The notes under the pieces: model-generated
Database searches by the model: none
What the model was told of the DNA's origin: nothing
Seen by the model: the letters and a program-made list of their open reading frames with translations, nothing else
Translations under genes and position numbers: made by a program
Assembly: GCA_963733095.1 (NCBI GenBank)
Contig: CAVTBV010000002.1
Span: 1 to 64,000 of the forward strand
Source of the DNA: Candidatus Bathyarchaeota archaeon
Lineage (GTDB): Archaea; Thermoproteota; Bathyarchaeia; Bathyarchaeales; Bathycorpusculaceae
Reading direction: 5' to 3'
DNA length: 64,000 bases
In this document: positions 1 to 64,000 of the stretch, piece after piece
Layout: the number at the start of each line of letters is the position of its first letter
Numbering within the stretch: the first letter of the stretch is position 1

Positions 1-50
1 CCATCAGGGCAGACCTCGGTGATGAAGCCATCGACCTCTCAGAAGTTGCA

Positions 51-1303
51 GTGGATCCAGACAAACCCTTGATCGAAACTGTTGGCGCCACAGTTGAGCA
101 AGGCTTAGAGCTCCTCAGCAAAGTAGGGTTAAACGATGCCTTCCTTTTCCTACGCAGCTATAGCCAACTTAGTGACGGCCAAAAATACCGCTATCGAATC
201 GCCAAACTCATCGAATCTGGAAAGCAGTGGTGGCTTATGGATGAATTCGCCGCTTGCCTTGATCGGGACACTGCCAAGATTATTTCTTTTAATCTGCAAA
301 AGATCGCCCGGTCACTTGGCAAAGCTGTTATTGTTGCAACCACGCATAGTGACTTGGTTGAGGACCTTTCGCCTTCTGTAATTGTGTTTAAACGATTTGG
401 GGAAGAAATTCAGATTGAATATTTCCCAAATAATCACGTAGATGAATGCAGCTTAATTCGAGAGATGAAAGTTGAAGAAGGCACCCGAGAAGATTGGCAA
501 AAACTCTGCAGTTTCCACTATCGAGGCCACAAAACATCTGTTGTTCGAAAATTCTTCCGCTTAACCCGAGGCTTGGAGCTTTGCGGAGTTATAGTTTACA
601 CTTATCCGCCTCCAGCGTGTTTTGGGAGACGTATGGTTCTTCCTCGCATTTCAATGCAGGAAATCAACCAGCAACTAAGCACCGTTAACCGTGTAGTTAT
701 TCATCCAAAATATCGAACTGTTGGTTTAGGTGCGAAGTTAATTCGTGAGTCGCTGCCTTTGGTTGGCACGGACTTTGTTGAGTTAATTGCGGTTATGGCT
801 AAGTATTCGCCTTTTGCAGAGAAAGCAGGTATGAAACGCATTATTCAACAAACAGAGGTGAAGTCTGTTTGTAGGATCTCGCAGACTCTATCTTCTTTGG
901 GGTTTGATATACAGCTCCTGGGAAGCCAACATTACGTTAAACAAAGGCTGAGACTTTGGATCCTAAACAACTTTGTAGCGTTCGAGAGGTTTTAATTAAG
1001 AATCCGCAACCGCGATTGAAAAAAGAAGTGACCTCTAGTAGACATATGCCTTATGGAATAACCGCAGATTATGTAAAATACGTTCAAGCTGCAGACTCTG
1101 AGAAATTAGCCAAATTAATTAAAACTGTTGCGCTGCTACTTCAAACAAAGGTTTACCTATTTTGGAGCAGAAACGAAAGAGTGGAGGACCTTTGCTCTCT
1201 ATTGAACGTGTTTGTGCCTTGTCCTTCGGAAATGGCATTTTGGTACAGGAGCTTCCTTTCTCGAAGTTGTCCTGATGGGCTTACTAAATGCAGCATATTT
1301 TAG
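51..1303 (+). pseudogene. ABC-type ATPase fused to GNAT-like acetyltransferase domain, 5'-truncated by the window and frameshifted near 955
   Basis: LSDGQ signature, LMDEF Walker B, ATTH switch, then NRVVIHPKYRTVGLG GNAT motif A; the C-terminus continues in ORF 956..1303 in another frame. Confidence 0.7.
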
Positions 1304-1624
1304 TTCTGCGATAGTCAACGTTTTCGCCCGTTCAGCTGATCAAATAACCTTTATGATAATTTTATTGGCGAGTTCTGCGATTTTCTTTTTGGTCCATGTT
1401 CTAGGTTATATTTACGTTGCTAATAAGCGAGATTCTCAATGGCCAACTAAGATGAAAAGCAGAAATCATCCATAAATATACTGCCAAAATTCATTTTCAG
1501 TCAGCCCTCTACTGTTGAAAAAAGGAGTTTGTAAGTTTTCTTTATTAAGAGTTTGAGCTGATGCTTGTCCCCCGAGTGTTTTCCTATGAAACAGAATTCA
1601 GATTGTTTGGAGGCTTAGTGGGTT

Positions 1625-1903
1625 ATGGGTAAGACTGTTCCAGCCTATCGTATGGCTTTGGAGGAAGAGATTAGCCGGTGGAGTGGGTTTGCGAGGGCTT
1701 TGCGTAGGTCTGACCGGGAAGCTTTTGACGAACTCATGGATATGTGCAGGAATTATGCTTCGGAAAGTAGCTGCGCAACTAACCCTATAGTGTTTGAACC
1801 TATGGTGATGTCAATCCTGTTGGGGCAGCAAGTTAGGATACAGAAGCTTGAAAGCCAACTAAAAGATGCATCAGAGAAAAACGGAGAGATTGCCCATGGC
1901 TGA
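1625..1903 (+). CDS. Conserved small archaeal helical protein (resembles the small protein usually encoded with PolB2)
   Basis: MGKTVPAYRMALEEEI...DREAFDEL...MSILL pattern recognised from memory; GGAGG upstream. Confidence 0.55.
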   Translation: MGKTVPAYRMALEEEISRWSGFARALRRSDREAFDELMDMCRNYASESSCATNPIVFEPMVMSILLGQQVRIQKLESQLKDASEKNGEIAHG

Positions 1904-2503
1904 ATTTACTGATAGCAATATTCTCGATAGGCTTGATGACATAGAAGAACCATCTATAATCAGAATCTACTCCAATATAATTTACACGAAATACAAGAGA
2001 AGAGATCCCTATGGTTATCCGAAGCATTTGGTTCCTGTAAGCGCAGGTACAATGAGTTGATTGTGGATTTTTTGCGCAGACCCTTGGAACAGAAGATCTG
2101 CATATTCGGTAAAACGATGTACTTAGCACTAACCCAGCAACAAAACGGAGTAACCAAAAATAAAAAAAGAAAAGCTGCCAAGAAAAAGGTTTAGCAGTGC
2201 CCGCCGCATGTTGAAAACTTGAACCCAAAACATATTTTGGGTGTTGGGCAAAAAATTTCTTACTAAAGAAAACACCCCCAAAAAACACATAACATTTCTC
2301 TCATTAAGCCCTCGTAAACCCATGTTTTTGCTGTAAAATCAGCAATTTTTAACAAGTTAGCACTATAAGAAAATTTCACCCCAGTCATTTCTTTAGAAAG
2401 AAAAATTTTTCCTCGAGCGTAGCGACCGATTTTTGTTAGGCTAATGTGATATGCAGCAACCCTCCATTTGGGCTTCTGCAGTGGGGAGGAAGGTTAAGCA
2501 CAG

Positions 2504-2884
2504 ATGACACGCAAGAAATGCATGGGCAGTGAGCTTAGCGTTTTCATGGGTGTGGAAGCAAAGCTGAACCTCGCCATTTTCTTAATTCTTGCCGTGTCGG
2601 ATTATCCGCTGAAAATAACTGAATTGCTAAAACTCTTGAGCAAGCAAAGAGAGTTTAGCGGCACTTATTATCCTAGCTTAACAAAACGGCTGCATTGCTT
2701 AGTAAATGAGCAATACCTTAAAGAAAAGAAGGTGGGCAGTGAAGCTGCAACCTATCAATTAACCAACAAAGCGTTGTTAGCGGTTTTTTTGGATTCAAAC
2801 AACATGCAGGAAATCTTTGACAAAGCTTCCGAGAAAAAGAGAGCTTTTTTGCTTTTGGTACTTGCTGATTCTGTATTAGAGTGA
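2504..2884 (+). CDS. Putative winged-helix protein
   Basis: 126 aa; helix-turn-helix-like segment YPSLTKRLHCLVNEQYL followed by the wing TYQLTNK. Confidence 0.5.
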   Translation: MTRKKCMGSELSVFMGVEAKLNLAIFLILAVSDYPLKITELLKLLSKQREFSGTYYPSLTKRLHCLVNEQYLKEKKVGSEAATYQLTNKALLAVFLDSNNMQEIFDKASEKKRAFLLLVLADSVLE

Positions 2885-3535
2885 CTTTCAAGCGCGAAAA
2901 TTATCACCCTATGATAATAACAAAGCCTATCCCGCTCTACAATGGGTTAGGCTTCGTTTCTCTACAGCGATATAGTATATTTTACTTGTCCCCCGACCGC
3001 TACTTCACATTTTAAGTCGGTCATTTAGTTCACCAAAAGAGAGGAGCTTATGCTCCCTTATAATCGCTTTGTATCGATTCTTATTCATTTTTGTGAAAAG
3101 ATAAGATGTATCTCCAGTGGATGGTTTGGCTGAAAACAATTATGTTATCTTTTCATTGACCAATTAATTAATGTAAGATCGCCAAAATAGGATTGAGTCA
3201 AACTGGGATTAGCTCAGAACGGAGATTGCGTCTCTATCTCAAATTTAACTACTGATTCTGTATGGCTAATTTGGACTCAAGTTATCGACTGCAAATTTCT
3301 TAAAATTATGCCTTTCATAAAGTTGATTTCAAGCTAGTAAATTCATCAATAGACAATATGAGAAATACTTTTTCTCTTAATGCGTATAGAATAAGTACTA
3401 GTTAGTCAGCTTAAGAATAAATAATTAGAAATCAAGAGCTTAATGAATTGGAACAAATTAAACAAGTCTCTTTGGAGTAGCAAATTGTTGTAAAAGGAGA
3501 AAAAGCGAATTAAATGTGCAAATGGAGTTCAAAAT

Positions 3536-6500
3536 ATGTCCAAAGTTAAACAATCAGTCATCACGGTGGGAATTGGCGCTTCCGCGGGCGGCTTAGAAGC
3601 GTTCAAAGTTTTGCTTGAATGTTTACCAGTAGATACAGGGCTGTCATTTGTCGTTATTCAACATCTGGCAGCTGGTCAGGAAAGCATGCTAACCGATATT
3701 CTTTCAAGATTTACCAAAATGCCCGTCCAAGCTGTCAAGAATAAAATGGCTGTTGAACCAGACCACGTTTATGTAATTCCTCCAGGAAACACCATGACCA
3801 TGGAAAACAAAACCCTCATCCTTAATTCCAAGGTTAAATCGTTTAAACCAATTGATACTTTTTTTGTTTCCTTAGCTGAAGACTCGAAAAATCAAAGCAT
3901 AGGAGTTGTTCTTTCGGGAACAGGCTCCGACGGTACCGAAGGTCTAAAGGCTATCAAAGCACAGGGCGGAATCACTTTCGCTCAGACTCCAAATTCAGCT
4001 CAGTACGGCGATATGCCCCAAAGTGCCATTTCGGCGGAAGCAGCAGATTTCATTCTGACTCCAGACAAGATAGCAGCAGAAATACAAAAAATCGCTATGA
4101 ACCCTCAACTAGCGCGAAGTGAAATAGCATCAAGAGAAGAAGAAGTAGCAAAAGAAGGAAAGCCCAAGAAGGAAACAGGTTTAAACGCAATATTTGCTAT
4201 GCTCAAATTTAATTGCAATGTCGATTTCTCACATTTCAAAGAAACAGTTGTAAACCGACGTATCACACGTCGAATGGTAATTAACCACATAAAAAGAACT
4301 GCAAATTATGTAGAGTTTCTTCGGACGCATCCAAGCGAGTTGGAAGCTCTATACAATGATATGTTAATTGGAGTCACCGGCTTTTTCAGGGAGCCTGAAA
4401 CTTTCGCCGCTTTGAAAGAAAAAGTCTTACCTGAAATCGTTAAAAATCGTTCACCCAAAGAACCCATCAGAATTTGGATTCCAGGTTGCTCAACAGGAGA
4501 AGAAGCATATTCTTTCGCAATGGCAATACAAGAATACATCGAAGAAAACGACCTAACAAATATTCAAATTCAAATTTTCGGCACCGATGTGAACGAAAAA
4601 AACATTGAAAAAGCAAGAAAAGGAAGCTACCCAAAAACCATAGAAACTGACGTTCCAGAAAAACAACTAAAACATTTCTTCAAAAGTTTCAACGGCAACT
4701 ATCTAATCGCAAAAAATATTCGAGACATGTGTGTTTTCGCCAAGCAAGACATAACTGCAGACCCCCCATTCTCGAACATGGATATTATCAGCTGCCGCAA
4801 CATGCTCATTTATTTTGATGCGTACCTTCACGAAAAAGTTGTGCCTACTTTGCATTATGCATTAAAGCCGAGCGGTTTTTTGGTTTTGGGGCAGTCTGAG
4901 AGTATTGGTAAATTTACAAACTTGTTTGAGCCTTTGAAAAAGACGTCTATATATTCAAAAAAGAAAGCTCAACCAGTCATTACTTTTGGTTTACAAGCCT
5001 CATCTCGCTATCAGCAAAAGATGAAGGAAGTTAAATCTGGTGAAAAGAAAGATGCTCTTGCAATTTTGAAGGATGAAGTTGATCGTTTACTGGTGACGGA
5101 GTATGTTCCAGCTGCGCTGCTGGTTAATTCGAACTCAGATGTTCTTCTGTTTCGAGGGAATATTGCGCCATTTGTTTTGCCTGAATCTGGGTTAGCGAGT
5201 TTCAATATTGCCAAGATAACTCGAAAAGAGTTGAAATCTGAAGTTCAAACAATGATTTACAGAGCAAAAAAAGAAAATAAATCCATAAAGGAAAACGCAA
5301 TACGTTTAAATTTTGCTGGGGAACAAAAAACAATCAATATTCAGGTTATTCCGTTGCATATTGAGCAGTTTGAAGAACCTTTCTTTTTGATATTATTGGA
5401 AGATATCAGTTCAGCTGCCGCGTTAGTAAGACAAACGTTGGAGTTGGCATCTACTCCTCAAGGTCAGGAAAATGCCAAAGACAGGCAAATCCAAGAGCTC
5501 AGAGAGGAATTAGAGTCCAATAAACTGTCTTTGCAGAAAATTATAGAAACTCAAGAAGCAACCAACTAAGAATTAAGAACTACTATGGAAGAGGCACAGT
5601 CAAGCAATGAAGAATTGCAGAGCACAAATGAGGAGTTAGAAACTGCGAAGGAAGAGTTGCAATCTCGCAACGAAGAATTAAAAACCCTCAACGATGAAGT
5701 AAAAAACCGAAATGAAACACTCGCACACTTAAATGATGATTTACTTAACTTGAATAGGAACATAGGGCCTGCCATTGTTATTGTGGATAAAGGTCTTAGG
5801 ATTAGGATGTTTTCTCCTTCAGCTCAAAAAATCCTGAATCTTTTGCCTTCGGCGGTTGGCTTGTCCATTACGAGCATTAAGCTGAGAATAGATGTTGAAG
5901 ATTTAGAAAGAACAATTTTACAAGTGATTTTCAAGCTTCACAGTGTTACTAAAGAAGTAAAAGATGAAGAGGGGCATTATTATGATCTGCAAGTTAGACC
6001 CTACATTACTCTTGAGGACAAGATAGATGGCGCTGTTTTGTCTTTCATTGATGTTGAAGATAGAAAGAACCTTGAAAAGTCTCTCCGACTTGCCGCAATA
6101 GGCGAGACTGCGGGAATGGTTGGTCATGATATTCGTAACCCATTGCAGGCAATAACTGGCGACTTATATCTTGCTAGAGAAGAACTAAAAGGAATGCCTC
6201 CAAAAGAAGGAAAGCAAGCTATGGAAGAGAGCCTTATAGAGATAGAGAAGAACGTTGATTACATTAACAAGATTGTTGCTGACTTGCAAGATTATGCAAA
6301 GACGACTCAGCCTTCACCTCAAGAAACAAATTTGAAAGAACTATGTTGTGAACTACTTCAAAAAATTAAGGTGTCAGAAAATATCGAGACTTCATGCAAT
6401 ATCGATGATTCAGTTAAAATGAGCTTTGTTGATCGTAATATATTGAAGCGTGCTCTTGGCAATCTTGTTTCTAATGCAGTTCAAGCGATGCCTAATGGAG

Positions 6501-6763
6501 GAAAACTGACGTTAAGAGCATTTCAGAAAGAAGCCGATTTAGTTATCACGGTTTCAGATACTGGAATAGGTATCCCTGAAAAAGTCAAGTCGAAACTATT
6601 TACGCCATTCTTCACAACAAAATCTAAGGGACAAGGTTTAGGATTGGCCGTCGTTAAGAGAATGATTGAAGCATTAAAAGGGACTATCACATTTGAGAGC
6701 CAAGATGGCAAAGGAACCAATTTTATAGTGCGTTTGCCTTTCAAGAAGTCAAAGGATAGTTAA
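3536..6763 (+). pseudogene. CheB methylesterase/CheR methyltransferase-PAS-histidine kinase fusion split by an in-frame TAA at 5567-5569
   Basis: GIGASAGG, SGTGSDG (CheB); GCSTGEEAYS (CheR); NEELQS coiled coil; HDIRNPL H-box, N/G1/F/G2 boxes; ORFs 3536..5569 and 5585..6763 are in the same frame. Confidence 0.85.
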
Positions 6764-7141
6764 TTGTTGAATAAGGGATTAATTCGCTGGGTATTTTTTG
6801 ATTGCGCTAATGCAATTTAGCGGTTTCCCCAGATATGATTGCAGTACATTATCCCTAAAACCATGACAAAACTGGCACGCGGATTCTTAAGATTTAACCA
6901 ATATCCAGATCAAGTCAGAAATAATAATTTCAAGGGAATCTCGACGTTAATTAAAAATTAACACTTTTTATTCAAGATAACAAGATGACAAACACTTCTC
7001 TAATTCTAATTTAAACATTTTTGATTAGTTTCCTTGTTAGGGTCGTTGCGGAGACTCCCCGGAGGGGTCACTGCGGAGTTTCCTTAATGGGGGCAGAATT
7101 CCTTTAACTTTTGGGCGCAAGATAGTTTTAGGTGTAATGAA

Positions 7142-7384
7142 TTGGTAAATATTATTGAGGACTGGGATGTCCTGGCGGAGTATGCTGGGGAAAAATTAGG
7201 TTTCTATCAACTCCTTAGCAACGATGGAATCATTGAAATTAGGGTACAAACTGGCAGGATTGGATTCAAGAAAGAGTTTGATAAGGGCGACGATCCGCTC
7301 TTGATTAAAATCTTGGATTTCTGCAAGAAACGCCGCTTTATCCAAATCAGTGAAAACATGCGTGACGACCAATTCTTCAAGTAG
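7142..7384 (+). CDS. Hypothetical protein of integrated element
   Basis: 80-aa ORF with AGGTG RBS, in operon with the integrase. Confidence 0.55.
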   Translation: MVNIIEDWDVLAEYAGEKLGFYQLLSNDGIIEIRVQTGRIGFKKEFDKGDDPLLIKILDFCKKRRFIQISENMRDDQFFK

Positions 7385-7393
7385 GTTAGTGCA

Positions 7394-7669
7394 TTGGGAT
7401 CGCGTCTTAATCGGAATCGTTGCGTAGTCTGTGGAAGCCCTCCTGCAGGACATACAGGATACGTCTATTATCAGAGCGGCACAACCAGGCTTTATGCGCC
7501 TTTTTGCAAAGAACACTTAGACAAAGCTTCAGAATATGCCAATCCGGTCTTTGAAAATCCAGCTGCAGTTGAACTCTTTAGGCAAATGTTTCCGGTAACT
7601 TATTTGCAAGACGTCAAAGGTAAACCCATCTTGTTTTTTGACAAGAAAATAGCGGTTAATTCAAACTAA
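7394..7669 (+). CDS. Small putative Zn-finger protein
   Basis: CxxC...CxxH; abuts the integrase. Confidence 0.5.
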   Translation: MGSRLNRNRCVVCGSPPAGHTGYVYYQSGTTRLYAPFCKEHLDKASEYANPVFENPAAVELFRQMFPVTYLQDVKGKPILFFDKKIAVNSN

Positions 7670-7671
7670 AC

Positions 7672-8958
7672 TTGGAGCTGAGGTGGGAGGGAATGGCTGA
7701 GCTTACATCGAAACCTTCTCCAGAGGTATTTGGCACTAAAGTCGGTTTTAATTCTTGTAAGTCAGAGTCAGCAGACGGCTCTGCCGGCAACAGCCCCCTA
7801 TGCCCACAATGCGGCTCCAAAAAGCTCTGGCGAGACGGTAGCCGATACACTATGTTTGATGATAAAATCCAACGATGGCTTTGCAAAGACTGCGGAACTA
7901 GATTCTCAGACCAAAACGACGTCCAGAAGGCAAAATCAATGGTTGAAACAGTTGAAACCGTTGAAACGAAGTCATTAAAAACCCCAGACGGCATAGTAGT
8001 TAATAGCCAAATATGCGTCACGGAGACGAAAAACTTGGTAGCGGAACAACAAATCAACAAAGTTCCGCGAAGAAACGAACAAGAAAGCAGAGGCAAAATC
8101 ATCGAACACGGCTTTTGGATGCAAAAAGAAGGCTATGCCGAATCAACAATTAGCCGAAGAATAAGACTCTTAGGAACACTCGTCAATAAAGGCGCAGACC
8201 TAAAAGACCCCGAATCAGTCAAAGAAACAATCGCCAAACAACCAAACTGGGTTACAAAAACCAAGGAAATCGCCGTCGAAACCTACGACTGCCTAATAAA
8301 ATCCCAAGGATTAACCTGGAACAAACCGATCTACCAATCCGTCAAGAAACTACCTTTCATCCCAACCGAAGAAGAACTAAACAACCTAATCGCCGGATGC
8401 AACAGAAAAACTGCAACATTCCTACAGCTACTCAAAGAAACAGGCATGCGATGCGGTGAAGCTTTCATGCTCCAATGGACCGACTTCGACTTCGAAAACA
8501 AAACCGTCAACATAACACCAGAAAAAGGAAGCGACCCACGCCAACTCAGAATCCAACCATGAGACTCATCATGATGCTAAACAGCCTACCCAAGACAAAC
8601 CCGAAACCATACAAATGCTCCCATAGACACTTCTCAAGAACCTTCACGATCCAGCGAAGCCAAATCGCCTAGTAAACTCAAAAACGACCGAATACTAAAA
8701 ATCCATTTCCACACCCTAAGACATTGGAAAGCAACCATGGAATACGCCAAAACCAAAGACATCCTTCACGTTATGAAAATGCTTGGTCACAGAAACATTC
8801 AAAACACTCTACTCTACACTCAGCTCATCAGCTTTGAAAGCGACGAATTCCACTCAGCAACCGCTAAAACAGTTCTAGACGCCCAAAAACTAATCGAAGC
8901 AGGATTTGAATACGTATGCGAATTTGGCGAAATAAAAATATTCAAAAAACGAAAGTAA
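7672..8958 (+). pseudogene. Tyrosine recombinase/integrase with N-terminal Zn ribbon, two compensating frameshifts (~8553, ~8670)
   Basis: CPQCG..CKDCG; ETGMRCGE; HFHTLRHW; LGHRNIQNTLLY; ends FKKRK; pieces 7672..8562, 8475..8672, 8737..8958. Confidence 0.88.
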
Positions 8959-9032
8959 AAAAAATGTTCGAAAAAAATAGCCTCTTAAAATCTTCAATTC
9001 GACCCTATATAAATAGGGGCACTAGAGGAGTG

Positions 9033-9111
9033 TGGTGAGGCCGCTGGGATTTGAACCCAGGATCGCATACGCCCCAGGCATGTATCCTGAACCATGCTAG
9101 ACGACGGCCCC
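9033..9111 (-). tRNA. tRNA-Pro (GGG), CCA encoded
   Basis: Reverse complement GGGGCCGTCGTCTAGC...CATGC-CTGGGGC-GTATG...GGGTTCAAATCCC-AGCGGCCTCACCA; acceptor, anticodon and T stems all pair. Confidence 0.92.
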
Positions 9112-9121
9112 AACAGGATAG

Positions 9122-9412
9122 ATGCCTAAAGGAACAAAAACCAATTAAAAAACCTATTTCCCACGAAATCTTAGACGCCATAAACAAAGCGGTAACACGA
9201 AGTAAAAAACAACGGGTTCGAATCCTACAAACAAATCGAATACCAACTAAAACAAATCAGTAGAAACACTGACATATTCGACCTGAAAGCCGTGCAGACT
9301 TGCATAAAAAATATGACTAAAGAAAGCGGCGACAAAATACAGAACAGAACCAGAAACAAAATGGTAACATCAATGATTATTTCTGCCAAAATCAGAACCT
9401 ATGCTGGAAAAG
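9122..9412 (+). pseudogene. Remnant of a second tyrosine integrase (core-binding domain)
   Basis: Frameshifted translation EVKNNGFESYKQIEYQLKQISRNTDIFDLKAVQTCIKNM..NRTRNKMV / DYFCQNQNLCWK aligns by eye with the core-binding region of the integrases at 7672 and 61081. Confidence 0.55.
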
Positions 9413-9654
9413 CTGCTTTCATCAGATATTAGAGCGTACATGCATTGGCATTTCGCTGAACATCTAATTTAGAGAAAATCCATGTTAAGTACCTTTTTGT
9501 TTCGCTAAAAATTTAAGTACAAAACGTATGACAACACAGAAAAGCATGACTTTCGTATTATATTTTGAGCGTATTTTATGGTTAATCGTAGATATTTTGA
9601 TTCTCCTAATTGTGGGGGCTGTATGTATAAAGGAAGTAGTTACTGCTGGGGGCA

Positions 9655-10035
9655 ATGTTCTCTAAATATTTGGAAAAAAGACAGAGAGTACTGATGCTTT
9701 TGGAATTGGATCCGGTTTTAGAAAAGACCTGCAAGTTTTTTGTAAGAGTGGTTAATTTTGAAAATAAACCGGTCAAAAACGTTAACGTAAAAGTTTTCAG
9801 AATAGAAAAGGAAGCAATAGCTCTTATGCAATGGACTAAAAACCTCAAAAATGGCACGCCATTTAAAAAGTTAATTCTCTCGATGAATGCCGATAATAAT
9901 GGCGTAATAACTGCCGAGCTTCCAAAGGGCGTTTATGAAGCTAAAGTCGAAAAATATGGCTTAAACAAGGTTTTTGAATTGACAAAAAACGCGAAGTTCT
10001 TTTTGTTGAACCAAAAAAGAATTGGTGGAACTTAA
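9655..10035 (+). CDS. Hypothetical protein, carboxypeptidase-regulatory-like beta-sandwich
   Basis: KPVKNVNVKV...ADNNGVITAELPKGVYEAKVEKYG pattern. Confidence 0.45.
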   Translation: MFSKYLEKRQRVLMLLELDPVLEKTCKFFVRVVNFENKPVKNVNVKVFRIEKEAIALMQWTKNLKNGTPFKKLILSMNADNNGVITAELPKGVYEAKVEKYGLNKVFELTKNAKFFLLNQKRIGGT

Positions 10036-10149
10036 CTTAACTCTGCTTATTTAAAAGTACCATGGCGTATATTATATGTGAAAAGTGTCTTTAACCCTCA
10101 GGTTTGATATAAGTGACTGACATTTTTCAAAAAACAATCTCGAAAAAAG

Positions 10150-10782
10150 ATGTGTAAGTCAATAATTAGTTCATTAAAAAATATTAAATCTAAGTCTTCT
10201 AATCATTCGATAGTAATACAGCAATTTGTTCTTTATAGTAAAATAACGATAAGCGTTGAATACGAAAGAAACAATTTTTCTAAGCATTCTGATTTTTACA
10301 AGAATTATTCAAGTTTTATTTTGAAAGCTTTAAGAAAAACATCTTTTCAAGAATTTCTGTGCTCTATGCTTTTAGCCGAAAACATGCATGAAAAAATTGT
10401 TGATAGGATTGATATTAGAGTTTTTCCAGCACCTAGAAAAAACGGTTTCAATACCATTGGAAAGTGCGACCCCTTTAGAGGCAGAATCCGTATTTATCCA
10501 AAAACTTTTACCTTTTGTTATGCGTTCAGGAAAAAATTCGGAAAAGACTACTTACTTACATTCGTAGGGTATAGAGCTAGAGCGGCATTAATACATGAAT
10601 TATTACATCTAAAATACATTAGTAACGAAGAAAAAGTAAGAGAACTAACCGAGATCTATTTTTCCGCTTACTTGAAAAAACAATTCAATAGAAAATCAAA
10701 TTTACTGTCTTTGCATAGTCTAATATTCCGTCAAAAAATGCCCACCTTTTTGTATCTTAAATCCACTTTTCCAACGGTGTAG
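10150..10782 (+). CDS. Putative zincin-type metalloprotein
   Basis: ALIHELLHL (HExxH) motif. Confidence 0.5.
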   Translation: MCKSIISSLKNIKSKSSNHSIVIQQFVLYSKITISVEYERNNFSKHSDFYKNYSSFILKALRKTSFQEFLCSMLLAENMHEKIVDRIDIRVFPAPRKNGFNTIGKCDPFRGRIRIYPKTFTFCYAFRKKFGKDYLLTFVGYRARAALIHELLHLKYISNEEKVRELTEIYFSAYLKKQFNRKSNLLSLHSLIFRQKMPTFLYLKSTFPTV

Positions 10783-11423
10783 GGAAAGGGTAGTTGCCAA
10801 GGGGACAAAATTACTATGGCTTTTTTAAAAAGTAAATCAACAGTTAAAGAAATATGATGCTATTTTTCTTTGAGAGCACTATGAGCCTCTTGAGGTTGCA
10901 AACTTTCTTAACAGACGAGTGAAGGAAATAGTTCAACAAAAGTTGATGAACAAACGATTACTAAACGCAAACAAGCAGAAAAAACTTGGACTTTGCTACA
11001 AGACTATCGCTGAGATAATGGGCGGAATCAAAAGACTTAGCTGTCTACTTATAGCCAAAAAACCAAACTCGTCTCCAAGAACCCGCCAACCTTGACCAAA
11101 ATCCTGCTGAGACTATTTTTGTTCTGATCCTGTTCGCTTCTTGTTGTTGGCGAATTCTTTCTTACCGGTTTTCTTTCTCAGGACGCAATTTAGCCTAACA
11201 GATGACTTACATCTGCGGCAATTTTTAACTAAACCTGCTCTTAACATACACAAATCTGTTTACCTCTCATTATTTTTTAGAAAAGATTCTGCTATACAGT
11301 TAGCTAATTCCAAAGGGATAAGAGAAACTCTTCACCCATTAGTGATACAGCGCTCTTATAAAGGAATGTGTGAAAAAACGTTAGAATATTAAAGAATTGA
11401 AGATTGAAAAACCTCGGATTGGC

Positions 11424-14306
11424 TTATTCTATGTAGATTGCTGGTTGATATGGCATTGCCATGGCTGAGCGTTGTTTGGGATCGAATCGTTTCTGGTCTG
11501 TTTCATTGTACACGCAGAATTCTGCGCTAAAGCGCTCACTCAAAAAGCCTGTTGCGCCTTCCAGTATGGCGTGTTCATCTACAACCTTGATTTTCTGCAT
11601 GTTCGCTTTGCGCTCGCTTGAAACCTTCGTTAACGCCTTGATTACGCGCGGAACCAAGTTTGCGATTTCTTTCATGTGTGGCTTTAGGTCTTTGTCGTTG
11701 GCGAATTCTTTCATTAGCTCGTTGATTTTTGCTTCGCCAGCCACGGTTTTGTCGAGAATTTTTAGGTATATCTGCCATTTCCACGGCGAGCAAGTGTAGA
11801 AGCATATGCGTTTTGGAGTTATCTTTGTGGCTTTTAGTATGTTTGTGGTGTCGGTCATTAAGTCGATGATTAGGGTTTCTTGTTCTTCAGCAGCTACATC
11901 TACTTTGTTCTGGTCAAACTTTGGCCACAAAGCAGTACTGATGAAGCCTTCTTCGCCAGTTTGGCTCCAGAGCTCTTCACAGAGGAAGGGTGCAAAGGGT
12001 GCAAGCATCTTTAGCCATGCCTTTACAGTTTCACCGAGCACTTTGGCTTCCGTGTTACCTTTTCGTTGAATGTACCAGCGCAGATCATTCCAAATCTCAA
12101 AGAGCGCAACTTGCAGGGCAGTTCGGGTCTTAAGTTCATCCAAACTGGTGGTAACCTCTCTTATTCGGCTTTGAAGTTTGCTCTGTAGCCACCGTTCCAG
12201 CATGGTATCTTCTTCTTTTTTGGCAGAAGAAATTATTCCACCTGCAAACCCGATTAAACTCTCAAACTTTGTCTGGAGGTCGCTTACGTTTTCGGCTCGC
12301 CAATCTGGGTCATCCATGCCCTCGGCACCTAACAGCAAACCACATCGGGTTGCATCTGCACCATACTTGTCGACGGCGCCCTTCATTGTTATGAAGTTGC
12401 CCTTGCTCTTGTGCATTCCTTGCCCTTCAACCATAAGCATGCCGTTTACGCCGATAGCTTTGGGCCAGTGTTCAGGCGGGAACAATGCGGCATGATGGAA
12501 TATGCAGAACGATAAGTGGTTTGGGACGAGTTCTTTGGCTGAGTTTCGCAAATCAAACGGGTACCAATACAGGAACTCTCCCCGCATAGAATCCAGCAAT
12601 TCAACCTTGATTCCAACATTGTTTGATAGTTCTCCAAGGTTTCCTTTGCCGTAGAATATGTAGTCGAAAACTTCAGGTGTTAGTGAGTTAGGATTTATTG
12701 CGTTTTGGTTTATGTGTTTGTTTACGGTGTAGAATGCCATGTAAACGGTAGAGTCGCTGAGGGTTTCTATTATCCAGCCTTTGCCCCAGGGCAGCGGTGT
12801 TCCAAAGCCTGTGGTCCGGGCGCATGCCCATTCTCGAAGCCAGTCGATAACTGTGTTGAACCATGGTTTGGCTGAATCGGGGTAAATCGTCATTTGATTG
12901 ACGGCAGCGTGGGCTTTTTCTTTCCACTCTAGGTCAGAATAATTTAAGAACCATTGGTCAGAGAGAATCTTTACTAAACACTGGGTCATGCAACGGCAAA
13001 CCACTTGCTCCGATAAGTCAAACATACTATCGGCTACGCCCATCTGTTTGAAGTCCACTATCAGGGTGTCCTTAACTTCACGCACTGACTTGCCAGCATA
13101 AGGACCACAGCTTTCTTTTAGGATTCCGCCATGGAACTCTTTTTTGTAGAGTTCTTTTGTGGCTTGGTCTGCTTTGGGGTCGTTTTGGTCTTTTATCCCC
13201 ATTTTCTCGACTATTTCCACCGCGGGGAATTCACCGAAGCCTTCAACTTTGATAATTGAGATGGGCTTAATCTGCCCGACAACCGCCGGATCCATGCCGA
13301 ATTGAGTGAGAACTTTTGGTTTTTGCTGCAGGTCGCGCAGAGCTAGCCAATCGTAGGGTGCATGTGCGGGGACACTGTAGACGACGCCTGTTGCGGTTTT
13401 GGGGTCGACAAACCATCCGGGCAGAATTGGGAACTTGAGTTTTGTAACGGGGTTTTCGAATGTTTTGCCGATGAGTTCTTTGCCTTGGAAGGTGCGTTTG
13501 ACTTCGATTTTTCTTTCCTGTTCCCCAAGTTTCTCTGCGGCTTCTTGGCTGATTATCCAGCGCTCGCCATTTACCTCTGCTTCCACGTAGGTTGCGTCGG
13601 GGTTTATCCAGATGTTTGTTATGCCGTAGATGGTTTCTGGGCGGAAGGTGGCGGCTGGCAAAATGGTGTTGTTTTCGAGCTTGTATTTTATGAGTGTGTA
13701 TTCTTCTGGGGTGACGCCTTCGCCGCTTTGTCGGTCGTGGTCGCCTGTGGGGCTTTTGTCTTTGGGGCACCAGACGACGGGGTGGGTGCCTCGTGTGACG
13801 TAGCCTTTTTCTTTGAGGTTTTTGTATTGCCACTCGATGAATTTTTGGTAGGTGGGCATTACAGTTGTGAATTCCCGTCGCCAATCCACTGAGAAACCGA
13901 TGCTTTTGGCTGCTTTGCGTCCTTCATCGGTGTAGTATTGAGCCATGTAAAGGGGGTCAACGAATTTCTCAAGTTCCGCTTCAGGTACTCCATCGACTTC
14001 GCGGAGTACTTTGATGTAAGCTTGGTCGCCTCGTGCTACTCGTTGACTTGCGCCGAGCAATGGTTGCCCGGTCCAGTGCCAACCCCAAGGCCAAAGCACA
14101 TTATAACCTTGCATACGTTTAAATCGTGCATAAGCATCAACTCGGGAAGCCGTGAAAGTGTGACCAACGTGTAATGGGCCATTCATGTATGGGTACGGGA
14201 ATGTTACCATAAATTTATGTCGTTTAAGGTCAGGGTCTGCGTCAAAAACATGGGCTTTTTCCCATTTGGCTTGCCATTTCTGCTCGAATTGCTTGGTTTG
14301 GCTCAT
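11424..14306 (-). CDS. leuS: Leucyl-tRNA synthetase (archaeal type)
   Basis: FPYPYMNGPLHVGH (HIGH), TFRPET, editing domain SVPAHAPYD, KMSKS variant GMHKS, 960 aa. Confidence 0.97.
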   Translation of the reverse strand: MSQTKQFEQKWQAKWEKAHVFDADPDLKRHKFMVTFPYPYMNGPLHVGHTFTASRVDAYARFKRMQGYNVLWPWGWHWTGQPLLGASQRVARGDQAYIKVLREVDGVPEAELEKFVDPLYMAQYYTDEGRKAAKSIGFSVDWRREFTTVMPTYQKFIEWQYKNLKEKGYVTRGTHPVVWCPKDKSPTGDHDRQSGEGVTPEEYTLIKYKLENNTILPAATFRPETIYGITNIWINPDATYVEAEVNGERWIISQEAAEKLGEQERKIEVKRTFQGKELIGKTFENPVTKLKFPILPGWFVDPKTATGVVYSVPAHAPYDWLALRDLQQKPKVLTQFGMDPAVVGQIKPISIIKVEGFGEFPAVEIVEKMGIKDQNDPKADQATKELYKKEFHGGILKESCGPYAGKSVREVKDTLIVDFKQMGVADSMFDLSEQVVCRCMTQCLVKILSDQWFLNYSDLEWKEKAHAAVNQMTIYPDSAKPWFNTVIDWLREWACARTTGFGTPLPWGKGWIIETLSDSTVYMAFYTVNKHINQNAINPNSLTPEVFDYIFYGKGNLGELSNNVGIKVELLDSMRGEFLYWYPFDLRNSAKELVPNHLSFCIFHHAALFPPEHWPKAIGVNGMLMVEGQGMHKSKGNFITMKGAVDKYGADATRCGLLLGAEGMDDPDWRAENVSDLQTKFESLIGFAGGIISSAKKEEDTMLERWLQSKLQSRIREVTTSLDELKTRTALQVALFEIWNDLRWYIQRKGNTEAKVLGETVKAWLKMLAPFAPFLCEELWSQTGEEGFISTALWPKFDQNKVDVAAEEQETLIIDLMTDTTNILKATKITPKRICFYTCSPWKWQIYLKILDKTVAGEAKINELMKEFANDKDLKPHMKEIANLVPRVIKALTKVSSERKANMQKIKVVDEHAILEGATGFLSERFSAEFCVYNETDQKRFDPKQRSAMAMPYQPAIYIE

Positions 14307-14455
14307 GAAACCTTCTGATTAAAGATTTAGCTATTAAGAGTTTTGCTTGCTTGCAATTGTAGTTCTGTTGGACATTACTGCTTTTGTAGAGTTTTTACTA
14401 AGCGGTTATATATATAGCGTATTGCGAAACCATATACAGAATTCAATCGGATCGA

Positions 14456-15310
14456 TTGGGCGTAAAAAGCTTGAAAATTATCAAAATCGCCATGTTGGCA
14501 GCGTTGTCCTCTTTAGCTTTTCTAGCCCTATTTGTTAACACAGCTTACGGAATAACAGGTAGCTCTAGCTCTGATTCAACACCGTATACGGGGGTGGTCG
14601 TGCTCTTTAGTGATGTTGACAGAACACAGACTATCGGGTTCTGCTCAGGTTTTCTGGTTTCCCCAACAGTTATGCTAACTGCAGGTCACAGCTTGATTAA
14701 TGTAGCAACCGTAAGTGTTTGCTTTGACAAAGGCCCCATCAGCTATGCCATCATCGAAGGAAAAATTGTGTATTATGGCACTGACACCGTTTACAATGGG
14801 GTTCCCGTGCAATATCCCGGATATATTCCTGATATGTCAGGAAACAATGAGTTTTCCACCAGCGATATCGGCTTAATAATTTTAGACAAATCCGTCAGCG
14901 GTATAACAGTTTTCCCCAAACTGCCAACAGTTGGGTTTGCTGATACTCTGCCTGCAAAGACAGATTTAAGAGCAGTTGGCTATGGTTTTCAATATCAGAT
15001 TACCCCTCGAAATGATGGGGTTATGAATTCGTGGACTGGAACATTATCTTGTAGCAGCGCTATAGCACAGTTGTCACCTGCGAACTTTGCAGGAAGCGAC
15101 AAATACCTCAGATTAACGGCAAACGCTGCCCAAGGGAAAGGTGGAATTTCTTTCGGCGACTCTGGCGGTCCAGTAATCTACCAGGAAGGCATCCAAGATA
15201 TCGTTCTGGCCGTTAATGCTTATGTTAACAGTGCAAATTGCCGCGGTGTAACTTATCACACGAGAATCGATACAATTCAAGCATTAGATTGGATCAATGG
15301 GATAATTTAA
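14456..15310 (+). CDS. Secreted trypsin-like (S1) serine protease
   Basis: Signal peptide; LTAGH, SDIGL and GDSGGP catalytic triad motifs. Confidence 0.9.
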   Translation: MGVKSLKIIKIAMLAALSSLAFLALFVNTAYGITGSSSSDSTPYTGVVVLFSDVDRTQTIGFCSGFLVSPTVMLTAGHSLINVATVSVCFDKGPISYAIIEGKIVYYGTDTVYNGVPVQYPGYIPDMSGNNEFSTSDIGLIILDKSVSGITVFPKLPTVGFADTLPAKTDLRAVGYGFQYQITPRNDGVMNSWTGTLSCSSAIAQLSPANFAGSDKYLRLTANAAQGKGGISFGDSGGPVIYQEGIQDIVLAVNAYVNSANCRGVTYHTRIDTIQALDWINGII

Positions 15311-15374
15311 TAAAAAATTGCAATTCAAGAATGCGAAAAATAATTAGAAACAGGTACAAAAAGAGGTGAAATGC

Positions 15375-15428
15375 ATGGTAAACAAAAAACTAATTCGAGG
15401 AAAACCGGTTACAGCAGGTTGGTTATAA
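15375..15428 (+). CDS. Unannotated 17-aa peptide MVNKKLIRGKPVTAGWL, candidate prenylated-peptide precursor
   Basis: GAGGTGA RBS at 15363-15369, 5 nt before the ATG; TAA at 15426-15428; lies directly upstream of a prenyltransferase homolog. Confidence 0.6.
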   Translation: MVNKKLIRGKPVTAGWL

Positions 15429-15614
15429 AAATTCAAGGTAAGATATTTTTCCGGAACCTTGGAGGTAAATTAAACCTTTAACTAACCAACCTTTTTCATC
15501 CAGCAATTTCTTACGACATTTTCCGTTGAGTAAATCTGCGCTATCTTTCAAAGAATACATTTGATTGTCTGCATCTTATATATTTGAAAAACAAATACCC
15601 ATGAGAAGAGCAAG

Positions 15615-16631
15615 GTGCTGATCGAAATGTCTGCTGATGAAAAAATGATGGAAATTAGAAGAATGTTCAAACAAAAAGGCGCGGTCGCAGTGAAAAATAC
15701 CCAAAAGAACATAATAACTAACTTTAAGGATGACAGTTTTTCTTCGCAAGCTCTAAATTATTTCGCGAAAGTTACTCTGCCAAAGGCTTTACCTGTATTC
15801 CCTGCCTTGGTCTTTATTTCCTGTGAAGCTATTGGCGGAGATGTTGGAAAAACGATTCCGTTTGGCGAAGCATTAGTTTTGATAAGTGCTGCCGCTGATT
15901 TACATGATGATGTGCTTGATCAGTCTTTTGTTAAAGGAAAAAAACAGACTGTTTTGGGAAAATTCAATGCTGGCACTGCAATTTTGGCAGGTGACATTCT
16001 GCTAGCGGAGGGATTCCGACAATTAATTGTTGCATCAGAATTAATTCCTGCTGGGCAGTCTAAAGAAATCATTAAATTGGTTTCTGACGCAGTCCGAGAA
16101 ATCTGTGTTGCTGAAGCTCAAGAAATTAAGTTGCACCATAAACTTGATTTACCGCCTGCTGAATACTGGGAAATAATAAGGCTCAAAGCTGTTGTTCCTG
16201 AAATTGCAATGAAAATTGGTGCTCTTGTAGGTAATGGTTGCTCAGGAGATATTGAAGCTCTTGGACGATTCGGTCGAATATACGGGATTAATTCTATTGT
16301 AATTGAGGAGTTTGCTGACCTGCTCAATAATGGGGAACTAAAAAACAGAATAAAAAACGAGATCCCGCCACTTCCCATAATCTACGCGCTTAAAGACTCA
16401 CAAATCAAAACTTGCTTACTCTCGTTGCTTGAAGGTGATTTGTCAGGCAGAAGTATTCAACAGAAAATTGTTAAAATTGTTCTTGGCTCGCCAGACGTTG
16501 ATGCTGTGCAAAAGATATTGATTACAAACGCAAATAATGGGCTAAGAGAGATACCTGAATCAGTTAAAGGAAAAATTAGAGAAGATCTAAAGAACTTACT
16601 CTTAGTTCCTCTCAAATTTTTTGAGGTTTAA
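15615..16631 (+). CDS. Polyprenyl synthetase-fold protein with degenerate second Asp-rich motif (ComQ-like)
   Basis: FARM LHDDVLD and AILAGD present; the RRG loop is replaced by FVKG; second motif is IEEFAD. Confidence 0.8.
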   Translation: MLIEMSADEKMMEIRRMFKQKGAVAVKNTQKNIITNFKDDSFSSQALNYFAKVTLPKALPVFPALVFISCEAIGGDVGKTIPFGEALVLISAAADLHDDVLDQSFVKGKKQTVLGKFNAGTAILAGDILLAEGFRQLIVASELIPAGQSKEIIKLVSDAVREICVAEAQEIKLHHKLDLPPAEYWEIIRLKAVVPEIAMKIGALVGNGCSGDIEALGRFGRIYGINSIVIEEFADLLNNGELKNRIKNEIPPLPIIYALKDSQIKTCLLSLLEGDLSGRSIQQKIVKIVLGSPDVDAVQKILITNANNGLREIPESVKGKIREDLKNLLLVPLKFFEV

Positions 16632-16814
16632 AGCCAGCCGGCTGTTCGAGTTAATTTGTTGTTTACTTTCATTGTGGTTTCTTCTCCTTACTCCTGTAGT
16701 ACTGTTCTACGCTTAGACTTTAAAACTTTTTCGGTACTTATGTTATCCTGAATATTGCTTAGTAATTCTCAATGCTTAACTTTAACCAGTTGAACAATAA
16801 GGTGGCTATAGCAA

Positions 16815-18161
16815 ATGTTTCAAAAGATGTCCTTAGGAAAAGATAGGACATATCTCAAGCTTTCGAGTATAAATGTGATATTAGTAGCTAACGCTTTTAT
16901 CTGGTACTTGCTAGCCTTCAACGCTATAAAAGAGCTACTTGGCAAACTTAACGCTTCGAACATAAACGCTTCTACTCCTGAAACCATTTTGGTTATCGGA
17001 GTAAATACTGGAGCAATTGCAATTTCTGGGCTCCTCGGCTCCTTTTTGATTGATAGACTCAAAAAACGCGAAATCTTTCTTTACCTTTGGATAGCTTTCG
17101 GCATCATATTATCCTTCATACCACTGGGACTAAACGTATTAGACATCAATCATCTCACGATAATATCCTTAGTTTTTGGCGTTTATTTCGGACTAGGCAT
17201 GCCCGCCACCATGGGGTACAATTCTAGTTTTACTAAAGTGGAGGACCGGGCAAAAATGGGTGGTTTTACTTTCCTAATAATTGCCGCTGCTACTGCAATT
17301 GCCAGCGTATTGATATTTGATAGCATTCTAGTAACTTGCATGGTTCTTGCTTTTGTTCGTGGACTGGGGTTAGTGATTTTCCATTTCATGCGTGGAAAAG
17401 AAGAAACTAATAAAGACACAAATAAAGTAAAATATAGAAGCATTTTAACAAATAAACCCTTTATTTTCTATTTCATCCCATGGTTAATGTTTACTCTAGT
17501 AAATTATATGACGCTTCCAGTTCTGCGCCTGAACGTTAACAATTATGAATTTCTGTCGGGAGCAGAAAATATAGTCATAGCTTTAGCTGCTGTGTTTAGT
17601 GGATTTATAGCTGACCGGTGGGGACGTAAACGTTTAACCATAATTGGCTTCATTGCTCTGGGCATAGGTTACGCCGTCATAGGGCTTACAACGAATAGTT
17701 TAGGAAGCATAATTTACACTGTCTTAGATGGCGTAGCATGGGGCATTTTTTATGTGTTGTTTCTTTTTACCTTATGGGGCGATCTTGCGCAAACCCGAAA
17801 CAGTGATAAGTTCTTCTTTTTAGGTGCTTTACCTTTCGTATCTTCATATTTTATGCAGTTAGTTTTTGCCCCGTATTTAGTAGATATATTGCCAACAGCA
17901 ATTTTCTCTTTTGCCGCTTTCTTCCTATTTCTCGCTGTATTACCTTTGGTATATGCTCCAGAAACCTTACCTGAGAAGTTGATGAAGGATAGAGATCTTA
18001 AAAGCTATGTCGAGAATGCGAAAAAGAAGGCTCAGAAAGATTCTGTTAAAGGAAACAAAAAAGAAAAACCTCTGAGTATACCTGAAACGGAAAAAGTGCA
18101 AGAAACAGAAAATCCTCCTGGATATGAGGAAGCATTGGAACTTGCAGAAAAATACTATTAA
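16815..18161 (+). CDS. MFS transporter
   Basis: About 12 hydrophobic segments; GFIADRWGRK motif A. Confidence 0.88.
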   Translation: MFQKMSLGKDRTYLKLSSINVILVANAFIWYLLAFNAIKELLGKLNASNINASTPETILVIGVNTGAIAISGLLGSFLIDRLKKREIFLYLWIAFGIILSFIPLGLNVLDINHLTIISLVFGVYFGLGMPATMGYNSSFTKVEDRAKMGGFTFLIIAAATAIASVLIFDSILVTCMVLAFVRGLGLVIFHFMRGKEETNKDTNKVKYRSILTNKPFIFYFIPWLMFTLVNYMTLPVLRLNVNNYEFLSGAENIVIALAAVFSGFIADRWGRKRLTIIGFIALGIGYAVIGLTTNSLGSIIYTVLDGVAWGIFYVLFLFTLWGDLAQTRNSDKFFFLGALPFVSSYFMQLVFAPYLVDILPTAIFSFAAFFLFLAVLPLVYAPETLPEKLMKDRDLKSYVENAKKKAQKDSVKGNKKEKPLSIPETEKVQETENPPGYEEALELAEKYY

Positions 18162-18180
18162 GAAAGGCAGACCTTGATTA

Positions 18181-19317
18181 TTGTTCATGTTCTTCCATGT
18201 GATACTGACAAGTGACTGCAACTTACAATGCAAATACTGCTTTGGCGAGAGCCTTGACGACTTCGACGAAAACTTCGGCGAGGACATAGAAATCGACTAC
18301 GATTTGCCACGCCAACTCAACTACGATTTGGAAATGCTCAAAGAGTTTTGCCGAAAAGACCCAGAATGCGTTTTAACATTTTACGGTGGCGAACCTTTGC
18401 TCGGGATAGATAAATTGAAGCAAATTATGAATAAGGTGCCGCCTAAGCATTTTATGATTCAGACAAACGGTTTACTTTTGGATAAGTTGGAGTCAAAATA
18501 CGTTAATCGCTTCCACACAATACTTGTTTCAATAGATGGGGAAGAAGCATTGACAGATTATTACCGTGGAGCAGGAACTTTCAGGAAGGTAATTAATAAC
18601 TTGAAACTAATCAAGAAAAACGGTTTTAGAGGGGAACTAATCGCGCGCATGACCATAATGGAGCAAACCGACATCAACAAACAGGTCCGATGGCTCCTGG
18701 ATAACAATGAGTTTTCTTTTTCCTCAATACACTGGCAACTTAACGCGGGTTTTTGGGGAAACGATTACCAACGCCGCAACTTTGAAGATTGGACAAAAAA
18801 AAGTTACATTCCAGGGGTTCGGGAACTCGCGCATTTTTGGGTTGATCAAATGCAGGAAAAGGGCGTAGTTTTGAAGCTCTATCCACTGCTTGGAATTGCC
18901 GAGTCCCTGCTTCATGACGAAAAAAACTGTCTAATGCGCTGCGGAGGAGGATGGATAAACTATGCCATCCAAACCGACGGTTACATTATGCCTTGTCCAA
19001 CCATGTGGGGAATGAAAAAATATTATTTAGGACACATTAAAGATGCTGACCCGCTTAAACTGAAACAGCTCTTTGTTAACGAAAAACCCTGTAGTCAATG
19101 CTCTATTCTCGGCGTTTGCGGAGGCAGATGCTTGTACACTAACATTACTAAACGTTGGAGTGATGAAGCTTACGGCAAAGTTTGCTTCACAGTAGAGCAA
19201 CTCATCGAGTCAGTGAAAGCTGAAGTTCCAAGAATCCAAGAACTGATAAAGAATGGGCGAATTAGGCTTCAAGACTTCAAATACCTCAAATACAATGGTT
19301 GCGAAATAATCCCATAA
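18181..19317 (+). CDS. Radical SAM/SPASM protein (AF0577-like putative peptide-modifying family)
   Basis: CNLQCKYC, YGGEPLL, QTNG; C-terminal CGGG..PC..CSQC..CGGRC..C SPASM cysteines. Confidence 0.88.
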   Translation: MFMFFHVILTSDCNLQCKYCFGESLDDFDENFGEDIEIDYDLPRQLNYDLEMLKEFCRKDPECVLTFYGGEPLLGIDKLKQIMNKVPPKHFMIQTNGLLLDKLESKYVNRFHTILVSIDGEEALTDYYRGAGTFRKVINNLKLIKKNGFRGELIARMTIMEQTDINKQVRWLLDNNEFSFSSIHWQLNAGFWGNDYQRRNFEDWTKKSYIPGVRELAHFWVDQMQEKGVVLKLYPLLGIAESLLHDEKNCLMRCGGGWINYAIQTDGYIMPCPTMWGMKKYYLGHIKDADPLKLKQLFVNEKPCSQCSILGVCGGRCLYTNITKRWSDEAYGKVCFTVEQLIESVKAEVPRIQELIKNGRIRLQDFKYLKYNGCEIIP

Positions 19318-19337
19318 ATATAGGAATTATCCATTGT

Positions 19338-19595
19338 TTATTTTCGCTTACTAAACAATTTGTTTCTTTCAATTTCCGCGTGGTATTCAAAGCCAGCTTC
19401 CATTAGCCTTATTGTTTCATCCATTCTGTCGGCGACTTTGACAGTAAAGTTGTCATAGCCTTGACCATCGTAGAGCATTTCTTCAAGGTGTATGCAAGTT
19501 TCCGTTGACCTGATGCTTTTGTGGCCAAGAATGGTCTTGACGTGCCAGGGTTCTTTAGTTTTATGTTGTTCAGTAATTGCTTTCCAATGCCTGAA
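19338..19595 (-). pseudogene. C-terminal fragment of tyrosine integrase
   Basis: FRHWKAITEQHKTKEPWHVKTILGHKSIRSTETCIHLE...EAGFEY...LFSKRK*; close to the 61081 integrase; catalytic Tyr position reads Cys; no start codon. Confidence 0.85.
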
Positions 19596-19672
19596 ACAAA
19601 GGCTTAGCGGAATAGAACCTGCTAAACATTGCCCTAATATACTATTGGTTTATTTGAATAGTTGATTTAGCG

Positions 19673-20284
19673 ATGGGAAAATTATCTAAGAATCAGCGAA
19701 AAAGAGAGATAATGAAAGTCGACGTTAAGCAGTCTAAGCAATCAACACTAGAAGACCTCTCTTTTCAGTTCAACATTGAAAGGACAAAGGAGGCAATCAA
19801 ATCAAACAAAGTAATTGTGATTAACCATATCTCCGAATCAACTAAAGAAGACGAGTTATTCCTCAGAGTTGAATTTACCTTACTACCCTCAAAGGCATCA
19901 TTTTCAAAAATTAACCTTGATCTGTATTTTCAAGAGATCATGCTCAATTCAACACCACTAATAATACCTCAAAGTCAACTGTTAAATGACAATTTTGAGG
20001 TTCCACAAGTCTTAGAGATGAAAGGGATTGTAGCAGGAGAATATCTGATCAGGGTCGAAATGTATGAGCCGTGGACTTCTGTTGAAAAGCTAAACTTTAC
20101 GGCAAAAGAAATTATTGTTCATTATGTGCCGCAAAATAGAGAAGAGCGATTAGTGAAAATCCCAACTGTGAAGAGCGTTGCAGGAATAGACCTAACGGTT
20201 GTTTCACCTGCCGCAAAAAACATCTTCCACGATATAGGACAAGACCAAAAACAAGAAGCAATGAGCAAAAGAGACGAATGGTAA
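19673..20284 (+). CDS. Hypothetical protein (Ig-like beta-sandwich)
   Basis: 203-aa ORF with beta-rich pattern GEYLIRVEMY. Confidence 0.55.
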   Translation: MGKLSKNQRKREIMKVDVKQSKQSTLEDLSFQFNIERTKEAIKSNKVIVINHISESTKEDELFLRVEFTLLPSKASFSKINLDLYFQEIMLNSTPLIIPQSQLLNDNFEVPQVLEMKGIVAGEYLIRVEMYEPWTSVEKLNFTAKEIIVHYVPQNREERLVKIPTVKSVAGIDLTVVSPAAKNIFHDIGQDQKQEAMSKRDEW

Positions 20285-20379
20285 GTGTCTTGGTCTGAAT
20301 ATGGCTCGATAATTTGTTGTTGTGGAAAGGCAATCACATATTCTTAAGAAAGAGTTCCAACTAACATTTTTGATTTAAT

Positions 20380-20610
20380 ATGACTGAACCAGACTTACCC
20401 TTCATTAAACCGGGGCCAGAAATTTCTTCAGAAACAAATGAGCTTATTCCACCCTCACCAGACGTAAAGAATCCGTTGCCTAATCATGAGCCCATTGAAA
20501 AGATGGAGACCGAGACTTTTATTTGTCCTGTTTGTGGAAAATCCTTCGATACGAAGGATGATCTTGATTTGCATATGGCAAAAAGTCATGGTCAAACAAA
20601 GAAAGCCTAA
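20380..20610 (+). CDS. C2H2 zinc-finger protein
   Basis: FICPVCGKSFDTKDDLDLHMAKSH. Confidence 0.8.
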   Translation: MTEPDLPFIKPGPEISSETNELIPPSPDVKNPLPNHEPIEKMETETFICPVCGKSFDTKDDLDLHMAKSHGQTKKA

Positions 20611-20731
20611 GAAACCACGCGTTTTTGTTTTCAGGTTCTAGTTTTTTCACTTTTTTCACGCTTTATTTGGCAAAGTTTTATTCGTTATAACGGTCAATAA
20701 TTCCATTATCACTTTTCAGGGAGGCGAATTT

Positions 20732-20893
20732 ATGGCTAAATGTCCCAAGTGTGGTAAGGAAGTTGCTCCTAAAAAATCTTGGAAGATGGCTGGTAGGCCT
20801 GACAAATCAGGAAAGAGATTGGAACTTACAATCGGTTTATGCGAGTGCTGCGGAAAAACCTTCAGAACAACACTCAGCAAGCAGAAAATCTGA
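20732..20893 (+). CDS. Cren7-like chromatin protein with Zn-binding cysteines (missing from the ORF track)
   Basis: MAKCPKCGKEVAPKKSWKMAGRPDKSGKRLELTIGLCECCGKTFRTTLSKQKI; Cren7 pattern PxKxW..IGL..GKxFR; GGAGG RBS. Confidence 0.8.
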   Translation: MAKCPKCGKEVAPKKSWKMAGRPDKSGKRLELTIGLCECCGKTFRTTLSKQKI

Positions 20894-21310
20894 TTTGCTA
20901 AAAAACAATAAACACTTTTTATTTTCTTTGGTTTTTTGCTAGGCAACTTTTGTTCTTCTATCTGATTCAGTAATTGAACGGTATTTTCCGCAATACTTGT
21001 AGGGGCCATAGATGCAGGTTTCACTATTTATCTCCCGAAAGCTGCAGACTTTACGTTTAGGGCATCCGCCAAAAAAAATGTGCCCTATTTTTACAATCGA
21101 TTTCAAACTGTGTCTCCTGAAGAGTCTTCATTTGACAGGATTGTTTTTGTGTTCTTAAAGAGTATTTCAATGATTGAAATATATCAGACCAATGCACGAT
21201 TAGTCTTAAGCAATTCTAACGAGAACAAAATATCGGCACTCTAGGCTATTTAGAATGGATAACACCAGATGATCCGAACAAATTGGAGAAACAGCTATGA
21301 CTGTTGCTAA

Positions 21311-21625
21311 TTATTTCAGTTGTTCAGCGTAGTTTAATTGTAGATCTGTTATTAGTCTTCGCAAACGTTCAGTCTCTGCGTTGTCTATGTTAGGCTCGAC
21401 TTTATCAACAAGTGCTATTATGCAATCTATGGAAACGTGAGCTTTTGCAAGATCTTTATCTAGTTTATTGGTGCGCGGATCAACCTTTAATCCTATGTAG
21501 CGCCATGCTTTTTCGCTCAATAGCATGATAAATACCTCTATAAGCTGGTAAATGTCTAAAGAAGATATGTCAACAGGACTTGGTTCTTGTTCTTTCTTTT
21601 CAGACTCACTTGGCTTTGAACTCAA
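21311..21625 (-). CDS. DUF1844-like protein
   Basis: AWRYIGL...DLAKAHVSID...LITDLQLNY pattern. Confidence 0.7.
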   Translation of the reverse strand: MSSKPSESEKKEQEPSPVDISSLDIYQLIEVFIMLLSEKAWRYIGLKVDPRTNKLDKDLAKAHVSIDCIIALVDKVEPNIDNAETERLRRLITDLQLNYAEQLK

Positions 21626-21782
21626 CTAAAAACATCTCCCCATCTTTGTTGCAGTCTTACAGTTTTTGTTATCTAAAATTTGACTTATATTTGTAGCGCC
21701 CTCAAATATTCGGTTGAAATTTGACTTGACTAATTGACATTGGGATCGCTGCAATCCTGCAATTTCTTAACTCCTCTGGTTA

Positions 21783-22274
21783 TCAAGAATAGAGCCAGTT
21801 TGTGATTGCTTTGTGCGATACACGTAGAGTTTTTAGGGCAAGGAAAAAAACAAAAATTAACGCCAAAATAAGCACAATTCCACTGAATGCAGGATTCAGA
21901 CGCGCCAAGAAAGGAAAATACAACAAATAAAGAATCACAGTTGAAAGCATATAAAAGAAGTGTTTTGAAACAACGACAGCTTCTACTTTGGTTAATCCTC
22001 TCTTGATTAGGTATTTTCGTGCGGGAAAAACCGAGAAAGCATCAATCAGATTCTTAAAACCGGAAATCGCTCTTGAAAGGAGGATTGTAAATGCAACAAG
22101 AACTATTAGAGTGCATACTACTTCGGAGTTCCAATATAGTGAGGATGCCATTGGAATAAAAACTAATACGCCGAAAAGCCAAATCAACATAGCCGACAAC
22201 AGAAGATGCAAAGTTTTTGCACCATAAAGCCTAAGTGCTTGCTTGAAATTTGTGATCTCTTCAGCTGTACTCAT
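21783..22274 (-). CDS. Membrane protein (paralog of 22336..22968)
   Basis: Four TM segments; LIWLFGVLVFIPMA matches LIWLAGRLIFVPMA in its neighbour. Confidence 0.7.
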   Translation of the reverse strand: MSTAEEITNFKQALRLYGAKTLHLLLSAMLIWLFGVLVFIPMASSLYWNSEVVCTLIVLVAFTILLSRAISGFKNLIDAFSVFPARKYLIKRGLTKVEAVVVSKHFFYMLSTVILYLLYFPFLARLNPAFSGIVLILALIFVFFLALKTLRVSHKAITNWLYS

Positions 22275-22335
22275 TTTTCTTTACGCTTCCAATGGTATAC
22301 ACTAACAACTCAAAAAAATTTGGGAATTAGAGCTT

Positions 22336-22968
22336 TTAATTCTTTCTTGCCTGCTTCTCTATTTCATCAGCCGCTTTTGCAGTGTATTTGCCAACAATGT
22401 TTGCTACTGCTCGGGTGCTTCTATATAACGCGAATATCGCCCAGATCACAATGAGTATCAATAGAATTGCTGGAATTGCTGGGTGTATAGTTGCGAGATA
22501 ATCTGCGAAGAGTAAGTATGTCAGTGACACTATGATAACGTATAATACGCCGTCCAGGGCTGTTCGATAGTTTTTGTATTCTGATTTTTGTACCTCGCCG
22601 CTGGCTTTTCCGAAGTGATAAGCCATTACCCCTGCTAAGCCGCCGGTTAATCTGCGAATATCAATGAACACAGTGAAGATTATTACAGCCAATGCTACCG
22701 CAATAATGGCGCTGACTATTCCTGCAACAGGATAACCTAAAAGTTGCTGTGTTAACCCTTCGGCCATTGGAACAAAAATTAGTCGTCCTGCAAGCCATAT
22801 TAGTATAGCTGCACCAACGGATAGCACCACTCGTGCACCCACCTGCCGCATCGCTCTTGCTGATTCCTCGTACATCTCCACTCTGAACGCTTCGCCTTCG
22901 TCTTCATTTGTCGTTGCTTTGATAATTGGCTCTTTTCTTTCAGTCATAATAAAAACCTCTAAACACAT
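22336..22968 (-). CDS. Membrane protein
   Basis: Four TM segments. Confidence 0.7.
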   Translation of the reverse strand: MCLEVFIMTERKEPIIKATTNEDEGEAFRVEMYEESARAMRQVGARVVLSVGAAILIWLAGRLIFVPMAEGLTQQLLGYPVAGIVSAIIAVALAVIIFTVFIDIRRLTGGLAGVMAYHFGKASGEVQKSEYKNYRTALDGVLYVIIVSLTYLLFADYLATIHPAIPAILLILIVIWAIFALYRSTRAVANIVGKYTAKAADEIEKQARKN

Positions 22969-23054
22969 ATTATGTGGTGAGAAGTAATAAGTGTTTCTAA
23001 GCTTAAAACGAGGGTATAGTATAATTATTAGGATAAAAACTTAAATAATCTGTT

Positions 23055-23588
23055 TTGACTTACTCCACATATGTGTTAGTTATGCTTGGAAAAGTTGTTG
23101 ACGAGTTAGATATTGAACTTCTAAAGCAGTTGCTTGAGGACAGTCGGCAGACCAGTAAAGACTTGGCATTAAAGTTGAAGGCTCACAAAGATACTGTCCG
23201 AAATCGGATAGGCAGTTTAGTTAGTAGAGGAATAGTTGATCGTTTTACAATAACCATCAATCAGGCTAAATTAGCTGAAATGTATCCTTCAATATGGAGT
23301 GTAATTTTTTCAGTCACAGTTCTCAGAGGACGAAATGACCTTGTTAAGGAGTTGCTTGACCATCCGAACGTCGTTGAAGTTGATGAAGCCAACCCAGCTG
23401 CAACTCATGATATAATCGTGTACACACAATTTGGAAATGTTGACGAGTTTGATGAGTTTGCACATTATCTAAAATCAAAATCAAATATCGACCCTACCAA
23501 ACTCGACGTAACGCCAATCCACAAGCAGCACCGTAGAAGAGGAAGAATAATTACCGCAATAACAAATAGCAAAAAAGGGCTTAAATAA
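23055..23588 (+). CDS. Lrp/AsnC family transcriptional regulator
   Basis: DELDIELLKQLLEDSR...TVRNRIGSLVSRGIV N-terminal HTH plus RAM-like domain. Confidence 0.85.
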   Translation: MTYSTYVLVMLGKVVDELDIELLKQLLEDSRQTSKDLALKLKAHKDTVRNRIGSLVSRGIVDRFTITINQAKLAEMYPSIWSVIFSVTVLRGRNDLVKELLDHPNVVEVDEANPAATHDIIVYTQFGNVDEFDEFAHYLKSKSNIDPTKLDVTPIHKQHRRRGRIITAITNSKKGLK

Positions 23589-24781
23589 TTGATAGATTGC
23601 GGCAAAATCGGTTTTCCTTCCACTATCTTTTTCCAGAAAATCTTTTCTCATAACCGAGGGTACTGAGTGGCAAGATTTTTGCTTCCGCACTCTGAGCATT
23701 TATCAACTACTGAGCGCTGACGCGTTTTAGGGGCTTATTGTGTTTTACTCATCTTTCCGAACTCCCTTCCCTTTCTCAGAACCGCCCACCAACCTGCCAG
23801 CTCTTTCCTTGATCTTTTCTAAAAAGAATCTTCAGGTAAATGCCACTCTACATATTATCCTTTATTGAAACTAGACGACTTTCTACTGCCTTTCTCTTGC
23901 AAGAGATTTGGCGCATTTGAACATTTGTAGTGATACAGTAATGCGGTTTCGGCTAAGGGTGTCTCTGATTTCTTTGTTTATTCTTGTGTCGCCTCTGCCC
24001 CTGCTGGCATGGGTCAAAACTATTATTTTCCAATTCTTCATATTGCTCTAATTATCTGAGGATTGCTTGTTAGTTTGTAGAACGGCATTTTTATCTGTGA
24101 AGTATTGAGCTTGATTACGAAGATATGGCAACTACTCGAATTTTCCGCTACATATTGGGCATTCTTTCTTTATTGTTTTTTGAATTATTGGAAGTTGGAG
24201 TGCACAGTAGAAGCAGAAGTAAATCTGGCATTTTTGCAGCAATGGAACCCGCCGCCTATGTATTTGCCGCAAGAATCTCAGAGTATAGATAAATCAATCA
24301 TGTGAGGAGTTTAGCTCGTTTGTTTAATAAAGGAAGGGTTGAAACTAACAAGCAGTTCAGCAGAGGGTGTATTTGAAATGGTTTTCTGCAGGCTTTACGC
24401 TCTTAATGTTATATCGAATAATCTGAGGATTACTTGATGGAATGTAGAAAGGCAATTTTGTTTGGGAAGAATAAAGTTTGAACGGTGAGTATCCAAGCGG
24501 GTGATGATTAGTCCTCTGCTGAGAAATATGTTTGTCCTTTGGGCAAGAAAGGAAAAAATTATTGATTACTTCCTGAGAACCTTTTGATGTTTGTCTGTTG
24601 CACAGTTGCTTGTGTAGGTTGAAAGGGCCTTTTTATCGACTTTTTTCATGGATCGACTTGCATGTGTGTTGGACACTTGAGTCTGGGCAGGCTTTTTAAT
24701 ATGCTTGGGTTATGTGCGAGGGTTTATGTGGCAGTTTATGCATTATGAAGCCAGAAGAAATGTGTCTTAAAAAGACATATT

Positions 24782-25189
24782 GTGTTTCTGTACAACATGA
24801 CGACAGGAGAAAAAAATAAAATGAACAAAAACAGCCAAAAAGAAGTCCAAACAAAACTCGCCAAAGGCCTCTTAGACATGATAATTCTACGATACTTAGA
24901 CCAAAAATCAATGCATGGATACCAGCTCATTACCAACATCCGCAAAGACTTCGGCGTATACTTCGGACCCAGCACGATATACCCTCTTCTGGGGTTACTT
25001 GAGAAAAAGGGTTACATAAAGAATGAATGGAACATGAACACACAAAGACCGCGAAAAGTGTACAGCCTAACAAACGACGGCAAAAGTCTTCTAAGCTTTA
25101 CCGAAAGCTCACTCAGTCTCATTCGCAAAAATCTAGAAAACAACAACACAACCCAAATCCAAACGACCCCGATGCTATCAGTTAGGTAA
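24782..25189 (+). CDS. PadR family transcriptional regulator
   Basis: MHGYQLI, GPSTIYPLL, RPRKVYSLT. Confidence 0.9.
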   Translation: MFLYNMTTGEKNKMNKNSQKEVQTKLAKGLLDMIILRYLDQKSMHGYQLITNIRKDFGVYFGPSTIYPLLGLLEKKGYIKNEWNMNTQRPRKVYSLTNDGKSLLSFTESSLSLIRKNLENNNTTQIQTTPMLSVR

Positions 25190-25450
25190 TTAACTATCAC
25201 CGTTGCTTTGTGCAGACTGTATCGAAGTTAACTTGAAAGATAGTATACAAAAAGACCCAAGGCAATTGCTATAACCAATTACAATCTGTTGTACTCTTTT
25301 CTTATTTTCCCTTTGAAGCAGTTAAAAATAATAATTGTAGCCTAAAACAGAAAAACATAATCTTTAAGGATGATATATCAAACCGACGATCCATACCAGT
25401 GGTGATTATTCATAAAAATAGTTACAAAAGTAGTTACAACTCAAAGTGAA

Positions 25451-26551
25451 TTGAGCAAAATAAAAAAAGACTTAGATCTTTTCTTAAAAAGCTATTGTGA
25501 AAACCCCTTCTATCTATACCCATTTATCGAAAACTATATGAAAAACTTTTGTCAAGATTCTTTACCGCTCATTTTAGTAAGCAGCATAGACGATAAAATT
25601 GTAGGGTTGGCACCATTAAAGTTAAAAAAAACTTTGGTTTTTCAAAACGTGGTTTTTCTTTTGTCGTTTGAGCATTCATCAGACTTTATTGTTAATGAAG
25701 AGTACAGAGAAGATGTTCTGCACAATTTTATTCAGATTATCTTTAATAAAATAAAGTGCAAGCAAATAGTTCTAGATTTGCCATCGGAATCAAAAAATCT
25801 GTCTGTTTTAACAAACGTTTGTTCAGATTGCAAGCTAACATTCAAAAAGCAATACATAGAATCAATGAAGCATGATCTTATTTCAGTTCAAGGTTCTTTT
25901 GATGAATTTGAAAAATATCTGGGAAGTGAGACCAAGAAGAAATTTAGACGAATGTCCAGAAATCTCGACAAAATGGGTCCTTGGAAATTTAAGCTCGTTG
26001 ACGACTTGCTCAATAATCAAAACGCTCAAGACACATTCGACAAAATTATAGCTATTGAGAAAATGAGTTGGAAACAAAATTGGCGATTACAAACTGGTTC
26101 AACAGTTGACAAAGCGTTGCTATGGGCTTGGGCCTCCTCGATTTCAGTTGCAAATACTAATCCGGATTTTAGGTTCAAAATTTGGTTTTTGGAGCTAAAT
26201 GATCAAGCTATTGCGTACGACTCAGTTATTGAATACAAAGGAACAGCGTATTTTCTAAAGACCTCCTATGCGGAGAAATATAAGCAACTCTATCCTGGAA
26301 TCTTAATCTGCAACTTTTTGATTTCAGAACAATTTAGAAGACGAGAAATTAGAACTATCGATTTTCTAACCAGTTTTCCATACATGAAAAGATGGCATGT
26401 TATTTGCGCGCCCAGAGTCCGATTAACATTAAGCAAAGGCGTCATATCGAATTTTTTCGCATCAAACCTAATTGACCCGCTAAGCAAATTCTCGATAGCG
26501 ATAAAACGTGGAAGAATAGATATTTTGGCGTATCTTAGGTCGCTTCATTGA
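25451..26551 (+). CDS. GNAT-family (CelD/BcsL-like) acyltransferase
   Basis: IVGLAPL, FLKTSYAEKYKQLYPG, IDFL...YMKRW. Confidence 0.75.
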   Translation: MSKIKKDLDLFLKSYCENPFYLYPFIENYMKNFCQDSLPLILVSSIDDKIVGLAPLKLKKTLVFQNVVFLLSFEHSSDFIVNEEYREDVLHNFIQIIFNKIKCKQIVLDLPSESKNLSVLTNVCSDCKLTFKKQYIESMKHDLISVQGSFDEFEKYLGSETKKKFRRMSRNLDKMGPWKFKLVDDLLNNQNAQDTFDKIIAIEKMSWKQNWRLQTGSTVDKALLWAWASSISVANTNPDFRFKIWFLELNDQAIAYDSVIEYKGTAYFLKTSYAEKYKQLYPGILICNFLISEQFRRREIRTIDFLTSFPYMKRWHVICAPRVRLTLSKGVISNFFASNLIDPLSKFSIAIKRGRIDILAYLRSLH

Positions 26552-26800
26552 GACAAGATTTTCTCAAATTCGCTAAAAAAACAATTACCCTTACCAAAAT
26601 TACACATCGTTTGCAGTTTCTAAAGAAGAGTTAGTTTTTCTATTTTCTGCAATAATACTGCTATAACTTTTCCTCTTTAGGAAAGCAGAAAGACCGTTTA
26701 TAGCAAATTAGTGTTCCAGCTTTGGAACAATTTTTGCTTAGTTGTTCCATCAATAGACCTAAGAATAACCTACTGCTTGCTTTAATGTTGGTGGAACTGT

Positions 26801-26989
26801 TTGGACAAAAAAAACAACAGTTACAATATTAGCCGCCTTAATGCTTGTTTCAATTTCAACACCTTTGAATACAGCTCCACTTTTCTTGCACAGACAAGCT
26901 CACCTGCCCCAAAGGCAACCCCGAGTCAAACGCCAACAATCCCAGTGCTTCTCATTGCTGCTACAATAAAACGATATAGCCGTCTCTAA
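26801..26989 (+). pseudogene. Internally deleted surface-protein remnant (signal peptide plus Pro/Thr linker)
   Basis: After the A-run frameshift reads TTVTILAALMLVSIS (signal-like), then SSPAPKATPSQTPTIP-VLLIAATIKR. Confidence 0.4.
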
Positions 26990-27044
26990 ACCAATGATTG
27001 ATGGAAAACCCAGATTTCCAATCACCCAATGCAAAGGTAAAAAC

Positions 27045-27833
27045 ATGACTGCTGAAATGCCAAAAAAGCATTCAAGGAACATCTTAATTGCCATTGTCCT
27101 AATTGCAGCATTGGCGATTTTTTGGGATTTTTGATTATCTTCGTTATTAATGGTGGCTTGACAACACCCGGCACATCCAACAATGGCACTGAGCTGAAAA
27201 CGCCCTTTGACTTCAGTATGTCCTCTAGCAATTCAAGCTGTTTATTGAAGCAGGGAAACCGTTCAATTCACAATCTATGTTTCCAAAATCAATGGCTCTG
27301 CCCAGACAGTTAATCTAACTTCGGATGCCTACATAAGTGGAATATCATGCTATTTTAGTCCATCTTCGGGCGAGGGAAACTTTTCCAGTATTGTAACAAT
27401 AGCAGTGTGGAATTCTACTGTCTCAAACTTATACAAAATAAACTTTACAGCAACCAGTAACACAACAAGCCACAACCTACCTTACGATGTTGATGTGCTA
27501 AGTTCAAAAGTGCAAGTTTTGGGGCAAGTAGTATTTTCAGGGTATGGTCCGCCGGCTACAGTTTATCTTCGTTCAATAACTTTTATTGATTCAAAAACAA
27601 ATGAAACGATTACGGCGTCGTACAGTGATGATGGAATACACTATGGGGCTTCTTTAGACAACAAACATGGTTATGGAGTTAATATTGTCTGGCAGTATCA
27701 CGTTTTAGGACCCAATGCTTTTGGTCACCAACCTCAAAAAGTGGGTTCATACAGCAGTGGCATATACGTTAATGCAAAAGTGGGTCAAGACACAATGAAA
27801 CAGGATTTTTCTGTTACAATTAACTATCCATAA
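27045..27833 (+). pseudogene. Frameshifted membrane-anchored exported protein
   Basis: N-terminal TM (ILIAIVLIAALAI) broken in a T-run; fragments 27122..27313 and 27405..27833. Confidence 0.45.
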
Positions 27834-28327
27834 CCTTAACTTTATTCTCGCCAGACCATTTCTGTGTAGCAGTTCTTATTGGTCAGAGAGAAAGACCAAT
27901 GGTTTTGAAATACAAAAAATAGGTAATTAACAGTATATTTGCTCCTATAGAGCGTCAATTCCCATCGGACCAGCTTCTCCAATGGGACAGGGCTTAGTTT
28001 TATAAGAAAGACTGCCAGTCTGAAGGTAAAAGGTAATTGTCATGGAAACCTACACTTTGAACCATAAACTGGGTATGGAATCGTACCTCAACTCAAGAGT
28101 CCATCCCAGTACTAGAGTTTAAGTTCAGTTCGTACTTCGCTTTGATCGGCATTAAAAACTCTCAATTTCTACCCAAGAGCAATTCTTTTCATCATTAAGC
28201 ATTCTTCAATCATTTTATTTCCCTTAAAAAAAGGGAATTGTGTGCGTAGAATGGTGACATCACCATGAAAGCGAATGCGAAATTGTACCATAGCTTTTAA
28301 GATGTTATTAATTGCCCAGTATGTTTC

Positions 28328-28846
28328 CTAACATACGATTTCGTAAAAAGTGGCTGATGGGCCTTCTGATGTTAGAAGCCTAATTTGGTAAGTGTGGGCA
28401 AATACGATGTGGTCTGTTAAGGTTAGGAGCAATTCTACGTTGGAGTTTGCCGGAACTGTTACGGCTTTTTCTAGGGTTGCTGGGTAATCGTTAACGAAGA
28501 CGCTAGTGATGGTGACTTGTGATGTGTCATAATTGGATATTAAAACCAAGAACGACCCTGCCGTTAAGTTGGTTTGTACTTTTGTTATCGATAATTTATC
28601 AGTTTTGGGTGTGATGTTGTTTGATTCTGGCAAAGGAGTTTCTGTTGCGAGTGGGAGAGATGTTGGAACAATGCTTGCTATGGCCTTTGAAGTCGGTATA
28701 TCGATGTTAGTTGTGTTTGCTGTATCTTGAGTGGATGGTGGGGTTACCAGAATACTCAGGACTAAGCAATTCAAGATGGCTGCAAAGGCTACCAAAATAA
28801 TTAATGTTGAATACTTTTTGTCCATGTTATTTCTCGTTACTTTCAT
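28328..28846 (-). CDS. Membrane-anchored exported protein
   Basis: N-terminal TM, Pro/Thr linker, Ig-like C-terminal domain. Confidence 0.6.
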   Translation of the reverse strand: MKVTRNNMDKKYSTLIILVAFAAILNCLVLSILVTPPSTQDTANTTNIDIPTSKAIASIVPTSLPLATETPLPESNNITPKTDKLSITKVQTNLTAGSFLVLISNYDTSQVTITSVFVNDYPATLEKAVTVPANSNVELLLTLTDHIVFAHTYQIRLLTSEGPSATFYEIVC

Positions 28847-29101
28847 CGTGAGCTGAATGGTATAATGTTTATGAATTTGAAATAAATATTCTAATTAAAA
28901 TCATTAAAGAAACATTTGGTGTTGTGAATTTAGTCATTTTAACTTTTTTTAGTTTACATTGATGTAGCTTTGATGTGTCATGTTTTTAGTTGTTCTCTGA
29001 TTTGACTTTGTTGTTAATCCTGTTGAACAGTTGATGTGGGTTAGCGACAAGCAATAAGGTTTATTAATATTTGCGATACAAATTTGTGGTGGTAGATCAG
29101 A

Positions 29102-29743
29102 ATGAACGATAAACTTCGAGAAAGCTTACAATACCTAAAACAATGCACAATCATAGAAAATGAAGCTTTCAAGCTCTACGAAACAATATCAAAAAAGCTT
29201 AACCAACCAGAAAGCAGCTTTATTTTGGGAGTCGCCTACAACAGCTTAAAAAACGCGAAAATTATTCAAGGAATCCTTGACAGCTTTGACATAACCGAAC
29301 TTGAAAATAAAAATATCCGAAAAGAATTAGCCGAATTAACTACCGAAATTACCCTACTCGAAAGCAAAATTTCCAAAATTAACAACTTAGAATACCTAGT
29401 TTCCTGTGAAATTCTAAAAGAAACAATAAGTCTTGAATCTCTCCTAAACAAGGTCTACGCATACTATCTTGAATCGAACCTAGGCAAACTCATCGCCGAT
29501 GAACTATCAAGAACCGGAACAGTAAACTGGATAAGTTTCAAGAAAGTTTTTGAACATTTCACTGAAGAAAAAGAAAAGAATAAAGAAGCCATCATCGAAA
29601 GCGTATACGTTCTCGAAACAAAAGAAACAGAGACCCGCAGACAAATTACGCCAATAGTGAAATATCAAAATCCTGATACATGGGTTCGCGAATCAACAAT
29701 CTCTTCCTTCTCTAATTTTGCTGTTGTACCAAACGGATCATAA
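29102..29743 (+). CDS. Hypothetical ferritin-like helical protein
   Basis: IENEAFKLY and EEKEKN helical pairs. Confidence 0.5.
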   Translation: MNDKLRESLQYLKQCTIIENEAFKLYETISKKLNQPESSFILGVAYNSLKNAKIIQGILDSFDITELENKNIRKELAELTTEITLLESKISKINNLEYLVSCEILKETISLESLLNKVYAYYLESNLGKLIADELSRTGTVNWISFKKVFEHFTEEKEKNKEAIIESVYVLETKETETRRQITPIVKYQNPDTWVRESTISSFSNFAVVPNGS

Positions 29744-29864
29744 GGCTGAAGCTAGGCGTGAATCTCCACTGACGATCTGCACGTACTTTTGGTGTGAACG
29801 TTGTGCACTTTGTTGACATTGCTGGCAAGTGGTGACGTCATCGAGAAATAATTCGGAATATTCC

Positions 29865-30122
29865 CTAAAGTTTCTTGTAAACAACGTCTTTTTCTTTTGC
29901 CACTTGCACCAGTTTTAATCCTACGCTTTTTCCGCCTTCTGCTCTTTGAATGTCCTTGCGTTCAATTTGCATCGAGTCGACGGTTTGGCTAAAATCAGTT
30001 AAGGGTCCTTTTATGAGGATGTGGTCGCCGACTGAAAGAGGGAGCGTTAGTTCTATTATTGCAACGTTGATTTTTGAAAAGAAATGAGTAACAACCCCTA
30101 TCTCAATTATGGCTTCTTCCAA
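29865..30122 (-). CDS. Small beta-barrel protein (translation elongation factor-like / U32 peptidase C-terminal-like)
   Basis: IGVVTHFFSKINVA..LSVGDHILIKG..QTVDSMQIE..VGLK; probable TTG start at 30122. Confidence 0.75.
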   Translation of the reverse strand: MEEAIIEIGVVTHFFSKINVAIIELTLPLSVGDHILIKGPLTDFSQTVDSMQIERKDIQRAEGGKSVGLKLVQVAKEKDVVYKKL

Positions 30123-30286
30123 GCACTTTACCCATTGCTTATTTGTGCATGTCGCAATAAAAGATTTGCTTTTTCTGTTGACCAATTAGTTATTTTTTTG
30201 TGTTTGAAGCATTTTAGAGTGTATGTTTCTCTATATTAAACTAATCAAATATAGAAAAGAGAAAATAGAACGGTATTTGTTATTTT

Positions 30287-30460
30287 TTACCAGCTTGACG
30301 TCGCGTCATCACCAGTTTGTTCCAATGCTTTCTTTTCTTCTTCTCCAACATCCGGAGGAATGGCCACTTGTTTTTTGCCTTCTTGGATTATTTCGCGCTT
30401 CTTTTTCTTTTGTTCGATTACAAATTCACCTTTGTCGTTTTTCTCTGGAAAAACAGTCAC
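30287..30460 (-). CDS. Unannotated 57-aa charged peptide ending ...TGDDATSSW
   Basis: Open frame from a GTG overlapping GGAGGTGA to TAA at 30287. Confidence 0.4.
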   Translation of the reverse strand: MTVFPEKNDKGEFVIEQKKKKREIIQEGKKQVAIPPDVGEEEKKALEQTGDDATSSW

Positions 30461-30736
30461 CTCCAAAACAGGATTAACAAAAAAGCGTTCTTTTTACCTA
30501 TAGTAACTAAATATGCTTTGAGGTATTAACTTGCGTGACTGTGAAGAGACAACAACAGGCAAATTTTGGTGAAATACTTGCAAGGCTATTTGGTTTTTAT
30601 AAGATAATTGGATTTTGATTTGTTAGTTTTGGTTGTATTTAGGAATGTTAATATGATTCCGGATGAAGAAAGTTATAATGGATAATTGAACCAGTAGTTA
30701 GTACAAACTTGAAAAGTTTGAAGGGAAGGCGGGGAA

Positions 30737-31024
30737 ATGAACTTAAAACTTTACGCAATCAAAAATGGAAGTCAAATCAACCGTATCCAACTAGTGGTTG
30801 TTGACTTAGACAAAAGCAAATATTACCCATTAAACTTCGTTTGTGTCCTGCCACGATACTTCCGCATACTGGAAAAACGCTCCAGCAAATTCGCCAAACT
30901 CTTCGGAGAAAAAAGCCTCTGTATGGCAAAAAAACTCCTATTCGATGCTCAACACAATGAAGATGACCCTGAAATTAAAACAGTCATAAACAAACGCATA
31001 AAAGACATCGACTCAAAACAATAA
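30737..31024 (+). CDS. Hypothetical protein
   Basis: 95-aa ORF with purine-rich RBS. Confidence 0.55.
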   Translation: MNLKLYAIKNGSQINRIQLVVVDLDKSKYYPLNFVCVLPRYFRILEKRSSKFAKLFGEKSLCMAKKLLFDAQHNEDDPEIKTVINKRIKDIDSKQ

Positions 31025-31052
31025 ATCCCAAATGCATAGTTTTTAGACAAAT

Positions 31053-32267
31053 TTAGGGCTTGCCTGAATTGAGAAGAAGTGAAATAATATAATCATTATC
31101 CACTAAACCGAACGCGCCCTTCTGCGCCGAGGTTTCATCAAACTTTTTGACTCCGTCAGGCTTCAAAAATGGTGAGGCAATGGAAAACGGTACGGGTTCT
31201 CTTGAATGCGTTCCAATTTTGATGGGTGTAGGGTGGTCGGGCAAGATAGCAACAGCGTAAGGTTCACTCATTCCCTCAAGAATTCTGCCGAGCAACCTCT
31301 TATCCAAGTCCTCAATTGTTTTCACTTTCAGATTGTAATCTCTACAATGTCCCGCTTCATCTGGCGCTTCAACATGCACAAAAACCAAATCATTGCTTCT
31401 TAAAGCTTTTAGTGCAGCATCGGCTTTGCCTTCGTAATTAGTATTAGCCAAACCAGTGGCTCCTTGGACATTTATGATTTCCATGCCCGCGTAAGTTCCA
31501 ATGCCTTTCACTAAATCGACAGCGGAAATAACAGCCGATTTTAAGCCGTATTTTTCTTTGAGCTTTGGCATGGAGGGTTTTTTGCCGCCGCCCCAAGGCC
31601 AAATTAGGTTTCCCGGTGGTTTGCCCGCTTTTTCTCTTTCAATATTGACTGGGTGAGAGCGAAGAACGTTTCTTGACCCTGCAATTAGGTCCCTGAGCAA
31701 CTTTGCATTTTTTTCTGCCGCTGGCGCTTTGGCTTTTGGCAAAACCTCCGAGACTGCAACTCCCGCGGCGTCATGTGGTGGAGTACATTCGATAAGTTCT
31801 GGGTTTGGGAAGTTGCGCAGAATCAAAAAGTGCCTGTAATCTAAACCTGCGTAGAATTCTATTTGGTTGGGTTTTTCGAAGGCTTTTCTTATAGCTGCGA
31901 TTAACTGTGATGCTTCGTTTGTGGTTATGTGTCCCGCGGAATAATCTGCGATTGTACCGTTTTTTTCGTTGATTAGGTTGCATCTGTAAGCGGTGTCGTT
32001 TTCACCAAGTTTTATGCCTCTTGATGGAGCTTCTAGGGGACCTCTACCCGTGCAGTATAATCTTGGATCGTAGCCCAAAACTGAGCATATGGCTGCATCG
32101 GAACCTGGTGTGCACTCGTCTGGAACAGTCTTAATTAAGCCGCTTCTGCCTCGGGCTGCTATGCTGTCCATGTTTGGTTTGTTGGCAACTTGAAGCGGGG
32201 TTTTGTTTCCCAGTTCTGGAACGGTGTAATCCGCCATTCCGTCTCCGACGATGAGTAAATACTTCAT
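31053..32267 (-). CDS. apgM: Cofactor-independent phosphoglycerate mutase (archaeal ApgM type)
   Basis: GDGMAD, PGSD, TGRGPLEA, HVEAPDEAGH, PDHPTP. Confidence 0.93.
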   Translation of the reverse strand: MKYLLIVGDGMADYTVPELGNKTPLQVANKPNMDSIAARGRSGLIKTVPDECTPGSDAAICSVLGYDPRLYCTGRGPLEAPSRGIKLGENDTAYRCNLINEKNGTIADYSAGHITTNEASQLIAAIRKAFEKPNQIEFYAGLDYRHFLILRNFPNPELIECTPPHDAAGVAVSEVLPKAKAPAAEKNAKLLRDLIAGSRNVLRSHPVNIEREKAGKPPGNLIWPWGGGKKPSMPKLKEKYGLKSAVISAVDLVKGIGTYAGMEIINVQGATGLANTNYEGKADAALKALRSNDLVFVHVEAPDEAGHCRDYNLKVKTIEDLDKRLLGRILEGMSEPYAVAILPDHPTPIKIGTHSREPVPFSIASPFLKPDGVKKFDETSAQKGAFGLVDNDYIISLLLNSGKP

Positions 32268-32703
32268 TTGATTGGCTCCTTGTTAATTGAGGGTTTGACA
32301 GTTCTTTTCAAGATAATACAACCGTGTATTTATCTACTTACGTGCAGTGTCAAATAATTTGTCTACCTTAAAAAATTGGCTTTAATTCAACAACAAAGCG
32401 ATTGTGTGATTGTTTGGGATACCAACAAATCTATTTAAGAAAACAGCAATCCTATAATTAATCTAGTTAACGAAGGAGAAGTTACTGAACTTTTTACTGC
32501 TACTTCCTGGCAATGGTTTACGTATATGCTCTTTTGTTTTATGAAGCCTTAACCTCAAGACTGAATCAAAATGAACTCAAAAGTTTGAACCTTCGGAAAT
32601 CAGTGGTAACTGTTTGCTTTTGTTGCGTACTTTTGATTTTGGATTAATAATCTTTAATTCAACCCATCGTATATATTGTGTATTTACTGATAATATTCGC
32701 TAA

Positions 32704-34695
32704 GTGTTTGTCGGGAGAAAACTGAAAAGTAAAATGATTAAGCAACAAGAGCAAAAAACCTTTGATGGTGCAATAATAGACAGTTCCACCAAGGAACCCA
32801 TATGTAGAGAAGACCTGCTTGACCTTCTAAAATTACACCACGTGAAAACTTTATCGGTAGAAAACTCAAAAACATCCTTAGAAGACATCATCCCCACTTT
32901 GAGAAAATCCAAGATAAAAATACCTGAAGCTTTCTTCAAAGTTTTAGCATCAAAATTAGGATTATCATGCTTGGACTACTCCACGGTAAAAAAAATATAT
33001 CAAGAGGAGCAACAACGCAAACTTATTACAATTCTGCCCTACTCAATCATAAGCAAATACAAAATCATTCCCTTGGAAATAAGAGGTTCAGTTATAGATT
33101 TAGCTGTCGATAACCCCATTGACACCAGAGTTCTCATTACTGTTCAATATTTGTTTAGCTCTTGGAAAATTAATCTGCGGGTAGTCTCTTCAAAATCCAT
33201 CGAATGGGCAATCGAAAACATATACCGTGAAATCCACAAGAACAAAGCAATGCTTGACCTCTACAACCGTACACCTGACCAGTCCGCCTACAGAGTGCTC
33301 TACCCCAAACAAAAATACTTTATAATATCCGTAATCGCCGCCATAACCATTTGCACTGCTATAAGCTCAGCGGTAACTTTCATGGTTTTATTTGCAATAA
33401 TTAGCGTCGGATACTTCATAGTTAATCCCATTAAAATCTACATTTCTCTGCGAGGCTTTAAAGGTGCAAGAACACCTACACGAATCACAAAGGGCGAACT
33501 ACAATGGGTACAAGACGAAGACCTCCCAGTCTACACTGTCCTGATTCCAATATTCCGTGAAGCAAAAATCCTACCTCAAATCCTGCGAAACATTTACCGT
33601 CTCAATTATCCAAAGAACAAACTGGACATCAAAATACTAATCGAAGAAAAAGACACTGAAACCATTGACGAAGCCAAACTGTTAGGGTTGTTTGGGTCAC
33701 CCAAGAAAAGAGTTGAAGGCATTCCAAGCAAGGAATATACCGAGTTTCTGGAGCTTTTTGATACGATTGTAATTCCTGCAGCAAAAGTAACCACTAAACC
33801 GCGGGCATGTAACTATGGTTTGCTGCGGGCAAAAGGTGAACTAGTCGTTATTTATGATGCTGAAGACCAACCTGAACCCGACCAGTTAAAGAAGGCCGCC
33901 ATTGTTTTTCTTCGTTCTGGCAACGATGTCGTGTGTCTGCAGTCTAAGCTTAACTTTTACAATGCAGATGAAAACGTATTGACGAAGTGGTTTTCGATTG
34001 AGTATGCGAACTGGTATGAGTTTTATCTGCAGGGTTTAGATTGGATTGAGGCGCCTATTCCGTTGGGCGGTACAAGTAACCATTTTAGAAAACAAGGTCT
34101 AGATGAGCTTGGACGGTGGGACCCATACAATGTTACTGAAGATGCTGATTTAGGCCTAAGGTTAGCTCGTCAGAAGCAGAAGACTGAATTGATAGAATCT
34201 CATACCTACGAAGAAGCTACCATAACAGCCAAAAGTTGGATTCGTCAGCGTTCTCGTTGGTACAAGGGACACCTTCAAACTTACCTTGTTCATATGCGGC
34301 ATCCAAGACAGCTCCTCAAGGATTTTGGGGTAGAAAAATTCCTCAAATTCCAGTTTACCTTCGGAACATCGATCTTTATTCCTCTTATAAACCCAATACT
34401 TTGGATACTTACTGCTGCAAGTTTTCTGTTACCTGTAAATTTAAGCTGGCTCAGCCCTGGTTTCCTGCAAGTAATCTGTCTCTTCAACTTGATAGCTGGC
34501 AACATTTCTTATCTATCCATATATGTCGTAGCATGCATAAAATTGAAAAAATACCGTTATACACCTAATGCTTTGCTTATGCCCCTGTATTGGGTGCTTC
34601 ACAGCATAGCAAGCTGGCGAGGCCTAATTCAACTGATACGAAACCCCTTTTACTGGGACAAAACCAGCCACGGCGTATCAAAAGTCACAAAATAA
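32704..34695 (+). CDS. Processive GT2 glycosyltransferase with N-terminal T2SSE_N/MshEN-like domain
   Basis: TKPRACN, YDAED, NVTEDAD, QRSRW; N-terminal LASKLGL...IIPL...LAVDNP. Confidence 0.85.
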   Translation: MFVGRKLKSKMIKQQEQKTFDGAIIDSSTKEPICREDLLDLLKLHHVKTLSVENSKTSLEDIIPTLRKSKIKIPEAFFKVLASKLGLSCLDYSTVKKIYQEEQQRKLITILPYSIISKYKIIPLEIRGSVIDLAVDNPIDTRVLITVQYLFSSWKINLRVVSSKSIEWAIENIYREIHKNKAMLDLYNRTPDQSAYRVLYPKQKYFIISVIAAITICTAISSAVTFMVLFAIISVGYFIVNPIKIYISLRGFKGARTPTRITKGELQWVQDEDLPVYTVLIPIFREAKILPQILRNIYRLNYPKNKLDIKILIEEKDTETIDEAKLLGLFGSPKKRVEGIPSKEYTEFLELFDTIVIPAAKVTTKPRACNYGLLRAKGELVVIYDAEDQPEPDQLKKAAIVFLRSGNDVVCLQSKLNFYNADENVLTKWFSIEYANWYEFYLQGLDWIEAPIPLGGTSNHFRKQGLDELGRWDPYNVTEDADLGLRLARQKQKTELIESHTYEEATITAKSWIRQRSRWYKGHLQTYLVHMRHPRQLLKDFGVEKFLKFQFTFGTSIFIPLINPILWILTAASFLLPVNLSWLSPGFLQVICLFNLIAGNISYLSIYVVACIKLKKYRYTPNALLMPLYWVLHSIASWRGLIQLIRNPFYWDKTSHGVSKVTK

Positions 34696-34784
34696 GATTT
34701 TTTGGGCTTGCTTCTTTAGGATTGTGCGAGTTACGGCAAACTTTTATTGTTGTTTATCTTAGTCTGTGGTAGGTGTAAAGCTAC

Positions 34785-35012
34785 ATGTGTATTCCTTTTT
34801 ACATGCTTCTTCGAACTAGAATTGGGCAGTCCGTTGCCGTTGTCCATGCAGTCCAAAAAATTGAAGGCGTAAAAGTGGTACATTCTGTCATGGGAAACTA
34901 TGATGTTGTACTCTACGCTGAGGGAAAAGATCTTCAAGACGTTCGGCGTATCCGCGAAGCAGTACATCAACTAGCCGATGTAACGATAACGGAAACAGCA
35001 GTTCACGCCTAA
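34785..35012 (+). CDS. Stand-alone Lrp/AsnC ligand-binding (RAM) domain protein
   Basis: IEGVKVVHSVMGNYDVV. Confidence 0.8.
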   Translation: MCIPFYMLLRTRIGQSVAVVHAVQKIEGVKVVHSVMGNYDVVLYAEGKDLQDVRRIREAVHQLADVTITETAVHA

Positions 35013-35159
35013 TATTTTGATAAGTTGAGGAATAGTTTGACAGATTCTCAGTCAAATGTTTTCCTAAGTTTACTTAAAATCCAATTCTGACAGAAAAGTT
35101 CAGACTTATAGTAAACTTTAATTGCTCTTTACTCTTCAATTAAAGTATAGGTGAAATCG

Positions 35160-35387
35160 ATGTCAATCCCTTTTTACATGCTTCTTCGAACAAGAACTGG
35201 GCAGTCACGTGATGTAGTCCATGCAACACTTAAGATTGATGGCGTTAAAGTTTCACATTCTGTCATGGGAAACTATGATGTAATCCTCTATGCTGAAGCA
35301 AAAAATCTCGAAGACCTAAGAAGCATTCGAGTAGCTGTCGAGCACATCAATGGCGTAAATTTAACTGAAACACTAATTCACGCCTAA
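35160..35387 (+). CDS. Stand-alone Lrp/AsnC ligand-binding domain protein, tandem paralog
   Basis: IDGVKVSHSVMGNYDVI; DNA clearly similar to 34785..35012. Confidence 0.8.
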   Translation: MSIPFYMLLRTRTGQSRDVVHATLKIDGVKVSHSVMGNYDVILYAEAKNLEDLRSIRVAVEHINGVNLTETLIHA

Positions 35388-35575
35388 ACTTCTTAGAATT
35401 CAGTTAAGATTAGACTAACCCACAAGGTTTTTGGCTTTTGACCTTTTATGTTAACCTTCTGAAGCTAACAATGGGCGGCTCAATCAATGCATTCTTATCT
35501 AATTTCATATAGAAGAGGCGCTGAATGCTTTTTGGTTTAAACAGAAACTAAATACAAATAAAGTCGTTCAATTTC

Positions 35576-35601
35576 CTACAACTTTGGACGATGAGAAAAT
35601 C
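35576..35601 (+). repeat. att-like site A
   Basis: CTACAACTTTGGACGATGAGAAAATC matches 36696..36721 at 25/26 nt. Confidence 0.75.
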
Positions 35602-35802
35602 TCTAAACTCCACTTAACTCTTTCTCCCCCAAAACATCCCCTTTTTCTCAGTACACTTCGTGACAAACATATCAAACAAGTAGATTGATAATAGCTGAAT
35701 GTTATCTCAGGCTAACAGAAGATTAAGGGGAAGTATTATAACAACTAGAAAATGTACGGAAGGAAATTAAAAAAAGAAAAAATTGGGTTGAATTTTGTCT
35801 TG

Positions 35803-36450
35803 TTAGCTGGGTGTAAACAGCGAGTCTGGAAGCGATGGATTAACGCTGATACCGGAAATTGTCACTGAGTCTCCGCCACCTGAGTAAGTGTAGTCTCCTA
35901 ATCCTGTCCATGCGCCAAGATAGTTTACATATCCTTGCCATAATGTGTTCCATGTGTCGTATTGCATTGTGTACGATGCTGAGACGTCAGTCCATGTTCC
36001 ATCTGAGTACGACCAGGCCTTCTGTTGTGCCGAATTTATTATGAATGCACCTTGAGTTCCTGAAGAGTCTGTGTAATCGATACGCATCATAAAGTTTGCT
36101 GTACCCGCATTTTTGCCATAGTATGTGTATGATCCCTGTGAAACTCCGCCAGAGGTTACTGCAACACTGTATTGTAGACTGCTTGCTCCTGCAATGTCTG
36201 CACCTGTAACACTGCTAGATGGTGCTGGCGTTGAGGATGTTCCAGGAGTAGGTGTTGGAGTTGGTGTTGGTGTTGTTGTAGAATTATTGTTGCTCAAGCC
36301 GCCCATCGCTATGAAGGCTCCCACTACTATAATAACAATCAATATGAGAGCTAGAAGGATTAGCATTAGAGTTTTACGAGATTTCTTTTTGGTTGGTGCT
36401 GGCGGAGGAGAAGGCATTGCCCTAAAATTATTTGAGAACTCCTTTTTCAT
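35803..36450 (-). CDS. Membrane-anchored surface protein with PT-repeat linker
   Basis: TM segment, TPTPTPTP linker, C-terminal LPDSLFTP resembling LolA-fold ends. Confidence 0.7.
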   Translation of the reverse strand: MKKEFSNNFRAMPSPPPAPTKKKSRKTLMLILLALILIVIIVVGAFIAMGGLSNNNSTTTPTPTPTPTPGTSSTPAPSSSVTGADIAGASSLQYSVAVTSGGVSQGSYTYYGKNAGTANFMMRIDYTDSSGTQGAFIINSAQQKAWSYSDGTWTDVSASYTMQYDTWNTLWQGYVNYLGAWTGLGDYTYSGGGDSVTISGISVNPSLPDSLFTPS

Positions 36451-36612
36451 ACATTTCCCTAGGTTTTAGTGGATTTGATCGTCGAATAAACCTTTCGGAA
36501 AAAACCGTTGATGATCCTATAGCAAGCGTTAAGTTGATTTTGGGTTAAACCCAAACTTTACCATACCATCAAAGAGGATAAAGAGCGAAAATACTTGGTT
36601 ATCTATAACCCA

Positions 36613-36682
36613 GAGCTAAGCAAGTAGTCTTTGAGCCTTCAGTTTGATGCAAGATGTGCAATTGTTACGAAAACGTAAATAG
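36613..36682 (+). pseudogene. Extreme C-terminal remnant of an RKRK-type integrase
   Basis: gagctaagc-aagtagtctttgagcct...ttgttacgaaaacgtaaatag aligns to the KLGEVGFEP...LFRKRK* end of the 61081 integrase. Confidence 0.55.
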
Positions 36683-36727
36683 TTTGGACGATACGCTATA
36701 ACTTTGGACGATGAGAAAATCGAGGTA
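36683..36727 (+). repeat. att-like site B (TTTGGACGAT twice, 20 bp apart)
   Basis: Shares its left part with site A and ATGAGAAAATCGAGGTA with 42786..42802. Confidence 0.75.
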
Positions 36728-36790
36728 GTATCACTTTATAGTGAGCTTTTTAAGTGTGAAGGGCTAATAATACAGTAAGGAGCCACGAAA

Positions 36791-38203
36791 TTGAATCAAA
36801 AATACGAGCTTTGGCTTAACCAAATTTGTGGAACTGCTGCCTCTGAAAAAAGGTACAAGGAAGACATTGGAAACTTTGAAGAGTGGGCTAAATTAAATCA
36901 CGCTTTAGAAGTTTCAGATATTCCTAAAATGTGGAGAGAAGCCAAATACTCAGACAAGCAAGCTGATAGAGAGCGCTTTCTTGATGAGTTAAAGGACGTT
37001 GTTAGCAACTATTTTGTTTATCTCAAAAAATATGGTTATACTTCTCTTAGTATCAATCGCGCTATGGCAACTGTAATGAGTTTTCTGCATTATTTCGACA
37101 TCCCGTTAAAACCAATCAGAATTCGGCATCCTTTTGTTCAATACCATAATCGGGACATTACTAAGGATGAGATTAGAACTATTTTGAAGAATTCGGGAGT
37201 GAGAAACAGAGCAATTTATCTGGTTCTTTATGAAACGGGTATGAGACCCGCGACTGCTGTTAGTTTACGTTGGAAACATATCAAAGAAGACTTTTTAGCG
37301 AAAAAAGTTCCTATGAAAATTAAGCTAACAAGTGACATTATGAAGTGTGGCGTTAGTGAACGCTTTGTTTTCATTGGGCAGGACGGGTATGATGCTCTTA
37401 GTCTCTATATTAGAAGGCGAGGTTTGCCCTCGGATGATGAGGATTTTGTTTTTGTTACTGAGAAACCTTTCGGTAACGCAATAGGACTTAATTCAATTAG
37501 TCAAGCCTTCAATGTTATTGTTCAAAGGTTGAAGCTTGCAGAGCCAAGAGGACAACTGACTAAGGATGGTAGGAAGAATAAGCCTAAGGAGTTAAGGCTC
37601 TATACTTTGCGGAAGGCTTTTTCGAAGTTTATGGCTGTTAACATTGATAGAACCTTAGTTGAGTATTGGCTTGGGCATACCTCAACTGCAACTCATTATG
37701 TTTCTGAAGATGTGGAGTTTCATAGAGCGCAATATGCTAAGGGCTATTCTGGACTACAATTAGACATTTCTCCATTACCCACAACCATTATGGATGACTT
37801 GAAGAAAAAAGACCAAGAAATCCAATTATCAGCGAGACAAATTCAAGAACTAAAACAAGAATTGTCCAGCCAACAAAAACACATAGCCAAACTCACTACT
37901 TTACTCTATAAAATCGTTGACCCATACGACGAAGATGGAAAACGTCAATTTGAAGAAGAAGCTGAAAGGCAAGCAAACTTAACAAAAGAAGAAAGGAAAA
38001 CGCAAGAAGAAATCGCTGAAAGAACTGAAAAAGCCCTTAATGAATTTAGAGTCCTCTCCGAGGAGGAGAAGGAAAAACGCCGCAAAAGTAATTCACAGAT
38101 AGCACATTTAGATTGGGAAGGGGTTTTTGAATCGTTATCTGAAAGAATTGAACAATTAAAAAAGCTCTATGAAGAAGAAAAGCAAAAAAAGCCGATAAAT
38201 TGA
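36791..38203 (+). CDS. Tyrosine recombinase/integrase with C-terminal coiled coil
   Basis: ETGMRP, LYTLRKAF, WLGH, THY catalytic residues. Confidence 0.9.
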   Translation: MNQKYELWLNQICGTAASEKRYKEDIGNFEEWAKLNHALEVSDIPKMWREAKYSDKQADRERFLDELKDVVSNYFVYLKKYGYTSLSINRAMATVMSFLHYFDIPLKPIRIRHPFVQYHNRDITKDEIRTILKNSGVRNRAIYLVLYETGMRPATAVSLRWKHIKEDFLAKKVPMKIKLTSDIMKCGVSERFVFIGQDGYDALSLYIRRRGLPSDDEDFVFVTEKPFGNAIGLNSISQAFNVIVQRLKLAEPRGQLTKDGRKNKPKELRLYTLRKAFSKFMAVNIDRTLVEYWLGHTSTATHYVSEDVEFHRAQYAKGYSGLQLDISPLPTTIMDDLKKKDQEIQLSARQIQELKQELSSQQKHIAKLTTLLYKIVDPYDEDGKRQFEEEAERQANLTKEERKTQEEIAERTEKALNEFRVLSEEEKEKRRKSNSQIAHLDWEGVFESLSERIEQLKKLYEEEKQKKPIN

Positions 38204-38574
38204 GGGATGAAATGTTAATTGTAAAATTATGTGAAAAAAATAAGCCTTGCAAACTCTGTTCAGGAGAAAAAAGTGAAATATTGAGGTGCAAGGGCAATGG
38301 AAAGTATTATTTGAATAACTCAGACGAATACCCGATTCAACAAGGGCTGTTTAGAAAACTAAAGAAAAGTCATCATATCTATTTTTGGTACACTTACTTT
38401 TCTGGGCATTCAATTACTGGATTTTGTTTAGACAATGAAGCCCTAAAAATAGTGCAAGAAGAAGGCTACTCTATTGAAGTTGACAAGAAATTAACTCAAG
38501 GTGCAACATATGAACCTAAATTTCAACAACTAAGCTTGAAGGAACGTTGCTTAAGGAGTGAACATTATCTATGA
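38200..38574 (+). CDS. Hypothetical protein
   Basis: Overlaps the integrase stop; Cys-containing N-terminus. Confidence 0.5.
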   Translation: MRDEMLIVKLCEKNKPCKLCSGEKSEILRCKGNGKYYLNNSDEYPIQQGLFRKLKKSHHIYFWYTYFSGHSITGFCLDNEALKIVQEEGYSIEVDKKLTQGATYEPKFQQLSLKERCLRSEHYL

Positions 38575-39104
38575 GTAACCCACAAAGCTCGCAGAAATCA
38601 ATGAGACAATTAGATGCAACTAAACAAAAAATTGAGCACGCGATGATGAATATAGAAAGCGCTGAACAAGAACAGGATGAATATATTTCAAAATTACCCG
38701 ACCATTTTGCGGAAATTTTAAAGAATTACATGAAAGAAAGAGATTTTGATTACGAAAGCACATTTCTTATCCCATTGGCGAGACTAATCGAGGATGAAGG
38801 CAAAATGAGCTTAAACGATGTCATTAGAGAATCTGGTCTTGCAAGACAGACTGTTTATACCAATTTAAAGAATTTAGTTAGGAGTGGTTTTCTATCAAGA
38901 AAAAGTATTGTAACTGGGCGAGGAAGACCAACAATCCTTTACTATAGAACACAGAAACCAATCAATTCCATCAAAGTTGAAAACGCAGTAACAATAACCT
39001 TTCAAAAGCTAAAACATGCGTGCAGATTTGAAAAGGGAGGCTTTTGTAAAGAGAAAAAATGCCATTGCTCCCCAACATTATGTCCAATAATTATAAAGAA
39101 GTGA
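38571..39104 (+). CDS. Winged-HTH protein with C-terminal Cys cluster
   Basis: SGLARQTVYTNLKNLV..GRGRPTILYY; CRFEKGGFCKEKKCHCSPTLCP. Confidence 0.75.
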   Translation: MSNPQSSQKSMRQLDATKQKIEHAMMNIESAEQEQDEYISKLPDHFAEILKNYMKERDFDYESTFLIPLARLIEDEGKMSLNDVIRESGLARQTVYTNLKNLVRSGFLSRKSIVTGRGRPTILYYRTQKPINSIKVENAVTITFQKLKHACRFEKGGFCKEKKCHCSPTLCPIIIKK

Positions 39105-39178
39105 TTTAAAAAGAATAATGAATTAAATCTATTTGATTACATCTAAACGGCAATTTTTGAATAACATAAATAAACAAG

Positions 39179-39552
39179 GGGCAGCCTCGCTTCGCTCGGC
39201 TGCCCACGACTTTCTTAATGTATCTTTGAAAGGGGATTACAAAGAACCATGTGTAGTGGTAAGCGAAGAAGCGCGGTCTTGCGAGTCCGCTCTTTTCATT
39301 CTTGCTCGTTGCCCTGTTAGGTGAGGGCAACGCAGTCGAGAACCGCATTGTAAAAAAAATGCTAATCCCCATTGACGACTGCTAATGTTTGTTTTTGAGG
39401 CGTGTTAAAGTCAAAAAGCGGCCAGACAAAAGGTTTATCGTTAGCGCTGTTCAGCTCATCGCCAATCGTAAACCTTTTGCCCTTCTGGTGCTTCGCATCT
39501 GGCGCTTTTTGACACGACTACGGTATGTGAGGGGCGCATATCAGCCCCGCAT
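39179..39552. other. Highly structured non-coding region (several perfect hairpins)
   Basis: Stems 39179-86/39198-205, 39307-15/39324-32, 39410-20/39503-13, 39427-37/39469-79. Confidence 0.7.
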
Positions 39553-39636
39553 TGTAAACAGACTCTACACTTCACAAAAAACTTATAAATAGTAACACGA
39601 TAGGAATGACCACGCACAACGACAAGGAGAAATAAC

Positions 39637-40626
39637 GTGAAAGCATGGCAGACTATCTTAATAGTAGCGGTAATAGCCACAATAATGGTAATCGCAGGGA
39701 CTTTTGCATACTACAACTCTCTCCCTACACCAAACCTAAGAATATCCTCAACCACGAGCCTCTGGGATACAGGACTACTGACAGAAATCAAAAACCAATA
39801 TGAATCAAACCACAAAATTGACATCTCAATTCTTCCCCAAGGAACAGGACTCGCATTAGCAAGTGCATCAGCAGGTGACGCCGATGTTGTCCTTGTACAT
39901 GCGCCATCATCAGAATACCCTTACCTATCTAATGGTACTCTAGTTTGCAGGAAAATCGTTGCATGGAATTACTTCACAATAGTTGGACCAAGCTCCGACC
40001 CAGCTCAAATCTCGGGCAAAAATGCCACAGAAGCCCTAAAAAGCATAGTAGCTTACGCCAATAGCCAAACATCGCAGTCAACAATTTGGATTTCCCGTAA
40101 CGATGCCTCAGGAACGTTCTCAAAAGAGCAAAGCCTCTGGAAAAGTGCAGGATTCAATTGGACCCAGATATCCAAAGAACCATGGTATTCAAGCACAGGA
40201 CAAGGCATGGGCGCAACATTAGTAATAACTGACCAAAAAAACGCATACACAGTCTCAGACCTAGGAACATTCCTTCAGTTTTCTAAAAACGGAGCAGTCT
40301 CTTCATCACAAGTTTCACTGGTGCAAGCAGACTACTCTCTACTGAACGTCTATAGCGTTTACGCAGTCAATCCACAAAAAATAAGCGACACTAGCTACAA
40401 TGAAGCCATTAACTTCATAAAATGGTTAGTTTCAGACACAGGACAACAGGTAATAAGCAACTACGGAGCAGGCAACTATACACAAACTCTATTCTCTGGT
40501 GCAGTCCAACCGCTCATAACAGGCAGTCCTCAACCAGATGTCAACTGGATAAAACAGTACGCCTACTTCAATGGTACCGAATGCCCAACACAATTCCAAG
40601 ATGACCACCCCGAACTTTATCCCTAG
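39637..40626 (+). CDS. tupA: Tungstate ABC transporter substrate-binding protein
   Basis: STTSLWDTGLL, GTGLAL, DVVLVHAP, SRNDASGT, TGQGMGATL. Confidence 0.88.
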   Translation: MKAWQTILIVAVIATIMVIAGTFAYYNSLPTPNLRISSTTSLWDTGLLTEIKNQYESNHKIDISILPQGTGLALASASAGDADVVLVHAPSSEYPYLSNGTLVCRKIVAWNYFTIVGPSSDPAQISGKNATEALKSIVAYANSQTSQSTIWISRNDASGTFSKEQSLWKSAGFNWTQISKEPWYSSTGQGMGATLVITDQKNAYTVSDLGTFLQFSKNGAVSSSQVSLVQADYSLLNVYSVYAVNPQKISDTSYNEAINFIKWLVSDTGQQVISNYGAGNYTQTLFSGAVQPLITGSPQPDVNWIKQYAYFNGTECPTQFQDDHPELYP

Positions 40627-40637
40627 AGGAAAATCTG

Positions 40638-41369
40638 TTGAATCAAATACTGGACGGAATAATCCAAGCCTTTCAGCTAATATTCGCAGGCGACCCAACA
40701 GTATATGGCGCTGTTTACCGCACCCTCCTTTTTTCTGGTGTAGCAACTATACTTGCAGTATTATGGTCAATGCCAATAGCGATGTTGTTAACTCTGAAGG
40801 ACTTTACTGGTAAATCAATAGTAAAAGGTTTTTTCACAGCAATGATAGGTCTGCCTACTGTAGCCTTAGGCTTAATCCTGTTTCTCACGTTTTCGAAGGC
40901 TGGACCGTTAGGCTTTTTTGGGCTTCTTTATACTCCAGGAGCAATAATGCTTGGTGAAGCCATACTAATCACTCCTTTGATTGTTAGCATAGGAGTTAGC
41001 GCCATTGAAGCTGTCGATCCTGAAATGTTTAATCTTGCAAAAACTCTTGGCGCCAATAGTTCACAAGCGTCAGTAACTATTATGAGAGAAGCCTTGAGTG
41101 GCATTTTATTTTCAAATATAGCTGGTTTCAACCGTGCAATCGCTGAACTCGGTGTAGCTTTGATGGTTGGAGGAAACATTGTAGGTGCAGGTGTACACTC
41201 AACTGATGTCCTGACAACAGATATTTCGACTCTTACTGCTCGAGGTGAGTTTGCGACCGCCATCGCACTTACGGTAATTTTACTCTTGCTAGTTTTTGGC
41301 ATAAATCTGATAGTGTACCTAGCTAGAAATCCAAAAATACTCACATTGTGGGGAAGGATGCCCCAATAA
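40638..41369 (+). CDS. tupB: Tungstate ABC transporter permease
   Basis: LPTVALGL, FNRAIAELGVALMVGGNI. Confidence 0.88.
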   Translation: MNQILDGIIQAFQLIFAGDPTVYGAVYRTLLFSGVATILAVLWSMPIAMLLTLKDFTGKSIVKGFFTAMIGLPTVALGLILFLTFSKAGPLGFFGLLYTPGAIMLGEAILITPLIVSIGVSAIEAVDPEMFNLAKTLGANSSQASVTIMREALSGILFSNIAGFNRAIAELGVALMVGGNIVGAGVHSTDVLTTDISTLTARGEFATAIALTVILLLLVFGINLIVYLARNPKILTLWGRMPQ

Positions 41370-41373
41370 AACC

Positions 41374-42450
41374 ATGGAATTGCAGAAAATGACGGCACTT
41401 GTAGAATTAACCAATGTAAGTAAACGCTTCAAAGACAGATGTGCACTTGACAACATAAATCTGCAGGTTCAAGAAGGAGAAATTCTTGCTTTGCTTGGAC
41501 CTAACGGTTCAGGAAAAAGTACATTACTTAAAGTTCTTGCTCTTCTGTTGCCGTATGATGGTGGAGAAATAAAATTCCACGGTGTTAAGGTTACGGGAAA
41601 AAATTTGGAACTCTTGCGACTGCAAAGTACTCTCGTCTTCCAAAAGACGTTGCTCCTTAATACCAGCGTGTTCAACAACATAGCTTATGGACTAAAAATT
41701 AGAAAAATGCCTAAAGACAAAATAGCTCAAGAAGTTCACCGAGCCTTGAAACTTGTGAAGTTGGAAGGTTTCGAAAAGCGTCCAGCCAAAAAACTTTCAG
41801 GAGGTGAACAGCAAAGAGTGTCTATGGCAAGGGCATTAGTGCTGCAAACAAAACTGTTGCTACTTGATGAACCCACCGCAAACTTGGATCCAAAAAACGT
41901 AGCGATTATTGAAGAAGTGATTTCTGCAGTTAACCAGCAACTCAAAATAACCGTAGTCATGGCAACACATAACATGTTCCAAGCAGAAAGTTTGCCTACT
42001 CGAATAGCCCTAATAAATGAAGGGAGGATTACAGAAGTCGGTACCCCTAGGAAGGTTTTCGGTAAAATTTCAAAGAACCTTGCAAGTTTTGCTGCTGTTG
42101 ATAACACATTTAGCGGAATAGCGAAAAATTCAAGCGAGGGCATAGCAATTATTGATTTAGGTAATGAGATACTTCTTGAGGCTGCCACCGATAGATGCGG
42201 CGAAATTAAATTTTTTATAAGTCCGCATGACATAATTTTATCTAAAAAGAAAGTGATTTCCAGCGCAAGAAATGTCCTTCAAGGAAAAATTTCCTCGATA
42301 AGCGACTTAAATTCTCTCGTTAAGCTCATTGTGGATGTTGGCAAGCCGTTTACTGTTCAGATAACAAAAAAATCTTTTGCTGAAATGAGCCTAAATCTGG
42401 GGACAGAAATTTACATAACATTTAAAGCTTCAAGCGTACAAATCCTTTAG
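41374..42450 (+). CDS. tupC: Tungstate ABC transporter ATPase with TOBE domain
   Basis: GPNGSGKST, LSGGEQQR, LDEPT; C-terminal SARN..FKAS TOBE. Confidence 0.88.
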   Translation: MELQKMTALVELTNVSKRFKDRCALDNINLQVQEGEILALLGPNGSGKSTLLKVLALLLPYDGGEIKFHGVKVTGKNLELLRLQSTLVFQKTLLLNTSVFNNIAYGLKIRKMPKDKIAQEVHRALKLVKLEGFEKRPAKKLSGGEQQRVSMARALVLQTKLLLLDEPTANLDPKNVAIIEEVISAVNQQLKITVVMATHNMFQAESLPTRIALINEGRITEVGTPRKVFGKISKNLASFAAVDNTFSGIAKNSSEGIAIIDLGNEILLEAATDRCGEIKFFISPHDIILSKKKVISSARNVLQGKISSISDLNSLVKLIVDVGKPFTVQITKKSFAEMSLNLGTEIYITFKASSVQIL

Positions 42451-42778
42451 AAAACTATTTGATGCTCTCGGACCAACGCAACATATTTATTTTTAGATTA
42501 CTTCTTCCAAAGTTGGTATATCTGGTTAATCAAAAAAGCTATTAATAGTTAAGTCTTCGGGTGATTTCCCCTTTAAAGAAATTTAATAATCAACCGAAAG
42601 CAACACATTTTAACCCTAAAGTCTTGAGCTTAAACCGGTCAAATCTTCAATCTCTCTAAAATGCGTGTTTAAAAATATTTTCCCAATATAGATAATTTAA
42701 ATTCTACTATGTAAGAATCAATCAAGTTTATTGTCAAATAATACCCAAACATTGAAATTTGCAGTTTTCAATCTAAGA

Positions 42779-42802
42779 TTGGGCTATGAGAAAATCGAGG
42801 TA
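42779..42802 (+). repeat. att-like site C
   Basis: ATGAGAAAATCGAGGTA identical to 36711..36727. Confidence 0.7.
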
Positions 42803-43104
42803 CGATGAAGCTGAAAGTGGGGAATAAAAACGCTGGAGGCTTGTGAATACTTTTTCCGCTATTGAGCCCAAAACTAATAATTTCATCACTATATTGTTAG
42901 TGTATCGAGGTACGATGAAGCTGAAAGTGGGGAATAAAAACGCTGGAGGCTTGTGAATACTTTTTCCGCTATTGAGCCCAAAACTAATAATTTCATCACT
43001 ATATTGTTAGTGTATCGAGGTACGATGAAGCGGAAGGCGGGGAATTAGTGCTGGACGCTTGTGAATACTTTTTCCGCTATTGAGTCCACAACTAAGAAAT
43101 TTCT
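42794..43104 (+). repeat. 110-bp tandem repeat: two identical copies plus one diverged partial copy
   Basis: Units start with ATCGAGGTACGATGAAGC at 42794, 42904 and 43014. Confidence 0.9.
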
Positions 43105-43221
43105 TAACATTTTACAGATTATCCAGGCAAAAAGTGTCGGGCGGAGAATGATTTGAACCCTGTCCAGAGTTGAGATTTAACCCAACCCAACTTTTTTTTC
43201 AATATTATTTGTTTTAAATAA

Positions 43222-43443
43222 TTGAAGCCTTATAGATATTATGGGGATATGTGTTGGAAGTACAACGGGAGTGCTTCAGAGTTCCCCAATCAATGCAATG
43301 GTTGTCCGGAATATCGGGAATCTTGGCAAGACAATACTGAGCAGCTCATTATGTTGACCGGAATGACTTTTGCTTATCCGCAACAACTGAAAAAACTCGT
43401 TAAAGAGTGCAAAGTGTTCCACAAGCGTGTGGTTGAGTACTAA
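43222..43443 (+). CDS. Small Cys-containing hypothetical protein
   Basis: 73-aa ORF with CNGCP. Confidence 0.35.
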   Translation: MKPYRYYGDMCWKYNGSASEFPNQCNGCPEYRESWQDNTEQLIMLTGMTFAYPQQLKKLVKECKVFHKRVVEY

Positions 43444-43721
43444 AAGTAAGTTGCTGTTTATCACCGAAAAATTCTGCCCTAAAATAAATCCCAGCCAAGA
43501 AATGGGGAAACTTGGGTTCTTTTCAGTTCTCACTCTACTTCTTGCATTATTCCAAGCTATAGCTTGAAACTTACAGGTTGATACTTATCTTGCCTGGGAA
43601 TCGAAATGAACCATATGTGATTCATTTCAGAACTCTAACTGACCTATTGTTCTGAGCAAGGCACCAATAACTACTTTAGCGTTAGTATAGGCCTTGTCGA
43701 AAGAAAAAAAAATGCAATTAC

Positions 43722-44177
43722 TCACCAAGCTCCTTCTGTTCCATGTATCTCAAAATGCCCAATACCCGATGCGTAAGGTTTGAATGTAAATGTCATCTGT
43801 ACAGAGTTGTACGTACCATTATTGGATAATGAGTAACGATCCGGACTTTGTTCGTAGTATTTCCAGATTAGTGAGATGTTTCCCCACAATAAGTCGGTTG
43901 GAATAGTTATTTTAAATAACACAGTTTTTTCACACGATCCAAAGAAGTCAACCGAAACATACTTCAAATTAGTCAAGGATGAGTTAGATAAGTCAACCTT
44001 CGGCGCAGAATTCCAGTTGGTTACAATAGTTATAATGTAGATTTTCTCTCCAACTGAAATAGGGTAAGTGTATGATTTGCTACCTGCTATTTCAAACCAT
44101 AGAAGCCCAGCTACCAATGATGAAATTAGGATTACTGCTATAACGGTTATCTTTAATGTCCTTCTCTTCATAAGCAT
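43722..44177 (-). CDS. Exported hypothetical protein
   Basis: N-terminal TM; ITIPTDLLWG pattern. Confidence 0.6.
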   Translation of the reverse strand: MLMKRRTLKITVIAVILISSLVAGLLWFEIAGSKSYTYPISVGEKIYIITIVTNWNSAPKVDLSNSSLTNLKYVSVDFFGSCEKTVLFKITIPTDLLWGNISLIWKYYEQSPDRYSLSNNGTYNSVQMTFTFKPYASGIGHFEIHGTEGAW

Positions 44178-44282
44178 CCATTAGTTTATAAATAGCATGT
44201 AAAATCAGGGTGGATTTAATTTAAAAAATTAAGAAATATTAGGTTATGGTTGGGAGGGAAAGAAAGAGGGGGTTAGCTCTTT

Positions 44283-44507
44283 TTAGTAGGGCTCTTTCTT
44301 GCCGGTCATGTATGCCCATGCGCCGACGATTGCGACGGTTAGGACTGCACCTGCAAATCCCGCAACCATGAAGCTTGTTAAGCTGGCAAGTGATGGCAAT
44401 ACTATGATGAGCCAGGGAATAAAGTATGTTGCTGTGACTTGTGCGATGACGCCTGCTACGAAGCCTAAAAGAGCTATTAAACCGAATACTTTTAATCTGC
44501 TATTCAT
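44283..44507 (-). CDS. Small two-TM membrane protein divergent from the cdv operon
   Basis: AGGTGA RBS; two hydrophobic helices. Confidence 0.7.
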   Translation of the reverse strand: MNSRLKVFGLIALLGFVAGVIAQVTATYFIPWLIIVLPSLASLTSFMVAGFAGAVLTVAIVGAWAYMTGKKEPY

Positions 44508-44733
44508 TCATTTCACCTTTTTATTTTAGGAGTTAGTTGGCGCTTCTTTTTAGTCTAACTTACACGTTTCTGTCTAATCTTGTGTGTGCCGCTATCTTGT
44601 TTAACGTTTCTAGTTAAAGGGTTAGCGCAATTTTGCCATGACGTATAGCTGTACATATATACGTGCATATTTCCATCATATTAACAATGTATAAGATTAT
44701 TTTCTGCATCTTGTGCTTGCAGAGGTAATCAAA

Positions 44734-45393
44734 TTGTCAGAAAGATTCGCTAAAAAGTGGGAAAGTAAACGGGACGATGAGCCCTTCGCAAACCGCATTA
44801 AAGACGCAGTTAAACCACCAGGACCACTAAAACCGCGCCTTGACTTCGCCGTCAGACGCATAGAGCTTCAAGTACAGAAGCTAGACCAAGCAACAGACCG
44901 TTTTGGCCAAAGAGACAAAGCAATTTTCGCAAGAATCGTCGATGCTTACACCAAACACGACAGTGCACGCGCAAACGTATTCGCAAACGAGCTAGCTGAA
45001 GTTAGGAAAATGTCAAAGTTAATTATGAACGCTAAACTTGCTCTCGAGCAAATCACTTTAAGATTACGAACAGTATCCGAACTAGGCGACGTTGTTTCAA
45101 CTCTCGGGCCAGCCGTGGGTGTTCTACGCTCAGTCAAAGCAGGCTTAGTCAGCGTATTTCCAGAAGCAGAAAGTGAACTAGGCGAAATCGGCAATATGCT
45201 AAGCGGAATCATGATTGAAGCAGGCCAAGGAAGCGGAATGACACTTAACTTCGATACAGTCAACGAGGACGCATCAAAGATTCTAACAGAAGCAGCCACA
45301 GTTGCAGAACAAAAGATCAAAGACAAGTTCCCAGATCTGCCCCCCGGAATGCCATCATCCCCAGCTTCTCAAGCAGAGAAAACAACATTCTAA
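44734..45393 (+). CDS. cdvB: ESCRT-III/Snf7 family cell division protein (CdvB paralog)
   Basis: ANVFANELAEVRK..LALEQITLRLRTVSELGD..ILTEAATVAE..FPDLP. Confidence 0.9.
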   Translation: MSERFAKKWESKRDDEPFANRIKDAVKPPGPLKPRLDFAVRRIELQVQKLDQATDRFGQRDKAIFARIVDAYTKHDSARANVFANELAEVRKMSKLIMNAKLALEQITLRLRTVSELGDVVSTLGPAVGVLRSVKAGLVSVFPEAESELGEIGNMLSGIMIEAGQGSGMTLNFDTVNEDASKILTEAATVAEQKIKDKFPDLPPGMPSSPASQAEKTTF

Positions 45394-45415
45394 AAGAGGA
45401 GGATAAAACACAAAA

Positions 45416-46132
45416 ATGTCTAACTCCAATCTTTTTCTTTCTATTGGTAAGCCAATAAAGAATGAATATGGACGAATAATTGGTAAAGTTGCCTCTTTTG
45501 CATTAACTCCAAACGGAAAATTCGAAGCCGTATACGTAGAGTTTGGCGATGGCCAATTCACAAAGCAACCCATGGAAAGCCTGCGGTTTAACGGCGCCGA
45601 AGTCACATTCATTTCCAAAATCAAAAACCAAGCCAGCGTACTTTGCGACCACATCCCCTTAATCTGGCGCAAAGACGAAGCCTTAAAAGACCTAGTAGAC
45701 AAAAAGAAAATCACATCTGATGTCTACCAAGACCTCCACAACAGCTTCACAAGCGTATTAACCCAACTTAAAAAAGACGCCCAAATCATCATCGACGAGT
45801 CCTCAGTAGAAATAGACCGTTGCGCAGAAGAAATAACCTCCCTAAGCTACGCCATCGCAAACCTAGAAATTGAACATGAAATTGGAAAAATCGACGATGA
45901 AAACTACCGCCAAGCATTCGCACTACTCCAAGAAACCCTCAGACGCGCAACCACAGAAAAAACTGACTTCGAACTCACAAAAAGCAAACTCTCAAGTGTT
46001 CTGTTAGGCGACCAATCACAGAATCAGGTGAAAACCAACAAAGTCTACGCTGAACAAGTATCTAACGCTACAAAGCTCCCCGAGCCCCCAGTGGTTGTTT
46101 ACGTTAAAGAAATAGGAAAAGCTGGAATTTAA
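45416..46132 (+). CDS. cdvA: CdvA-like protein
   Basis: N-terminal PRC-barrel (IGKPIKNEYGRIIGKV), coiled coil, C-terminal PVVVYV beta-peptide. Confidence 0.82.
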   Translation: MSNSNLFLSIGKPIKNEYGRIIGKVASFALTPNGKFEAVYVEFGDGQFTKQPMESLRFNGAEVTFISKIKNQASVLCDHIPLIWRKDEALKDLVDKKKITSDVYQDLHNSFTSVLTQLKKDAQIIIDESSVEIDRCAEEITSLSYAIANLEIEHEIGKIDDENYRQAFALLQETLRRATTEKTDFELTKSKLSSVLLGDQSQNQVKTNKVYAEQVSNATKLPEPPVVVYVKEIGKAGI

Positions 46133-46174
46133 TCAGTCTAAACTGTGAAGTGTATAGGTGTGGAGGGCTAAAAA

Positions 46175-47080
46175 ATCAAAAGCTTCACTAACCCAACCCC
46201 TCCCCCTATACGTGAAGTTGCAACAAAATCTATTTGTACCTTAAAAGTCCAGCAGAACAAGCTGGAACAGGCGAGTTTTCGCTTAAAGGAGCGAGACCGC
46301 ACTCTTTTTGAAACCTGCATGTTTGCTTTGAAGAAGAATAACAAAGAAAAAGCCGCAATGTGCGCCACAGAGATTGCGGAAGTTCGAAAACTTGTAAAAT
46401 TTCTCTACAACGTCCAACTAGCAATTGAACGTGTGGTTTTGCGCCTTGAAACCATAAAGGAACTCGGCGATATCGTTGCGGACCTCAAACCCGCGTTAAA
46501 GCTGCTTCAAGGTGTTTCTCAAGAGCTATTCCAAGTATTGCCTGATGTTAGCTCAGAACTAAATACTGTTAACCAAACTATCCAAGATACTCTTCACGCC
46601 ACCAAGCTGACTGCCGATGAGTCGGTTATTCCAGTTGGCAAGAAGACAGAGGCTGGAGAAGAAATCCTAAAAGAAGTCTCCTGTTTTATGGAGCAGAAAC
46701 TGACTGAGACGCTTCCTGAACCGCCTGTAACTGAGTCTGTACAGAAACCAGTGAAGGAGAAAACCCCGATAAGAGAGCTGGTTGCTCTAACCGCGAGTTC
46801 TTCACAGGTATTCTCGAAGAAAACCGTGGAAGAAACCGGTTTTGACCCTGAGAAAACTCTGTTAACCTACAGGAAATCTGAAGTTAAAGAGTTCTCACTT
46901 AAAGTCGAGAAACCCTGTTTGGAAGATGTGTTGATGGAGTATGTTCGTAAAACTAATGGCGAAATTGATTTAAGTCAATGTAGCAATGAACTTCAGACTT
47001 CAAACGAAGAGATTGAACGTGCCCTTGAGAATTTGGGAACCAAAGGCAAAATAAAGATTGAGTTACGTTCGCCTGAATAA
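46175..47080 (+). CDS. cdvB: ESCRT-III CdvB with C-terminal winged helix; homology extends to a non-canonical ATC start
   Basis: CATEIAEVRK..LAIERVVLRLETIKELGD; C-terminal MEYVRKTNGEIDL..LGTKGKI; frame open from 46172. Confidence 0.82.
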   Translation: MKSFTNPTPPPIREVATKSICTLKVQQNKLEQASFRLKERDRTLFETCMFALKKNNKEKAAMCATEIAEVRKLVKFLYNVQLAIERVVLRLETIKELGDIVADLKPALKLLQGVSQELFQVLPDVSSELNTVNQTIQDTLHATKLTADESVIPVGKKTEAGEEILKEVSCFMEQKLTETLPEPPVTESVQKPVKEKTPIRELVALTASSSQVFSKKTVEETGFDPEKTLLTYRKSEVKEFSLKVEKPCLEDVLMEYVRKTNGEIDLSQCSNELQTSNEEIERALENLGTKGKIKIELRSPE

Positions 47081-47100
47081 GAGAAGGAGAGAGAAAATCG

Positions 47101-48291
47101 ATGAGTGCATCAAACGAACTTGAAAGATCAGCAACAGCTTATGCCCTAGACGCTGTACGCTTGGATAAGCAAGGGCAAAAAGGAAGAGCCATTACCCTCT
47201 ATCAAAAAGCAATAGAAAGCCTCCTGCAACTTGTGCAGCTATACCCCGAGTACGGCTTAAACAAAGTCTACGTGCAACGGGCAATAGCGTATCAAGAGCG
47301 GATTAAAGCGCTTCAGGGAACAGTTTCATCTATTGAAATGAATGAAGCAGCTAACAGCAATGAGGGCGGAGGTGGAGCAACCATGGAGGGAAATGGAAAC
47401 GGCAATGGCACGGGTGGAAAACCAAATGAGGAGCTTGTAATGACGGAGAAGCCGAAGGTTAGTTGGGCCGAAGTAGTTGGGTTGGATACCGCAAAGAAAG
47501 CAGTTAAAGAAGCCATAGTTTACCCTGTGCAACGCCCCGATCTGTTCCCGCTCGGGTGGCCTCGCGGCATCTTGCTGTTTGGTCCGCCTGGATGCGGCAA
47601 AACCCTGCTGGCGGCAGCGGTTGCTACAGAAATTGATGCGAACTTTTACAGTATAGACGCTGCTTCGATTATGTCAAAGTGGCTTGGGGAAGCTGAACAG
47701 AACGTTGCAAAACTGTTCGGGTCAGCACGCAAGTCAGCGACAGATGGTAAACCCGCAATTGTCTTCGTTGACGAGTTGGATTCACTTATGGGTAATCACT
47801 CAAACGAGGTCGGCGGTGAAATCCGCGTTAAAAACCAGTTCCTAAAAGAGATGGATGGAATAGTCGACAAAGGCAAAGCATTGCATGTTTACGTGATTGG
47901 CGCAACAAACAAACCGTGGGATTTGGACTGGGCATTTATCAGAAGGTTCCAGAAACGTATTTTGGTTCCGTTAGCAGACCATAAGACACGGCTGAACATG
48001 TTGAAGCTTTATTCGAGTAACCTGCAAATTGATTCAAACGTGGACTTGCAAGAGTTAGCGCGTCTTGCAGAAGGTTTCTCAGGTAGCGACATACGCGACG
48101 TGTGCCAATCGGCGCAGTTGAGCTTAATCGGGGAATTCTTCGAGTCAGGCCAAGCGATGAATAAAGAAGCCAAACCGCGCGCTTTAACGATGGCTGATTT
48201 CCGGCAAATCTTCGAGGAACGCAAACCATCAGTCTCCCTCGACATGCTCTCGCAATACAACCGATGGTTCGAAGCATTTAAAGCACTATAG
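47101..48291 (+). CDS. cdvC: Vps4-like AAA+ ATPase with MIT domain
   Basis: N-terminal MIT; GPPGCGKT, FVDELD, ATNKPW, RRFQKR. Confidence 0.93.
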   Translation: MSASNELERSATAYALDAVRLDKQGQKGRAITLYQKAIESLLQLVQLYPEYGLNKVYVQRAIAYQERIKALQGTVSSIEMNEAANSNEGGGGATMEGNGNGNGTGGKPNEELVMTEKPKVSWAEVVGLDTAKKAVKEAIVYPVQRPDLFPLGWPRGILLFGPPGCGKTLLAAAVATEIDANFYSIDAASIMSKWLGEAEQNVAKLFGSARKSATDGKPAIVFVDELDSLMGNHSNEVGGEIRVKNQFLKEMDGIVDKGKALHVYVIGATNKPWDLDWAFIRRFQKRILVPLADHKTRLNMLKLYSSNLQIDSNVDLQELARLAEGFSGSDIRDVCQSAQLSLIGEFFESGQAMNKEAKPRALTMADFRQIFEERKPSVSLDMLSQYNRWFEAFKAL

Positions 48292-48731
48292 GAGGAAAAA
48301 AGAAAAGAAACCGTAAATGGATGGGTAATGTGGAAAGGCTTGGAGAACATTAATTTTTAATCGCTCTCCCTTCTCCCCCTCAAACAATATCTCTAAACCC
48401 CACAAAACAACCCATCCCAAAACATTTTCCTCCGCTCTTTTTTCAGCTTAAGCACTGATTTTCAGCATGTTAATGCACTTGTTTTTAGTTAAACCGACCC
48501 TATCCCTCTTAGAGATAGACCCCTCAATAGTTTCTGCAAAGAAAAAATATTTGGATCTTGATAAGTCCCTAATATGAACACCAAAGCCTTCTGTCTTGCT
48601 TCAAAAACCCCCTAAAATCAGAGCCTAACAACAGCGACGCAAAAAGCAAGACCGTAAAGAAAAATCAAAACTTCCACAACGAAAATTTAAATCCAAGCTT
48701 AACCTATTCGCTAAAAGGTTGACAATTAGCA

Positions 48732-49283
48732 ATGAACTTTTGGAAAGACCTCCCAGCAGGAGATAATCCCCCTGAACTTCTAAATATGGTCATTGAAGTT
48801 ATAAGTGGCTCTCGAGATAAGTATGAGTACAACCTAAAATGGGAAGCCTTCGAACTGGACAGAATTATTCCTTCATCGGTAGTTTTCCCTGTTGAATACG
48901 GGTTTGTTCCTCAGACATGGTTTGACGATGATGACCCCTTAGATATTATGGTTATCAGCCACGCGCCCCTCACGGTAGGTTGCATAGTTAAGGTCTTTGT
49001 CATAGGCGCTCTGATAATCGAAGACGAAGGAGGCTTAGATGCGAAGATTCTTTCTGTGTTAGTCAACGATGCTCGGTCCGAAGGTTACCGCAACATAACC
49101 GACATTCACAGGCACAGATTAATAGAGATTCAAGAGTTCTTTGAAACTTACAAAAGGCTTGAACCCCACAAGTGGGTAAAGGTTAGAGCTTGGAAAAACG
49201 CTGAGGAAGCCTGGGAAATCGTAAGGTATGCCATGGAAAAGTACCGTGAACTAAACGAAAAGCCACCTGCAAACCATAAATGA
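48732..49283 (+). CDS. ppa: Inorganic pyrophosphatase (family I)
   Basis: YGFVPQTWFDDDDPLD, FFETYK. Confidence 0.93.
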   Translation: MNFWKDLPAGDNPPELLNMVIEVISGSRDKYEYNLKWEAFELDRIIPSSVVFPVEYGFVPQTWFDDDDPLDIMVISHAPLTVGCIVKVFVIGALIIEDEGGLDAKILSVLVNDARSEGYRNITDIHRHRLIEIQEFFETYKRLEPHKWVKVRAWKNAEEAWEIVRYAMEKYRELNEKPPANHK

Positions 49284-50160
49284 ACATTTTTGTGTTTCAC
49301 CTTTTTTTTAAGATACCTTCAAATCACTCTTTTGTTCGTACTATGCCGAACCATGTTCTTAACTTAGCTTTTTCTTTTTTTAGCTGAGCGCGCTGGAAAT
49401 GAAGTCCACTTCTACCTAAACGGCGTTGAACCATTATTCGTTACAGGCTTAACTTACGACAACAACACAAGCATTGATCATGTTTTGGTAAGAGGTGGAA
49501 TAACGCTTATAGAGCAATTTCGTGATACTGGTGCAAGCGAAGCTACTTCAACTGAATATATCGGACCCGTACAGCCTTCAATGGCCGACGCACTATATTT
49601 GACTCCTCAATTAGCGGAAAAACCGCTGAAACCAGCTGGTTTACCAAATACATAGTTAATTATCCTTTTTTATTTTTTTTGCGAAATTTTTTGTCTTTTT
49701 ACCTGGCTTGTATCTTTTCTTAGTCCAAAACGTTTCCGCATTCATTTTGCATTATTTCTATTCTTCCCCTTTCTTTTCACTCGTTTGAGGTGGGTTCATG
49801 GGGCGATTTTAGTTGTTTTCGTATAATCAGAAAGAGCGCTGAACGGACTGCAGCGGCTATTGCTACGGTTGTGCCGATGATGAGTTACGCTTTCGAGGCA
49901 AGCATGGAGGTTTCCAGAAACGGAAGTGAGCCGATAAGGCTGAATAATGCACAGCTGATCCAGCTAACGATATGCCTATCGACAACAAAATAGTGTCGAC
50001 TATGCCTAACTATGAGAAGCTTTTTGATGCGTTTCTTTGGGGCTGTTTCCGCTTCATTCGCGTATTCTTTGATTGTCGCTTTAATTTCATTTAGGATTGG
50101 GGATTATTTCTCTAAGGGACATTTTATCGATATCTTGTTTTGTCTTCACTTGGGTTATTT

Positions 50161-50760
50161 TTAGGGTGCGCTTTTCATTTCTTCCCTAAACGTTTCTTCG
50201 AGCATCTTTTTGTTTATGCCAATTTCCTCTGCTAGACGTTTAACTTGTTTTACGTAGGTGCGGAAGAGGCTTTGGAGGATATCGGCTTTTTCTGTTTCGT
50301 TAAGTTCTTTTTCTTGAGCCATGAGTAGGGCGAACCATTTACCCAGGTTGGTAAGTTGGTAGGTTTTGATCCAGATGGTGCGACCTTCTTTTTCGTTTTT
50401 TTCCATGGATTCATTTAGGACGCCCAGTGCGGTTAGGGTTTTGAGGTTTCCTATGATAGTTTTGTTGCTGTAGTTGAGAGTGTTAACCAGATCTTTTTGG
50501 TAGATGTTCTTGGCGATGCCTTGTTTTAGGCTGAAGCGAAGTATGTCGACGCCTGCTTTGCTGCCGAAGATCGCGGAAAGGATTTTATCTTTTTTTTCTG
50601 TCTTTGGAAGAAATACTACATAGGGATGTAACTTCTCGATCAATGCGCATCCATCTACTTTCTTATCCGCCGACTTTACATTTAAAAATATCCCCCAACC
50701 TCTATACGCCATATAGAATTCGCTGTTGCTCCACATTAAAATCCGTGAATTTAGGCTCAA
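50161..50760 (-). CDS. Winged-helix protein
   Basis: YSNKTIIGNLKTL..TYQLTNLGKW. Confidence 0.65.
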   Translation of the reverse strand: MSLNSRILMWSNSEFYMAYRGWGIFLNVKSADKKVDGCALIEKLHPYVVFLPKTEKKDKILSAIFGSKAGVDILRFSLKQGIAKNIYQKDLVNTLNYSNKTIIGNLKTLTALGVLNESMEKNEKEGRTIWIKTYQLTNLGKWFALLMAQEKELNETEKADILQSLFRTYVKQVKRLAEEIGINKKMLEETFREEMKSAP

Positions 50761-50826
50761 TTTTGAAAAAGTGTTTTATACCACAACAACACTCTGAAAA
50801 GTCCACAGAAGACAGAGGGCAATTAC

Positions 50827-51837
50827 ATGAAAAAAATCATAGCTTACATTCTTATTTTTCTCACTGCCTGCTCGATGAGTGCTATTTTGGTTCCTAGCGC
50901 CCACAGCCAAACCGACAACGTCAAAATCGTGAGCTACAGCTACTACCTCGACTCAAGCTATTTCCTCAACGTAGTCGGCGAAGTTCAAAATGTGGGCACC
51001 AACACGGTTGACCCTGTGTTTTTAACAGGTGTCGTAACTACACCGGGTGGTCAGACGCAGAATTCTTATACGCAGGTTTGGGTTTCGGACTTGGTTCCTG
51101 GTCAAAAGGCACCTTTTGATATGATATTTTATCCTTTGCAAAACACTAATGGTTGGTTCCTCGACGAAGTTGGAGACATCAGCTTAACGGTTGCCATAGC
51201 AAACGCAACTTCTAATTATCAATACCCTGACTTAGCCATAACAAGCAGCTCCGGCGCAGTCGGCGACAGCGGCAATTACAGCGGCGCCTACGTCGTTAAC
51301 GGCGTCATAACGAACACGGGTACACAAGCCGCGACCAACTTAACAGTAGTTGGAGCCTTCTTTAACTCAACCGGCGCCGTGGTTGCGGTAGGATACACAA
51401 ATTACCTAACGCCCACCGTTCTTGAGCCTTCTGCGACCCTGCCCTTCCAGATTGCAGCCTTTGACATAAACCAAACAAACGTGCCGGCAGCCATGAAAAT
51501 CACAAGCTACTCACTGTTGGTGCAAACGGAGGAGCCGATTTTGAAGGGGACCGCTCCGCAGGCTACACCATACACGGGTTCGGGCAGCGGAGAGCATAAT
51601 CCAACACCCACCCTTGCACCAGGACAAACTTCACAGAACAGTTCAGGTTCCAATATCCTGGGTGGATCCCAAACAAACACGTTCATCTACGCGGCAGTGC
51701 TTGCAGTAATCATTGTAGTGATTGCGACGGCTTTCCTAGTCTTTAGAAAAAAACGCGGCACCTCCGAATCAGCCGCCCCAGCTGAGAAACCTGCACCTGT
51801 CTATAAGCCAAAGCCTACCCGAAGAAACCGAAAGTAG
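50827..51837 (+). CDS. Surface protein with FxLYD-like Ig domains and C-terminal anchor
   Basis: Signal peptide; VVGEVQNVG and VNGVITNTG repeats; C-terminal TM plus basic tail. Confidence 0.75.
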   Translation: MKKIIAYILIFLTACSMSAILVPSAHSQTDNVKIVSYSYYLDSSYFLNVVGEVQNVGTNTVDPVFLTGVVTTPGGQTQNSYTQVWVSDLVPGQKAPFDMIFYPLQNTNGWFLDEVGDISLTVAIANATSNYQYPDLAITSSSGAVGDSGNYSGAYVVNGVITNTGTQAATNLTVVGAFFNSTGAVVAVGYTNYLTPTVLEPSATLPFQIAAFDINQTNVPAAMKITSYSLLVQTEEPILKGTAPQATPYTGSGSGEHNPTPTLAPGQTSQNSSGSNILGGSQTNTFIYAAVLAVIIVVIATAFLVFRKKRGTSESAAPAEKPAPVYKPKPTRRNRK

Positions 51838-51950
51838 CCACCAACCTTCTTTTCAGATTTTTTAATTTTTAAAAAAAACCTTGAAATTGCAGTTAACGAT
51901 TCAGCTCTAATCTTGGTCGATTGCAGAATAGTTAATTATGCTTTAGTTAA

Positions 51951-52847
51951 GTGTGCCAGACTTTAAATATTTCCAGTATACAATGCATAACTATGAGTTT
52001 CAGACCGCAAACAGGTTCACGCCGAGGTGCAGCAGGCAAACAATTCTCTAAAACTGAGCATGCCAAAAAAACAAAGGAAAAAAAGCAACGGACAGGCGCC
52101 AAGTACCTGCGAGAAGAAACCCCGCAGGTTTCTGCACAAGAGGAAGCTGAGAAGACCCTTAATAGCTTGGGCAAGTTGGGGAACCAAATTTTTGCGCTCT
52201 CTCCATTTAGCCAATACTTTGATGATTGGCTTGTTAACCTGCGGCAGGTAGTTTCAGAGTTTGAATCCAACTCAGCCATAATGGCTGATGAACAATTTGT
52301 AAAAGAGCGTGTCCAGATTTTTCTGGATGTTGAAGGAGCGCTTGCCGAGAATAGGCTTGCTGAATCAAACATTACTGCAGAAGCAAAAGCCTTAGCTGAC
52401 AATAACCACCTCATTGTTGAAGCGGACAAAGAATATGCTGAAACAACAAGGGACCGCAGCAATAAGCGGAATTCGGAAGTCCAACGGTTATCCAATAAAA
52501 TCCGTGAACTCGAAGAACTACTATCGGCACAGCAGGAAGTGAAAATCAGCTTCTACAAGTTCAGTGCAAAACGAAAAGCAGCCGAACAGTTGGCTCAGAC
52601 AACCCAGGACCTCAAATCAGCAAAAAATGAGTTAGAAGTAACACTGCAAACCTTTACAGCTGAGCAAGAAAAACTCCATGATAACTACCAGAAACGCAAG
52701 CAGGAACTTAACGAAAACTCTGACCGCCTCCACAAAGAACTTGAGAAACTTGAAACTGACACCTCTACCGAGGCAAGGCAAGCAGCATGCAATGCGTTGG
52801 TTTGTGCCATAAACGCTTTGCTCAAGAGGATGCCACCGACGAGCTGA
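51951..52847 (+). CDS. Coiled-coil hypothetical protein
   Basis: 298-aa helical ORF. Confidence 0.6.
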   Translation: MCQTLNISSIQCITMSFRPQTGSRRGAAGKQFSKTEHAKKTKEKKQRTGAKYLREETPQVSAQEEAEKTLNSLGKLGNQIFALSPFSQYFDDWLVNLRQVVSEFESNSAIMADEQFVKERVQIFLDVEGALAENRLAESNITAEAKALADNNHLIVEADKEYAETTRDRSNKRNSEVQRLSNKIRELEELLSAQQEVKISFYKFSAKRKAAEQLAQTTQDLKSAKNELEVTLQTFTAEQEKLHDNYQKRKQELNENSDRLHKELEKLETDTSTEARQAACNALVCAINALLKRMPPTS

Positions 52848-53282
52848 GCTTTAAGTGTTTTTGAAACTATATTCTTAGTTAAAAAAAAGACTTAAAATCT
52901 AAAAAATTGAATTGTAATTTGTTTAGATAAAAGTAAACAACTTTCTTGATTTTTTCTAAAAAGCAATCGATTTATTGTCAAATAGACATAGTTATTGACA
53001 CATTCCAGATTTCATTTGGGATACGAGAAGTTTCAAATAAAAGTTATATTAAGGTTATGAAAAAAATTGTAATTTACGGCAAACGTTTTAAGGATTTACG
53101 GTTGGTTTGTATCTGTTAGATATCTTTTTTCTTTATTTCACCAATAGAAAAAAAGTTCTTTCACCGCAAATTAAATGGGTGTTGACTTGTGATAGATGCA
53201 GTTTTATATAGAAAATTTATTCGTTGGTGATTTCTCCACTCCGCACCCAACCCCTTTTTTTCTTTTTTTGGAGGCTTCTTAG

Positions 53283-53477
53283 TTGACTAGCGAAGCCGAG
53301 TTTACGGTTTCGGGCTTTAAAAGCCGCAAGCGTGAACACCGAGCCGACAAAGGCAAAAAACACAACTATCCAGAGGTCCGAGAAGCGCCTTATACCTACT
53401 GCAAAAAGCGGCGCTTAGGGAAAGCAAAGAATGTCAGAGGCTACCAGTTACCCATGACTGTTTTTGTTCGCAATTAA
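53283..53477 (+). CDS. Small basic hypothetical protein
   Basis: GGAGG RBS; RKREHRADKGKKH. Confidence 0.4.
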   Translation: MTSEAEFTVSGFKSRKREHRADKGKKHNYPEVREAPYTYCKKRRLGKAKNVRGYQLPMTVFVRN

Positions 53478-53820
53478 CGCGAAAGCTTTGGCGATGGATT
53501 AAAATTTAATCCAACCAACCAACCATATGAATGTTAACGATGGTTGCCTATGTTTTGTAAAAAACAGATGGTTAGGTTATGGGTGTATACTGGATTCTGT
53601 AGGTATAGGATATGGATATAGATAGTAGATAGATAGTATCGAAATCGAGTATACACTTACGCTAAGTGAAAATAAGCCGTTCTAAACCTAAAGACAAGTG
53701 TTAAAAGTACTAGCATCTCAATAAAAACTACTCTCAAAATAATCAAAGCTAATTAGCTCAAGAAAGTTTGACTAATCCCAGTAAAGAAACTTTTACGAAT
53801 AGCCTTATATTTCAAACGAT

Positions 53821-54906
53821 TTGAAATTGGTTATGGTAATAGCCGTGATTAAGAAATTAATCATTGTATTGTTGTGCCTTCTAATGCTCTGCGTTTATGG
53901 GTTTTCTAATCCTGCAAGAGCACAGTCTGAATATGTTGGAGTTCTAACGATTAATCCTGACGGCAGCATGAGCCCCGTTATACCTCAGATTAAGCAAACT
54001 GGCAACAACTATGAACTAACAACGGATGTTAAGGCACAAATTCAAATCTTCATCCACAAAAGTGACATAGTTTTCGACGGACACGGTCACGTTTTAGGTG
54101 ACGGCAAAACTGGAAACATAATGATTGGAAATTATGAAGGACCGGTGTGCTCTAATGTGACTATTAAGAACTCCATCCTTAATCAGACAGTTACAAATCC
54201 CATTTCAATTTATAATTCAGTTAATGTAACTATTGAAAACAATACGGTAACTGGAAGTTACATTATTTTTGGGCAGACAACTGGAATTTTTCTTAGGAAC
54301 AGCAATTCATCAAAAATAATTGGAAACACTATACAGGGCACTATGTGTGGCATCGATTTGATAAATAGCCGAGATAATTCAATTGTAGGGAACACTGTTC
54401 ACGCTATTAGTGATTGGACATGGAATCATTTTCCAGCCGCAATAATGCTTGACATATACTATGCTGAAATCGATACTTATGCGTCTGGATCGTCAAATAA
54501 CCTGATTTATGGCAACGCTTTTTCAAGTAACAGAAATTTGACAGCGATAAATGGTTATCCAAACAATTTGTGGGATAATGGCAGTATCGGAAACTATTGG
54601 AGTGACTATTCAATAAGGTATCCAAACGCAACCGAAGTTGATTCTACAGGGATAGGAAATACACCGTACGTTATTAATGAAAGCAACGTTGACCACTACC
54701 CCCTCACTCAACCCGAAGATATTAACTCAGTAATTCCAACCCCAACTCCTTCTGTTCCAGAATTTTCTTGGTTGATGATTACACCCCTATTCCTTTCAAT
54801 ACTCTCCGTTGTAGTGCTATTAAGAAAGAGAATGTTTGGCGGTTCACACAACAATATAGCTAACCTTCCATCATTTTCAAATAACAAATTAGTTGAACCA
54901 AAATGA
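53821..54906 (+). CDS. Parallel beta-helix (NosD-like) surface protein with PEF-CTERM-type anchor
   Basis: NNTV/GNTI repeats, GNYWSDY..DSTGIG..DHYPL; VPEFSW plus TM plus RKR. Confidence 0.85.
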   Translation: MKLVMVIAVIKKLIIVLLCLLMLCVYGFSNPARAQSEYVGVLTINPDGSMSPVIPQIKQTGNNYELTTDVKAQIQIFIHKSDIVFDGHGHVLGDGKTGNIMIGNYEGPVCSNVTIKNSILNQTVTNPISIYNSVNVTIENNTVTGSYIIFGQTTGIFLRNSNSSKIIGNTIQGTMCGIDLINSRDNSIVGNTVHAISDWTWNHFPAAIMLDIYYAEIDTYASGSSNNLIYGNAFSSNRNLTAINGYPNNLWDNGSIGNYWSDYSIRYPNATEVDSTGIGNTPYVINESNVDHYPLTQPEDINSVIPTPTPSVPEFSWLMITPLFLSILSVVVLLRKRMFGGSHNNIANLPSFSNNKLVEPK

Positions 54907-55724
54907 AGAAAACAGTAAGCATCGTCCTGATTTTGATTTCACTCATAATGGTAAGTCTATTTTGCAATCTACCTATTGAGGCTCAAACTCAAAATGTAGA
55001 ACCATTGTTTTCAAAAAACCTATTTAATGTTGAATTGTTATACGCTTATGTTCAATCTGGTGCTAAGACTGCAGTTGCCATCGTCAACTTCACCAAAGCT
55101 CTCGATGCCACTCTATCGAATTATTCAGGTGTGACCGAAATCTATACTGTCCATGTTTTTTCAGAAGGTAACCTTGTAAGTGGAAATACGAAAATTGGGG
55201 GAATAGTTGGTAACAGCTCAGTACCAGGGAATATTCTTTTAGATTTAGGTATGGATGGGAGTTTCTCTTCCAGATTCAATGTTGGTTTGGAGACTTTTAC
55301 AATTTACTACAGGTTTACCGATTACCCCGTTTTGAATGAACCTATCTCGGTAAGTCTGATTAGACTTGGTTGGATTACTTCTCAGGGCAACAATTCTGAA
55401 GTTCACATTTCAAGCCAAGACCAAGAAACGATTAAGCAAGTAGAACTTTCAAAGTACGAACATGGCTTCCTATACAACACTCTACTCTCACAAGAACAGC
55501 TTACAAGACTCGACCCTTTCAAGCCCTTAGCTTCTTACAATACGACACCTCTACCAAGTCCAACTCCTTCTGTTCCAGAATTTTCTTGGTTGATTATTCT
55601 ACAACTATTCCTTGCCATACTCTCTATTGTTGTCCTAATTAGAAAGAGCAAGTATCTTGGCTTAAGTCAGAACAACTATTCACTGAGAAAGTGGAAATGT
55701 TTGAGGTTTCTCAATACAATTTAG
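54903..55724 (+). CDS. Surface protein with PEF-CTERM-type anchor
   Basis: Signal peptide; VPEFSW plus TM plus RKSK. Confidence 0.8.
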   Translation: MKKTVSIVLILISLIMVSLFCNLPIEAQTQNVEPLFSKNLFNVELLYAYVQSGAKTAVAIVNFTKALDATLSNYSGVTEIYTVHVFSEGNLVSGNTKIGGIVGNSSVPGNILLDLGMDGSFSSRFNVGLETFTIYYRFTDYPVLNEPISVSLIRLGWITSQGNNSEVHISSQDQETIKQVELSKYEHGFLYNTLLSQEQLTRLDPFKPLASYNTTPLPSPTPSVPEFSWLIILQLFLAILSIVVLIRKSKYLGLSQNNYSLRKWKCLRFLNTI

Positions 55725-55839
55725 TTAAAGAAACTTTAACTATTATTGTGTTCCAGTTTGGAACAACCCACTGTTTGCTTGTTCTTTGAATAGAACTATA
55801 AGCTGTTGCCTCTGTTAATTATTTAGATGAAGTAAGAAA

Positions 55840-56532
55840 ATGCAAAAAATAAGACTTGCCTTTGCTATACTAACTTCTGTTTTAGTGATAATTTTCTTAA
55901 TGCAAACCATAGCTCAAGTGACAGTGGTGGACGCTAATCCTATCCCTTATCCCGCTACCCCAAGTACCGAGCTACCTGATTTAACTGTTCAAAATCCAGA
56001 CGCCACTTCACTCCTATACGCTAACAACACTTTGGAACTCCACTTTAACGTCACTAAACCCCAATCTTGGAACTCATACTACCATAATGTGGCTCCCCTT
56101 GTTGGAGTAGCATGGGTCTACCTCTATCTCGACGGCGTAATTAATCAAACCTATCCAGCGAAATATGACACCCTCGACCAATACACTACTGTCTTAGCAA
56201 ACTTAACCCAACAACAGCACACCGTTTGGATAGACGTCTACTGTTTACTATACTCCCAACTCGGATTTTCAAACGCGAGTGTCAGCCAAACATTAACCTT
56301 TACAATTAATGCTCAAAAACAAACGATTGCCTTTCATGAAGACCCCATTGTGACATCCCGACCAGCTATAGATTCAACAGTAGCTCCCAGCCCTCCACCG
56401 CCAACACCAACCCCGACAACCACGCCAACATCGACCGTTCCAGAGTTTTCTTGGCTGATAATTATACCACTATTCCTTTCAACATTTTTTATTGTAGTCT
56501 TATTTACAAAGAGAAAGTTGAGTAATAACTAA
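55840..56532 (+). CDS. Surface protein with PEF-CTERM-type anchor
   Basis: Signal peptide; VPEFSW plus TM plus KRK. Confidence 0.8.
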   Translation: MQKIRLAFAILTSVLVIIFLMQTIAQVTVVDANPIPYPATPSTELPDLTVQNPDATSLLYANNTLELHFNVTKPQSWNSYYHNVAPLVGVAWVYLYLDGVINQTYPAKYDTLDQYTTVLANLTQQQHTVWIDVYCLLYSQLGFSNASVSQTLTFTINAQKQTIAFHEDPIVTSRPAIDSTVAPSPPPPTPTPTTTPTSTVPEFSWLIIIPLFLSTFFIVVLFTKRKLSNN

Positions 56533-56919
56533 TCTTCCTATTCTTTTGTTCGTCTGTCTGTTTGTTTGATAGATTGATTGATTGTTTTAGGGGGGGAGTA
56601 AGAGAGAGAGAGTAAGAATAAAGTAGTGGTAGTCGTAGCGTTTGGGTTTGGGTTTGGGGATTAAAATTTAGTCTTTCTCTCTCTAACTCATACGCTTACG
56701 AATACAAACGTACTCTCTCACTCACGCACCCGCGTGCGCGCCTAACGTGTCTGTCTATCACTGCACTGACTGTCTCTAAATTCCTAATTAAACAATCTCC
56801 CTTTCTCAGAAAAAACAAAGATAGCAAGTCTTAAGAGTTAATTTGGCTGATTAAAAACTATGGCAGAAATGATTATAGCTCTATCGACAGGTTCTTTTAC
56901 TGTTAGGTGAGTTAACTAA

Positions 56920-57765
56920 TTGGATTCCAAGAAACCCAACATTGTAACAAAAAAAATCAAAACTGTCAGTGCTGAAGAAGTAGCTGATTTGTTTAAACGA
57001 AAACAAATGGTTACAACATCTCGCTGGATCACTTTTTCTTTAGAGAATACGTTACCAACGGAACAAGATTTGTTTGATTTGCTTGATACTCTGAAAATAG
57101 AGGTCCGAACATACAGACAAGAATACTGCCAAGACTCAGATTTCAAGGAGAGTTGCTATCAGTTTATTTGGGAAACAATAATAGGTGCGCTTACTAGTGA
57201 CGTTAAAAAATTCAATAAATTAACTGGAGAATTAATCCCAATTATAAGTAGAATTATTCAAACAAATATGGTATTGGAAGATATTGTAAAAGTGGCTGAG
57301 AAACTCGAAATGAAACCCAAGTATTACATGATTTGTTTTTATTTCTTAATATTGATGGAAGGTAGTTTCAAGAATGTCTTGAAGAATCTTCGAGCAATGA
57401 AGGGAATTTCCTCTGGAAAAGACGTCTCAATAACTGAGACTCTGGGAGTGCAATTCGAAAAAACTATTGAAGGAGAAAATGACTTCAAAAATGCCTTGCC
57501 AAACAGATTAAAAAATGGAATCCATAATAATTTAAGGAATTCAATTGCACATGGAAATTTCCAATATAGTGATGAAGAGAATAAAATCGAATTTTGGGAT
57601 TTGCTCCCTAGGACACATCAATATACTCTAAAACCTACAAAACTCACATTTGAGGAATTCTCGAGATATATAGTGGAAATAAACCTCTTTTGTGAGATCT
57701 TCGGTTTCATAATCTTGTCTTTACTAGCTGTAGAAGATATTAGAATACGTCGTCGCATTAAATGA
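56920..57765 (+). CDS. Hypothetical protein with HEPN-like RxxxxH motif
   Basis: LRNSIAHG preceded by the helical LMEG segment. Confidence 0.55.
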   Translation: MDSKKPNIVTKKIKTVSAEEVADLFKRKQMVTTSRWITFSLENTLPTEQDLFDLLDTLKIEVRTYRQEYCQDSDFKESCYQFIWETIIGALTSDVKKFNKLTGELIPIISRIIQTNMVLEDIVKVAEKLEMKPKYYMICFYFLILMEGSFKNVLKNLRAMKGISSGKDVSITETLGVQFEKTIEGENDFKNALPNRLKNGIHNNLRNSIAHGNFQYSDEENKIEFWDLLPRTHQYTLKPTKLTFEEFSRYIVEINLFCEIFGFIILSLLAVEDIRIRRRIK

Positions 57766-57862
57766 TCGGTTGGAATTTGTGTGTGTTTTATATTTTTGTT
57801 TTTGTTGAGAGAGTGTTAGATAGAGAGGTTTCTTAATCTCAAACTTTTTCATCTCTCAAAGC

Positions 57863-58573
57863 TTACCATAAGAACAAAATCAGAAGAAAAGCTACGACTA
57901 ATGACGAGGCGAAAACAACAAAATGCCCAACGTTTTTATTGCACGGATATTTGGGGTCTGAAAAAGAAATAAACCATGTTATTGGCAACCAGAGAACCTT
58001 GCTCTCATGAGACAATCTTGAAGCGGCTATTTCTATAACCCACATGGCTCTATTTCTGTATGCCTTTAAATCGTCTTCATCTTTCGCATAGTCAACGACC
58101 ACTTGCCTTGCATCTTTTGTTGTTATATAGGCAGCCTCACTACTCAGAGTTCCAAAAACAGCAAATCTAAAAATTGCCCGAAGGATAAGAAAAATAATGA
58201 TTGATACACCCATAAACAAGAAAATAACTTTTAAAAAATCCCATAGCTGAGGACTATTGCCGAACACTATTATTGTTGGAAAGTTAGCGAATATTTCACT
58301 CAATTTTGAAACCTTAGATGCTTGAGCTAATCCCAAAAGAGTAAAGAGACCAGTAACAAAACCAATTAACCGAATAGCCTGAGAGTTCTGCAGTGTAGTA
58401 TAATGTTCAAAAAGACTCTTTTTCAAATCTTCCAAGGGGTCTTTGCCATCGTTGTCTTTCCATAGCGCTTGTATCTTGTCATCTGTTAGTTTAAAATGGT
58501 CTACCAACATCTCCACCGATTGACCGTATATGTTGATGAGCGCTTTTATGCTTTTATTATGGAAGTGATTCAA
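57863..58573 (-). CDS. Membrane protein
   Basis: Three hydrophobic segments. Confidence 0.55.
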   Translation of the reverse strand: MNHFHNKSIKALINIYGQSVEMLVDHFKLTDDKIQALWKDNDGKDPLEDLKKSLFEHYTTLQNSQAIRLIGFVTGLFTLLGLAQASKVSKLSEIFANFPTIIVFGNSPQLWDFLKVIFLFMGVSIIIFLILRAIFRFAVFGTLSSEAAYITTKDARQVVVDYAKDEDDLKAYRNRAMWVIEIAASRLSHESKVLWLPITWFISFSDPKYPCNKNVGHFVVFASSLVVAFLLILFLW

Positions 58574-58912
58574 AAATAGAAGTTTAGAAAACAGGTGCCC
58601 CTTGAAGGAAAAAAGCTATCTAATTACCTGACTATTTTAAAATTTGGGAGTCTTGGAACCCAGTCTTTTCGTTCATTTCTTAGAAATTTTGCAAACAAAA
58701 GAGCCTCTTCGCAAATAAGAGTATCAATTGTTTGTCTTTTTCCAACTTGATTCTTTCAACATCAACCATGCGCCCAAAGAAAGCGTATGTTTAGAAAAAG
58801 CAGACCAACCAAAGGAAAACAAATAGGCTATTGTTTAGATTAACAACTGCTATGGGAATTTATCCTTAAACCCTACAAGCGGTAAAATGGCTTCAAGACT
58901 GGGGAGTGAAGA

Positions 58913-59089
58913 ATGAAGCCAAAAGTCACAAAGAAAAAACGCGCTAAAATCTTAATGACTGAATTGGAATTGGCAAACAGCGCCTTACTAAATGAACAAC
59001 TCTACAAGGAAATAGGTGCTTACAAGGAACATAAGAAACTTCGAAAACAAATTCATTGCCGCCAAAGCTGGAAGGAGTACACAAGATAA
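58913..59089 (+). CDS. Small basic hypothetical protein (58 aa, not in track)
   Basis: GGGGAGTGA RBS; MKPKVTKKKRAKIL... Confidence 0.45.
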   Translation: MKPKVTKKKRAKILMTELELANSALLNEQLYKEIGAYKEHKKLRKQIHCRQSWKEYTR

Positions 59090-59091
59090 TA

Positions 59092-59232
59092 ATGAAACGC
59101 ACTTATGTTATGCGGCAAGCAAAAGTAACCCGGTGCAACAACCCAGAATGCCCAGTTTGCCATGTTTTAATCAAAAAAAGGCGACATAGTTTTTGTTTCT
59201 GCAACCGGAAAAATCAAGCACCAAAACTGTGA
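59092..59232 (+). CDS. Small Cys-rich protein, possibly frameshifted
   Basis: RCNNPECPVCH; closely spaced with its neighbours. Confidence 0.4.
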   Translation: MKRTYVMRQAKVTRCNNPECPVCHVLIKKRRHSFCFCNRKNQAPKL

Positions 59233-59238
59233 TGAGAG

Positions 59239-59547
59239 GTGCCTAATATAACAAACCAAGCTAACAAATGGGCAAAACACCGCAAACCCGCTTTAATCCG
59301 TAAAGTTTCCCCTAGCAAACATGGCTGTCAACACCGAGGATGCAAAGAAAAACGCGCAAGTAAACTGCAATTTGCACACATCAAACAAACCCCAATTAGC
59401 CGCACAGGTCCACGCGGCAGAAAAGAAAAATGGGCAGACATCAACAAGCACCCACAAGCCTATCGTGTCGAATGCCACAAACACCATTTAACTGATAAAG
59501 CCCCAGCTAAGCATGATGAAAGAATGCGGAGACTTGGACACCACTAA
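59239..59547 (+). CDS. HNH-like Zn-binding protein
   Basis: CQHRGC..LQFAHI..VECHKHH. Confidence 0.55.
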   Translation: MPNITNQANKWAKHRKPALIRKVSPSKHGCQHRGCKEKRASKLQFAHIKQTPISRTGPRGRKEKWADINKHPQAYRVECHKHHLTDKAPAKHDERMRRLGHH

Positions 59548-59766
59548 TTTTGTTTAGGGATATGCCGAATTATATATGTTACTTATACAACGGTAAATAA
59601 GGCTTATCCTGCCTCCTTTTCCCAAAAACCTCTTTTTCCGAACCATTAATTACCCTATACTCTAATAATGGGTAAAAGGGTTTAATTTTCGGGTTCTTTC
59701 TAATCTTTAGTTGGTTGAATATCAAACGGAGAAGCATAAAGTAATATCTGAAAGGATGGCACCATA

Positions 59767-60432
59767 CTAACTCAACTTATCCCATTCAACCTTAAACGAT
59801 TGTAGTTCTTTAAACGCAGCTTCTTTTTTAACCATTTCCATCTTGAGGCACTTATCAAGGAAGGTATTAAGCTCTGGATCATGCTTACAAATATTCAACA
59901 AAATTTCGCTTTCACTTACATGCAACGTAAGCACTTTCATAAGAATAAATGCGTCAATTGAATCCCAATCAAGAACCAGAAGACTAGCTTCTTGATCTTT
60001 TTCTACAGGTTTCATATATTCGACAAAAGGATGCAAACGACCATTATTGAAATTGTTGATTGCCATTGTTAATATTCTTAGCAAACATTCGTCTATCTTG
60101 GCTTGTTTAAACAGATACCACTTTTTGAAAAGCAGCGCCTTATCCTGGTATTTGACCATAACGAGCTCAATATCAGTAAGTCTAATCTGACCGAGAACAA
60201 AGAACAAACCTTCAGAGGTTAAACTTAGAATCCTTTTATCTTTACCGCCTTTTTGTGATCGTTCTTCACGAAAAGAAATCAATCCTTCTTTAATGAGGCA
60301 GTGAACATGCTTAACTATTGTCGGATAAGCTAATTTTGTTTCTTTTTTCATATCACTCTGTTTAAATTCTACATGGGTCAAGAAGGGCTTTAGTATTCTT
60401 GTTACTGAATCTTCTTCTGATTTTCGGCTCAT
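59767..60432 (-). CDS. Winged-HTH regulator
   Basis: TKLAYPTIVKHVHCLIKEGLI..ILSLTSEG. Confidence 0.7.
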   Translation of the reverse strand: MSRKSEEDSVTRILKPFLTHVEFKQSDMKKETKLAYPTIVKHVHCLIKEGLISFREERSQKGGKDKRILSLTSEGLFFVLGQIRLTDIELVMVKYQDKALLFKKWYLFKQAKIDECLLRILTMAINNFNNGRLHPFVEYMKPVEKDQEASLLVLDWDSIDAFILMKVLTLHVSESEILLNICKHDPELNTFLDKCLKMEMVKKEAAFKELQSFKVEWDKLS

Positions 60433-60517
60433 ATCAATATCACGATTAATTTAATGATATTTACGTTAGTGTTAATATTATTCAGGTATATAGTCATTAT
60501 GTAAGGTATATGTAAAA

Positions 60518-60703
60518 ATGACGGAAAAAGAAAAAATCAAATGGTGCATTCCAGTTACAAAAACCTTAGATCATGCGCTAGAGCAAGCCGTTACTTTCGA
60601 CAGCCATAGTAGCAAGAGCGAATTTGTCAGGGACGCCGTTAGACGGCGACTTGAACAAATGGGCTTCAATCCTCAAGTTTTTGAACAGAAAAAAGAGGTG
60701 TAA
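60518..60703 (+). CDS. Ribbon-helix-helix (CopG-like) protein
   Basis: SKSEFVRDAVRRRL. Confidence 0.8.
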   Translation: MTEKEKIKWCIPVTKTLDHALEQAVTFDSHSSKSEFVRDAVRRRLEQMGFNPQVFEQKKEV

Positions 60704-60705
60704 GG

Positions 60706-60951
60706 ATGGTAAGAAATGATGGAATAGAAACTAGAAAGAACAGATTAAGAGAAATCCAAAAAATTGTCAATGCTATGCTTTATGAATATAAAGACCAGAA
60801 TTACGCGCCGCTAAAAAAGACCTTAGCCAAAATAATGTGGGAAGGCTACACTAAACCCAAAGCTATGGAATATCTCAACGTTCTAGTTGAAAACGAGATT
60901 TTTGAAATAGACGAAACCTTAGACCAAATAAAAAGACCTGCGATGGTTTGA
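60706..60951 (+). CDS. Hypothetical protein, possible wHTH
   Basis: GAGGTG RBS; GYTKPKAMEYLNVL. Confidence 0.55.
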   Translation: MVRNDGIETRKNRLREIQKIVNAMLYEYKDQNYAPLKKTLAKIMWEGYTKPKAMEYLNVLVENEIFEIDETLDQIKRPAMV

Positions 60952-61080
60952 GTGTATGTGTGTATGCGAATCTGTATTTGTATTAAGCTCTCGGACAGAT
61001 TGTCTTAAGGAAATCTTCTCTAGAGTTATGATATTCCGTTTCTTGAGTGTGCATGTGTGTTAGTGAGTGTGTAGTAGTGT

Positions 61081-62304
61081 ATGAGTGTATGGAGTGAAAA
61101 GAAGAAAGAAGAAACAAAGAACAATCACATACACTCACTCATACATATACACACTAACGCCCTTCAATGCCCCAAATGTTGCAGCACAAGAGTTTTCCAT
61201 GATGGTTTTAGACCCGCACCTTTAAACGCGGTTTCAAATGAGCCTATTCAACGCTACCGATGTGCAGATTATGGTCACCGCTGGAGTGAACACATTGTTT
61301 TAAATACTGTCAAAGACCATAAGGGAACCGACCAAATAAGCGCAAACATAGGTGCGAAAAATTTGGTATCTACACAGAAAATAAAAATCTGTGCGGAGAA
61401 GGAAAGAACACCAACTGAGAACGAGATAAAAGCTGTTCCGCAAATTGAGAAGCTGATTGATTCCTTAGAAGCCGATGGAAGAAAACAGGTAACTATAACC
61501 AATTATCGCAAGGCACTAAAACGGATGCTAAAGTCCGGTGCTGACCTATACGATCCAGAAAACACAAAAGCAGTCTTAGCAAAGTTGCCGTTAAAAGGTA
61601 CAAGCAAAAAGAGTATGACTGGCATTCTTTCAATATGGTTTGAATTTAATGGTATTAGCTGGAAACCGCCAACCTATACAGACACAGCAGAAACCCCATA
61701 TATCCCCGCAGAAGCAGAGATCGATCAACTCATAGCAGCATTAGGAAAAAAGACATCTACTTTTTGCCAAATTCTAAAAGACACTGGTGCAAGATGTGGC
61801 GAAATAACAAGGCTAAAATGGACTGACATAGACTTTGGGCAACGCAACGTAAGGATCAAAGCAGAAAAAGGCTCTAACTCAAGGACTCTGATATTATCAG
61901 TTAAAACCATAGAGATGCTTTGTAACTTGCCGAGAAAAGACGTTAGAATTTTTGCAGGAGATATGCATACAAACTTTTCATTGCAGCGTAACCGTATAGC
62001 TCAGAAATTAGCAAATCCGCAAATTAGACTAATCCACTTTCACACCTTCAGGCATTGGAAAGCTACGACACTGCAACATTCAACACACGATCCATGGCAC
62101 GTTAAAATGATTCTGGGACACAAAAGCATACAATCAACAGAAAATTATATCCACTTGGAAAAAATGCTGTATCAAAGCGAAGCTAACGATCAGTTTATCA
62201 TTAAAGTTGCAGACACATTGGACGAGGCTATAAAACTTGGCGAAGTAGGTTTTGAGCCTTACCTTAGAATAGAAGGGCATCAGCTTTTTAGGAAGCGAAA
62301 ATAG
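61081..62304 (+). CDS. Tyrosine recombinase/integrase with N-terminal Zn ribbon
   Basis: CPKCC..RYRC; DTGARCGE, HFHTFRHW, LGHKSIQSTENY; ends FRKRK. Confidence 0.92.
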   Translation: MSVWSEKKKEETKNNHIHSLIHIHTNALQCPKCCSTRVFHDGFRPAPLNAVSNEPIQRYRCADYGHRWSEHIVLNTVKDHKGTDQISANIGAKNLVSTQKIKICAEKERTPTENEIKAVPQIEKLIDSLEADGRKQVTITNYRKALKRMLKSGADLYDPENTKAVLAKLPLKGTSKKSMTGILSIWFEFNGISWKPPTYTDTAETPYIPAEAEIDQLIAALGKKTSTFCQILKDTGARCGEITRLKWTDIDFGQRNVRIKAEKGSNSRTLILSVKTIEMLCNLPRKDVRIFAGDMHTNFSLQRNRIAQKLANPQIRLIHFHTFRHWKATTLQHSTHDPWHVKMILGHKSIQSTENYIHLEKMLYQSEANDQFIIKVADTLDEAIKLGEVGFEPYLRIEGHQLFRKRK

Positions 62305-62406
62305 ATAATGCGGACAGTTGTAGTTTTTTATAAAAAAGAACTGTTTTATATAGGTATTAGCAAATTAATGTTGATAATTTAGTTCGTATTGTTGGATTGT
62401 GTCTAA

Positions 62407-63753
62407 ATGAGGAAGACCATCTTCAAAAAGCTCGAAGCGCAGGGACTGATTGCCAATTATAACCGTTTACGAAAGAATCTGCCGCCTAAGCTTCCCGACA
62501 AGGTGTTTATCTGGGATGAAACTTTTAGGGAAGGCATCAAGGCGCCGACGGTTTACTTAACGTATGTTGAGCAGGTTAGGCTTGCCAAGTTGATGGATGA
62601 AGCAGGCGTTGCCATAATTAACGTGGGTTTCCCCGCTTTATCGGAAGAAGAAAAACGTACAGTCAAGCGTATCGTTAACGAAACATTCACTTACTCTAAG
62701 CTTACCGCTTCAGCTGAAGCTACAAAGAACAGTGTTAACGCCTGTTTAGAATGCGGCATAAAGGACATAACTATCGAGTCGCCAATCAACGGATTAAACC
62801 TGCAATACAAGCTGAAACTTACCAAAGAGCAGGCGCTGCAGAGAATCGTTGAAAGCATCGAACACGCCAAAAAACACGGAACAAATGTGAACTTTATCCT
62901 CATGGATGCAACCCGCACCACCATTGAAGATATACTGCAGGTTTTTGAAGCAGCCGCTACCGCGGGTGCAACCAGATTGGGTGTGGCTGATAGCGTTGGT
63001 TTCATAAGGCCCCTCTCAATGCGTTATCTTATGTCACATATCCGTGATGGGTTGCCAGACGTTATAAGAAAGAAAGCCTCGCTTTCCATTCATTGCCACA
63101 ACGACTTCGGCTTAGCCTCAGCAAACACTTTAGCCGCCATGGAAGAAGGCGTACCTTACCTGCACACATGCATCGCGGGCTTTGGCGAACGCGCAGGTAT
63201 CGCACCATTCGAAGAAGTTGTCACCTCAGCCGAACTCCTCTACAACATCGACACAGGAATAGACCTTGGAAAAATCTATCGCCTTGCCCAATCCGCCGAA
63301 AAAGCATTCGCCCTGCCAATACAATTCCATAAACCCATAATCGGTGAAAACATCTTCACCCACGAAGTCGAAAATGAAGTCGAAGAAATGATGTCTCAAC
63401 CCCTCGTATTCGAACCGTTCCCTCCAGAAATCGTGGGCAGAGAAACCATGATATTCATCGGCAGAAACACTGGACAAACCCTAATCCAGAAACTCCTCGA
63501 AAATGCGGGTGTTCGCGCTTCCCCAAGACAAATGGACGAGCTCTTCCGACGCATCAAAGGACCCCAAGAAAGCCTCGACAAAGGCGAAGCTCAAATGACC
63601 TATTACCAAGTCAAAAAACTCATGAAAGAACTGCTCAAAGGCTACACGATGGATGAATTCTGGCGGCTAGTAGAGCTGGTAACAAGGCAAAAACCCAAAC
63701 TGCCACGAAACAACAAAAAGCCTGGGCAAACAGCTGACCAACTGTTATCTTAG
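62407..63753 (+). CDS. DRE-TIM alpha-isopropylmalate/homocitrate/citramalate synthase family protein
   Basis: DETFREG, HCHNDFG, GFGERAG; no LeuA regulatory domain. Confidence 0.85.
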   Translation: MRKTIFKKLEAQGLIANYNRLRKNLPPKLPDKVFIWDETFREGIKAPTVYLTYVEQVRLAKLMDEAGVAIINVGFPALSEEEKRTVKRIVNETFTYSKLTASAEATKNSVNACLECGIKDITIESPINGLNLQYKLKLTKEQALQRIVESIEHAKKHGTNVNFILMDATRTTIEDILQVFEAAATAGATRLGVADSVGFIRPLSMRYLMSHIRDGLPDVIRKKASLSIHCHNDFGLASANTLAAMEEGVPYLHTCIAGFGERAGIAPFEEVVTSAELLYNIDTGIDLGKIYRLAQSAEKAFALPIQFHKPIIGENIFTHEVENEVEEMMSQPLVFEPFPPEIVGRETMIFIGRNTGQTLIQKLLENAGVRASPRQMDELFRRIKGPQESLDKGEAQMTYYQVKKLMKELLKGYTMDEFWRLVELVTRQKPKLPRNNKKPGQTADQLLS

Positions 63754-64000
63754 TTGTTTTTTTATTTTTTCTATTTCTTCACGGCTTGGTTTCTTTGGGT
63801 AATTGTATAGGGGTCCGCTTGGTTTTTCGTTGTAGAAGGGGCGGTTGCAGTCGGGGCAGCCTGAAGTTTGGAAAGGCAAGCCACTTTCAACCTCGGCATT
63901 TAACGCTTCGTTTGTGAGTCCGTAGCCTGCGATTTTGCCTTCGCCGTCAAACCGCATGTCTGCATGTTTTGTCTTGCCATTAACTATTAAGTATCGTGCA
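63745..64000 (-). CDS. C-terminal part of a radical SAM protein (truncated by window end)
   Basis: FQTSGCPDCNRPFYNEKP..LYNYP, typical of an archaeal biotin-synthase-like radical SAM family. Confidence 0.6.
   Translation of the reverse strand, partial: ARYLIVNGKTKHADMRFDGEGKIAGYGLTNEALNAEVESGLPFQTSGCPDCNRPFYNEKPSGPLYNYPKKPSREEIEKIKKQLR

Follow-up and report, generated by a model that had tools for sequence, protein, structure and literature searches.

The 64,000-nt window analysed here, from a Candidatus Bathyarchaeota archaeon, carries a prenyl-synthase-like gene accompanied by two very small genes, pepA and pepB, whose predicted products end in the same five residues (Table 1). This arrangement of an enzyme with twin peptides recurs in many related genomes and, judged from sequence, suggests a system of lipid-modified peptides resembling ComX and new to archaea. 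We give the reading of the locus as a ComQ/ComX-like system for Trp-prenylated peptides a probability of about one half, and the original prediction of such a locus is, taken as a whole, partly supported.

Table 1. Features of the locus, with window positions, strand and basis of assignment
Feature	Position	Strand	Basis
Protease gene, secreted trypsin-like serine, 284 aa	14456..15310	+	Pfam Trypsin, E 1.6e-9
Ribosome-binding site of pepA, GAGGTGA	15363..15369	+	sequence; same site in relatives
pepA, 17 aa, MVNKKLIRGKPVTAGWL	15375..15428	+	ATG..TAA, conserved
Prenyl-synthase-like gene, 334 aa from ATG 15627	15627..16631	+	PF00348; ORF open from GTG 15615
pepB, 14 aa, MKVNNKLTRTAGWL	16628..16672	-	conserved at place and strand in relatives
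Putative pepB promoter	16695..16735	-	alignment of upstream regions
MFS transporter gene, 448 aa	16815..18161	+	Pfam MFS_1, E 5e-20
Radical SAM/SPASM gene	18181..19317	+	NCBIfam TIGR04084, rSAM_AF0577

Two short peptide genes with matched tails

The predicted GAGGTGA and 17-residue frame were found as described, with 5 nt between the ribosome site and the pepA ATG at 15375; the peptide has a basic leader, K-P and the tail TAGWL. Homologues (class A) occupy the corresponding position in related loci, with the same ribosome site and with synonymous codon changes, and nearly all class A genes have (G)AGGTGAA 4–6 nt 5' of the start. Across 76 related loci, all with full flanks, the same filter found class A peptides on the right strand in 28/76 and on the wrong strand in 1/76; the peptide is conserved next to homologues of the enzyme, the lack of such conservation having been named in the original prediction as grounds for rejecting it. 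An overlapping 36-aa ORF (15371–15481) gave no tblastn match in 20 related stretches and was rejected as not conserved.

pepB, which is an addition to the earlier description, as is the pairing of pepA with the protease gene, is convergent with the prenyl-like gene, the stop codons of the two overlapping; in most loci it ends between 17 nt inside and 66 nt beyond the stop of the enzyme gene. This class B peptide is present at its place and strand in 56/76 related loci versus 2/76 on the wrong strand, with control rates of 32/1520 in shuffled and 87/1520 in random stretches, and in an independent replication sample of 74 metagenome loci it was found in 29/74 versus 1/74 in the control, at least eight further metagenome peptides being visible by eye. 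Class B already occurs on the deepest branches of the enzyme tree. At least one peptide of either class occurs in 66/76 related loci, leaving 10/76 without; by the filter, 45/74 metagenome loci lack one.

Although both end in TAGWL, pepA and pepB use different codons to do so, and they are the only TAGWL-stop frames in the 2.8-Mb genome. Comparison of 18 A/B pairs gave 4.28 identical residues among the last five, versus 1.85 ± 0.24 with shuffled partners, a value reached by 0/10000 shuffles. The 90 tail codons of these pairs comprise 43 identical, 34 synonymous but different and 13 non-synonymous codons; selection on the match therefore acts at the protein level. Tails differ between genomes and agree within a genome, a pattern like that of pheromone or RiPP cores, and the position following Trp varies greatly (9 different residues among the 10 14-mers having one). 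Conserved residues are encoded by varying codons (e.g. Arg by CGA, AGA and AGG), and a conserved Arg directly precedes the shared core in pepB. Clade II peptides have an invariant G-W, those of clade IIa ending in ...GGW, and peptide type tracks enzyme clade in the enzyme tree; loci with two enzyme-MFS pairs can have a different type for each, as in L054, with a class B peptide (tail GVWF) at the first pair and a class A peptide (tail SAGWPH) at the second. Precursors are 10–21 aa long, with about 9–13 basic leader residues and no recognisable leader domain. By these sequence comparisons both peptide genes are real.

The pepA start is 64 nt past the protease stop, pepA has no TATA box of its own, and T-runs lie 3' of class A genes. 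In 19/19 related loci with the protease upstream a class A peptide is directly behind it, as it is in one further locus chosen by the protease alone, and pepA is probably the second cistron of a protease-pepA unit. Because it appears to be so placed and is followed by T-runs, pepA and the prenyl-like gene are probably separate transcripts. Upstream of pepB lie CCGAAA (BRE-like), TTTTAAAG (TATA-like) and then CGTAGAACAGTACTACA (a TGTnnAACA-n3-ATACA element), and 48 aligned pepB upstream regions give the consensus ccgaAAa.TTTTTAAG......TGTacAACA.AaATACAg. A TTTWAW box occurs 28–62 nt before the pepB start in 48/60 loci versus 224/3000 random positions, and the composite motif has a single occurrence in the whole genome; it may work as a promoter or operator.

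A prenyl-synthase-like family with lost motifs

The three genes downstream of pepA on the same strand match PF00348, MFS_1 and TIGR04084, in agreement with their proposed identities as prenyl synthase, MFS transporter and radical SAM/SPASM gene. The first of them had been started at GTG 15615; ATG 15627 is the most likely start, because orthologues align from there and the GTG falls within a ribosome site, AAGGTG. Its PF00348 polyprenyl_synt match (E 2e-17, 63.7 bits) is accompanied by one to IdsA_Meth (E 3.6e-26), and the solved protein nearest to it in sequence is 1WY0, a GGPP synthase (profile E 4.9e-40).

The LHDDVLD motif, loss of RRG and IEEFAD sequence noted originally are all present. 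HDDxxD is found at the first Asp-rich motif in 61/61 family members (D95, D96, D99), while GKRxRP and RRG are missing from the family, the latter reading VKG in the window, with K at its first Arg position in 60/61. The His preceding the first motif is absent from the family, FQ is lost and 0/61 members have a Gln before the second motif. That second motif is more than degenerate: it is a conserved acidic [DE][ED]FxD, different from the NDXXX pseudo-motif given for ComQ (10.64898/2026.08.29.745113), and its acidic residues might support a different Mg-dependent reaction. The genome's three canonical paralogues still have all the motifs that the enzyme has lost. The family forms a single clade apart from these three (support 100/99), sister to the genome's own canonical synthases. 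We propose that the enzyme is a peptide Trp prenyltransferase.

Neighbouring genes and comparison with known systems

The protease is weakly matched to chymotrypsinogen C, with which its His, Asp and GDSGGP Ser motifs align, and has one N-terminal hydrophobic segment (residues 8–26). The place of the MFS gene in the locus is supported, as it is a near-constant neighbour that adjoins the prenyl-like gene in 71/76 related loci; its product has about 11 hydrophobic segments, no solved relative was found by sequence, and it is proposed as the exporter. Directly upstream of the enzyme gene, the place of the MFS gene is taken in a single sub-lineage (L034, L035, L061) by a histidine kinase that has at least five N-terminal hydrophobic segments, resembling the membrane histidine kinases ComP and PalP that adjoin their enzyme genes. 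This adjacency, seen at 3/82 enzyme genes, is a single evolutionary event; 14 distant homologues of the kinase have no prenyl-like gene in the flanks examined, and a receptor candidate is not evident within the window.

From these features we infer prenylation and its donor, export, cleavage and signalling as follows. The locus would be an archaeal counterpart of ComQ/ComX, PalQ/PalX and StheQ/StheX, built independently from an archaeal GGPP-synthase-like ancestor. pepA and pepB would supply the same C-terminal core, TAGWL, behind different basic leaders; the soluble enzyme, keeping the Mg/allylic-diphosphate site (HDDxxD) without the isopentenyl-diphosphate site, would prenylate the indole of a Trp in last or next-to-last position; the MFS protein would export the lipopeptide; and the secreted trypsin-like protease, probably co-transcribed with pepA, would trim the basic leader.

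ComQ/ComX of Bacillus shares with this locus an enzyme of the trans-IPPS fold in which the first Asp-rich motif is kept and the second altered, and an adjacent small peptide gene with a Trp near the C-terminus of a strain-variable peptide. The system here is instead archaeal and independently derived, has [DE][ED]FxD rather than NDXXX with no Gln before it, encodes two precursors with matched cores that fall well short of the length of ComX (about 55 aa), and usually neighbours MFS and protease genes rather than ComP/ComA.

The characterised trans-IDS-like transferases are all reported to act on a Trp at or near the C-terminus of a peptide encoded alongside (PMC13290415; PMC10853753; 10.64898/2026.08.29.745113), and recognition of the Trp by ComQ, PalQ and Ord1 is reported to hinge on a Gln before the second motif (PMC13290415). 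PalQ of Paenibacillus alvei, which carries a terpene or isoprene synthase annotation, prenylates a Trp that is the final residue of its peptide, as would suit the ...GGW endings of clade IIa, and like the present family keeps acidic residues (D200, D204) at its second motif; it accepts the core peptide alone, and the PalX core follows cleavage after T72 (PMC10853753). For PalQ, a Gly beside the Trp reportedly makes access easier, and a residue added after the Trp abolishes its activity (PMC13290415), whereas in the window's clade one residue comes after the Trp; PalX differs further in its long NHLP leader domain and kinase neighbour. StheQ of Sphaerobacter thermophilus, compared by its description only, has an IPPS fold, only one Mg site, located at the first motif, and an adjacent peptide gene, and modifies a Trp second from the C-terminus, as in TAGWL; unlike the present system, it keeps an NDxxD pseudo-motif and Q212, and StheX is 69 aa long (10.64898/2026.08.29.745113). 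We count against prenylation the missing Gln and NDXXX and the retained acidic second motif, precursors far shorter than ComX, StheX and PalX that lack a recognisable leader domain, the peptide-less loci, the lack of an evident receptor, the probably separate pepA and enzyme transcripts, and an adjacent radical SAM/SPASM gene (57/76 loci) that could encode the true or an additional modifying enzyme.

Alternative readings and the likely product

The peptides may be real and exported yet not prenylated, acting unmodified or otherwise modified as signals or regulators, while the prenyl-like protein does another job, such as making or binding an isoprenoid for the MFS protein, and the linkage is regulatory. 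We consider this unlikely. A basic residue followed by a C-terminal pentapeptide may resemble unmodified Phr-type signals, the Gln signature of known Trp prenyltransferases is missing, the genome-unique palindrome-like element in the putative pepB promoter, which is conserved, suggests a dedicated regulator, and seven loci have enzyme and MFS genes without a peptide. Set against this, pepB abuts the enzyme gene over the whole enzyme phylogeny with peptide type following enzyme clade, peptide and enzyme stay together in L061 where a kinase stands in place of the MFS gene, and an enzyme with only an allylic-diphosphate site needs a non-IPP acceptor, with a conserved Trp encoded next door.

It is somewhat less likely still that the peptides are matured chiefly by the radical SAM/SPASM protein, for instance through cross-linking or some other alteration of the Trp-containing tail, with the prenyl-like protein as an accessory. 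The gene starts 19 nt past the MFS gene, and its product matches TIGR04084 at 306 bits (cut-off 225) and, distantly, the peptide maturases PapB (4e-31), Nif11 maturase (4e-24) and DynA (5e-18). Yet it is 70–91% identical across the genus, compared to 30–62% for the prenyl-like gene (30–66% for enzyme and MFS), and is missing from 15/66 peptide-bearing loci; in 10/10 loci fetched from other lineages of the class its orthologues stand without prenyl-like, MFS or peptide genes, beside varying neighbours (HisRS, PurS, amino-acid kinase, nitroreductase). CNLQCKYC at residues 13–20 leaves no space for an N-terminal peptide-recognition domain, and Cys is found in almost no peptide. The membership of this gene in the peptide system, as originally assumed, is doubtful because of its far higher conservation and stand-alone occurrence elsewhere in the class.

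An ordinary GGPP or polyprenyl diphosphate synthase with irrelevant small ORFs is very improbable: public sources do name the relatives 'geranylgeranyl pyrophosphate synthase' or 'heptaprenyl diphosphate synthase', and archaeal short-chain GGPP synthases (1WY0; IdsA_Meth) are the closest by sequence within the PF00348 fold family, but 14/14 NCBIfam matches fall far under their cut-offs (best 92 bits vs 468), the family lacks GKRxRP, RRG, FQxxDDxxD and the His preceding the first motif, three canonical synthases (180–217 bits) are already in the genome, and conservation of the peptide genes exceeds chance by a wide margin. That the conserved item is a non-coding terminator, small RNA or inverted repeat flanking the enzyme gene is highly improbable, for although pepB overlaps the enzyme gene's 3' end and DNA-identical A and B tails would make an inverted repeat, the tails agree in amino acids while their codons diverge (34 synonymous differences), varying codons encode the conserved Arg, Pro, Gly and Lys, ribosome sites are consistent 5' of the starts and the locus has no Rfam match.

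The ComQ/ComX-like system would yield a short prenylated Trp peptide. Like PQQ and mycofactocin, which derive from very short precursors modified on a C-terminal aromatic residue and have a SPASM enzyme close by, the locus combines a very short precursor, an aromatic residue in the C-terminal region and a neighbouring SPASM gene. The cores of PQQ and mycofactocin are, however, invariant across species and accompanied by a recognition protein, PqqD or MftB, whereas here the core changes from genome to genome and the radical SAM gene is also found apart from the peptides. A product whose sequence differs between species would fit a signal, such as a pheromone, better than a cofactor.

The locus and its genes

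The original prediction had described a candidate archaeal ComQX-like locus, comprising a 17-residue Trp peptide, a degenerate prenyltransferase, an MFS transporter and a radical SAM/SPASM protein; all its statements about the sequence proved correct, and the families it named are backed by Pfam and NCBIfam. Beside pepA, the gene of that peptide, the locus carries a further short peptide gene, pepB, the stop codon of which overlaps the stop codon of the gene for the diverged prenyl-synthase-like protein, hereafter the enzyme. The enzyme likely starts at ATG 15627 rather than at GTG 15615, because its orthologues align from the ATG and the GTG forms part of an AAGGTG ribosome site. An overlapping 36-aa ORF (15371-15481), considered as an alternative gene, was rejected as it is not conserved, and neither Rfam nor ARAGORN gave a match in this region. 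Elsewhere in the window, a partial integrase ORF near a tRNA-Pro(GGG) may be the remnant of an integrated element, and the zinc-finger gene and the ORF downstream of the radical SAM gene have no tblastn match in 20 related stretches.

Features of the window at and around the peptide and enzyme genes
Feature	Position	Strand	Remarks
CheB methylesterase-CheR methyltransferase fusion gene (677 aa), then PAS-domain histidine kinase gene (392 aa)	3536-6763		
296-aa ORF	7672-8562		only the start of a phage-integrase domain (PF00589 positions 4-68 of 172)
tRNA-Pro(GGG)	9033-9111	minus	
Leucyl-tRNA synthetase (LeuRS) gene	11424-14306	minus	
Imperfect copy of the pepB promoter element, GTCCAACAGAACTACA	14358-14373	minus	about 50 nt before the LeuRS start
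Trypsin-like protease gene	14456-15310	plus	
Ribosome site GAGGTGA	15363-15369	plus	5 nt ahead of pepA
pepA, 17 codons	15375-15428	plus	MVNKKLIRGKPVTAGWL
Polyprenyl-synthase-like enzyme gene	15627-16631 (frame open from GTG 15615)	plus	PF00348, 63.7 bits, E 2e-17
pepB	ATG 16672 to TAA 16628	minus	MKVNNKLTRTAGWL; convergent with the enzyme gene
MFS gene	16815-18161	plus	Pfam MFS_1
Radical SAM/SPASM gene	18181-19317	plus	TIGR04084 (AF0577 family), 306.1 bits against a cut-off of 225
203-aa ORF	19673-20284		no family
C2H2 zinc-finger gene, 76 aa	20380-20610		

Two classes of short peptide gene beside the enzyme gene

A search of 41 related genomes matched the enzyme at E 1e-10 or better in 29. 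The 17-aa pepA ORF itself gave tblastn matches in the three closest loci when 20 related stretches were compared, and a scan for a ribosome site followed by a short ORF ending in Trp found pepA or a clear relative in nine loci. Species-representative genomes, scanned with an alignment of the enzyme, yielded 240 relatives, from which 79 loci were retained, almost all of them under the title Candidatus Bathyarchaeota or Bathyarchaeia; a few bacterial-titled MAG contigs or proteins that carry the archaeal-type locus or enzyme (Sulfotelmatobacter, Limnocylindrales and Ignavibacteria; L061, L067, P0049 and P0105) are probably wrongly binned. The peptide genes of these loci fall into two classes. 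Class A, to which pepA belongs, shares the strand of the enzyme gene and lies upstream of it, directly behind the trypsin-like gene. Class B, to which pepB belongs, is on the opposite strand and converges on the enzyme gene from immediately beyond its 3' end; the window carries both.

Counts were made over 76 of 82 enzyme genes (79 loci and the window, three loci having two genes each), namely those with at least 450 nt upstream and at least 300 nt downstream. Class B is present in 56 of the 76 and class A in 28, a number from which a spurious Cys-rich call (L102) had been removed by hand and in which at least two doubtful calls (L100, L125) remain. One class or the other is found in 66/76 loci, so that a short peptide is indeed conserved beside the enzyme homologues, the point for which the original prediction had proposed a small-ORF search. 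The class B filter passed only 2/76 stretches on the wrong strand, 32/1520 shuffled stretches and 87/1520 random locus stretches, and the class A filter 1/76 on the wrong strand. Metagenomes supplied a further, independent set (94 relatives, 80 loci kept, 31-44% identical to the query), in which class B was called in 29/74 usable loci against 1/74 on the wrong strand; at least eight further class B peptides, of the MKKYQPIAVRVWL type, were missed by the filter and seen by eye, and about 25 of the more distant loci show no peptide. Searched against Pfam and NCBIfam, 20-21-aa versions of four of the peptides had no match at E up to 10. The precursors, at 10-21 codons, are among the shortest conceivable and go unreported by gene callers. 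We regard the peptide genes as well supported, and likewise their link with the enzyme gene, with little room for doubt.

The small ORFs are coding, with changing codons spelling the conserved residues: in near relatives conserved Arg is written CGA, AGA, AGG or CGT, Pro CCA or CCG, and Gly GGC, GGA or GGT, and in two almost identical loci the peptide ORF differs by two synonymous changes only. Among eleven 14-mers M1, K2, K6, R9 and G12 are invariant and W13 is found in ten, the exception (L092) having Trp as its last residue; positions 10, 11 and 14 vary, the residue after Trp taking nine different values among the ten 14-mers that have one.

Within a locus, the tails of class A and class B agree. 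Both end in TAGWL in the window, and matched tails elsewhere include QAGWI, LTGWY, SSGWV, SAGWM, WSGWL, TFGGW and SFGGW, among others. The 18 A/B pairs agree on average at 4.28 of their last five residues, compared to 1.85 +/- 0.24 with partners shuffled between genomes, and none of 10000 shuffles reached the observed identity. A DNA inverted repeat flanking the enzyme gene is ruled out by the codons: of 90 tail codons, 43 are the same in both classes (Trp, with its single codon, accounts for many of these), 34 differ without changing the amino acid and 13 change it. The match is therefore kept up at the level of the protein. In the 2.8-Mb genome of the window, read in six frames, TAGWL followed by a stop ends only two frames, pepA and pepB. 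In class B a conserved Arg usually stands directly ahead of the shared stretch, a position which suggests a product of the last four to six residues preceded by a basic leader. The traits of RiPP-type precursors are thus present, with a conserved leader, a variable core and several precursors sharing one core.

Some loci depart from this layout. Class-B-like frames are conserved without an ATG, GTG or TTG start in L034 (~5900-5970), L035 (~5910-5980) and L063 (9018-9125), the start position holding ATA in the first two and a Thr codon in the third; these may use a near-cognate start or be decaying copies. Two loci, L054 (4784-10527) and L075 (4972-10407), each hold two enzyme-MFS pairs in tandem. 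The first pair of L054 is accompanied by a class B peptide ending GVWF and the second by a class A peptide ending SAGWPH, while in L075 a peptide is seen at the second pair only (class A, ending NWGGW). One sampled genome has three enzyme paralogues at separate loci, and in L049 the enzyme ORF (5794-6960, minus strand) is long enough, at 388 aa, to overlap the oppositely oriented class B peptide.

The two classes also differ in their likely transcription. Class A looks like a second cistron of the protease gene, because it has no TATA-like box of its own, begins some 30-70 nt past the stop of that gene and has T-runs after it; a strong GAGGTGAA site is present. It is present in all 19 loci with the protease upstream, and one more locus, picked by its protease alone, has the order protease, peptide, MFS. 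For class B we infer a promoter of its own, itself conserved in the family, with the consensus ccgaAAa-TTTTTAAG-n6-TGTacAACA-n-AaATACAg. A TTTWAW box lies 28-62 nt before the class B start in 48/60 loci, compared to 224/3000 random positions, and the composite motif occurs at one place in the window's genome, ahead of pepB. Its TGTnnAACA element may be the site of a regulator. The imperfect copy before the LeuRS gene, considered as a second occurrence of the pepB element, has 3 mismatches and is not significant, 6/100 shuffles reaching two matches.

A diverged prenyl-synthase family

The window's genome has three canonical PF00348 genes, scoring 180-217 bits where the enzyme scores 64. In alignment with the enzyme family, these canonical paralogues show GGKRxRP, a His before the first motif, DDxxDxxxxRRG and FQxxDDxxD, while the family shows at these places a deletion with (L)PVFPAL, small residues and DDxxDxSxxK. 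GKxxR, RRG and FQxxDDxxD are gone from the family and kept in all three paralogues of the same genome. The first Asp-rich motif is retained (LHDDVLD in the window), with H94, D95, D96 and D99 in 61/61 members, and Lys stands at the first Arg position of RRG in 60 of the 61. The basic residues lost here are those that hold isopentenyl diphosphate in FPP synthase structures, and their loss next to an intact motif for metal and allylic diphosphate argues for transfer to an acceptor other than isopentenyl diphosphate. Small residues (A, G or S) occupy the fourth and fifth positions ahead of the first motif; since these go with long products in canonical synthases, a donor of C20 or longer is possible.

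The second motif, IEEFAD in the window, is altered from DDxxD, yet it stays acidic, reading [DE][ED]FxD in the family; over the 61 members the first position has 36 D, 20 E and 4 N, the second 50 E and 11 D, and the fifth 60 D. Just upstream, where the canonical paralogues have FQ, Gln is absent from all 61 members, the column holding T 33, I 14, A 6, L 4, S 2 and M 1, and just after the motif come new invariant residues, E239 and R243 in ELxNR, and P252.

The family forms a single clade apart from the canonical paralogues (support 100/99), with peptide type tracking the sub-clades. In clade I all peptides are class B, of the type P-[IV]-R-x(2-4)-W-x; the peptides of clade IIa end in GGW and those of clade IIb, that of the window, in xxGW-x, and both the protease and class A arise within clade II. 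Homology to synthases is evident from profile matches to 113 solved IPPS-type chains, the closest by sequence being the archaeal GGPP synthase 1WY0 (E 4.9e-40), while the entries for the indole prenyltransferase Ord1 (9v4g/h/i) match at ~1e-25, no better than many synthases. All 14 NCBIfam matches fall short of their curated equivalog cut-offs (the best, IdsA_Meth, at 92.2 bits against 468), none of the 14 is a ComQ model (the curated ComQ family being InterPro IPR033965), and relatives are publicly named 'geranylgeranyl pyrophosphate synthase'. Complex prediction for the L063 enzyme (61-row alignment) with a natural 35-aa ORF of that locus, which contains the class B peptide, gave 0.01 against a mark of 0.32, and counts neither way.

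To our knowledge, prenylation of peptide Trp by synthase-like enzymes is confined to a few bacterial systems (ComQ, PalQ, ChrPC and StheQ), and a literature search for an archaeal Trp prenyltransferase, ComQ or prenylated RiPP found no archaeal example among the listed titles and abstracts. According to three sources, the synthase fold is shared by ComQ, PalQ, StheQ and the P domain of ChrPC, which prenylate a Trp in the peptide of an adjacent gene, the modified Trp being C-terminal (PalQ), second from the C-terminus (StheQ) or third (ComX168); the donor is bound by the first motif, and the second motif is altered (PMC10853753; 10.64898/2026.08.29.745113; PMC13290415). A Gln just upstream of the second motif is proposed to recognise the indole, and a Gly beside the Trp is reported to ease access (PMC13290415); the second motif is an NDXXX pseudo-SARM in ComQ and StheQ (10.64898/2026.08.29.745113), and that of PalQ keeps D200 and D204 (PMC10853753). 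The archaeal family shares with ComQ, PalQ, StheQ and the ChrPC P domain its trans-IDS homology, a retained first motif and an adjacent short peptide gene with Trp at or near the C-terminus but has neither the Gln before the second motif nor the NDXXX of ComQ and StheQ. We would not file it in the ComQ family, and that it works in a ComQ-like manner we only infer.

Neighbouring genes and proposed function

Over the 76 loci, an MFS gene follows in 71 and a radical SAM gene in 57; 39 have LeuRS nearby. The original prediction had made the radical SAM/SPASM protein part of the system. The gene has the CNLQCKYC motif and a SPASM domain (E 1.2e-10), and as an obligatory partner of the peptides it is unsupported: at all 10 radical SAM loci taken from other lineages it stands without a prenyl-like gene, an MFS relative or such a peptide, among unrelated neighbours (HisRS, PurS, amino-acid kinase, nitroreductase). 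Its TIGR04084 cut-off is passed in 20/61 genomes sampled across the class, and within the genus it is 70-91% identical, compared to 30-62% for the enzyme and 32-66% for the MFS protein. Given this higher conservation and the stand-alone loci, we count it as a conserved gene with only a possible part in the peptide system. A literature search on TIGR04084 or AF0577 gave nothing relevant among the matches listed.

In three loci of one sub-lineage (L034, L035 and L061), with enzymes 47-49% identical to that of the window, the gene of a histidine kinase of 444-455 aa immediately precedes the enzyme gene and is read in the same direction, which is the ComP/PalP arrangement. These kinases combine HisKA and HATPase_c domains with five or more N-terminal hydrophobic segments; the loci have no MFS gene and carry a class B peptide at the 3' end of the enzyme gene. 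A kinase link as a general feature is not borne out, as distant homologues of the sensor, found in 12/201 genomes of the order (14 loci), have no prenyl-like gene in the ~750 nt downstream in any of the 14, and this kinase occurs in none of the 80 metagenome enzyme loci; the adjacency is one evolutionary event. The PAS-domain kinase of the window is without the membrane sensor seen in the L061 kinase.

From sequence, the most economical reading is that the enzyme prenylates the Trp of both peptides, to which we give a probability of about 0.5, and it is plausible that the product would be a species-specific signal. Trp prenylation would then be a switch that the whole enzyme clade, with its 240 relatives in species-representative genomes and 94 in metagenomes, appears to have made independently of the bacterial systems. 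A more tentative proposal, which we think rather less likely, is that Bathyarchaeia use peptide pheromones, each a prenylated C-terminal Trp pentapeptide made from two differently regulated micro-precursors and diversified by species. One source of the pentapeptide would be pepB, expressed from its own operator-bearing promoter, and the other pepA, co-transcribed with a processing protease; its sequence would diversify between species like the pherotypes of Bacillus. If true, Archaea would have their first peptide-based quorum-sensing system, as well as their first Trp-prenylated RiPP. Confirmation would make the product the first ribosomal lipopeptide of Archaea, and possibly the first case of peptide quorum sensing there, would show the 'GGPP synthase' annotations of these genes to be wrong, and would provide both new, probably long-chain, Trp prenyltransferases for peptide lipidation and a clear-cut case in nature of paired precursor genes that stay matched in protein sequence.
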